A stretch of DNA of 64,000 nt. Origin: Eledone cirrhosa. Its lineage: Eukaryota. Position 1 is the stretch's first letter, and each line of letters starts with the position of its first letter. Shown piece after piece: positions 1-64,000 of the stretch. Location: contig OZ024741.1 in the NCBI GenBank assembly GCA_964016885.1, positions 325,190,001-325,254,000 on the forward strand, given 5' to 3'. The translations under genes and the position numbers were made by a program. A model generated the notes under the pieces. That model worked only from the letters and a program-made list of their open reading frames with translations. It ran no database searches and was not told where the DNA came from.

Positions 1-947
1 TCCCCCAAAAAGGACTATTGCCCACACCCACCGCAAACAGTACACCAACACCACCCACCTCCAAAAATACACTAATACCACACACAGCAAACAAAATACA
101 GACACCACCAACCACAAGCACAACACAAACATCACCACCACCAAACACAAGCACGACACAAAAATCACCACCACCATCACCAACCAAAACACAAACATCA
201 CCCCCACCATTACCAACCACAAGCACGACACAAACATCACCACCACCACCACAAAACGCATTCCAAACAAATAATAAAAAAAACAGCAACAAATCTACCC
301 CTCCCGCAAAAAAAAACCAACCAGACACGACGTCCCTCCCACCTAGCGCTGAAGAGTTTCCCCCAACTTCTGAAGAAGGAGGAGAAGCCTTCAGACAAGT
401 TAAAAGAAAAAAAGAAAGCACACACCCAGCACACCACAAATAACCCACACACAAACACCAACTCCAATCAAAAACACCCACCCTCAACAAACAAAAATAA
501 ATCTGCGCCTCCCCTCTCCGAAACATTGACAGCATCACAAAAAAGACATTGCAATACACATATATAAATAAAGAAAACAAAAAACTGTTTAAATTAATAA
601 ACAATAGCCCTTTGGTGCAGACCGAAGGGCCAAACTTTATCTCAACAGAGAACTTCACCCATTTAAAAATGATAAAGGTCCCTCTGGACCTTTATCGTTC
701 CTTAAAAGAACAATTTAGACAGGACGTGAGCCCCCCCTGTTTAAAACCGTTAAATCGCGTCCTCTTGAAAGATTTCCCCATAACCTCCCCTCTCCCTGAC
801 ACAACTCCAAACACCCCAACCCCACCACACTCGGGTACCCCCACACCACCACAAAACATCCCTCCACCCAACACACCTGACGCCATGGAAATTACACAAC
901 CCGGAGAGGTAGGTGCTTTTCTTTCTTCACTTTCAACACCAAAATAG
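1..947 (+). pseudogene. Probable C-terminal part of ORF1 of the Tx1/L1 element (T/P/K-rich, disrupted)
   Basis: ORFs 18-443 and 549-947 are A/C-rich, low complexity, and sit directly upstream of ORF2. No diagnostic domain is visible. Confidence 0.55.
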
Positions 948-3900
948 ATCAATTGAGAGTTGGCTGTTTGAACGCGCGTGGCCTGGGCTCAGCTTGGAAG
1001 CAAGCAAAGCTACTAAGTGACCTCAGGTCACGAAATATAGATGTGATGGTTGTTTGCGAGAGTCGGATCAGCAGCGTGCGACAGCTGGCTCCCGCCTTCG
1101 ATGACTTTGAGATGCACGCATCTCTCTGTCAACCCGGAGGCGGGGGGGGGGGGAGTTGCCGTACTGCTGGATAAACGTCTGGCTCTCGACGTACAGATTG
1201 TTCACTCGGACCCGGGGGGTCGATTACTGGTGCTGGACGTCGGAGGCGGTGAAGGCGGGGCTTTCAGACTGGTCGGTCTTTATGCCCCCTTCAGGGCTGA
1301 AAGAGCCGACTTCTTCCAGCGTCTGGAGACTTTTCTAGGAACGTCGCGTTCCCTGCTTTTAGTGGGGGACTGGAATGGAATCCTAGATGCGCGTTGGGAC
1401 TATGCAGGGGCATGTCCCGATAGAGGGGGGTGTAGCAGCCTCAAGGGGTTACTCGATCGATTCGACCTGGTCGATAGATTTCGACTAGATTGTCCAACTG
1501 CGCCAACCTGGACCTGGGCAAACCGCAGTGGACATTCTAGATCCTACCTAGATAGGTTTTTGGTTAGGAGTAAGGATATGTCCAGAATTGATCATGGTTG
1601 GCTATTCAGATCACAAATTAGTGACCTGCGTGGTCAACCTTGATAGAACGCATAGACAGGGTCCCGGTTACTGGAAGATGAACTTGTCCTTGGCGGCAAA
1701 GAAAGATTACAGGAACCGGATTAGTAGCTTAGTTAAGATGCGGTTGACGGGAGCGATCGTCAACAGTAGGTGGTGGGTATCTCTAAAGAGAGAGATTAGA
1801 GTAAGTTCGATAGGTTACAGTAAGGAACTAGCGGCGAATAGAAATAGGAAGGAAAGGGAGTTAACAGATAAACTAGAAGAGGCGATTAGGAGCGGAGACG
1901 TAGCCAGAGTGTTAGCGGCGAGAACGGCGTTGAGCCAGTTCTTTGACGCGAAGCACGAAGGCTGCGTTGTCCGAAGTAAAATACGTGCTTTAGGAAACGA
2001 GGGGACCAAAGCTGTTAGCTGGGCCCGCGTGACAGAAGCCAAGAGTGGGATTAAATCCACCATTCGGTCTTTGCGAGACCAGGATGGACGGGTGATCCTT
2101 GAACCTGAGCGGATGTGCGAGGCCTTTCAAAGGCACTTTGCTCGACTGTTCGGAGGGGGCGGGGGGCCGGACGGGGATGTGGACTTCGGTCCATACCTCG
2201 ACGGTCTATCGCGTCTTTCGAGCGGCAAAACGGAGTGCTGCGAAAGGCAAATCACAGCCACTGAAATCGGGGAAGCGCTCAGCCAATGCAGCAGACGCAA
2301 ATCTCCGGGTCTCGATGGTCTACCATACGAACTTTATTTAGCTATGCCGGTCTTGTTCTCCGAACTCCTCGAGGCTGTCTATTGCAACTGGCAACAGAAC
2401 GGGAGAATTCCCTGTTCTGTGACCAAGGGCGTGGTCACGCTAGTGAGGAAGGACGAGAGCAAGGGGGACGACTTAAGTAACTTTAGGCCCATAACTCTTC
2501 TGAATGCAGAGTTACAGATTTTGGCCAAGGTGTTGGCGAAGAGGTTGGCGCTTGTGGTGGGTGGTTTGGTGGGAGACCCGCAGACATGCGCTATCCAGTC
2601 CAGGTCCATTCACGACAACCTCCACCTCATGCGATACATCATAGAGAGGGTTGGCAACGAACCCGGCTTTGGTGGGGCCCTGATCAACTTGGATCAATCT
2701 AAGGCGTTCGATAGGGTCGACCATGGTTACCTGGATGCGGTGCTAGCGGCGGCGGGCTTCGGACCCGTTTTCAGGGGCTGGATTTCTGCCATGCACAGTG
2801 GCAACATCTACTCTAGGATTAAAGTAAACGGCTACCTCTCGGAGCCGTTTCAAATCACCCGGTCCATCAGACAGGGGTGCCCCCTCGCCTCCCTTCTGTA
2901 CGTATTGACTCTCGAGCCACTGCTGCGGAAGTTGGAGTTGCTGCGGGGCATACCCCTGGAACCGGGATTGCACAAAGCGGTCTCGGCCTATGCCGACGAC
3001 GTAACAGTAATGGTGGCGGACGACTCGGAAATCGGGGCGATCGCCACCATACTGGAGGAATACGAAAGGCTGACGGGGGCTAGGCTGAACCGGGACAAGT
3101 CAGTCGGTTTGCAACTCGGAACGTGGAGGGGCAAACCGATGCCGTTAGACGGTGTCGTCGGGCGGTGGACGGAGGGCCCGGTGAAGCTGCTCGGGGTCTG
3201 GTTCGGACCGGACCTCCAGGTGGAGAAGAATTGGGGCGAGGTGACGAGCAGGGTGTTTGCGCCTTTCCAGAAGTGGGCCAAGTGCAAACTATCACTGAAA
3301 GGTCGGGCGGAGGTGACGAACGCTTACATAGCGTCCGTCATCTGCTACCGCCTGACCGTCGTGCCTTGCCCCAAGGAAAAGATCACCATCATGGAACGCA
3401 TGCTCTTCCAGTTCCTCTGGAAGAAGCGGCCTCCCATGGTGAGGAGATCGATCTGCTGCCAGCACCCTTCGAAAGGAGGGCTGGGTATGCCGTGGCTGTT
3501 GATGCGTAGGCACGCATTGAGGCTACGGCATCTACAGGTATTCCTCACCGGTAAGCCGGTGTGGGCCCCGTTTGTGAGGTGAGCCTTCCCACAGCTCGTC
3601 TCGCTCACCGAGCTGCAATCCTGGGTGAAGCAAAGACCGAGAAAACTGGGCAACTGGCACACCGAGTGTGCCCAGGCGCTCACGGCTATCTGGCAAGCAG
3701 ACCCGACTGTCAGTGGAGAATCCACCTCGACATTCTATAGAGGGCTGGTGGCTAGCAGGGGCGACGACACCCTTGGAGAGTCGCTAGGCATGGAGGAGGA
3801 CGAACTGACCAGCCTGTTCGGTAGAACGTTCGGCCCGGGACCCATGGACAACTTCCAGAGGTCCCTAGCCTGGCAGTGTTACCGGGGGGCTCTGCCCGTT

Positions 3901-4371
3901 CGAGAAAAGCTCTACAGACACGGGCGCCCGGGCAGGGATCCAGCGAAAAAGATCTGTCCCAGATGCGTGCGCGACGAGGAAACCGTTGCGCATGCACTAG
4001 TACACTGCCCGGGCGTTGCCGATCTGTGGGGCTACGTCGAACGACTGCTGTCGCGTGTGGCGCCGATTCGATTAACCGCCGAGTCTGTGGTGAACATCAA
4101 GCCGCCTCCTCCCTTCAGAAATGAAGCAGAGGCGGTCCTTCTGTGCGTAATAGCCATGATGAAAGAGGTTGTGTGGTGGATGCGCCTGAAAGGTCTGAGG
4201 TCGGGTGACTTTCTCTCCGGCCATCACCTGGTTTACTTCTTCCGATACCACTTCGGAAGAAGGATCAGAATGGAGAGAGAAGTGCTTGGCCCCAGACAGT
4301 TTTATGAAAGGTGGGTGAAAGAAGCGAGAATGGCTCGTGTAAATGGGCCTTCTCTCTACATTGTTCTGTAG
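944..4371 (+). pseudogene. ORF2: APE endonuclease + reverse transcriptase + CCHC finger; two frameshifts and one in-frame stop
   Basis: Endonuclease motifs CLNARGL, GDWNG, SYLDRF, SDHK. RT motifs SPGLDGLPYE, NFRPITLLN, LDQSKAFDRV, IRQGCPL, AYADDV. Finger CPRC..EETVAHALVHC. Frameshifts at the G-run ~1142-1153 and ~1590. TGA at 3580-3582 is in frame with ORF 3625-4371. Confidence 0.92.
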
Positions 4372-4602
4372 GTGAAGAAGTGAAGAGGAAAGGGGGAGCG
4401 CCTCCTCTCTGGGCTTCCCCCGCGAAAAGGGTTGCACACTTTTCGGGGGTATGTGCAATCCCCAACACGCCCCCTCCCTTTTGAGGACTTTTTATTATTA
4501 TATTATTATTGTTATTCCTTTTTTCTTTACTCGATTTATGTAAACTCCCCCACTGTGTATTTGTCCCCTTCTTTTGTGCCCTCGTGGCAAATAAATAGAA
4601 AT

Positions 4603-4640
<38 letters not shown>

Positions 4641-5174
4641 GTCATGATCAAACCGCCACCCTCCTTCAAAAACGAAGGAGAGGCGGTTTTCCTTTGTGTG
4701 ATAGCTATGGCGAAAGAGGTTGTATGGTGGACAAGGTTGAAAGGGCTGAGGTCAGACACCTTTCTCTCCGGCCAACAACTGATTCTTTTTTTCAAATACC
4801 ACTTTGGAAGAAGAATCAGGATGGAGAGAGAGGTGCTGTACCCCAGCAAGTTTTATGAAAGGTGGGTGAAAGTGGCGAGAATGGCCCGAGTGAATGGGCC
4901 TTCTCTCTATATCAGCCTGTAGATTGAGGAAAAGGAGGAGGAGAGGAAAGGAGTACAAGCTCTTCGTACTCCTGGAGATGAGGGTTGAACATTTTTTTCG
5001 GGGGTATGTGTTACCCATATAAACTGTCTCCCTCTATTGGGGAAAATCGACTAACTTTTAAATTCCATCTGTGATAACATTTTACACGTTTTTATTGTAT
5101 GTAAACTTCCCCCTTTGTATTTGTCCCCTTCTTTTGTGCCCCTGTGGCTAATAAAGAAATATATCTATCTATCT
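4641..5174 (+). mobile_element. 5'-truncated 3' fragment of a related Tx1/L1 copy
   Basis: ORF 4644-4922 is homologous to the ORF2 C-terminus (EAVFLCVIAMAKEVVWW..ERWVKVARMARVNGPSL). Same 3' end (gtggctaataaagaaat) plus (atct)n. Confidence 0.9.
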
Positions 5175-5477
5175 GGCTGAATGAAGCGAAAATGGCCCGA
5201 GTGATTGGGCCTTCTCTGTTTATAAGCCTGTAGGTTGAGGAAGAGAGCAAAAGGAAGAAAGGAGCACTTGCACAACACGCTCCTCGAGTTGAGGGTTGTT
5301 CTATCGACGGGGTATTAAACAACCCATTTGTGGCGCCTCCCCCCTATTGGGGATTTCGATTGTTGAAATTGTTTGTTTTTATATTTTTTACACGACTGTA
5401 TGTAAAATCCCCGGCATGTCTTTGTATTGTCCCCTTTCTTGTTGCGCCCTTGTGGCTAATAAAGAAATCTATCTATC

Positions 5478-5492
<15 letters not shown>
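5175..5492 (+). mobile_element. Third, shorter 3' fragment of the Tx1/L1 family
   Basis: gaagcgaaaatggcccgagtgattgggccttctc matches the ORF2 end. It ends gtggctaataaagaaat plus (ctat)n. Confidence 0.85.
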
Positions 5493-5508
<16 letters not shown>

Positions 5509-5536
5509 AGAGAGAGAAAGAAAGAAAGAAAGAGTT

Positions 5537-5965
5537 AGATAGATTGATAGATAGATAAATAGATGGATAGATAGTTATATAAATAGATAGATATATTTCT
5601 TTATTAGCCACAAGGGTTCACAAGAAAAGGGGACAAAACAAGGACACTGCCGGGGATTTTACATACAGTCGTGTAAAACTATTGAAACAAACAAATTTAA
5701 CAATCGAAATCCCAATAGGGGGGAGGCACCACAAATGGGTTGTTTAATACCCCGTCGATAGAACAACCCTCAACTTCAGGAGTGTATTGTGCAAGTGCTC
5801 CTTCCTTTTGCTCTCTTCTTCAACCTACAGGTTTATATATAGAGAAGGCCCAATCACTCGGGCCATTTTTGCAACATTCACTCACCTTTCAGTAAATTTA
5901 CTGGGGTGCAGTGCCTCTCTCTTCCACCCTGATCTCCTTCTAAAGTGGTACCTAAAGAAGGGGAT
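5537..5965 (-). mobile_element. Inverted 3' fragment of the Tx1/L1 family, closest to the 5175-5492 copy
   Basis: Its reverse complement matches 5185-5470 and extends further into ORF2. Flanked on both sides by (atag)n. Confidence 0.85.
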
Positions 5966-5973
5966 AGATAGAT

Positions 5974-6135
5974 AGGCGCAGACATGGCTGTGTGGTTAGA
6001 GACTTTTTCACAAGTACGTAGTTTCGGGTTCAAACTCATTTCGTGACACTTTGAGGAAGTGTCTTCAAACCATAGCCACGGTTTGAGCAATGCCTTGTGT
6101 TTGAAATTTAGTAAACGGAAACTGTATGGGTACCC
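5974..6135 (+). mobile_element. tRNA-derived SINE, decayed
   Basis: A-box-like tggctgtgtggtt and B-box-like gggttcaaactc, followed by a SINE-like body. Confidence 0.55.
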
Positions 6136-6499
6136 CTCATATATACATGGTTTTTAAAAAAATTAGATATCAAGGAGATATAAATATCCCAGACACTACA
6201 AAGTCTAGGACAACGAGACTGAGGGGCCAATTGTTGAGAAACAAGATTTATTACTCAAAATTTGTCAACATTATAACACTAATTCACAATATATAGTGGT
6301 AGTTTCTGGGATATTTACTCCCTCTATGTATGTATGTTCTTCTGGTTTTATAATTTCACAAATGTATGTATGTGTATGTATGTAGGTATGTTTCGGCATC
6401 CGGAGATTGGCACAGTATTTTCAAGGGCGGTGACCTAGCATGGACTCAGCCGAATGACTGGAACAGGTCAAAGAGATATTTATATTACACACACACACA

Positions 6500-6566
<67 letters not shown>

Positions 6567-6740
6567 AAATAACAGGAGGCTGGACTGGTGTAATTCCTTA
6601 AAAGGTTTATTATACTATGATCATTTCAATGACTGGGTTCAGTGATATCATGAGGTATTCGAAATATAACAAAGGAATATAATAGACAAAATTCATGGGG
6701 CTGAAAATCAGAGACATGAAGGCGACCGAAACCTAAATAA

Positions 6741-6778
<38 letters not shown>

Positions 6779-7069
6779 ATACTTGGGGAGGGTCATATTT
6801 GCGTAATATTGCCAGAATTAATAACAGAACACACTCACTGTTTGGTTGGTTTTCGCTTCTCGCTGTCTTTTATATCTGCGATCTAACTTACTCGGTCCTC
6901 AATGCTGCCATTGACTGACCGACGGTCAAAAATAATACAGATACAATATAGACACAAACACATATATATAGTTTACATAATTTACATAAATCTTTCGTTG
7001 CACATCTGCAACATCGTCAGTGGTGTTATATATATATATATTTTTTTCTCCTCCTGTTGTGTCGCTAAA

Positions 7070-7160
<91 letters not shown>

Positions 7161-7305
7161 ATAATAATAAATTTGAAGACTAAAATCCAAAGAGGGCTCG
7201 ATAAAGATAAATATATATCAAATATATAAGAACCGTAGAGCAAAGATCCCGTTAAGGGTGAAAGCAGCGATTCTTTGCTTAAACTTTAATCTGTTATTTT
7301 AATAA

Positions 7306-7682
<377 letters not shown>

Positions 7683-7869
7683 CGTATTGTTACCGTTATT
7701 ACTACTGTGGTCGCTGTGGTTAATGTTTCTATTATTATTATTATTGTGGTTGTTGTTGTTGTTCTGTCTATCGTTAGTATTATTACCATTATTACTATTT
7801 CTCACTCTCCTGCTATTGTTATTGTTATGGCTGTTATTTCTATACTCAGAGTTATTGTTTATATTACTA

Positions 7870-8590
7870 CTACCGTTATTATTGTTGTTGTTGTTGTTTA
7901 CTTTTGCATTCCAACGTATTTTTGTGAAACACTTTTCCAGCTCCGTTTTGCACTCAATAGGGTTAATCTTTTTGTAGATGGCAAATTTTGGTGGTAGCTG
8001 CCGGATTTGTTGTTCTTGTTTACTGATTAAAGTGTTCCCATAAATATTTACTGTGTGGTCATTGGTAAATTCTTCCGGTAGTTTTACATCAGTCATACGG
8101 ATATTGTTGATGTTATCTGGATATTTTTGAGAATATTCTATTTTCCTTTCTTGTAGTTTTTTCTTATTCATCCATTCTAATTTCTTATTGAAATGCCTAT
8201 TGCATTCGTTTCGGGCGTATTTCGTTTCACGTCGGATGACGCTCATGAAGTCATCCCTTTCGTTTGGTCTGGTGAGATTTTGGACTTCCTTACCGTTAAT
8301 GCGTTTCTGTCTGTAGAGTGCGTTGACTTTTGTGTATGTTGTTCTTTTCATATTAACTGTTATTGTGTGTTTTAGTCGTTCAGCTTGTGTTTTGTTCAAT
8401 AATAAATTATTTACTTGTTTTGATATGTTTGTTGTGTACAAGCTGAACGACTAAAACACACAATAACAGTTAATATGAACAGAACAACATACACAAAAGT
8501 CAACGAACTTTACAGACAGAAACGCATTAACGGTAAGGAAATCCAAAATCTCATCACACCAAACGAAAGGGATTACTTCATGAGCGACGA
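7870..8590 (-). pseudogene. N-terminal region fragment of a Penelope-like ORF with an inverted duplication
   Basis: The translation [39 protein letters not shown] resembles the pre-RT region of PLEs (compare LSAPERSLLSRGLRFIP in the intact PLE). Confidence 0.55.
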
Positions 8591-9007
8591 AAGACTTACA
8601 GAGTTTGCTGCAGAGACTGCAAACTAAATTCGTGTTTTCGACCTGACGGTAAAAATATCAATCACTGTTATTGGTCCCTTACCTTCCGGGGTCGTAAGAG
8701 TGCTATCATGGCATTTAAGGATGTCAACTTGGGTATTTAAACTCTCTCCAGGTTTAGCATACGGCGTATCTTGGGCATTTTTAAATTGGCAACTTCCATG
8801 TCTCCCTCTCCTGGTTTCACTATAGCTGATATTTCTTCTAGTGAGATAATGAGAGGGAGAGAGAGAAGGAGAGAAAGAGAGGGAGAGAAAGAGAGGGAGA
8901 GAAATAGAGGGAGAGAAATAGAGGGGGAGAAATAGAGGGAGAGAAAGAAAGAGAGATGGAGAAAAAGAGAGAGAAAGAAAGGGAAATAGAAAGAGAGAGA
9001 GAGAGAT

Positions 9008-9040
<33 letters not shown>

Positions 9041-9114
9041 AAGATATATATATATATATATAGAATAGAGAGAGAGAGAGAGGGAGAGGGAGAGAGAGAG
9101 AGAGAGAGAAGAAG

Positions 9115-9450
9115 CGACTCTAGTACTTTACTGGTACTTATTTTATCGACCGTGAAAGGAGGAAAAGCAAAGTTGGCCTTGATAGGATTTGAATTCCAAG
9201 CACAAAGAGCCGGTAAAAATACTGCAAAGCCTTCAGTTCAATACTCTGTTGACTCTGCCGTTTGCTACCGTCCTAATAATATAAATGATTTGTGATTTTG
9301 AAATAAAACCAGCAGTTTAATGGCTAGAGGAAAACCGATTATATTGCTTGTACTATATTTTATCGACTCCGGAATGATGAAAGTCAAAGTAGACCTCAAC
9401 AGGATTTGAACTCAGAAAGGCAGAATGCTGAAACGACTCTGTCTTTTTAT
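9115..9450 (-). mobile_element. Two decayed copies of the dominant tRNA-derived SINE
   Basis: actggtacttattttatcgac..gaaa..caaagt..ggatttgaactcag is the same core seen at 26963, 33293, 45262 and 46055. Confidence 0.7.
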
Positions 9451-9554
9451 CAGCTTAAACTATATATTATATATGTGTGTGTGTGTGTGTGTGCTTATCT
9501 GTTTGTGTGTTTGTTTGTGCGCGTGTTTGTGTGTTTGTTTGTGTGTCTGTGTGT

Positions 9555-9644
<90 letters not shown>

Positions 9645-10264
9645 CTATCAGTTTTAATACAAGCAAAACCTTTCAAACTTTGAGAGTGAGAGTAATAGGA
9701 TAATATTAATGGATGTTGAAGTGATGCTGGCGGCCATTTTCCTTGATTCGCTGTTTACAACTCAACACGGTGGTAAGTTGACAAATATTTCCATTAAGGC
9801 TATAGTAATAATCTTTGTAAATAATAGAATTATCTGCCCCCTTCGAGGGTACGGTAATTATATATAAATGAATTATATTGAAAATATAGGAGAAAATCAC
9901 ATAACGACAATGGGGAAAAAATATTTCCCCGGCCTGTCTTTTACGCAGAGGATAATACCGCCTGACTCAAACACAGGTTTATTGTTTCTTTGTCGTTTTT
10001 TTTTTGTAATGGAGATTATTTGGTGTTTTTGGAAGGGGAGTAAGGTTTATGTTAAAAACCCATTATCGACTTAGACGTAAGATATAAGGTGTGATTATAA
10101 CGCATATTTCAGATAGTTACAATGAAAAAAAACCCCAAATGCCTCCCCCCAAAACCAGGACATGCGGTCATTTTTTATAAGAAATCGGCATTTTTCTGAA
10201 TATATGCAGTATATAGTGAATACCAGAGGATGATAAGAATAGATCTAGTGATGAAAGTTCTTCT

Positions 10265-10540
10265 AGGGAAGAAACATGGAATGAGATGGCTGGGTTATGT
10301 GCTGAGGAAGGATGAAAATGATTGGGTGAGAGGAGTGATGAAAATAAAGCCAGTGATGAATGTTGTGAAGAGATATTAAATGAGATGGTTGGAACGTGTT
10401 GAGGAAGCATGAAAGGGACTGTGGGAAGTGAGTGATAGAAACAGAGCCAATGACAAATGTGAAGAGAAAAGGAATGAGATGGTTGGGTCATATGTTGAGG
10501 AGAGATGAAGGTGACTAGGTGAGATGAGTGATGAGAATAT
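10265..10540 (+). mobile_element. Decayed RTE-type LINE fragment near the ORF 3' end, internally duplicated
   Basis: Translations MRWLGYVLRKDENDWV and MRWLGHMLRRDEGD resemble the RTE LRWFGHVxR motif. Confidence 0.55.
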
Positions 10541-10776
10541 TTTGAGTTTCACTTCAATTTTATTATTAATCGGATAATTAATCCATAAGTCAACTGTTTA
10601 TTAATCAACTAATTCATTAATTGTCGAAGTGCTTTCGTAACAACCTGCGACTTTATCGACGACTTTTCCCTTTATATCTCATCTTCATCGGACAGAATTG
10701 CGAATGCGTTACCACCCCAGAGGATAGAGAGAGATACTTTGAAAGAGCCAGTCTACTTTTCTCTTTTGAATGTGTG

Positions 10777-10887
<111 letters not shown>

Positions 10888-11520
10888 ATGTCTCTTAACC
10901 TAATGGTTCTACTAATGGAAATCGATAAACAAACACCAAACTTTGAAATAGGTACTATGATCGACTAAAAACTCTTCATGGCGGTGCCATCATAGTTCAG
11001 TCATTGTAAGTATTATAATCTCGGTAATTGTTCTTCTATCTTTTGTGTGGCTGTGTCTTGGTGTGATATTGGATCGGACGGAGGTTGCATGATGTGATCT
11101 AAGAGAACACCGACACATGATCTAGGTCACAGTACGGACTGACTGGTGCTCTTATCGTGGTTGGTAGGGATGGGTTTGTCTTTGAATCTAGCCTTGAAAG
11201 CTATTGTAACAAAAGACCCCTCTGCCTACCACACATAAAGCAGTTCCTGTGTGTACCGGTAGGTGCACCGATGTGTGTATATATAAATGTGTGTGCATAT
11301 CTGTGGGAGTCTGTCTATAGCAATATGTGTGTATATGTGTGTGTGTACATGTGTATGTATGTACGTGTATATATGTGTATATATATATATATGTGTATGT
11401 CTGTATATTTATGTGTGTATGTAATGTATGTATTCACAGGCATTGCCCGATAGAATTAATTAATAATTACTAATAACGGTATATCGTGCAATGGCCATAC
11501 TCGATAACGAGGGTGCAGCC

Positions 11521-11572
<52 letters not shown>

Positions 11573-11574
<2 letters not shown>

Positions 11575-11829
11575 TAGTTCCACAACAGTTAGTTCACCAT
11601 ACCGAGAACAAATGTTTCCCGCTGTAATTTACGAAGCTGTGGTCACTTCTAACCAACCAAATCAGCAACAAGAGGTTAAATCCTATGTAGGTATGGCGGA
11701 GGGCCGGTTTACGTTTACGAAACATTTATTCTCGGTATGGTGAACTAACTGTTGTGGAACTACTTCTACCAAACTCGTCCCATGGACTGAGTCCTCTACT
11801 ACTACGGATATAACTCTCTAGTATTCTAC

Positions 11830-11830
<1 letters not shown>
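11573..11830 (+). mobile_element. PLE GIY-YIG fragment enclosed by a 45-bp inverted repeat
   Basis: AVIYEAVVTS..KSYVGMAEGRF at 11620-11710. Arms at 11573-11617 and 11721-11765. Confidence 0.65.
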
Positions 11831-11886
<56 letters not shown>

Positions 11887-11887
11887 T

Positions 11888-12534
<647 letters not shown>

Positions 12535-12589
12535 TCGGTTTCAACACACGTTTTCAGATAAAGGATCTTGCTAAACAAATTCAGAAACG

Positions 12590-12656
<67 letters not shown>

Positions 12657-12742
12657 GAAAAATTGAACAGGGACAGAACAGAGAGGCAGTACGATAAATG
12701 TTTATTAAATTCACGCTCAGGAGAGTGGGGGGTAGGTGGAGG

Positions 12743-12776
12743 ACGACGTTTCGGGCATAAGCCCTTCTTCAGGTGA
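12743..12776 (-). ncRNA. Minimal hammerhead ribozyme motif at the PLE 3' end
   Basis: Minus strand CTGAAGA-a-gggc ttat gccc-GAAA-cg-TC with palindromic acgt stem III. Stem I is weak. Confidence 0.7.
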
Positions 12777-14101
12777 GAGTTCAAAAGGTGTGTAGGGGAG
12801 TGGTGGAGAGACATATAGCGAAAGGAAACGGTGCGAATGAAAAATTAACAAATAAAGACAAAAATATAATAAATAATAAATAAAAATAAAGCATGATCAA
12901 AATACAAGGAATGAGAACATTTAAAAATAAAGGCATGATCAAAATAAACTGAAATTAAAAGGGGGGTAAACAGGTGGTGGAAGGGTGTGGGGTGAGTAGA
13001 GGTGGAGGCGGGTGGAGTGGGGAGAGGGAGACGGGGTGTCCGAGCGGGGAGGGCTGAAGGTGGTGTGTGTTGTTAGGTGTGCGTGTGTGTGTGTGTATGT
13101 GAAAGTGAGGGTTGGAGGAAGAACGGGGTTGCATGTTCAGGAAGGTGTGTGTGGGGGGTGTTTTTGTGTGTCGGAGGGTCTGTGCGTGTGTGGATAGGGG
13201 GGTGGGGGGGGAGAGGAATCAGGGGGCTGAGGGTGTAAATATGTGGTGGGAAGCACGTGTGTGTGGTTTAAGCGTGTTGTGGGTGTGGGTGACGTGTGGA
13301 TAAAAAAAATTGTTTTGGGATGTGTGTGTGGGTGAGTTATATAGGTGATGGTGTAAGACGATGGTTGAAAGTGGTAAGTTACACGGATGTATGGAGATTT
13401 TGGTTGGAAGTCAAAACGCGTGTGGGTAATCCAAGAAGCGGTGGTCGGAAGAGGAGAGATGTGGGGTGCGCGCGCAACAGGAAGTGGTCAGCAGTGGAAG
13501 TGCTGTGGTCAGTTGGTGCTGAGACAGTGGTCGGAAGGGCATAGCAGCAGTCAGCGGAATGGTAGGGAGGCGAGGATGGGTAGGTGTGAGAGTTGGAGTG
13601 AGGAGGGTGTGTGTGTGTGTATTAGTAGGGGTGTTAGTGGGATGAGTGAGTGTGGAGTGGGGAGAGAAGGGGGTGTGTGGTTCTATGGAGGGAGTGTGGT
13701 GTACTGGTGTGTGTGTAGTTTGGTGAGGAGGTGTTAGTGGGTGTTAGTAGACGGGGGTGGGGAGGGGTGGAATGCAGGTGTGAGTGGGGGTTAGTGGGGG
13801 TAGGGTGTGTAGAGTTGGTGGTGTACGAGGGTGTGTGGGTACGTGTGCGTGGGGTTGGAGGGTGTTAGTGATGTTAGTTGCGTGTGGGGTGGGTGTGTAA
13901 GTGTGTGCGTGTGATAAGGAGGGGGGAGGAGGAGAAGAGGGGAGGGAAGGGATGTTAGTATGTTAGTTGGGGAAGGGTGGTCAGATGAGGGGTGGAGTGG
14001 AGTGGAGGTGTTAGTATTGTTAGTGTGGGGTGGGCGGTGAAAAGGAGGGGTGTGTTAGTGGTGTTAGTGGGGGATAAGTGGGGGAGGGGGGCGGTCGAAC
14101 G

Positions 14102-16905
14102 CTAAAGGAATAAGGGTGGGGAGTTCAGGCCGGGGGGAGTGTGGGTCTGTAAGAGGAAGATAGTACGTTGTTCGACCGTGAGGCGATGGGCGGGTGTTCC
14201 GTGGCACTTGAGTAGGCCACAGACTGTGAGATGGCGTGCGGAGTGTCCAGGGCCACCAAAGTGGCGGGCGATGGGGGAACTGCCCCCGAGACGAATGTCC
14301 CGGAGGTGCTCCGTGACTCGGTCCGCCAGGCGGCGTCCCGTCTGTCCGACATAAGTCGCGCTGCACCTCGTGCAACGAAGTCCGTAGACTAGGTTGGAGG
14401 AGGTGCAGCGGAAGGCATGCCGGACCGAGAGAGGGTGGCCGTTGGGACCCTGGAAGGTGGTGGTGTTGGTGATGTGGGGACAGGTGTTGCAGCGGGGCCT
14501 AGAACAGGGGAAGGAACCGGGGGGGGGGGGGAACGGAGCGTGGGTTGGGGGGTAGGGAGCTGTGGACGAGGAGGGTGCGGAGATTGCGTGCGCGTTTGAA
14601 GGAGGGGAGTGGTGGGGTTGGGAAGATGTGGGAGGTGGAGGGGTCGGACTGGAGGTGTCGGAAGAGGCGGCGGATGGTGCGGTGGAGGGGTAAGGTGGAG
14701 GGGTGGTAGGTGATGGGGAAGGGGAGACGGTGGGTGGGTGTGCGGTGGCGTGGGGTGAGGGTGGTGGAGCGGGGGATAGCACGGGCGCGGGTGAGAGCGG
14801 TGTGGACGAGAGAGGGGGGGTAACCTCTGCGGATGAAATGGCTGACTAGGGAAAGGGCCTGGGACTCGAAGTCAGCATCTCGGCTACAGAGGCGGCGGAT
14901 CCTGAGAAGTTGGGAGTAGGGAATGGAGAGTTTAGTGTGGGTGGGGTGGGAAGAGGTGAAGTCGAGGTAAGAGTGGGAGTCGGTGGGTTTGAAGAAGGCG
15001 GAGGTGACGAGGGAGTGGTGGGAGGGGTCGAAGGCGACGGAGATGTCCAAGAAGTGGACGTGGGTGGTGGAGATAGAGGTGGTGAAGTGGAGGGAGGGGT
15101 GGAAGGAGCAGAAGAAGGAGAGAAAGGAGTCGAGCTGTACTCGGGTGAGGGTCGTGGCTCCGATACAGTCGTCAATGTAACGACCGTACAGTTCGGGCGT
15201 GGGGCCGGTGTACTGGGCAAAGATTTGGGCCTCAACATGGCCAACAAAAAGGTTGGCATAGTTCGGGCCCATTCTTGTGCCCATGGCTACCCCCGTGACC
15301 TGTTGGTAAAACTCACCCGAGAAGGAGAAACAATTTAGGGTGAGGACCAGCTCGGCGAGGCGAAGGAGGGTGGGGGTGGAGGGAAAGGGGGAGGGGCGAA
15401 GGTCGAGGTAGTGTTTGAGGGCGCGAAGGCCGTCGGCGTGGGGGATGACGGTATAGAGGGACTTGATGTCTAGGGTGAAGAGGAATGGCTGAGGGCCGGG
15501 TAGGTAGGTGAAGGAGTCGAAAAGGCGCAGGGCGTGGTTGGTGTCAGAGATGTGGGAGGGGAGGGTGGTGACAAGGGGGCGAGGAGGTAGTCGAGAAAGG
15601 CGGAGATGAGTTCGGTGGGGCAGTTGCAAGCGGAGACGATGGGGCGGCCGGGGTTGTCGGGTTTGTGGAGTTTGGGGAGGAAGTAGATGGTGGGGGTGCG
15701 GGGTGTGCGGACGATGAGGTGGGAAGCGGTGGGGGGGGGGAGGGAGGAGGCGATAAGGTCTTTGATGGTGGAGGAGACTTGTTGTTGGTAGAGGGCGGTG
15801 GGATCGGAGGGTAGAGGGCGGTAAAAGAGGGGGTTACAGAGCTGCCTGAGGGCTTCGGCCCTGTAGAGGTCCGCGCGCCATACCACCACGGCGCCTCCCT
15901 TGTCAGCCGGTTTGATGACGATGTCATCTCGGCTACGGAGGGAGCGGAGAGCGAGGAGTTCGCCCCGTGAGATGTTGTGCCGTTTGGAACGGTGGCGGAA
16001 GTCGAAACGATTTACTGCGCTACGGCTGGCATCGACGAAGGCGTCCAGGGTGCTAAATTGCCCTGGGGCCGGCGTCCAAGAAGATGGTCGTCGGCCCAGG
16101 GCGAGAAACGGGTCTGGGGCGTCCGGAGCCGGTGGCGTTCGGCTGAAATGTGCCTGTAGCTTAGTGCGTCGCACGAATCGCTCGACTTCCGTTCGGGTGC
16201 GGAACTCGTCGCTGAGCGGAGTGTGGGGTATGAAGCGAAGGCCTCTACTAAGGAGTGAGCGCTCAGGTGCGGAGAGGGGGAGGTCAGGGGGTATGGTGAC
16301 AACAAGGGGTGGGGTTTGGGTGTTAGGGGAGGGAAGGGAGGGTGTGGTGAGGGGTGGAGATTGGGTGGGGGTGGGGGTCGGGGGAGAGGTGGGGAGTGGT
16401 GGGCGTATGGGGATGGGCGGGTGGTGGTGGATGGGGGGGGGGGGAGGAGTGAGTGTAGCTTGCGAGCTTTGGTGGAGCTGAGGAACGAGAAGAGGTTGTG
16501 GTTGAGGTTGTGGATGAAGGAGAGGATGGCTTGGGCGAGGAGGGGGTGGCAGGTGGAGTAAAGGCGGAGGAGGGTGGGGGTCAGTTGGTGGTCAAGTAGG
16601 CGGAGGGTGGAACGGGAGGCGCGGATGGAGTTGCGCATCAGAAGGCGTGAGGATCGGGTGAGGATACGTTGCGCGGAGGGGAAGGCAGCGGGGGAGGGGT
16701 GGAAGTGTAGACGGAAGCCAAGGGGGATAAGGTGGAGGCGGAGGCAGTGGCTGAGGAAATGGATGTGGCTGGAGTGCCGGGTTTTGGCGAAGAGAAGGTA
16801 GGAGAGTTGAAGGGCGGAGGGGAGATAGCAGGGTGGAAGGAGGCGGGTGAGGAAAAGTTTGAGGCGATTGTGGAGTTGGTGGAGAAAGGATCTCAGGTTG
16901 GCCAT
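14102..16905 (-). CDS. PLE polyprotein (~930 aa): reverse transcriptase + GIY-YIG endonuclease; three apparent frameshifts at C/G homopolymers
   Basis: RT motifs IKPADKGGAVVVW, YFLPKLHK..PGRPIVS, LDIKSLYT, GVAMGTRMGPNYANLF, RYIDD, FLDI. Cys motif CSRPRCNTC and GIY-YIG NLVYGLRCTRCSATYVGQT..EH..GLN. No in-frame stops seen along the joined path. Confidence 0.88.
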
Positions 16906-17072
16906 GATGGGCGTTGGGTGAAAGCAGGGGGAGGGATGAGAGGACGGGGGTGTGAAGCGGGGTGGAGTGAACGAAGGGGTGAGTGCGAAGGATAGGCAGA
17001 GACGGGGAAGGGAAAAAGAACCAGAAAAACGTAGGGAGGGGGGGGGGGAGTAAACACCGGAAAATTAAAGAC

Positions 17073-17220
17073 AAAAAATCATAAAGGTAATAACACAGGC
17101 GATCGTGAACAAAAAATCATAGAAATATCATAAAGGTAATGACACAGGCGATCGTGAACAAAAAATCATAGAAATATCATAAAGGTAATGACACAGGCGA
17201 TCGTGAACAAAAAATCATGG
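17073..17220. repeat. 49-bp tandem repeat, ~3 copies, in the PLE 5' leader
   Basis: aaaaaatcatagaaatatcataaaggtaatgacacaggcgatcgtgaac at 17111 and 17160, with a partial copy at 17073. Confidence 0.9.
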
Positions 17221-17474
17221 AATACAATTGTAGGAACACAGGCAAAGAATCATATACGGAAAAAAAGGGGGGTAACAAAATCAAACAGAGGTAATGTGTG
17301 GAAGGAAAGACAAAGTGTGGGAAGGTGTGTAAAGTTCAGAGCACCAATACTAATACCATATATATTTTATTCTCCTGTTAGTAGTATCATTATTACTAGC
17401 TACATTACTGTTAGTGGTATGATTATTACTAGCTACATTACTATAGTTACTATAAGCTCTGATATATATATTCA

Positions 17475-17955
17475 AGCGCGTTCGTAATCTTCGGAACCTC
17501 CTCGTCTGCAGCATCCTTCCTCCCCCAACTCATGTCCTGGATCACACCCCTGGTCCCAACTCCGCTACCATACATGCAGATTTATCTCCGGCACCACCAC
17601 CATTTTCCGTTCCACTGGCTGGTCCTTCCGGATTAGGGACTATTTCAGCTGCAACCTCTACCAGCCTTGTTTATGGGCTCCGTTGCATTCTTTGCGGAGC
17701 CATCTACCTTGGTCAAACTAGCCGTCGCCTGGCCGACAGATTTGTTGAACACCTTCGGAACATCCGAGTCGGCAATCCGACTCCGATCTCCCGACATTCT
17801 CGATTCGCCGACCACTCGTCACCTTAGTGTCTTCGGGCTCGTACATTGTGCCGGACACGCTGACTCGCGCTGGCGAAGAGAACAGCAACTTATTTTTTCT
17901 TTATAAACTTTTAATCCCCATGGCCTTAATGCTCCACTCTTCTTCCTTTAATCTG
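17475..17955 (+). pseudogene. Decayed GIY-YIG C-terminal fragment of a related PLE
   Basis: YLGQTSRRLADRFVEHLRNIRVG and LSVFGLVHCAGHADSRWRREQQLIFSL*TFNPHGLN are homologous to 14102-14400. Confidence 0.85.
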
Positions 17956-18136
17956 ATCTGCCATATACACTCTATCACATACTAAAGATATCTTACGTCA
18001 CAAACTCATTACAACATACACACACTCTTACATACAAATCAGTTAGATACTTTACATGTACACAATATACACTTCAACATACATACGCACGTTAAAATTT
18101 AATCATATACTCACACATACAAATCCACATATAGGC

Positions 18137-18252
<116 letters not shown>

Positions 18253-18934
18253 TATATATATACACACATATATATGTATACACATACACACTTACGCACA
18301 TCTCTCTGTCTCTCTCTCTATATATATACACATATATATATAAACACATTATATATATATATATGTAAACAGGTAAAAATTTATTAATTATTTTTATACA
18401 GAAAATTTTTTTTCAATTTTTATACTTCTCATTCATTTAGAAATATTTTAATTAAAAACATTTTTTTTTCATTTTTGTTTTGGGAAAAATAAAATTGGCA
18501 ACATCGATTTTTTATGTATTTTTTGATCTAACAAAATTTGATTTATTTTCTTTTTGCCCAAAATAGCAAATGTTTAATTTTTCCATTGTTTGTATTTCAT
18601 TTTAATTTACTAATTGTTGAAAAATTATAATTAGGTCTGTAAGTGTTTTCTGATTCAGCCGAAATTGTAGATTATTTTCCCCACCACATGACTCCCAAAA
18701 TCCTTAAAAAATATATTCTTTTATTATTTTCCGAACATTTCATTAGAAAATAGATAAAAAATATATATAGTAGAGAAAAATGACAATACCTTTATTTACT
18801 TTTCGTATAACAGACATACCATGTAGTTTTGGGTTCAATCGCAAAGGGATGACACGTTGGGAGATATGATTTTCTACCTTTCTGGGGTTCACCAAAGCCT
18901 TGTATGTGGAATTTGGTAGACGGAAACTGTTGTG

Positions 18935-18976
<42 letters not shown>

Positions 18977-19241
18977 GTTATAGTGTAGCACTTCACTATT
19001 TTCATTGATAAGATGAGATAAGCTTGATGCACTTTACCGTCTTCTGTTCTTCAGGAGAAAATGGACGCGATATTCTAGCCTCGTTGAAACGTTCGTAGAG
19101 ATGTATGAATAAATAAGAATTTCCTATCCTTGGCTCTCTTAAAATTTTGAATATATATATATATGTATATATATATATATGTTGGGTCTTCAAGTATGAA
19201 ATTTGTAGAAAAAAAAATTTCGACAAATTTATATATATCTA

Positions 19242-21741
19242 TCTATATATATAAAGGGAAGATGGACATTGTTTAGTGTACCGAACTTGCATGCTACACC
19301 GTTCATCCAATTTTCATGAAACCTCACACATATATAAAACTCAACGCGTAGAGTGGAATAGGCTACTTGAAATTTTCGAAAAATCGATAATCGGGCCCTA
19401 TGACAGAATGATTTTCGATTCCAATGAAATTTAATGTGAATTCGAACACAAGAACTCTTAGTTTACATCTGGCGCAATAAAAATAAATTTCATATGCCCA
19501 TATAAGGACGTGCGTTATTGATTGGACGGCTAGCTGCATGTCTTCCCAGCTGTCTCAGTAAACTACCGACCATTAAAGAGTTTATCTTTTCATATTCCAC
19601 CTTATTCAAGTGGAAATACAGTATTATCCCTATCTGAAAAGGGAACCAAATTTAATGGTGTCTTTTGTGAACCTAAAAGCTGTGAGTAAATTTTCAAACA
19701 GTCTTAAATAATCATGCTTTTTGAAAAAAAAATTACTAAATAATACGTTGACCAAGTTGTGTTGTACACATACAATACAAGTTAAAAAATTTACGTCGTA
19801 CCAATGTTTTCCTTTTTTAAACAAAAGATTCTAAAAAATTACTTAATTTATAATACAGTCTTTTGCACAGGAAGTGAGTAACTTTTCGGGTGTTTAAACG
19901 TAAGTTCACCAGGGTTTGTGTCTTCATTATTAGCATTTTTTGTTCTGCTTACGACTAAATGTTATGAGCGTATTTGCAATTAATTGCGCACACGTGCACA
20001 CCTGCATGCAGATAGACACTGACAGCCAATAAAAAATCGATAACTAGCTTATTAAGATATCGGTCAAAAAGAGAGATTGAATGTACTTTAGAACATTTTT
20101 TGAAGATATTGTTCTTTTTGGCATGATATGTCAGAAATATAGCTACTATACACTTTGGTTATTTTTTGTAACTAAAAAACGGTTCCTTTTGGGTGGATAC
20201 TTAACGAGAAAAATCCTAGGGTTTTGGACAAGTTTGTTTCAGGCGCTGTATAGACGCCTATGTTGTCACACCTTGGTCATGAATTCGTATTCTTTTCCAA
20301 TAGATATTTTCCGCTCTATAAGGCTCACCAGGATATAAGGCGTATCATTTAAAATCAGGTCCGCGCAACGGCGTGTAAGGCCAACCAGAAAATGCTATCT
20401 TCTTTACTTTTAGTCTAGATCTATTACTTCTGTTAGAGCCGTGATTGATTACCATTGTATTATTTATACATAAAGCTCACCGGAGTATAAAGCGCAGAGC
20501 TGTTTTTTGATTAAATTTAATTATTTTAAGTGCAATTTATAGACGGGAAAATTCGGTAAGTTATTGTAATCATATTTCCAAACCTTCCCATTCACCAGTA
20601 ACCATGCTAACGAATCTGGTGTCATCTCTCTCTGTATTTAATCACCTCTCTTTAACCTAACAGCTTCGTTACACGTCGTTATGCCCACACGGAAACGTTC
20701 AAGACTTACCTCCAAAAAAAGGTACAGCTATTGCTTTGAGACAACGAATTAGGCGTTCTCAGGTATGAGTTCATTCACAATTGATTAATCCTTTATGCAA
20801 TATTCTCCCTTAATGTTAGCAAGTACTGCGTTTATCCTAACTGTCACCACTTTTAAGCAACTACAACCTTCTAATCGTAGTTATATTAAATTTATTGTCT
20901 TACCTTGATTCCCTTTTGTTCATGTTAGACTTTTCTCATTTACTATTGACACTGCCATTGGCTTAGCTAACCAGTAGAATTAATTAATTTTCTCTAGGAA
21001 ACACCTGCTGAGCGCGAATCTCGACTCGCTGACAGACGTCTTTCCCGGCTCGTTGAGTCACCAACATCACGTACGACAAGGCTTGCTGATGTTCGCCTTC
21101 GTCGCCAACAAGCGCTGACGGAGGAATCACCAACATCCCGTCAGACGAGCCTTGAGGCTGTGGCAAAGGGCAATAACCCTAGATACAATTTTGATCAACT
21201 TTTTTTCACCTATAGCAAATTTACCGGGACAGGTTTTTAGTTACTCAAATCTACTTCAGAGATCACGCATTGATGTAAAAAATCAATAAAACTGAAGCGG
21301 GGGCTCGACTTTGCGCAAAAAAACAAGGCAAAGTTGCACATGGGAAAACTTTTTACAGGAACGTCCTATATTCTTGAAAACTGTCACAAAAGACTCGCCA
21401 TTATGCCGCGGTTAAGATAAAGGCCCTTTTAATTCTTCTTCTGCACACGTGAGCGCAAAAATTGTACCCCCCCCCTGAAAGTAATCGACATTTTCACCCT
21501 GCTTTAAATTAACTGAACAATCAATATCAAGCGATTTTGACTTCCGTCAGTCGTGCAGAGAACAATTTCAACGATACACTGTGTAACTACAATTAATAAA
21601 TTACACACCTGTGTCTACTAACCTATTTTTTTCCATTGAAGTTCGAAGTTTTGAACCTGTGATGCGCGGGAAGTAACTTTCACACATTCTAACAGACCAA
21701 AGGTCGACTTACACCCGGGCAACGCCGGGTACTTCTGCTAG
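19242..21741 (+). mobile_element. Non-autonomous Helitron
   Basis: 5' a|TCTATATATATAAA and 3' hairpin cccgg gcaacg ccggg followed by CTAG|t (21714-21741). Internal RepHel N-terminal-like remnant. Confidence 0.8.
20681..21170 (+). pseudogene. Spliced N-terminal remnant of a Helitron RepHel-like protein with STPR-type repeats
   Basis: MPTRKRSRL..RQRIRRSQ, then donor cag|gtatga (20763) and acceptor ttttctctag| (20997), then TPAERESRLADRR..ESPTSRTTRL..EESPTSRQTSL. Confidence 0.6.
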
Positions 21742-21960
21742 TATATATATATATAAAGTGGATCAAAATAAAAATAATTTCAATCATATTATACCATATA
21801 TCAGCTCTAATATGTTTTATACAAGCTAGAATCTGTATTTTACAGAGCATTATTTATATAAAATTTTATTTAGGGATAATACTATATAGTATAATACTAT
21901 TAAGAACATAGGAAATAAAAAAATATATTTAAGAAAAAAAAATGATTTTACCTGCATTTT

Positions 21961-22053
21961 GTTCAGACCGCGGTTTCATCATGATTACGAAATTAGACAA
22001 ATTAACATAGTTAATTAGTTAATTAAGACTTTCCTGACTCATCAGGGAAGAAC
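21961..22053 (-). ncRNA. Type I hammerhead motif with long stem II
   Basis: ttcc-CTGATGA-gtcagga...tcatgat-GAAA-ccgcgg-TC-tgaa. Palindromic stem III and a GUC site. Confidence 0.6.
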
Positions 22054-22359
22054 TTTTAAGACACAGTAATTAATAGCTATTTCAATAAAATTCTAATGAA
22101 TTTTCTTATGTTGGAAAAAAGCGTCTAGACAGAATAACTATTTCAGCTAAAAAGAATACGTAAGGTTACGAAATCCACGTGATTTAACTACAAAGATTCA
22201 GTATACACGTAAATAGCTAACGGAGGTGGTTCCATAGCCAATGAAGGTTATCCGAGGTGTGGATATTGCTAGTTGAAAGATATAAAGAATAAAATAAGCT
22301 AGAAATAGATCACACCATCATCAAGAAAATTAACACACACACACACACACATATATAAA

Positions 22360-23120
22360 TAAAGAGAGAAAAGGTGAAATAGCACGGAAAATATATTTAA
22401 GGGTCTGTTTTTCTTTTTTTCCCTTTCTTTGATTCGTCAAAGTGACATTATTGAAATAACCGGTTTCGATGTATTAGTAAAATTCATCTTATCAAATGTT
22501 GAGTATTACAATTAAAAATAATTAATAAGGATTAAAAACTAAAAATTAAAGATTTAAAATTATGTGTTGAGGCAAGTTTTTTGAGAAGGAGACGGAGAAA
22601 TGAACTCTTGTGTATAGAGAGGTGTAGTCATGGTAGTAGCAGCAACAGTGGTGGTAGGTGTGTTTTTTGACATAGAACAAAATTGTTTTTAGGGACAAAG
22701 GAGTTATTCTGCAAATATGTGTGTGTATCTCAATTGTGTCAATGGACTGGTCAAGAGTTCATATGGGGGTGACGAAGAGGGGAATTGTAAGCTAGAGACA
22801 AATTCTATGGGATTGGCAACAGTAGGGTTGTAAAAGAAGTTCTATTTTTGGAATATGGTTTTAGAGAATGTGAGTGTGTACGTGTGAGAGTGTATATATT
22901 AAAAAATACACACATATGTGTGTGTGTACACGTGTTTGTGGGGGAGGGGGGTTGAGTGTGATGAGTGTGTGTGTGTGTGTGTGCTCTGTGTGCTTTAGCC
23001 TGTCTGTCACAGATCCCTTTGTGGTTGGAAATTAAAAAAAACAGAACAAAACATCAGTGGTGGCTTTCAATCATGAATTTTTAGAAAATATGTGTATGAG
23101 CAATTTTTTCTCTTATTTCG

Positions 23121-23188
<68 letters not shown>

Positions 23189-23430
23189 AGGGAGAGAGAG
23201 ACAATCTAATGGGGGTGATTACATATTTAATTTTGGTTTAAATTTGTTAATAAATAGTTTTTCTTTATTTATTCTTTGTTGTTGAGTGAAAGAATTGGAG
23301 CACTTGTAAAGGGGGGAAGATTTTAAAGTTGGGTAGAGTCATTCCTGCACAACCTGCAATGTGGCTACTTAAGGGTATTTTTCTTGTTTTTACGTCTCGG
23401 ATTTGTTAGCGATGGATGGTTATTCTTTTG
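22360..23430 (-). mobile_element. PLE 3' fragment: GIY-YIG C-terminus, 3' UTR and degenerate hammerhead (22455-22498)
   Basis: The minus strand of 23225-23425 reads TRKIPLSSHIAGCA..NFKIFP..KC..RINKENY..NKFKPKLN with frameshifts. Hammerhead remnant ttgataa-gatg..catc-gaaa-ccgg-tt. Confidence 0.6.
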
Positions 23431-23454
23431 CGATAATTCGAATTTAAAAGATAC

Positions 23455-24035
23455 ATATATATATATATATAAAGAGTGGAAGAATCATATATCGTTTGAG
23501 AAACACATAATATTTTGTACACATATAAAGCAAATAATATATTCGTACTTTAAGGTGGAAAAAGTGATTTCTCCATTGCAACGCTGTTTCGTAGTCCCCC
23601 CCCCCCTCAAATCCGAAGCGAACCATCGATCGAAGTAATCAACTATCGATTACCAACTATCTATTTTGGTAAAACAACGGAAAACACCATGTGAAGTAGA
23701 GATTTAACAAACTCTCCGCTCTCGGTAGAGAGTATCTTGTAAAGGTATTTTGTATCATGTGGGACATACATACAGGCAATTCCTCAGATGATTAGATCAT
23801 TGTCTTCCGTTGCTTTATCAAAATCGATAGTTAGTAATCGATAGTTGATTACTTAGATCGATTTTTCACTTCGTTTTTTTTTTTTTTCCTACTATAAAAC
23901 AGTGTCGCAAGGAAGAAATCACTTTTACCACCTTAAAGTACTATATTTTCCTGAATATTATTTGCTTTATATATGTATACAGAATACTAGGTGTTTCACA
24001 AACGATATATGATTCTCTCTTCCTCTATATATATC
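23455..24035. mobile_element. Fold-back/MITE-like element with ~230-bp diverged inverted arms
   Basis: 23455-23686 is the reverse complement of ~23800-24035 (e.g. gtaatcaactatcgattac / gtaatcgatagttgattac). TA-rich flanks. Confidence 0.75.
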
Positions 24036-24069
24036 TTTAAAATTCGAATTGTTGAAGCTCTGAACCAAA

Positions 24070-24132
<63 letters not shown>

Positions 24133-24295
24133 ATTATTTATGTCTAAGTATGTGAAAGAGAGAGAGAGAGAGGGAGAGAGAGAGAGAGAGAGAGAGATAG
24201 AGTGCATGTATGTATGTATCTGTATGTTTGTGTATATGTATGTATGCATGTATTTATCTATGTGTGTGTGTATGCATGTATATATATATATATAT

Positions 24296-24889
24296 GTGCT
24301 ACTGGTAACATGTATCCCAGTACAACCTGTCTCATGGTCGGGTCGCTGGCGACTAAACTGGCAACCCCACCAAGGTTTCTTGGTGAGGAGGGTGACTTTG
24401 GACATCCTGCAGGACTAAAAACAAAACCTGTCAAAGGGCAAAGGAGCTCTTAAGAGTCAATGGCCATCCAAAATCACCGGGAGAGATGACCCCGTAGCCT
24501 TTGTCAAGGCAGAATTCTAGGAGAAGGAAAACTCTGATATAACACCTGCAGCCCTGATGGTATCCAATGATGTTGACTTGTTCTTCTTTTTGGTAAATAT
24601 CATCTTGGTTAAGAGAGTGGGACTGGCTTTGTGCAGTGCCTTTGCTCACTATAAAAGCTTCACGGCACAGGCATTGCTTTATATCTGGAGATCTCTCTGC
24701 AGTTGTCGTCACATGGTACCATGGGCCCAGCACTATGTGTCAATAATTGTCACAAGTGTAGTGTTTGTACCAGAGTTTTCAAGTCGCTGGCTGGACTAAA
24801 AAGTCACACTCGTTCAGCGCATCGGTAGGGGTTCTCCTACATGGATATAAAGTAGTGGCCGTACTCGAAAACGAGTAGGCAGCCACCAT
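24296..24889 (+). mobile_element. ~610-bp RTE-derived non-autonomous retroelement, copy A (slightly 5'-truncated)
   Basis: Near-identical to copies at 28716, 29339 and 40155. Ends gcagccaccat plus (atgt)n. Confidence 0.8.
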
Positions 24890-24984
24890 ATGTATGTATG
24901 TATGTAAGTGAGTGTAAAACTAAAGCATAATCGTGTTTTAAAACATGATCAAAAGAAATGATATAGACAGAAAGAGAGAGAAAG

Positions 24985-25024
<40 letters not shown>

Positions 25025-25039
25025 TCTCTCTCTCTCATA

Positions 25040-25070
<31 letters not shown>

Positions 25071-25089
25071 ATAATATATATATAATATA

Positions 25090-25191
<102 letters not shown>

Positions 25192-25320
25192 GGGAGCGTA
25201 TACACACAAATGAATGAATAGATTGTTAAATTGAGTGGAAGACAGATAGATAGACCGGTTGACTGGTTGATTATTACTCTCTCTCTCTTTATATATATAT
25301 ACACACACAAGTATAAACAA

Positions 25321-25395
<75 letters not shown>

Positions 25396-25737
25396 GTTAT
25401 ATATATAATCTGAGATACAATTCATCTTCGTTGATAGATGAATGATGAATGTTGAATTAATTGTTCATTTCACACGAACATTATTGCTCACCGGAAGTTA
25501 AACATAGTTCATGCTTCGTGACTTTTTCGTGATTTCGCGTGATACTTGCGTGTTTCTGCGTGATTTAGGATTTACACATTTCAGTGAGACCTAAAGCCGA
25601 ACTGACGAATCGTGTTTAACGGAGTTAAAAACCGACTAAAATTAAACCGGAATATACTAAACCTAATTTTAGAAACACCTTCCTTAATTGAAGATGTCTG
25701 TAAAAGAGGAGGGCAGTGGTGACACAGTTATGAAGAG

Positions 25738-25780
<43 letters not shown>

Positions 25781-25921
25781 GGGATGGTCGTTGAGAAATT
25801 GGAAATCGTCTAGCGTTCATCGATTCCTTTCCTTTATCGATCTCTTCATAATAAACACATACTTAAACACATACTGCAAGAGTGGTATCTCTATATCTAT
25901 ATGCCCGCTCTCTCTCTATCT

Positions 25922-25968
<47 letters not shown>

Positions 25969-26062
25969 ATATATATATGTATATATATATATATATATAT
26001 ATAAAGTATATATATATATGTATATATATATAAAGTATATATATATGTATATATATATAAAG

Positions 26063-26094
<32 letters not shown>

Positions 26095-26373
26095 GTGCTC
26101 TGAAATAGAGATGTATACATGAATGTATATATAGTATATTTAGCAACATACTGTTTGTTTAATTAAAACATTTAGAAGACCATTCGCTATCAGTTTTAAA
26201 GTAGTGACTATGTCACTTACTTCTTTTCGGTAAAGGCTGGAAAGAGGGTGACAGCTGTTTCTCGCTGTTTGGCGTTTATCAAAGCCACACACTCACCTGC
26301 CTTTGCCGAAATATATATATATATACTCTACTTTCTTTAAATTGAATATTTTTGTGTGTTAACTAGTAACAAA

Positions 26374-26555
<182 letters not shown>

Positions 26556-26962
26556 ACATATATATATATGAGTGTGAGTGTATGTGTGTGTATGTATATA
26601 TATATATGTATTGATGTACATATGCATATATATTATAAGTACATATTTATATATAAGTATTGTAAATATATGTGTAGAAATGGTGTATGTGTGTTTCTAT
26701 GTGCCTGTGCATTGCATTAATAGACATATCTACCAAGCATTTCTGTGATAATTAGACATACAATATTTGAAGATATGTCGAGGAAACATCGTCTTGGCAG
26801 TTATGGAGAACGTCGTTGTGATTTCTTTATTTATTATTTTTCTCTTTTTTTCTTACTTGTTCCTATGTCATTCTATATATTTTGTAGCCATGCTAATTAT
26901 AAGTTGAAACGGCAGGACAGATCTGTCAAACAATTTCCTTTTAATATTGTGGATATAAAAAG

Positions 26963-27160
26963 GGCGGTGGATTGGCAGTATCGGTAGAGTGTCGGACGCC
27001 ATGCTTTGCTGCATAGAGTTACGGCCCTTTATGGTCTGAATTCAAATCCCGCCGAGGTTAACTTTGCCTTTCATCCTAAAGTAGCAGTCACGCACTGGGG
27101 TCGATTTAATCGACTTTCCCCTCCCCCAAAATTTCTGGCCTTGTGCCTATATAAGAAACC
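26963..27160 (+). mobile_element. Dominant tRNA-derived SINE with 18-bp target-site duplication
   Basis: A-box tggcagtatcgg and B-box-like gaattcaaatccc. TSD aatattgtggatataaaa at 26943-26960 and 27161-27178. Confidence 0.85.
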
Positions 27161-27219
27161 AATATTGTGGATATAAAAGACAGTTGTCTGTCTATATATA
27201 TATCTGTATTTATATTGTG

Positions 27220-28175
27220 GCTACCGTGACGGCATGTAGCCTAGTGATTAGTGTGTTGGAATCACCACCATACGCTTGTGGGTTCAATTCCTGGTCTGGG
27301 CAGGTCTGGGTGGGGGCGTTGTTTTATTCAGCAAGACTCTTTATTTTATGTTGCCTTTCAATAGAAGACTGCGGTGTCCCTCTCATTAACACATCCAAGA
27401 AATCTCTTATGAGATATAACCTCATAGTAGGTCATAGGTGTGAGCTACAAAATTTCATTTTTGCTTCTATAATGTAGACGTAGCATAGCCAAATAGTTAA
27501 TAAGTTAGCATCATAATCATTAGGTCCCAGGTTCGGTTCCACTGCGTGGGGTCTTGACCAGTTCTCATTTACAATAGCCTCGGGTCTACCTAGACATTGT
27601 AAGCATAATTTGGTCGATGGAAGTTAAAAGGTCCCGAGTTCGATCCCAGGGCGTGGTATCTTGGGTAAGTGACTTTGACTATCACTGCGGGTCAACTCAT
27701 GCAGTATAAATAAAATTAGGTAGACAGAAACCGTGTGTAAGAAAGTCGGATGAAGTGTGTCTGTTTTTGGAAGGGCCAGCCTTGTCACATTCTGTGTCAT
27801 GCTGAATCTACTTGAAATATTGCGTTAAGAGTTCAGGTGTCTGTGGAATGCTCAGCGACTTGCAGGTTAATTTCACGAGCAGGTCGTTCCGTTGGTCAAA
27901 TAGCTTAAATACTCATCGTCGAAACCGATGAAGATCCAAAGGCCACATACACACATAATGTTTGTGGAATGCTCAGCCACTTGCAGGTTAATTTCACGAG
28001 CAGGTCGTTCCGTTGGTCAAATAGCTTAAATACTCATCGTCGAAACCGATGAAGATCCAAAGGCCACTGACACACATAATGTTTATGAAATGCTCAGCCA
28101 CTTGCAGGTTAATTTCACGAGCAGATTTCCCCGTTGATCGAATAAGTGGAACGCTCATCGTTGAAACCGACAGAG
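27220..28175 (+). mobile_element. Cluster of decayed tRNA-derived SINEs, ending in a ~122-bp unit repeated ~3 times (27838-28175)
   Basis: B-box-like ggttcaattcc, ggttcggttcc and gagttcgatccc. tgctcagc(c/g)acttgcaggttaatttcacgagcag occurs three times. Confidence 0.65.
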
Positions 28176-28622
28176 GTCCATTCCATTCCATATCTATATT
28201 AAATATTATTCCTCCTCTCTGTTGTGGTATGTTTGTGTCAATCGTTGTTCTTTCTCTTCTTTTCCATAAATTTCATCATTCCAATTGTTTTATTACAAAT
28301 ACTCTATCTGTTTTGAGTTTATATATCTAACTACCCCAGGAAAATATGGCGAAATTGTTTTTATGCTGCGTATGTCTAATTCAGTCTAAACTGGATAGTA
28401 TTTCCAATCTGCTATGTTCTTTTCTATTTTGAAAATGTCTCATTATTCATTTTGAAGTACTTCAGTGAAAATATAACACATCTATGGCGGCAACTTGGCA
28501 AAATCGTTAAGGCGTCGATAAACAAAGTACCAGTTGAGTACTGGGGTTCGATTCTTCTCTTTTTCGCTCTTTCTGATTCATTACCCTATCTTTTTCGACC
28601 GGTTCATTGTCACATTTTCGGA

Positions 28623-28653
<31 letters not shown>

Positions 28654-28715
28654 TGTATGTATGTATGTATGTATGTATGTATGTATGTATGTATGTATGT
28701 ATGTATGTATGTTAT

Positions 28716-29948
28716 GTCAGGTCACCAGTTGGTGCTACTGGTAACATGTATCCCAGTACAACCTGTCTCATGGTCGGGTCGTTGGCGACTAAACTGGCAA
28801 CCCCACCAAGGTTTCTTGGTGAGGAGGGTGACTTTGGACATCCTGCAGGACTAAAAACAAAACCTGTCAAAGGGCAAAGGAGCTCTTAAGAGTCAATGGC
28901 CTTCCAAAATCACCGGGAGAGATGACACCTTAGCCTTTGTCAAGGCAGAATTCTAGGAGAAGGAAAACTCTGATATAACACCTGCAACCCTGATGGTATC
29001 CAATGATGTTGACTTGTTCTTCTTTTTGGTAAATATCATCTTGGTTAAGAGAGTGGGACTGGCTTTGTGCAGTGCCTTTCCTCACTATAAAAGCTTCACA
29101 GCACAGGCATTGCTTTATATCTGGAGATCTCTCTGCACTTGTCATCACATGGTACCATGGGCCCAGCACTATGTGTCAATAATTGTCACAAGTGTAGTGT
29201 TTGTACCAGAGTTTTCAAGTCGCTGGCTGAGACTAAAAAGTCACACTCGTTCAGCGCATCAGTAGGGGTTCTCCTACATGGATATAAAGTAGTGGCCGTA
29301 CTCGAAAACGAGTTGGCAGCCACCATGTATGTATGTATGTCAGGTCACCAGTTGGTGCTACTGGTAACATGTATCCCAGTACAACCCGTCTCATGGTCGG
29401 GTCGTTGGCGACTAAACTGGCAACCCCACCAAGATTTCTTGGTAAGGAGGGTGACTTTGGACATCCTGCAGGACTAAAAACAAAACCTGTCAAAAGACAA
29501 AGGAGCTCTTAAGAGTCAATGGCCATCCAAAATCACCGGGAGAGATGACCCCTTAGCCTTTGTCAAGGCAGAATTCTAGGAGAAGGAAAACTCTGATATA
29601 ACACCTGCAACCCTGATGGTATCCAATGATGTTGACTTGTTCTTCTTTTTGGTAAATATCATCTTGGTTAAGAGAGTGGGAGTGGCTTTGTGCAGTGCCT
29701 TTGCTCACTATAAAAGCTTCACGGCACAGGCATTGCTTTATATCTGGAGATCTCTCTGCACTTGTAGTCACATGGTACCATAGGCCCAGCACTATGTGTC
29801 AATAATTGTAACAAGTGTAGTGTTTGTACCAGAGTTTTCAAGTCGCTGGCTGGACTAAAAAGTCACACTCGTTCAGCGCATCGGTAGGGGTTCTCCTACA
29901 TGGGTATAAAGTAGTGGCCGTACTCGAAAACGAGTTGGCTGCCACCAT
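28716..29948 (+). mobile_element. Head-to-tail pair of the RTE-derived element (copies B 28716-29326 and C 29339-29948)
   Basis: Two ~610-bp copies separated by gtatgtatgtat and flanked by (tatg)n. Confidence 0.88.
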
Positions 29949-30050
29949 GTATATATGTATGTATGTGTGTATGTATGTAAGTATGTGTGTATGTATATTC
30001 TTCTGGTTTTATAATTTCACAAATTATTACCAATAGAGAGAGAGAGAGAG

Positions 30051-33000
30051 TCGGTTTCTAACATAGACACAAGACTCTCTCATTGGAATTTACACAGCAT
30101 CAACTAGGTAGATTATGTATGCATGCATGTGTAGATATGGATGATATTGTATGTGTGGATGTGTATGTTTTGAGTTGTATGTGTGCATGTGTATATGCTT
30201 TGTATCTGTACATGTGTATATGCAGTTATGAGATGCAAAATCTTTGGAATGTTTTACATATTTTTACTGTTCCATTAATAGATTGTACTTGTAATTTCCT
30301 AACTAGTTGTGTTCTTTCTGTTCCTGTGCCTAGCTTCTCAAGATTTGTATTGAGGCAGTTACTAATATACCCAGTGCCCCAATAATCAAAGACATAAATC
30401 TGAAGGTGTAATTAGGGTGTAGTATCTGCAGATTTCCCATCAGTTCTGCATAAATATTCTCCTTTTCGCTAATCTTTGATATAATATTGGTATCTGCTCG
30501 GCAGCTAACTTCCACTACTGTGCATGCTTTCTTTTCCCCGTCCCTTATCATAATATCTGGTCTGTTATGCCTGCATTTTATTAGGGTTTTTACTGGAAAT
30601 TTCCACCAGTACTCTTTTATATTATGTATATGGATGTCTTCCAGATTGCTGTAGCTTTTAATGTGTTTATTATCGGGGCTATCTTTTCTACGGATTGCAT
30701 TTTACATTGTTTTGGCCACTATATCATGCCTCATAGGTAGATAGTACCGCGATGACATCTTTGGGCAGCTGCTGATGACATGGGTGACATCTTCGATGTT
30801 AATTCTGCAGAGGCTGCATTTGTTATCACATCTAGGTGTTTTGCCTGCATCCCTATCTCTTTTGTGAATCAGGTATTTCGTGTTAATTTCCTGTTCTTGG
30901 ATTGCAATAACGTATCCTTCAAAGCGGGAGCCAATATAGCGGTTGTTGGTCCAAGATAGACTACTTTCCGTATCTATATTACTCTCACTCTGGAACTTCC
31001 TGGCAACATATCCATACATGATGTTTTGCTGATAGGCATGCAGTTTTTCATCCATGGATTCACTGCGATACTGCTGAGCGACTTCCTTGAGTGTGAGTTT
31101 TTGATACAGGGAATACCTCTCGAGGAGTTCCTTCCCAACTCGCATGATCTTATCTGTTTCATGCAGATAGACTTGCTCGAGAGACGGGCTCCTACGCTTC
31201 GAGGTTCGTAGATGTTGTCGGAGGGATATGATGTGACATTCAAATGCTGCCTCCCTGCTTACGTTTCAAGTAAAGGCGGTCTATGTCACTGTTGATGTGG
31301 AAGTTTCCGGTGTTGTTTAGTATTTTTCGAGTTCTAGCATCAACTGCTCGGATTTCGTCTATCGTCCAATTGAGTATTCCAAACGTTGGTGTTAGGACAG
31401 GCACAGCAAACACATTGTGAGCCACTGTTTTGTTTTACGCAGAGAGTTCCGATGACCAAATCTTTCTTAATCGGGTGTAATATTCCCTGGTTACGCGTTC
31501 CTTATTACAGATACCATTATAGGATATGTTCTCATCTATCCCCAGGTATCTGTAGCAGTCCTCATCAGATATCGGTGAAACAGTTAGGCCATTGATGACA
31601 ATGTTGCTGGATTGGGTTGTTGTTTTCCCCCGCTTTACAGTCATGTATGAGTATTTATCTTGGCTAAACTCCATTCCTATATCCTTTGAGAACGTTGTAA
31701 CCAGGTCAAGATTTTTCTTCATCCCATCCATGTTCTTGGTATAGAGTTTCAGATCATTCACAAAGAAATTATGGGTTAGGTTCGTATTTCTGTCCTCCTG
31801 TAAGCCAATGATGTATCCTTCACATTTCTTGAGCAGAAAGGACAAGGGATTTAATGACAGGGTGAATAATATCACAGAGAGACTGTCTCCCTGAAATATA
31901 CCCCTGCGATATTTTATTTTATCAGTGAAAATAGAGTCCTCCTTCTCTGTCTTTAACATTAGGATAGTAACCCAAGAAAGAAGAAGACAGCTTCTCTATG
32001 GCTCTGATGATAATGTCTAGGATTTAGCAAGTTGGAGGACCTCTATCATCTAAGAGTGGGGAACAGAATCGAAAGCTTTCCTGTAGTCCAGCCAGACTGT
32101 AGCCATATTCCTCCTAAGTTGTCGCACCTCCGACATCGCAGTTTTGTTGATTAGGAGTTGTTCAGCACATCTTCAAACCCCTTTCTTTCCAGCTGCTTGT
32201 TCATCTGTGATGATGTTATTATTTTCACAGTGATCTTGGAGGAATAGGTTCAGGCTGTATACATCTTATACATCAGGTTCTGGCATGAAATGGGTCGGTA
32301 GGTTTTTGCCAAGTGGGTATCTTTGTTCTTGGGGACCAGTAATGTTTGTGCTAATGTCAACCATTCTGGTATAAGTGTATCTCCCTTACGAACTTGTTGG
32401 TAGAGGTCAGTAAGATACCTCCGATAAAATATTAGTTTTTTGTACCAGTAGCCGACAATCATGTCTCTTCCTGGTGTTTTCTTATCTTGGAGTTTTCCTG
32501 TCACAGTCTCAAGGGTACCCTCACTTATTTCGTATGTTTTTGTTGTAGTGTAGGAACAATAGTTCTTTCAGATTTTTTTAGCCACAATGCATCTTGGTTG
32601 AAATTCTTCTTTTCACCCCATATTTTTCACCAAAAGGAATCTATGTCTTTCTGGGATGGGGCCTCAGTGACACTTATTATTTTGCCCTTCATATCTCTAT
32701 AGACTGATGTTTGGTTTCGTCTGAATCTGTTATTAAACACTTTTCTTTCATCTATCTTCTTCAGGTATCGGCGTTTTTCGCTAACAGCTCTCAATTCTTG
32801 TTTGAGGGTAATCAGCTTATATTGGAGAGTTCAAGTTCTACTGTTACCAAACATCGTCTCTATTTTATTTTTCACTCTTTGTTGGTGAGGAGTGAGGTTT
32901 TTTTGTGTTTGTTTGCATGTAAGGAGCATTGTCACATATCCTATGGTTCTTCGTAGGTCAGCAATCTTTTTTCTATTTTAGTTATATATGATGGTATTTT

Positions 33001-34200
33001 TGGTGGTGTTTTGTTCTTGTTAATATCTCTGCTATCACCAAGATAATGCTTCACTGTCGTTGCTAAGGCATATAAACAGGCGTTGATTTGCCAAAATGTT
33101 GGGGTTTTTATCCGTCGTAAATATTCATCCCCTATTTCTTCAATAACACGTAATATTTCCTTATTTGTTTTTTTTTTATCAAATATTGTTTTAATACGTT
33201 CAGCAAGAGAGATATTTATACATGAATTAATTTCTCTCTGGAAGATTTCGGTGAGTGAAATTTTCAATTGTTTATACTTTTGATTATTATCATGGATTGG
33301 CAGTATCGGTAGAGGATCGGACGCCATGCTTTCCAGCATAGTTACGTCTCTTTACGATCTGAGTTCAAATCCTGCCGAGGTTGACTTTGCCTTTCATGCT
33401 TACGGGGTCGATAAAATAAAGTACCAGTAATGTACTGGGTAATTGCTGGCCTTGTGCCTAAAGTAGAAACAATTATTATCATTATCGATAGTATTTTCCA
33501 CAACAGTCGAGGTAGACTAGGATGGTACACGTGGTGTCAAATTTCATCGATTATTATTATTATTTCTTCGATTATTATTATTATCGATAGCGTTTCCCCA
33601 GCATTCGAGGTAGACTTAGATGGTACACGTGGTGTCAAGTTTCTTACAGGCATAGTTGTTTCAAGGCACTGTTCGACCTGGCTGCTAGGAAGTCTAGTAG
33701 CATGGCGACCTATAGCACGTGCTGTTGATCCCATGTTTGTTGTGGGGGACTTACAATTAATAATATGTATCTTATTTTTACGTTCAACAAACGTCGTTTG
33801 TTGGCGTAATTTTTTCGCTGTGAAGTGATTTAGCTCTGGGTGTATTTCGTCCCAGTGTAGTTTCATTCTGTTCATATAGCCAATGGAGGGATTGTTTTTT
33901 TGCCATTTTATAACAATTAAATAAATCATCCTTAAGTTCGCAACTTCAAGAGAAATGCGATTTATAATTTCGGTTTCTTCTGTAGTTACAACTGAATAAA
34001 TTTTGTTTACCTTTCTCGTTGTTTTTCTTCGGTACTTACTTAATGTTGTTGTTGTTGTGTTCAGCCATGCTGTTTGTAGCAAATCCTTGTAAAATGAATT
34101 ATGTATTTAGTCGGATATCGCTACGAATTCGAATAAAAGGTGTCTTCAGTAGATACAGTTAGAAGAATACCCAGTTATTCAACATGACTGTTAGTTGTAG
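30051..34200 (-). mobile_element. Decayed R4/Dong-type non-LTR retrotransposon (RT + CCHC + restriction-like endonuclease)
   Basis: RT motifs TPGRDMIVGYWYKK, YRPISCQN, WLDYRKAFDSVPH, RGIFQGDSLS, FVNDLKLY. CCHC finger CSLCRINIEDVTHVISSC. RLE motifs RHD and RPDIMIRD..VVEVSC. Many stops and frameshifts. Confidence 0.85.
33293..33473 (+). mobile_element. Dominant SINE inserted in the R4/Dong element
   Basis: ggattggcagtatcggtagag..gagttcaaatcc..ggccttgtgcctaaagtagaaac. Confidence 0.85.
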
Positions 34201-34269
34201 TATTACTGTCAGAGATAGTATTCATCTTAAATTTATTGAATAGTCTCCCACACCAAAAGTTTTTTGTTG

Positions 34270-34580
34270 TTGAGCGAGAGACATCTTTCTATGAGAAGGT
34301 CCCTCTGATATAAAATCCGCGACTTCTTTTGCATCCAATGACCAGTTCTTCTTTTTGGGCAGATGCATTCAATTTTCAGAGAGTGGGATTGGGCCGTGCA
34401 AAGCCTTTGCTCACTTAAAAAATTTCAAGCACAGACATCACTTGATATGTAACATTTTTTGAGATACATGGTATTGCTGGCCATAGGCAAGTCCCTAGCT
34501 GGACTAAAAAGCCACGTCCATGATGCTCATGCTTAAGTATCAAACGATGCAATTACTCGAAATCGAGTTGTAGCCATCAT
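34270..34580 (+). mobile_element. Old diverged relative of the RTE-derived non-autonomous element
   Basis: Shares ctctgatataa, ttcttctttttgg, gagagtggga..gcctttgctcact, gctggactaaaaag and the 3' tactcgaaa.cgagttg..gcca.cat. Confidence 0.7.
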
Positions 34581-34631
34581 ATGCATATACATATATGTGT
34601 ATATATGTACACACACACACACACACACACG

Positions 34632-34765
<134 letters not shown>

Positions 34766-35323
34766 AACGTACATACATACATATACCTGATATATATATG
34801 TATCTCTCTCTCTCTCCATATATATATATATATATACACTAGCATTATAATTTCTATATATGTATGTTTATATCCTTATCTGTCATGCTTTATATAATAA
34901 GAACATATTTTTACACTATGCTAATTTAAAAGCTGTCTACTATGTTTTTAAACGTGAGGAAACTATTTTAGCAATAAAATAACTTTTTCAAAAATATTTC
35001 TCTAATTCGTCTTAGTCATAAAAATTTCCTGCTTTGGTTTGGAAAAAATTGACATGTGACTAAATCTCTTTAAAATGTTATTTTACGTTATAATGTTGTC
35101 TTTTATGGTTAAAAAAATATTTTTGCATTAATTTCTTCGAATACAAATGCTTTCAAATTTAGTGAGATATAGAGTTTTATTCACAATATATACTACAAAC
35201 AGACACATATACACGCACACACACATATATATGTATGTATGCAAGTCAGGCCGATCATTCACTGTATATTTCAGAAAATGTCATATATTTTCATTAGCTC
35301 TGACAGATGGCAGGTGAGCAGTA

Positions 35324-35371
35324 AACTGCACTGATGAAGGGTGATACCCAGAAACATTAGTGTCTGCAGTT
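35324..35371 (+). ncRNA. Well-formed type I hammerhead ribozyme motif
   Basis: aactgca-CTGATGA-a-gggt gat accc-a-GAAA-cattagtg-TC-tgcagtt. 7-bp stem I and a GUC site. Confidence 0.8.
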
Positions 35372-35497
35372 CTGTTTACATGCTAACACAAGAACAAGAA
35401 TGAGGGACTCATTCTACTGACATGGCTTAAAAAAGGGTGTTTGCATAATTGCAAACGAATCGAATGTTATCATTAATATTCGAAAAACTCAGATTAC

Positions 35498-35547
<50 letters not shown>

Positions 35548-35550
<3 letters not shown>

Positions 35551-35780
35551 GATATTAATAAATGGAAACTATATTTATAAAACCATATTTATTTCATTAT
35601 ACATATTTCAGGGATACCACATTAAATTATGGTATGCCTTCATCAGACAAAATACAATATATTGTATATTGTATTTTGTCTGATGAAGGCATACCATAAT
35701 TTAATGTGGTATCCCTGAAATATGTATAATGAAATAAATATGGTTTTATAAATATAGTTTCCATTTATTAATATCGTATA
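35548..35780. repeat. Fold-back (~113-bp arms) with mirror hammerheads at 35590-35654 (-) and 35672-35736 (+)
   Basis: tattttgt-CTGATGA-aggcataccat..gtggtatccct-GAAA-tatgta-TA-atgaaata is present on both strands. Flanked by (TA)n. Confidence 0.8.
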
Positions 35781-35861
35781 TCTACTCCAAAAACTTGTCG
35801 AGTGCTTTATATCAGTTATAAAAATATTTACTTGTATCCCAACAATTTTAAATAGAACTTT

Positions 35862-35900
<39 letters not shown>

Positions 35901-36150
35901 GAAGTATTTCCGTCGGAAAGGTACAAGAAAAAAGAGTGCTCTATGTAGGCTACAGAGCTTATTAGTTATGTAATAGACAACATAAGATAATTATTTCATT
36001 TGCCAGTGAAGGCAGATGTTGTGTCTGTCTTCAGTCGTCAAAATGAAAAAATAACATGGTGTTTTTATTAAATATGGATTTGAAAACAAAATTTAGGGGC
36101 GAAATAATTATAAACAACTTAAAAATAAAAAAATACACACGACATGAGGC

Positions 36151-36191
<41 letters not shown>

Positions 36192-36522
36192 CACATATAC
36201 ATGTATATATATACCTATACACACATACAAACACACACACATATGTATATATATATATATATAAAATAAATATACATACACACATATATATATATATATA
36301 TATACATATATACACACACATAGACACATATATATATACACATACATATACACACACATCCACATACTAAAAAAACCCTACAATAAATTAGATAGATGAA
36401 TCTCAAAGATTCATAACCCACGTACATACGTACACATACGCGCGCGCTCACACGCACGCAATAAAAAATTATCACACGCATACATATAAACATATACGTA
36501 AATCCATACATACATATATACA

Positions 36523-36646
<124 letters not shown>

Positions 36647-36949
36647 CCAAAGCACGGCACCATAGCAGCGATAAGTCTAGACTTGACAGCAACCTTAATA
36701 GCCTTAAGGTTTCCCTAGCACCACTCGACAGTGTTGGCGGCAGCTCCAACAGACGCAACCGACATAACCGCGGCGAGACTGGGGAGCATGCTGGTGACCT
36801 GTACGGGTCATGAGGCTGTAACAGAAGGCGGTGTGGCGTGCGGAGTGATAATGATATTACCCCGCACGCCATAGGATATAATAGTACTAACTACAGAGAT
36901 AGTGGCGGTGGCGTGGATAATAACATAGGTAGCGATAGTAATGGCCTTA

Positions 36950-37990
36950 CTTCAGGCACTAGGAGCCATCGTAGCGGCAGAGAATGCAACTGTCGCGACC
37001 GACAATGCAACTGTCGAGATCAGGGAAGCTGTCCACGCAGGGGAAGTTACCTGACAGGCAATGTTATTTATAGGTGCACCATAACTAGCCATAATAGCTT
37101 CAAGCAGTATATAGGGGCCACCTCTGGCTCGTTCAAAACTAGATTTCGAACACATCTCCACTCTTTTAGAAACAAGAAGTTAAGATACTCCACGTCACTC
37201 GCCAACTACATCCCAACATTAAAAGACTCCAACATTAGCTTCTCCACATACTAGGAAAATGTCAGCAGGGCAACACCGTACAACTTCAAGAGGAAGTGCG
37301 AGCTCTGCCTCATGGAACTTTACCATATCATAAGAGCACTCCTCGAGCTCATCAACAACAGAGCAGAATCTGTGATAAACTGCAGACACAGAATACAGCA
37401 GTCGTTCTATGGTTGGATCCCGGGTGACACCCGAAGACCATAAACTGGGCCCCCCTGCACCAAACCATAACGCGCCGGTGGGTAGGCTGCTTATTAAACA
37501 TCTGTACACCAACTATGCCTCTCAGATCCGGCCTGACTGGGCAATAGTAAAGTAGCACCCATAAAATAGTAATGGAAAACAACCATCATGCGAGCGGACA
37601 TTAAGCCATTTGGGGACATTTATTCAAACACCGGCCAGAGTTACTCCCCTTGCCCTGTGACAATAACAACATGTCTGTTTGAACCAAGAATGAACTTTGA
37701 TGTGACTATCGCTAAAAACCCCCTCTGGGTTCTGTACTGAACGCTCTCTAGACTTGTATGTCCTTGAGAAGCCCTGTTCGGACGAAACGTACGTAGGTGC
37801 TTTTGCATAAACATGTTCTAACAGTATGTATTCTTCTTTGTAATCCTTTCATTTGTAACCGCTCTGCTTATATTCTCCCTCGCTAAATATTAACGCTTCC
37901 GATATTTAACCCTGTAGGCACAAGTATTGAGCACAAATGCACCAGCTTTTGGCAATTAACTATATGTATCGCTTATCTCTTTAAACCTTT
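36950..37990 (+). mobile_element. PLE 3' fragment: GIY-YIG, 3' UTR and degenerate hammerhead (~37761-37798)
   Basis: CNCRDQGSCP..NVIYRCTIT..YIGATSGSFKTRFRTHLHSF..STSLANYI, then KCELCLME and INNRAESVINCRH. Confidence 0.8.
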
Positions 37991-38461
37991 ACTCTCTCAC
38001 GATACGAAAATATTCTATATATATATATATATATATATGTACACACACACATGTATACATAAATATACACACACACACACCTATACATACACACACATAT
38101 ATAAATATACACACACACAAATACACGTGCGTGTGTGCATAAACATATAGGCAGACAATCTATAAATACACACACGCTCGCAGGTGTGAGTATAAGAAGG
38201 CGGATACCAAAAAATGAAAAAATGATATTATACTCCAGAAGATCTGTCAAGTGCTTCGAATCAGTTAAAATTATATATTTTTGTTGAATAACCGACAAAA
38301 TAAGTATCCCTACGCTTATAAATACGCGTACACATACACATATATATACACACACATATACATATACACATATATATATATATGACAAATAGTTATCGCT
38401 CTACATGGTTGAATACAATAAATGTAAGTGGAATTTGGTTGAGAGCAACTGCAGAAGGTTG

Positions 38462-38504
<43 letters not shown>

Positions 38505-38515
<11 letters not shown>

Positions 38516-38617
38516 CTGGTCTGTAATGGGTGTAATTTTACTTTTAAAGAGAAGGCCGGAGCTCAGCCGTCGGGGTCGTAACTCTTTTCCTATATATATC
38601 GGGGTCGTGACTCTTTT

Positions 38618-38695
<78 letters not shown>

Positions 38696-39582
38696 TGTAA
38701 TAAACAACATAAGGCAATTATTCCATTTACCAGTGGTTTCTTAAAAGCAAAAAATTTTGCTTTCAATCATCAGAATGAAAAAATCCTGGTCTGTTTATTG
38801 ATATTAGATTTTAAAAAACAAAAATGCAATCTATATGAAAGTGAGGCTGGAGAAGGAAGGAGGAAAGGAAAAATAAAATAAAAAATAAAAACACACATGC
38901 AAACGCACACATACACACACACACACAAATGTATACATACACACACATATATATAAATATATATATATATACATACACTCATACATACACACACACACAT
39001 ATACACATATACACATATATATGTGTGTGTATGTATTTATTTTTACGTATGTATGTGTACGTGCATTTGTGTGTATTGCTTACCACGCGTGTTTGTTCAT
39101 TTATTCGTTGCCTGTATCGCTGTCAACTTTATAATAGTTTTTATTATTTTATTTTTTATATATATTTTTTCTTATATTTATTTGCGTGTGTGAATATGTA
39201 GAGGTGTGTGTATATTTTTCTAATTTTGTACATGCATATGTATGCATTTATGTATGTGTATGTATGTACGTGTGTATATAGGTATGATTGTGTGTATGTA
39301 TGTATGTATGTATATGTATGTGTGTATGGCTATGTATGTATATGTGTATGCATATATATATATATATATATTCATATTTCTATATATATGTGTGTATATA
39401 TGTGTGTGTGGTTGCATATATGTATGCGTATGTATGGATGTGTTGATATTTATGTGTGTATGTATGTGTATATGTATGTGTATGTGTGTATATATATGCA
39501 CATATATATGTGTATATGTGTGTGTGTATGTATGAGTGTATGTATATATATATATTTATATATATGTGTGTGTATGTATACA

Positions 39583-39617
<35 letters not shown>

Positions 39618-39887
39618 ATGTGTGTTTTTATTTTTTATTTTATTTTTCCTTTCCTCCTTCCTTCTCCAGCCTCACTTTCATATAGATTGCATTTTTGTTT
39701 TTTAAAATCCACTATCAATAAACAGACCAGGATTTTTTCATTCTGATGATTGAAAGCAAAATTTTTTGCTTTTAAGAAACCACTGGTAAATAGAATAATT
39801 GCCTTATGTTGTTTATTACATAACTATTAAGCTCTGTTACCTACATAGAGCACTCTTTTTTCCTGGACTTTTCCGACGGAATTACTT

Positions 39888-39951
<64 letters not shown>

Positions 39952-40035
39952 AAAAGAGTCACGACCCCGACGGCTGAGCTCCGGCCTTCTCTTTAAAAGT
40001 AAAATTACACCCATTACAGACCAGAAAATTGAATA
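38505..40035. repeat. Large inverted duplication of a hammerhead-bearing unit (motifs at 38721-38779 (-) and 39737-39795 (+))
   Basis: Arms ~38505-39010 and ~39490-40035. ttcatt-CTGATGA-ttgaaagcaaaa tt ttttgcttttaa-GAAA-ccactgg-TA-aat(g/a)gaa. Confidence 0.85.
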
Positions 40036-40154
40036 TAGGGAGATATACGTGCATATATAGACACATACATAGATACATACACACATACACACACATCCTC
40101 ACATACATACCTACCTACATACATACCTACCTACCTACCTACATGCATAGATAC

Positions 40155-40764
40155 ATGGTGGCTGCCAACTCGTTTTAGAGTACGGCCACTACTTTATATC
40201 CATGTAGGAGAACCCCTACCGATGCGCTGAACGAGTGTGACTTTTTAGTCCAGCCAGCGACTTGAAAACTCTGATACAAACACTAGACTTGTGACAATTA
40301 TTGACACATAGTGCTGGGCCCATGGTACCATGTGACGACAAGTGCAGAGAGATCTCCAGATATAAAGCAATGCCTGTGCCGTGAAGTTTTTATAGTGAGC
40401 AAAGGCACTGCACAAAGCCAGTCCCACTCTCTTAACCAAGATGATATTTACCAAAAAGAAGAACAAGTCAACATCATTGGATACCATCAGGGTTGCAGGT
40501 GTTATATCAGAGTTTTCCTTCTCCTAGAATTCTGCCTTGACAAAGGCTAAGGGGTCATCTCTCCCGGTGATTTTGGATGGCCATTGACTCTTAAGAGCTT
40601 CTTTGCCCTTTGACAGGTTTTGTTTTTAGTCCTACAGGATGTCCAAAGTCACCCTCCTCACCAAGAAACCTTGGTGGGGTTGCCAGTTTAGTCGCCAACG
40701 ACCCGACCATGGGACAGGTTGTACTGGGATACATGTTACCAGTAGCACCAACTGGTGACCTGAC
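40155..40764 (-). mobile_element. RTE-derived non-autonomous element, copy D
   Basis: Reverse complement of copy B, flanked by (cata)n. Confidence 0.88.
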
Positions 40765-40989
40765 ATAGATACATACATACATACATACATACATACATAC
40801 ATACATACATACATACATACATACATACATACATACATACTCTCACACATATATACATACATATATTATAGAAGAAATGCCATCTATATAAATCACCTTC
40901 GACAAATTGAACCATCAGATTTCTGTTAGTTTGTATTGAAAACAGAACTGACTGAAACCGCTTCTAACCAGTTTATGTTGCTTTCTTCT

Positions 40990-41116
40990 CTTTGTTGCTG
41001 TTGTTATTATTGTTGTTATTGTTCTAGTTGTTTTCATCGTCATTGACGATGTTGTTATTGTTATTGTCTTTAACCTTATTGTTAATGTTCTAGTTGTTAT
41101 TGTCATCGACGTTGTT

Positions 41117-41164
<48 letters not shown>

Positions 41165-42000
41165 ATCGTCGTCGTTGTTGTTATTGTTGCTGATAATGTT
41201 GTTGCTATTGGTAATTATTGTTGTTGTTATTGCTATTGTTGTTATTGTTGTTATTATTGTTGTTGTTGTTATTGTTCTAGTTGTCATTATTGTCATCGCC
41301 ATTGCTGTTGTTGTTGTTGTTGTTGTTGTTGATGTTAACGTTGTTGTTGTTATTGTTGCTATTCGTGTTATTGTTGTTGTTGTTGTAATTGTTGTTGTCG
41401 TTATTGTTTCTGTAGTTGCTATTGTTGATATTGTTGTTTTTGTTGTTGTCATCGTCGTTGTTATTGTTATTGTTGTTGTTGCTGTTTTCTTCTTCTTCTT
41501 CTTCTTCTTCTTCTTCTTCTTCTTCTTCTTCTTCTTCTTCTTCTTCTTCTTCTTCTTCTTCTTCTTCTTCTTCTTCTTCTTCTTCTTCTTCTTCTTCTTT
41601 CAGAATTGGCATCGCCATTTTGAGTGGCAGGCAGTTAGACTGAAATATATATTTTCTGTCACAATTTTGTTAAAGATAAAGTACTAAAGCATGTATGTAT
41701 GTATGTATGTATGTATGTATGTATGTATGTATGTATGTATGTATGTATGTATGTATGTATGTATGTATGTATGTATGTATGTATGTATGTATGTATGTAT
41801 GTATGTGTATGTATGTATGTATGAATGTATGTATGTATGTATGAATGTGTGTATGTATGTATGTATGTATGTATGTATGTATGAATGTATGTATGTATGT
41901 ATGTATGTATGTATGTATGTATGTATGTATGTATGTATGTATGTATGAATGTATGTATGTATGTATGAATGTGTGTATGTATGTGTGCATGCATGCTAGT
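40990..42000. repeat. Compound microsatellite: degenerate (TTG)n, pure (TTC)n, (TATG)n
   Basis: Direct inspection. Confidence 0.95.
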
Positions 42001-42487
42001 ATGTATGTGTGTGTGTGTGTGTGCGTGTGTGTCTGTGTGTCTGTGTGTGTGTGTATGTGAATGCGTGTGTGGATATATATCATATAATATTTAATATAAA
42101 TAACAGACTAACGCATAAACACACGCATACATATATATTATATGTATGTATTACAGACACACACATACTCACACATATTCACACATACACACATCCTCCC
42201 TCTCTCTCACACACACACATACTCACACATATTCACACATACACACACCCTCCCTCTCTCACACACCAATGCACACACATATATATATATATTTAATATA
42301 GAAATGGCTTCTACATGACTAGAACTGTTTCATTCGAAGGAAATCATCAGGAAAGCCCCTATAATAAATATTTATACTCTATGTATTGAGTACCTTACCG
42401 TGGTTACCGATTGAACCCGGGATACACACACACACACACACACATATATATAATATATATAATATATATAATATATATAATATAATA

Positions 42488-42576
<89 letters not shown>

Positions 42577-42695
42577 TACACAGAACATAGAGTGAGAAAT
42601 ATAAGACAGAGTGAGAAAAGGAGAAAAATGGAAAAAATGTTTTTGGAAAAAAAGCACGTATTTAGTTATTCAATTTCCCAGTATACAAGCATAAA

Positions 42696-42803
<108 letters not shown>

Positions 42804-43025
42804 ATATATATATATATAGTGGAAAATGAAGGAAATTATTTGGTACCTTGGTACAGTAAGATATATTTGAAAAGGGAAAAGAATGACTTCACTGGTTGTC
42901 AACACACCGCAGTAGACCAGTTTGACAATCACCACCGAATGCAAGAATCCCCAGAAAGTTAAGGACTTTACAGAACTAATATCAATAACGACTTACTGTA
43001 AAGATTTAAATAAAAAAATACCAAT

Positions 43026-43163
<138 letters not shown>

Positions 43164-43184
43164 TATACATATATAATATATATA

Positions 43185-44069
43185 TATATATATAAATTTG
43201 TAGTTCCTGTCTGTCTGTTTGTTTGTTTTTTTTTGTTTGTTCACGAAATCCTCCTACGGTTTTGGAGATAGAGCCCCGTAACCATATATATTCTGAAACT
43301 ACATTGCCCAGGGTACATGGATAAGTATATTTCATTTTAACCAAAGGGTTCCCCGAGGGCACAACCCCCGCTGAAAATGTTTTCCTTCGATTTATATGAA
43401 ATTTAAATCATAAGTAAATGACAATATATGATGCCTATTCACAAAATTTCAGCAAATTTCAGTAAAATTAATACACCCTAATGAGGGTTAAACCCTCTAT
43501 AGTGAAAATTTTGGCCTTTAAATAGAACAAGATGTGTTGTAACAAGATTGCATGAGAACTTGATTGAAGCAACCGTTATATTCGGGGCTTACATAGTTCT
43601 TCTCATTCTGAGGATTCTACTTATACCAAGTGATAGCGAGTTGCCTTTTACATTTAAGAGGCTGCAGTTCCCAGTGAGGCCATCCTTTACCACGAGCAAC
43701 AATAAGAGTCAAGGTCAAAAGTTCAAAACTATTGGTAGATCTGACAAACCCATGTTTCAGTCATGGCTAGTTTTATGTGGCTGTTTCAAGGACTGGAACT
43801 TCAAAAAATCTCTACATTTTAGCCAATCAAAGGAAGACAAGAAATGTTGTTTACTCTGAAGTTCTTCATTAGGAGAAAGTATGAAATATATTTTCATGTA
43901 TTTATTATGTTAAAAAATGTTTTCCAATTTTTCATGCATTACATTTTACATTGAGTAATATTGAAATGCAGTGTTTTTCTCCATTAATTATATCACTGAT
44001 TTAAAATCAATCATCATTTTCTTACAAAACAAACGTGTGAAACGCAGCAAGGCGCGGGTAATTCGAGTA

Positions 44070-44070
<1 letters not shown>
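43185..44070 (+). mobile_element. Non-autonomous Helitron with a PIF1-helicase C-terminal remnant (43545-43860)
   Basis: LIPSDSELPFTFKRLQFPVRPSF..NKSQGQ, then FSHG*FYVAVSR in a shifted frame. Degenerate 3' end cgcagcaaggcgcgggtaattcgagtag. Confidence 0.8.
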
Positions 44071-44105
<35 letters not shown>

Positions 44106-44302
44106 TTACTGGTCGGCGAAGGGAATAACACGTATAATCAGTAACATATCAATGGATATTTCTATCTCGTTTGGATTTTTGTCAGAAGAGAACACACAGG
44201 GCAGTTGTTATACAATTGCCTTACGTCTTTGAAATACGTATAACAAAATAAATAGGAATGTCCAAATGAAACCGTCTTTCTTGTTTTTACACACACACAC
44301 AC

Positions 44303-44439
<137 letters not shown>

Positions 44440-44496
44440 CTTAGGAGTCGAAGCAAGTCGAATAGAACGGACATAGCTTCGGGCATTTCCTCACTC

Positions 44497-45021
<525 letters not shown>

Positions 45022-45261
45022 GTGTGTATATATGTTAAGTAGAATCAGCATATATACAAATTTTATTGACATATTACAATTGTTTCGAAATCGATCAGCT
45101 AATGTTGCTACCATTTCTATTACTGCTGCTACTGCTGCTACCACTGCTGCTACTGCTACTTGTAATGGTAGTGGTAGTGATGATGATGGTGGTGATGTTG
45201 ATCGTGGTGGTGGTCTTGTCCGTGATGGTGGTGCTATCAATAATGGTAACAATGATAATGA

Positions 45262-45652
45262 TAATTGTTTCTACTTTTGGCACAAGGCCAGCAATTACTC
45301 AGTACATTACTGGTACTTTATTTTATCGACCCCGTAAGGACGAAAGGCAAAGTTAACCTGGACGGGATTTGAACTCAGATCGCAAAGGGACGTAACTATG
45401 CTGGAAAGCATAGTGTCCGACCCTCTACCGATACTGTCAAATAATAATGGTTTCTTATATAGGCACAAGGCTAGCAATTTTGGGGAGATGGAAAGTCGAT
45501 TATATCAACCCTAGTGCATTACTGGTACTTTATTTTATCGACCCCGTAAGGATGAAAGGTAAAGTTAACTTCGGCGGGATTTGAACTCAGACCGTAAAGG
45601 GACGTAACTATGCTGGAAAGCATGGCGTCCAACCCTTTACCGATACTGTCAA
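45262..45652 (-). mobile_element. Two tandem copies of the dominant SINE
   Basis: Both match the 26963 copy in reverse complement. Confidence 0.85.
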
Positions 45653-45781
45653 TGATAATAATAAAACACACCCACCGAACAATAAAATAATCGTGCCAAG
45701 CCCATAGACCTCAAGGATACCGTGATGATTGCCGATGATGTCACACACTAGAGTTCTTGAGAATAGATAGTATTCTCTAAA

Positions 45782-45830
<49 letters not shown>

Positions 45831-46054
45831 TGTGTGTGTGAGTGTGTGTGTGAGTGTGTGTGCCCTGGAACGAACAGCATCAATCTTAATGCAAGGAGAG
45901 TGTAATGATTTTCAGGGATTGACTGAGGAGATGGGATTGTCCGTTTTTCAGTTGTTGTTTCCGTTTTCTTTGATCTGTGCGACCTTGTTTTATATCATAT
46001 TATATTATGTTATATTATATTATATTATATCATATTATATTATATTATATTATG

Positions 46055-46410
46055 TGGATTGGCAGTATAGGTAGAGAGTAGGACGTCATGCTTTCCAGCA
46101 TAGTTACGTCCCTTTACGATCTGAGTTCAAATCCCGCCGAGGTTAACTTTGCCTTTCATCCTTACGGGGTCGATAAAATAAAGTACCAGTCACGCACTGG
46201 AGTCGATTTAATCGACTTTCCCCTCCCCCCAAAATTACTGGCCTTGTGCCTTCACATATATATATTATATTATATATATATATATGTGAAGGTGCGTATC
46301 TGAGTGGTTAGAGAATTTGATTCGCAATCGTGAGGTTATGAGTTCGATTCCTGGACCGGGCGATGCGTTATGTCCTTGAGCAAGACACTTTATTTCACGT
46401 TGTTGCTTCT
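46055..46410 (+). mobile_element. Dominant SINE (46055-46250) and the head of a second SINE family (46287-46410)
   Basis: A/B boxes. The second head matches 51521-51640. Confidence 0.8.
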
Positions 46411-46693
46411 ACCTGGAGTTACGACCGATATATACTATTAAAAATTGGAAAGACCAACGGAAACATTGTTTCCTCGGTCCGATTTGACGAAAGTCGATTG
46501 ACAGTCGATATATGTATATATAAATGTTTAAAAAAAGGAAAAGAATGACTTCATTTGTAGTTCTAAACAATTTAATTTAATTTTATATTATGATTTTAAC
46601 AGCTAACAACCCCTGCTACATGGGCCAACCCATCTGACTGGTATCTTTCCTTGGGCGTGTTGCCCTCTTTATTTGGTGAATGAAAAGGGCAGT

Positions 46694-46730
<37 letters not shown>

Positions 46731-47082
46731 ACCAGAGGTTTAAATGACAACAGGTTCAAAATGGAAACGGTATTTAGTCAAAGCCTAGTATTTAGACATC
46801 TTCCGAATGAATATTTTTCAGTTTATCTACCAAATCTAAATTAAATATTCCAAGTTTTAACTCCAGCTAATCTTCAATGATAACAGACAACGAAGAAAAC
46901 AAACGAAAAACAAACAAACCCATTGTATATATTGTACGTTGTATATCTATTTATTTATTTATTTTATATTTTACATTATATTCCCTGCTAGTTCTAATCA
47001 AGTTTGAATGTTAGTGAACAGAAAAGCAACAATAATTGGACTATTGGAAAGAAACTGAAGTTATATATGATGTGTGGATGAT

Positions 47083-47140
<58 letters not shown>

Positions 47141-47288
47141 TGAATATGTTGTTGTTGATTATTAGGTCAACAATCTATGGTGTGTTCCAGCTTATGCACA
47201 CCACGTCGTGGTTCCATAAATGGTATCCGACAGAGTATTTATAATAAGGAAATAAAATGGAGTTGAAAAAATAAAATATTGTCCCTTA

Positions 47289-47320
<32 letters not shown>

Positions 47321-47326
47321 AACATA

Positions 47327-47447
<121 letters not shown>

Positions 47448-47660
47448 GTATGGTGTATTTACATTCAACCTCAGTGACTCTATGATTAGTCGATCATTCG
47501 TTGTACATTTATTAATCTCGATTTAAGTCCGGGAATTTAACTCCAGAACATTGAATAATGGAATAATAGAATCATAGAATCAGAGAATAATAAGATTGGC
47601 TTTAATAAGGTTTTAACAAGAACAGCATAAGAAAGTTTGGCGAGGTTAGTATATTATGTA

Positions 47661-47880
47661 CTAGCTGACGTACCCAGCTTCGCCCGGGTAAACAGATAAT
47701 AAGAGAAGACAGGTAAAAGAGAAAATTACTGTATTGGATGTTTGTCAGGTTAGATGTAAAACATGTATCATTGTATAGACGTGGTTGTTCCACGTTTCTC
47801 AAAAGGATGATGGAAGTTCCAATCTTTTGTATTATATGTAGATATAGATATAGATAATTAATATAAAAGATATCCGTCAA
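47661..47880 (-). mobile_element. Helitron 3' end with a short PIF1 remnant
   Basis: Minus strand tacccgggcgaagctgggtacgtcagCTAG|t. IGTSIILLRNVEQPRLYNDT resembles the GxPIMLLRNL..PRLCNGT motif. Confidence 0.75.
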
Positions 47881-48392
47881 TGTAAAAAAAGGTCCTTATT
47901 TACTCCCTTTACAACTCTGTGTATGTTAGACTGACAGACAGGCACACAGACAGATAAACTGCGTGGCGATTGTTGGATGCCGCACGTACACACACATACA
48001 CGCATGGAAACGCGCACACGCACGCAAACTTACACACGCACCCGTGCACTTACACACACGCACACACTCACACATGTTGATAGTTTTTACTTTCTGTGGA
48101 ACGCTGCACGCACGCACACACACATAAACATACGCGCACGTACATACACACGCACACATGTTAATAGTTATTGCTTTCCTTCCCCTCTTATTTCCACACA
48201 CATGTCTCTACACTGACACATATACATAGTGTATCCGAACACAGCGTTCACATTCTCCCCTCTCACTCCCTCATTGGCTTATGCATATTAATTTAAGTTT
48301 TGCGTCGTTGAGGTGGGTGGAGTCGTTTGAAACCTATGAACCAATGATAATCGAGAATTATGACACACAGAATACTGACATTGTTGAAATTA

Positions 48393-48442
<50 letters not shown>

Positions 48443-48787
48443 TTACAGACATACGCGGGCACGCGCACAAATACACATGCACATACGTACACACACTTAC
48501 ATACACACATGCACAAAAATACAGACACACATATACCTACGCTAATACGTAGCCTGTTGTTTTACGGACAGAATAATTAATATTTGGTTTCTTCAGGGAA
48601 ATGTAAGAGAACTATGGTCGCAGATTACACATACACACACACTCTTTCACATACATACACATATACTCACAAATACACAGGCACACACACACACACACAG
48701 AAAACATGTATATAATGTTCAGATCTAGTTAACCTGATAGTCCACAAGAGAAGCAAAACTCAACATAGATAACACATTTATTGAAAC

Positions 48788-48838
<51 letters not shown>

Positions 48839-48876
48839 GAAGGAAATGACAAAACTGAGATGCAAAAAGTTTCACG

Positions 48877-48965
48877 CCGAGGGAGAATGACGGAGGCATC
48901 CGTCCCATTACGGTTGGCAACGTCTTCCGACGATTTGCAGCCAAGGTAGCATGCGAGTCAGTCAA
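48877..48965 (+). pseudogene. Tiny RT fragment of an early-branching (CRE-like) non-LTR element
   Basis: PRENDGGIRPITVGNVFRRFAAKVACESV. Confidence 0.6.
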
Positions 48966-49116
48966 AGACGCTACTTTTTCCCTAAAATAAGTCGAAAAAA
49001 TTTACCATGCGTCCTGGAGGCCGAAGGTTGTTTATTATTCTTTTTCAAAGTTTTGCTTGTCAAAATTAGGGTGCGCCCTCGAAGACGAAGCGTCTTCGGT
49101 GCCGGGAAATACGGTA
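48960..49116 (+). mobile_element. One end of a Tc1/mariner-pogo-like DNA transposon or MITE
   Basis: caaaattagggtgcg..gcgtcttcggtgccgggaaatacgg|TA, recalled as a pogo-type terminus. No partner TIR seen. Confidence 0.5.
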
Positions 49117-49568
49117 CTTGGCAATTATATACTATTATATATAATTCTCTCTATATATAAATTTAAGTTATATATATATTTTCACCTTTGCTATATACAT
49201 TTTTATATACTTATAACCCCGGATGATCATGACTGGAACGGAATACTATTCCTGATAGGTAAGGACTGTCCTGGGGTTAAATACGTCTTTCCACTACCAC
49301 ACAATAAAAGCAACTAACTAATATTTTGAAATGACTTATTGTGACTCGGATGAATTATTTTCCCCGGATTATTGATCTCATATTTAGAGTGTGTATTGAT
49401 ATATTTACACTAGGCTACTATCAGTGGGATATTCGATAGAAATGTTGAGTAAATATATATATATTACACTGTAAAGATGAGGTTAATAGTCTGGAAAAAT
49501 GTCCATCTAAATCGACTCTGATTGCTTGTCTGTATGTCTTTGTGTCTGTCACCCTCCTCTCTCTCTCT

Positions 49569-49666
<98 letters not shown>

Positions 49667-49676
49667 ATATATATAT

Positions 49677-51518
<1,842 letters not shown>

Positions 51519-51520
51519 TA

Positions 51521-51862
51521 GTGAAGGCATAACGCTTAGTAGTTAGAGCGTTGGATTTGCAATCGTGAGATTGTGAGTTCGATCCTCGGACCGAGTGATT
51601 GGTGTGTTCTTGAGCAAAACACTTTATTTCACGTTGCTCCAGTTCACTCAGCTATAGAAATGAGTTGCCACGTTACTGGTGCCAAACTGTATCGGTCATT
51701 GCCTTTCCCTTGGACAACATCGGTGGCGAAAGAGGAGGCTGGTATGCATGGGTAACTGTTGTTCTTCCTCAAACAACTTTGTCCGTACATGCGTCTCGGA
51801 GTGAAGCTTTCTGGGTGCAAATTCCATGGTATTCGTGACCGAAGGAGGACTTTACTTTACCT
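51521..51862 (+). mobile_element. tRNA-derived SINE, second family (~340 bp)
   Basis: cttagtagttagagcg..gagttcgatcct..cttgagcaaaacactttatttcacgttgctccagttcactcagct, ending in a ctttactttac tail. Confidence 0.75.
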
Positions 51863-51997
51863 ATATATATATATAAATATAAATTAGCGAGAATCGTATT
51901 TCGGCTATTGGAAATTAGCGCAAAACAACTTCCGAGATGTGTAGCAAGCGCTCAATAGAAGCTAGTGAACTAGAGCAACAACATAAGTTAAAGACCA

Positions 51998-52033
<36 letters not shown>

Positions 52034-52072
52034 ATGTATATATATATATAAATAAATATATATATATATATG

Positions 52073-52133
<61 letters not shown>

Positions 52134-52661
52134 AATAAATAAATATATATATATATATAAATACACTGACACACACACACACACACATATACATGAGAAA
52201 ATTCATGATGAAAAACTATACAAGAGAACAAGACAATAAATAATGATACATACATACACACACACATAAATATCATAGTGTATTAAGTCATCTGACCATA
52301 TAAATTCAATTCTTTGATATATGAATGTTAAAGATGAGATAATGTTACTAATCTTGTGATGAAGCTAATTAAATTATGTTTACGGTTAAACATCGAAAAA
52401 TAATGGAACGGACACGATCTTTACTGATATTTATTAAATCAGACAGCAGACAGGGTTTCCTGTTTCACAGTTACATACTCAGTCATCTGCAGAGGGAGAC
52501 GTTACATAACTATAATTTATACTAGCAGAATGGCCCGGTGTTGCTCGGATTTGCTCTAGGGTTCTTATATATATTTGATATATATTTATCCTTATCGAGC
52601 CTCGTGAAATAAATACGTTTGTTTATATTTTGTTATTGTATATGCAAAAATATCTGTACTC

Positions 52662-52716
<55 letters not shown>

Positions 52717-52723
<7 letters not shown>

Positions 52724-53075
52724 CGTAAAATAAGAAAATAAAAAAAAATAAAAATTTTTTTAAATTAACTTACTTACTTAAATTTTCACTCCAACTAATT
52801 AGTTTCTGCAATGGGATAAAGACAGTTACGTAATGAACTGTTGAGAATTACATTGCGTCATCAGGGAGGTCATTCTCAGCCGAGTCTCCAGGCAATGCGC
52901 GGACACTGGGGACTCATATAAAAATAATAATAATTCGGCAACTGGAACAACTATCGAGGACTGGATTCCAGTCACCGAAAATTCTCACTGCCACTGATCA
53001 TATGGCCGATTCTAAAGAATCAATCACGTGACACAGAGGCTAGTCAGTAGGAATGGGATGGTAAGATGACAGACA
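52717..53075 (-). mobile_element. More diverged partial copy of the 557-bp unit with an intact hammerhead core (52789-52868)
   Basis: Matches 50450-50795 in reverse complement with scattered substitutions. Confidence 0.85.
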
Positions 53076-53231
53076 ACAGTACAGAGAAGTACGGAATACC
53101 TCGGCCTCGGGATGGTGTCGTAGATTACCATTCGTCGTAGATTACCAGGATTTGTTTCCGCGCGAAGAAAATCAATACTTAATCGCGAAATAAATACTTT
53201 TGTTTATATTTTGTTGTTGTCTGCAAAAATA

Positions 53232-53269
<38 letters not shown>

Positions 53270-53346
53270 TATATATAACGAAGGAAAAGTGGTAAGGAAC
53301 CAGATGGACCATAACGCACCAAAGTACTAGGGTACTAGAGTGGGTA

Positions 53347-53459
53347 ATAGGAACAAGTATGACCCCGACGGCAGAGCTCAAGCCGTTTCGACGGCTATTT
53401 CAGGACTGAAATAGCCGACGAAACGGCTTGAGCTCTGCAGTCGGGGCTATACTTGTTCC

Positions 53460-53462
<3 letters not shown>
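53347..53462. repeat. 116-bp near-perfect palindrome
   Basis: ataggaacaagtat..gctatttcag-ga-ctgaaatagc..atacttgttcctat. Confidence 0.9.
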
Positions 53463-53492
<30 letters not shown>

Positions 53493-54822
53493 GTTTCATC
53501 ATATATATATATGTGTTTCATCATATATATTAATTTATATTTATTACATGGCTCAGAAATATTTTTTTCTTTGAGCTATTTCATTGTAAAGGAATGCTTG
53601 AGTTTTGAACTCAATACACTTAATATAATTGCTCCTTAGGTTGAGCTGATAGTAGCCCCATATATACGGCTGTTATTTCTAGCAGTACGCGTATGAGGCT
53701 GGCTAGAAACTGTAAAACCATGTGCGTTAAACAGTCTTTTAAAATATTTAGAAGTGAAGTATATCAATTTGTTCTGGGTGTTTAATGAAGAGAGCTGGAC
53801 AAGATATCCTTACACTTATTTATCTCGAAACATATTTGGATTTTAAAGTTTAAACTTATCTACGGAACAGGTTTGATTTTGAAATTTAAATTTGTCTAAA
53901 CACCATGGCCATTTGCCAATACTGTTTGTTTGTGTTGATTTATTATTTTAAATCGATATAGGCAGGCTGTAATATTATAATTAGTATATTTCATTCTAGC
54001 TAACTTAATTTCTTTTACAATATAAACACAGATATGTTGGTATTTGTGTTTCATCATATATATTAATTTATATTTATTACACGGCTCAGAAATATTTTTT
54101 TCTTTGAGCTATTTCATTGTAAAGGAATGCTTGAGTTTTGAACACAATACACTTAATATATATGTATATATATATATATATTAAAATAACAGATTAAAGT
54201 TTAAGCAAAAAATCGCTGCTTTCACCCTTAACGGGCTTTTCTGAAACTAAAATAAAAAAAATCAATCTGTGAACGCAGAAGTAAATATTTCGAAAAACGT
54301 TACATACTATATATATATATACACACTATATACATACATATATATATATACACACACACACCGCGTCATAATGACGTAATGCAGATAGTCAGGCATACAG
54401 ACAGATATTATAAGGGCGCCACGTTATATCTATGTATCTATCTAAAAAGAGAAAGACTAAGAATTATAGAGAGAGATCGCTAAATCGCCTAATGCGGTCC
54501 CTAGGGCATTGGAAATTTGAAATTTGAATTTTTGCTCAAAACACTCAAAGGACCATACGCATTACATATGTAAAGTTTGAAAACAATCGGTTGGGTGGTT
54601 CTCGAGTTTTAGTAATTGGACAGACAGACAGACAGACATTCTCTGTTTTAGATATATGGATGAAGAATGAAGAATGACAGAGCTACGCTGTCTCAATGTT
54701 AATATAATAAGAATATTAGGCGACACTAATAACCCAAAGCAGCAAAAGAATTCAAAGAATAACAGAATTCTTTCTCTGCCACACACACATAGGCGCGCGT
54801 GCACACACACACAGGCGCGCGT

Positions 54823-54858
<36 letters not shown>

Positions 54859-54867
54859 ACACACACA

Positions 54868-54953
<86 letters not shown>

Positions 54954-55337
54954 ACATTTCACGTAGGATCTCCACTTGATTATTTCCTTTTTATTTTCTC
55001 CTTTCTGTATTCTTTTTTCAAAGAACACCTTGTCTGAAACGTCAGAATAACTCAATTCTCTATTCAGTCTCAACTTCATATTACTAACCTAATTTTTATC
55101 TAATCCTTTCCCGCGTTGTTCATTATTCACCGCACGATCATGCTGACTTTCCTGCCAATTTCAATTTATTTTCATAGTACTAAATAACGAAAATTAATTA
55201 TTCTAAACTTCAACTTATTTAGAATTTTCAGTCTTTCTCCGCTTCTTTCATAAAATTCACCTCTTTTACTCACTGGTTGGCATGAGACAAACTTTCACAC
55301 TTATCTATCTATCGATTTATCTCCCCCCACTCTCTTT

Positions 55338-55381
<44 letters not shown>

Positions 55382-55795
55382 TTCAAACACGAAATGTATT
55401 AAAATTATAAGCATTCAAGCGAGAGACTTGAAACAACAAATACACCACCAACACTACATCCCCATCATCACCATCACCACCACCACCACCACCACCACCA
55501 CCACCACCACTCACAATCTAACCCCCGCCCCCAACAACAATATAAACAATAAACATTTAGAATTCGATGTAATCATATTTATAAAAGCCACGAAAATAAA
55601 GTTAAGAAGGAAAGATATGATGTAAAGAAAGAAGAAGAAACTGAACAAATAACAAATAAATAAAGATAAAAGAAAGAAAATAACAAAGAAAGAAGAAAAA
55701 GCTTATTGAATCTTTGGTGCCCTGTAAAGTCTTAATGAAGTTAGGTTGACTAAATAAAGCATATTGCTGTGTGTGTGTGTGTGTATGCATGTGTG

Positions 55796-55893
<98 letters not shown>

Positions 55894-56080
55894 CGCGTGT
55901 GTGTATGTGTCTGTGTGTGTGCGTAAACACGTGTGTAAATCATGGGGTTACGTGATACTATTCCTGAAGTATTCACGAATGAAACAAAATGTCTTTTGTT
56001 TGACCCAGTTGTAATAAAACACACAAACACATACGTATGTATAATTATGAGTTCTTTGTATTTGTTCGTAATGTAAATTG

Positions 56081-56238
<158 letters not shown>

Positions 56239-56597
56239 TATTAGAATTTTATTTTTAATATTCGGCAAGGCCAGCCGTAAATCGCTCGGTATGCAAATGA
56301 GGCTACTCAGCCGATGTGTACTTAAGAAAATACTATATATTTTCAACCGTTCAACAGATTAGCAGAGGTATATAGTGCTGATGAAGAGTAATGACCTAGA
56401 AAAATGTTGATTGTTCCTCAATGCCAGTGTTGAACAAACAGGGGACGATCAGTCACCGGCACAGCTTCAACTTGGGCCGTTTGTTTACAAACGAATCGAA
56501 CATTATTATTAATGTTTGATATAACCCATACGTACATATGTATATGTATATATGTGTGTGTATCTATCTATATATGTATGTATATGAATATGTATAT

Positions 56598-58440
56598 TAT
56601 GGACCACAATATAGAGCACTCCTTATCCCGGTCCATAATTTGCTCAGCCCAGCCATATAACGGCAGCACAGGCGTTTGTAATTTATGTATAGCTGAAACC
56701 TTTAATATTATTAGAGGCGGCCCCCTATTAATCAATAGGAGAGCGGATTTTTTCAGCAACTGCCAACATAGAACCTCGAAAACCTTCCGCAGGATTTTTG
56801 GAAAGTAACCTACCACTATCTCCTCCCTTTTTACCATAGCCATGGAGTTCTCTCAATTAGCAAAAAAACAGACAATCACACACTCAGGTAGTAGATAGCT
56901 AAGATCGTTTGCGCACTTACAAACGGTACTCGGTTTGTTTCGACAGACTACCTAGTTAGTAAATAGTTAGAATGATTACACACTCAGTTAAGACCGATTA
57001 CGCGCATTCACCATTACTTTAGAATACCCTAACCATTGAGTTCTCTCGGTTAGTAAATAGTTAGACGTATTACACACTCAGTTAAGACCGATTACGCTCT
57101 TTATACATAACTCTACACACAGTACCCGGTTTCTTTAGACACAGAGTTCCCACAGTTATGACTGGTAACGATCCTATCATTTGAACTCTACACTAGGTTT
57201 TGATCCGTGATCATCTAACCATGGAGTGCTCACCGTTACTGATTGGACTATACTACTTACACACCATTAATGGGCTTACACACATCCCCGGAGTTTTGCT
57301 ATTATTTTATTTTATTTTATTTTATTTTATTTTATTTTATTTTATTTTATTTTATTTTTATTTCTGTGTTGCGTAACGCACCTCCACCACTCAAACACCT
57401 ATCTTAAAAGCCCAAGGGCCCATATGACGGGAAAACACACATACTGACACCTTAACTCAAATACCCAACCCTACACAGAGCCCCTTGGTGGCTTACACGA
57501 CGGTTGCTTGCACGCACAGATTTGGGGACCCAGATTCTCAATGAGACAACGGCACATACAGAGTTCGATATTAGCTGACTATTTGCTCTTCACATGGATG
57601 TGTATATACCAAAACATACACTTTCTAGACGATACGGATGTGTATATACCAAAACATACACTATTTAGAAGATACGGATGTTACTATTCAATCGATACAC
57701 GTATAGCAGAACATTGAACCGAATTTACTTGCGTGTGTATAGGGTTGCGGTTGACCCAATTTTTCCAATTTACATCGTCAAATTGAGATTTGACCAATAT
57801 AACATTTGTTGTTTTGTAACCTAACTTTCGGTGAATACTATGTTGGTATATATATATTTTTTCTTTGACCTCGCGTCAGTGTGTGTGAGTGTGTGTGTAC
57901 TCACTCACACTAACTGTGACCGACTGTAATTCTACATATTTGATGTTGAGATTAGACCCGTCCAGCGTCTTCTACAGCTATTGAGAGATAGATACTTGAT
58001 AGTTTTATGACCCTAATTGAAGACGATAGCAGTCGGCGTGTTTTGGCTGCTTAATCTTCATATGGGGGACAACAATCTAGTGAGTGAACATCGTTAAATT
58101 TTCTCCCTCATATCAAGGATTTGAAGACAATTCATTTTCACCTGACGAGATCAGTGATAATCGATCATGGCCACACGATCGATCTATCTCTTATTGAAAC
58201 ATGTGTCGTGATTAAAATGATTGGAAATTTATACCATGCCTTCGGATCTTTGGATCTTTATTTTGATACAAATACTCCGTTTTACATCATCTAGCTGTTC
58301 CCATAAATGGAATTGGAGATATACAAAAGCGTGGAGAACTTAATATTGGTAAAAATTTTTTATTGGACCGTATGACACAACCAATAATACACCTTACTAT
58401 ATAACAACTATATATATATGGAATACTGTTGGCTTTTTGC
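56598..58440 (+). mobile_element. PLE 3' fragment: GIY-YIG tail, long 3' UTR with internal tandem repeats, hammerhead at 58138-58211
   Basis: SIICSAQPYNGSTGVCNLCIAETFNII..LINRRADFFSNCQH. tcac-CTGACGA-long stem II-GAAA-catgtg-TC-gtga. Confidence 0.7.
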
Positions 58441-58462
58441 TACAATATTTTCTATACCTTTC

Positions 58463-58543
<81 letters not shown>

Positions 58544-58731
58544 TATATATACATATATTTATCAAGTAAGTATGTTTTTGAAACGGTGAGCGAGCTTGAA
58601 ATTAGAAATAGAACTTTCGCCGTATTTTCTGACTAAAGAAATTTTAGCCCGATAGATGGGTTTAGAACCCCACTCTAAGAAATGGAAAAAAGATGAGTAT
58701 TGACGTACATATATTTATATATATGTATACA

Positions 58732-58825
<94 letters not shown>

Positions 58826-58866
58826 ATATTATTTATAATTGTATATAGATTATATATATAAGTATA

Positions 58867-58929
<63 letters not shown>

Positions 58930-59486
58930 TACATATATATATATATATATACAAACATATATATGCGAAAATCTAAGTGTATATGTGCCTATACACGCAC
59001 GCACACTCACACATACATATATACATATATATATACATATATATATATACAGTGAAAACTTAAAGGTGTGCACACACCAATATAAGTACACACATATACA
59101 ACCATAGGTATACACACATACAAACACATACTCACACACAAAACACAAAGAAACTAAAGAAAGATGTCAAAGGAATTTGTAAGCTTCATTGAACAATAAA
59201 ATCAATTTATTGATTAAAGTTTTAAAAGATTTTAAACTATTATACTGTGTAGAGGAACAGATATTTAATCAGGGGAACTTTAATGTAGATGACATTTAAG
59301 ATATCTCTTTCTCTCTGTTTCTCTGTCTGTCTGCCTGTCTGTCTGGTTCTGTTGTGTTTATCTGAATCACTGGCTCTGTGTACTTGTATGTCTCTATCTC
59401 TCTGTCTCTCTGTCTCTCTGTCTCTCTGTCTCTCTCTGTCTGTCCGCCTGCCTATCTATTTGTCTGTTCACCAATCCGCCTGTCCA

Positions 59487-59621
<135 letters not shown>

Positions 59622-60004
59622 TTATCTCTGTTTCTGTGTCTGCCTGTCTGTTTGTCCGTCTGTGTCTTATTTGGAGGCTAAGATCTTTGATACTTACATC
59701 CTACCAGTTGTGTTATATGGTCTTGTCTGTGTTAATTGGACGACAAGGTCACTTCAGAAGCTCTCTATATTCCAGAACCACATCATGAGACTTATGACTG
59801 GCAAGTGGCTCAACGATCGTATCTGTATCACTGAGCTGCTCAACACTACCAGTCTTAGACAAATTACATCAATTGTCAAGTCAAGAGTATTCAAACTATA
59901 CGGTCTATAAAAAGATCAACTCGTGGTATGAGTATGTTATGCCTAGAAGGAAAGTTGGCTGGTAAGAGAAGCAGAGGCCGGTAGTCAAAACGATGGTTTG
60001 ATAA

Positions 60005-61763
60005 CACCGTGTAACAAAAACATTTTTTTCTCTGTTCCTGGCTTGTAATCACTTTTTTTGTGTTGCTTAGGTCCCAAATAAATAAAAAAAAGTGCTATTA
60101 AACAGTTACAAGTTTGGGTTTGTAAAAATTCTAAGCTATTCACTAGAATTATTTGTATGCTGGATTTTACGTTGTATGTAAGTTTAATTTGCTTATGTTA
60201 AATGATTTTTTTTTATATATGTTTCAGGTTAAATTAAAATTATAAAATAAAGAGTAATACCTAAAGAAAATTATAAAAGTGCAATAAAGTATAAAATTGT
60301 TAAAAAGTGGATTAAAGAGATTTATTGATACTGGATTTTCGCACCCTGATTAAAGGGTAAGTTGTGTTTTAAGCACGAATTTTCATTAGTATGATTCGTG
60401 TTCTTTTATATTATTTAAATATGTATTTCCCTTTCCAATATTTATTTTGTATTGCATATCAAATTTATTTTCCAAGACAAGTATTCTGATGAAGAGGAGG
60501 AGATGGATGCTGAGGACTTGGATTACCTGCCTGAGGTACCAGAAAAAGTTCCTCACTTCCCAAACCAAAAAGAAGTCAATGACTTGATCAGGGATATGGG
60601 TCTGACCCGGTCCAATGCAGAGTTATTTGTCTCCAGAATGAAGCAGTGGAACTTGGTCAAGGAGGAAGTGCAGGTGACAAGTCAGAGAAGTCGACACGAA
60701 CCTTTCTCAGGCTTTTACACTCTTAGGGATGGCCTCTGCTTCTGCCATGACGTGCCTGGACTGTTTGACGTTATTGGGTGCCGTTTGTGCCCAAGGAGTG
60801 GCGGCTATTTATAGACAGCCCCACCATAAGCTCGAAGGCTGTACTCCTCCACAATGGAAACAAGTTCCCGACACTGCCCCTAGCTCATTCAGTCTGCCTG
60901 AAGGAATATTACTACAGTGTGAAAGTCCTCTTGGAAGCTCTGCAATACAACCAGTACAATTGGGAAATCATTGGAGACTTCAAGATGGTGGCTTTCCTGC
61001 TTGGACTCCAAGGAGGCTTTATCAAATTCCAATGCTTCCTCTGCCTTTGGGACAGCAGAGCCACCTCTGACCACTACAAAAGAAAGAACTGGGAGCAGCG
61101 AACAGAATTTGTAGTTGGGACCCGGAAAGTCACGTGGGAGCCACTGGTTGATCCCAGGATTGTGCTCATGCCGCCACTGCACATTAAGTTGGGGTTGATG
61201 AAGCAGTTTGTGAAGGCTCTCAACCAAGAATCAGCCGCTTTTAAGTACCTTCTTGAGTTCTTCCCCAAGTTATCTGAAGCCAAAATCAAAGGTGGAATTT
61301 TTGTTGGACCTCAGATAAAGAAGGTGTTTGAGTCTACCGAGTTCTCCAATAAGCTCAATAGGATTGAGAGAACAGGATGGAACTGTTTCAAGGCAGTTGT
61401 TAAGGGCTTCCTGGGCAACTACAGAGCTGAAAACTACCAGCAACTGGTGCAGGATCTGATAAAGGCTTTTGGCGCCATGGGATGCAGGATGTCGCTTAAA
61501 CTCCATATGCTGGACGTTCACCTGGAAAAATTCAAGGACAATATGGGCGGCTACTCAGAAGAACAAGGCGAACGATTCCACCAAGATGTGAAAGAGATAG
61601 AGCGGAGGTACCAGGGCCAATACAATGAAAAAATGATGGGGGACTATATCTGGGGGCTAACCCAAACTTCTGATTAAATAATAGTGTTTTTGTATAATAA
61701 TAGGATATAACAAACCATGAAATGACACTTAGAACCGGAGACCAAAAAATATGTTACACAGTG
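60005..61763 (+). mobile_element. Chapaev3-type (CMC superfamily) DNA transposon with TIRs and 3-bp TAA TSD
   Basis: taa|CACCGTGTAACA...TGTTACACAGTG|taa. Confidence 0.85.
60470..61677 (+). pseudogene. Chapaev3 transposase, N-terminally deleted, one frameshift at ~60778
   Basis: QKEVNDLIRDMGL..AELFVSRMKQWNL, EWRLFIDS, GDFKMV, CFLCLWDSR, PPLHIKLGLMKQFVKAL, MSLKLHML, SEEQGERFHQD. Confidence 0.85.
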
Positions 61764-62092
61764 TAATGTCAACCTATGGACTGGACTTGATCTTTGCTCT
61801 TTAAATTCTGTAGTTGGTGATCGGATTCTGTGGAGAAAAATATCTCATGTTGATGCGCAGTTTGCAACTGGCGGCGTTTAGCGTCAAAGTAGTAGTCTCT
61901 GTCTCTGTGTCTGCTTGTCTGCTTGTCTGTCTGTCTGTCTTTCTGTCTGTCTATCTGTCTGTCTGCCTGTCTGTCTCTCTTTGTATCTCTGCCTGTCTCT
62001 ATCTGTCTATCAACCAGTCAACCTGTCCGTCTTTCTGTCTGTCCACCTGTCTGTCTGTCTGCATGTCTGTCAGTCAGTATCTGTCAGTATCT

Positions 62093-62186
<94 letters not shown>

Positions 62187-62378
62187 GTCTGTTTGTCTGT
62201 CAGCCTATCTTTGTCTGTCAGTATCTGCCTGTCTGCTTGTCTCTTTCTGTATGTCTGTCTGTTTGTGCCATTGCGATAGACGGTGTGCTTTGATCATGTC
62301 ACCTGGTGGATTCCATCCTTCTTGTCTGGACACGACCAATTTCTTCATAATGAGTGAGAGAGCGAGCGAGAGAGAGAG

Positions 62379-62464
<86 letters not shown>

Positions 62465-62504
62465 GTGTGTAGAGGGTGTGTAGAGGTAGAGAGATATTAG
62501 AATG

Positions 62505-62660
62505 TTAGAAAGGATGGATCTACTCCCAGTACTGGACTGGTACTGGATTTATTGAGCACGAAAAGATGCCGAATAGAGGTGATTTTAGAGGGATTTGAAC
62601 TCAGATTTGTATAACGCAAAGTATTTATTCAGATGTACAAATGGCTTTGGCAATTCTACA
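62505..62660 (-). mobile_element. Decayed copy of the dominant SINE
   Basis: cccagtactggactggtact..ggatttgaactcaga. Confidence 0.55.
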
Positions 62661-63174
62661 CTTTAAAGAACACCTACACAAATCAATTATAGATTCCCCC
62701 TACCTTTCAAATAGAACACACGTCTTCCATGTTTGTAATCTTACATTTAGAAATTATACGTCTGTGACGTGCACATAATAAGGTCTAACTTTCTTGCCTT
62801 CGTAATTGGAATGTTGTCATGATTAAGTTATGTCATGCATGTTATGTTATGTTATGTTGTGTTATGTTATGTTGTGTTATGTTATGTTATGTTATATTAT
62901 GTTATATATATATATATATATATATACATTTATATAAAAATACATATACATGCACATGAACATGAATGTATATATATATGTATATATGTGTATATGTATG
63001 TATATAACAATCTCTCTCTCTCTTTTCTTCTCTCTCTTTTTTCCTTTCTGTCTCTCTGTCTCTCTATTTACGCACACACACGTAGTTATAGTTGATCACA
63101 TGCCATTACTCGAAGGTCTTATGCCAGATTACAAGAAGGGAAAATTTCAAATAGTGATAATCGTTCAAGTATAC

Positions 63175-63350
63175 ATAAAACAGGAATAATTTTTTAAAAC
63201 AGGAATAATTTTTTAAAACAGGAATAATTTAAGCACCAAGAATACTTGAACTGTTGAAATAATTCAAGTATTGGAATACCTGAACAGCTGAAATAATTCA
63301 ACAGTTAAAATAATTCAACAGCTAGAATAATTTAGTAGCTAGAAGAATTC
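63175..63350. repeat. Degenerate 17-19-bp minisatellite
   Basis: aaacaggaataatttttta x3, followed by variants of acagctgaaataattca. Confidence 0.7.
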
Positions 63351-63411
63351 ATCTGTTGATCCCGTTCTGAAATTGTTGATCCGGAGCGATGTGATCAACT
63401 GTAACTATTTA

Positions 63412-64000
63412 TAATAATAATAATAATGATTTCTTTATTGGCCACAAGGGCTGACATCAAGAAAAAACATTACATACGACACAGGACGGTACAGGACGGT
63501 ACGATGTGGGTTTTGTGCGTGTAAAGATTTTTATTATTTATATAAGAAACGAAAAAGAAAAACGACATAGAAATATATATATATATAAACAATAAAAATG
63601 AAAATTCAAACAATGAAAAATTCCCCAAGGGTTACTCGTGGCGAAAACCACACAAAAGACCACGACCACCCTGACCACCAGGGCAAGCGCTCTCTCTCAA
63701 TTTTTTCCCATTCCTCAAACTACAAGCGTATATTCAGAGCGGTCCCGTTCACTCGGACCATTCTCGCTACATTCACCCACCTTTCAACAAACTTGCTAGA
63801 AGAGAGCACTTGCCTCTCCACCCTGATTTTCCTCTTCAACTGAAACTTGAAAAAGTTAATCAGGGATTCGCCGAAGAGGAAAGTGTCTGTCTTTAACCCT
63901 TTCAACCTTGGCCACAAGGCATATGAAAACCGCCTGCCCTTCCTCCTCGAAGAAAGACGGCGAGACCATCTGCACAATGGACTCAGTCGATAACCGGATC
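63412..64000 (-). mobile_element. 3' fragment of a more distant Tx1/L1 relative with an (ATT)n tail
   Basis: RLKGLKTDTFL..IRVERQVLSSSKFVERWVNVARMVRVNG. 3' end cccttgtggccaataaagaaat plus cattattattat. Confidence 0.85.

Follow-up and report, generated by a model that had tools for sequence, protein, structure and literature searches.

Paired ACUAAY motifs form a selected 3′ UTR array in one clade of Penelope-like elements and are probable sites for a host STAR protein

Results

The element and its family

The window, a 64-kb stretch of DNA from an animal genome of 3.0 Gb, carries an endonuclease-bearing Penelope-like element on its minus strand (Table 1), which was assigned to the Neptune/Nematis type by its reverse transcriptase (RT), linker and endonuclease features. 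The copy adjoins (TA)n, and its 5′ end is possibly truncated. Its ORF is interrupted by frameshifts, while other copies have open frames of 822-987 aa. The open copies and homologues have a single ORF with RT plus a GIY-YIG endonuclease at the C-terminus, as expected of EN+ Penelope-like elements; the Pfam RVT_1 and GIY-YIG matches in the coding region were weak and both below the cut-off. The linker CSRPRCNTC in front of the endonuclease agrees with the CX2-5CxxC definition given for EN+ elements (PMC8557442). There are 984 homologues of the coding region, and most of the best ones share 42-59% identity with it. A degenerate pattern for the end of the ORF matched the genome 1,112 times and a control pattern 0 times, thus the family numbers more than a thousand copies (over 1,100).

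Table 1. Features of the element copy and of its 3′ UTR in the window
Feature	Position	Strand	Basis and remarks
Penelope-like element copy, endonuclease-bearing, Neptune/Nematis type	12655..17341	-	BLAST against long and tandem copies L343, L063, L064
AATAAA, candidate signal	12701..12706	-	sequence; ~45 nt before the element 3′ end
Minimal hammerhead-like motif (CUGAAGA, stem II, GAAAC, GUC)	12745..12772	-	by eye; stem II folds
ACUAAY array, six pairs and one single	13621..14068	-	3′ UTR rich in C/A and poor in G, predicted to be unstructured
Pair 6, linker ACCCCT, second motif ACTAAT	13621..13638	-	sequence
Pair 5, linker ACCC	13733..13748	-	sequence
Unpaired motif	13790..13795	-	older subfamilies have ACTGAC, as does one contig from another organism
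Pair 4, linker ATC; retained copy of the pair duplicated in middle subfamilies	13864..13878	-	
Pair 3, linker AT; the oldest subfamily has AAT	13954..13967	-	sequence, family alignment
Pair 2, linker AAT	14010..14024	-	sequence
Pair 1, linker ACC	14054..14068	-	sequence
Coding region	14102..16905	-	N-terminal domain, RT, C-x4-C-x2-C linker, GIY-YIG; ORFs and translations

The stop codon at 14102-14104 is followed by a 3′ UTR of about 1.4 kb, which contains the array, and the element terminates in (TA)n. The hammerhead-like motif was recognized by the hammerhead core consensus, and the same core pattern was also matched in relatives; in the window copy it is a candidate, as an Rfam scan of 12500-18100 gave no hammerhead match and its sole match was a chance one on (TA)n. 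The sense strand of the element is extremely C-rich and G-poor, with a GC skew of 0.5-0.8 on the plus strand. The 5′ UTR holds a 49-nt unit repeated three times (17074-17222), and the number of units differs among copies. In another copy (L021), a 42-nt segment from the U-rich 3′ region has been amplified into a long tandem array. Apart from this family, the window contains an APE-type LINE at 1047-4371 on the plus strand, where Exo_endo_phos, RVT_1 and zf-RVT are matched across three frames.

Paired ACUAAY motifs in the 3′ UTR

The array lies on the sense strand between the stop codon and the 3′ end of the element, and is copied in many insertions. All 13 motif positions reported by the first-pass annotation were checked and matched, and 12 of the motifs do form six pairs, with start-to-start distances of 9, 9, 8, 9, 10 and 12 nt and linkers of 2-6 nt. 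Its wording that they come immediately after the stop codon is right as to side and too close as to distance, with the first motif beginning 33 nt downstream. The stretch consists of 54% C and 3% G, and the predicted minimum free energy of -2.3 kcal/mol over 502 nt corresponds to almost no structure, thus the motifs would lie in a single-stranded context.

The proposed enrichment withstood shuffling. Against the 13 motifs observed in 13600-14101, dinucleotide shuffles had a mean of 0.9 (maximum 5 in 2000 shuffles), sequences simulated from a second-order Markov model averaged 3.4 (maximum 10 in 1000 runs), and all 13 TAA triplets of this region fall inside ACTAAY. The 64 kb as a whole are not enriched, with 72 motifs found vs. 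115 expected, so the excess is local. The other ACTAAY cluster of the window stems from direct and inverted repeats of ~400-700 nt at ~49600-53100, which carry an ACTAATTAGT palindrome and are unrelated to the array.

As the annotation had noted, the spacers are not simple tandem copies, in that no long period was found; a duplication of ~70 nt nonetheless gave rise to one of the pairs, and one of the two resulting copies was later deleted. The absence of a long period, together with cores more constrained than spacers, argues against a decayed minisatellite.

Constraint within the family

The first 100 of the 1,112 ORF-end matches were taken regardless of their UTR; 89 of them carry at least 11 motifs and 82 at least five pairs. 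Four truncated or deleted copies with fewer than six motifs were dropped beforehand, and the 96 copies with at least six were aligned and form a ladder of subfamilies. An initial motif-versus-spacer count (0.5% vs. 1.4%) included copies selected by motif; it was discarded for this reason and redone on these ORF-end-chosen copies. A tree of the whole element was abandoned as too noisy because of truncated flanks.

Sites were scored as lineage-level when a substitution was common to a clade of at least five copies. None of the 70 sites in paired ACTAA cores qualified, compared with 66 of 483 in the spacers (Fisher 1e-4; 96 copies), and block permutations never reached this contrast (0/20,000). 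Thresholds 3, 4 and 8 agree, with cores 1/70 and spacers 78/483 at threshold 3. Lineage-level sites were found at 23/168 positions of the 12-nt local flanks (p 4e-4 vs. cores), and in the endonuclease ORF at 6/133 second, 10/133 first and 18/86 fourfold positions. A count made without a tree gave 0/70 vs. 61/483, or 0/56 vs. 33/191 when restricted to A/T sites. The ratio of lineage to private changes was 0:46 in the cores vs. 79:577 (p 0.006). Private substitutions are also rarer in the motifs, at ~0.55-0.7 of the spacer rate, thus mutational effects or noise in the alignment may account for some of the contrast. When 39 repeated 5-mers were compared, ACTAA ranked first (2/85 sites hit), closely followed by TACAC (1/30) and CACCC (4/84). 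CACCC, a comparatively stable 5-mer in this UTR, could mark a context for poly(C)-binding proteins.

The pairs occupy the same columns in all four subfamily groups, which have 6, 7, 7 and 6 pairs, and none of these groups lost a pair through a point change. The sole trunk change within a paired hexamer was T to C at the Y position. The unpaired motif at 13790 is derived from ACTGAC and is less constrained, as this ancestral form is found in older subfamilies and another organism. Among contigs of other organisms, only those of run X5 covered much of the array (X6-X10 gave short contigs or no cover, X11 one 144-nt piece). They have 16 substituted sites in 13613-13895, none of them listed in the paired motifs and one in the unpaired motif, which at a depth of 3-7 is too few to be significant alone.

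Older lineages and relatives

Extinct relatives were found through degenerate and DNA searches, and conservation of motifs over spacers, which the annotation had proposed as a check, extends from the family to three of these lineages. ACTAAY occurs 81 times vs. 19.5 expected in lineage X (20 copies), 25 times vs. 4.9 in lineage Y (7 copies) and 65 times vs. 16.4 in lineage Z (23 of 30 loci), counts that are descriptive and not tests, since copies within a family are not independent. On the opposite strand the motif occurs 0-2 times vs. 25-81 on the sense strand in these lineages. ACTAAC is the top hexamer in Z, homopolymer and dinucleotide repeats aside. The UTRs of X, Y and Z align with that of the window only in short patches. 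Judged by eye, X has about three pairs with different linkers (TTC, AT, ACA). Z has one triplet and an ACTAAC-TTAAC-ACTAAC cluster, which contains a UUAAC half-site. The linkers in these older lineages are thus new.

The array is missing from family W (6 copies, ~60% protein identity; 4 motifs vs. 4.6 expected) and from family V (30 loci; 31 motifs vs. 35.4 expected). In the coding-DNA tree, W branches outside with a support of 100 and V groups with Z as its sister with a support of 99; the array was thus either gained once and lost once, or gained on two occasions. Many V copies retain a single ACTAAT ~400 nt past the stop, and a diverged V fragment with the GIY-YIG end and a truncated 3′ UTR lies in the window at 17456-18140 on the plus strand, head-to-head with the main element. 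Metagenomes contained relatives at 80 loci, of which 36 reached the C-terminus and 31 had a usable 3′ flank; these 31 had no array and 10 motifs vs. 6.5 expected. The absence from W, V and the 31 metagenomic relatives indicates that the array is clade-specific and not required by all such elements. A scan of viral contigs found no relative, and a genome-wide pattern with a 5-nt linker led to satellites and to no further element family among the 100 of 724 matches listed.

A host gene of the Quaking type

The genome encodes an orthologue of QKI/HOW/GLD-1, recognized as QUA1, KH and QUA2 exons on one contig (C9), and the best matches of the KH exon are GLD-1 and QKI. A separate SF1 is also present. 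The QKI-type gene has two near-identical tandem QUA2-like exons (C9, 33240000-33249999), which might be used in a mutually exclusive manner.

The Quaking response element is described as NACUAAY with a UAAY within 20 nt (N1-20), bound by QUA1-linked dimers (PMC9786888). Judged by ACUAAY with a second UAAY within 1-20 nt, all six pairs would be bipartite sites of this kind. Two ACUAAC placed 9 nt apart are reported as a high-affinity QKI site which excludes SF1 (PMC13004596).

Discussion

The array is real, selected and clade-specific, and represents a known motif in a new setting. Our main reading, to which we assign a probability of roughly 0.6, is that the ACUAAY pairs are a selected 3′ UTR array in one clade of Penelope-like elements and probably sites for dimers of a host STAR protein of the Quaking/HOW/GLD-1 type. 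The recruitment of such a protein by the element, as suggested by the annotation, is thus backed in part: enrichment, conservation and a QKI-type host gene speak for it, but it does not generalize to W, V or distant relatives.

The array could instead lack a function and be the by-product of short duplications within a UTR rich in C and A, its apparent conservation reflecting low mutability and easy alignment of the motif. The one duplicated pair, the lower private rates in the motifs, the near-equal stability of some other repeated 5-mers and the lack of arrays in W and V would all fit. However, the constraint survives controls for composition, flanks and private rate and exceeds that on second codon positions, the linkers vary between pairs and between lineages while the cores stay, and the enrichment persists in Z, which is ~0.5 substitutions per site away (internal branches of the coding-DNA tree). 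We therefore regard a by-product of this kind as unlikely.

Splicing offers another role for the motifs: SF1 might use them as branch points, or QKI might occupy them, prevent the use of branch points and thereby retain an unspliced transcript in the nucleus. The core of the branch point is ACUAAC, an SF1 gene is present in the host, paired ACUAAC is reported to block SF1 via QKI (PMC13004596), and intron retention is described for Penelope elements (PMC4209133, PMC8557442). There is also a CCAG after pair 5 at 13705, with a similar one in older lineages. On the other hand, the 502-nt array has just 2 AG and is C/A-rich with no U-rich tract, and the U of UACUAAC is present in only 4 of the 13 motifs. 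Pairs would not be preferred by SF1, which is a monomer. Deletions inspected by eye in 14 copies included none that resembled intron removal at the motifs, and a splicing role appears improbable.

The motifs might serve the telomerase-like RT of the element, either as its recognition site or as CUAAC templates for internal priming on telomere-like DNA; CUAAC resembles a telomerase RNA template. The RTs of Penelope elements are related to telomerase and are able to initiate internally (PMC11167929), and endonuclease-less relatives are described as pairing with telomeric overhangs (PMC8557442). We nevertheless consider this very improbable: the spacing within pairs is 8-12 and not 6, no array occurs in close families whose protein is 60% identical, and the 3′-truncated copies inspected (L337, L263, L308, L290) never end at a motif, two of them ending in (TA)n, so that these junctions gave no sign of telomere-type priming at the motifs. 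In L337 and L308, truncation occurred at CCTT(AT) followed by (TA)n, a pattern suggestive of priming at an internal position through microhomology to the target. Least probable of all is an action at the DNA level, with a host transcription factor recognizing GTTAGT/ACTAAC and the array serving the next tandem copy as enhancer or promoter, for although head-to-tail copies exist (L343, L063) and Penelope promoters are placed in terminal repeats (PMC8557442), the motifs keep a single orientation in X, Y and Z (partly explained by strand composition), their 8-12 nt spacing varies with no helical phase, and the array lies ~1 kb from the element 3′ end.

Binding of a host STAR protein to the array is quite likely, given six sites of the Quaking response type in RNA predicted to be unstructured, fixed cores, a tolerated Y, free linker length and a host gene with QUA1, KH and QUA2. 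The motifs have stayed unchanged while the sequence between them drifted, which also suggests that the element RNA recruits a Quaking-type host protein. Each pair would hold one STAR dimer on single-stranded RNA, and the UTR could thus be covered by six or seven of them. It would be the master copies, and not the host, on which selection acts; the constraint falls on changes passed on via transposition, and the sites should thus help the element.

The weakest part of the STAR reading concerns the benefit. The bound protein might protect the full-length RNA and time its translation in germ cells, thereby raising heritable transposition, a chain that we propose tentatively. We favour it because STAR proteins are described as acting on 3′ UTRs in germ cells, as with HOW, which binds CUAAC there in the fly (PMC12868882). 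Known STAR effects on 3′ UTRs run both ways and include destabilization and repression, so the outcome is not readable from the sequence. Taken further, a clade of telomerase-related retrotransposons may have captured the Quaking/GLD-1 germline programme of its host: the row of dimer sites would have grown, with about three pairs in an extinct lineage and six or seven in the lineage that later produced over a thousand copies, and the bound STAR protein would store, route or time the RNA for germline transposition. This scenario is possible and we offer it as speculative.

To our knowledge, the host factors of Penelope-like elements are essentially unknown. The one in vitro study considered here concerns the element's own protein. 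A selected array of STAR sites points to a specific host protein and provides a simple mutational test. If our reading is true, a retrotransposon maintains binding sites for an RNA regulator of development and the germline, and a landing pad for several Quaking dimers is available as a natural model. Its more than a thousand copies could scatter strong Quaking or branch-point sites across host introns. A full-text literature search returned no title or abstract opening that ties a Penelope element or another retrotransposon to an array of Quaking sites; most subscription papers, supplements and Repbase/Dfam were outside its scope, thus a prior mention is possible. The sole paper found with both 'Penelope-like' and 'Quaking' treats them separately in the passages considered (PMC11722881).

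Comparison with known systems

The window element has RT, the Cys linker, C-terminal GIY-YIG, a microsatellite target and tandem copies in common with known Neptune/Nematis elements, which are described with a minimal hammerhead near the 3′ end (PMC8557442, PMC4209133); the window copy has a candidate for it. It differs from them in the array of motifs borne by its ~1.4-kb 3′ UTR, and many distant relatives have the hammerhead ~100 nt past the stop and no array. The core, the bipartite spacing and the predicted single-stranded context are like those reported for cellular Quaking response elements and the tandem ACUAAC of RAI14 intron 10, where the spacing is 9 nt (PMC9786888, PMC13004596). Unlike the cellular sites, those of the element comprise six or seven complete pairs within 450-600 nt, and the constraint is on the lineage of a selfish element. 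The targets of Drosophila HOW(S) are similar in having CUAAC in the 3′ UTR and an invertebrate STAR protein with a germline role, but they are cellular mRNAs, stabilized or destabilized depending on the transcript, and the passages considered name no transposon among them (PMC12868882). Dengue virus 4 has a QKI site in the 3′ UTR of a parasitic RNA, as may be the case here; in the virus it is one site and is reported as restrictive (PMC5959249), whereas here many candidate sites have been kept by the lineage of the element.
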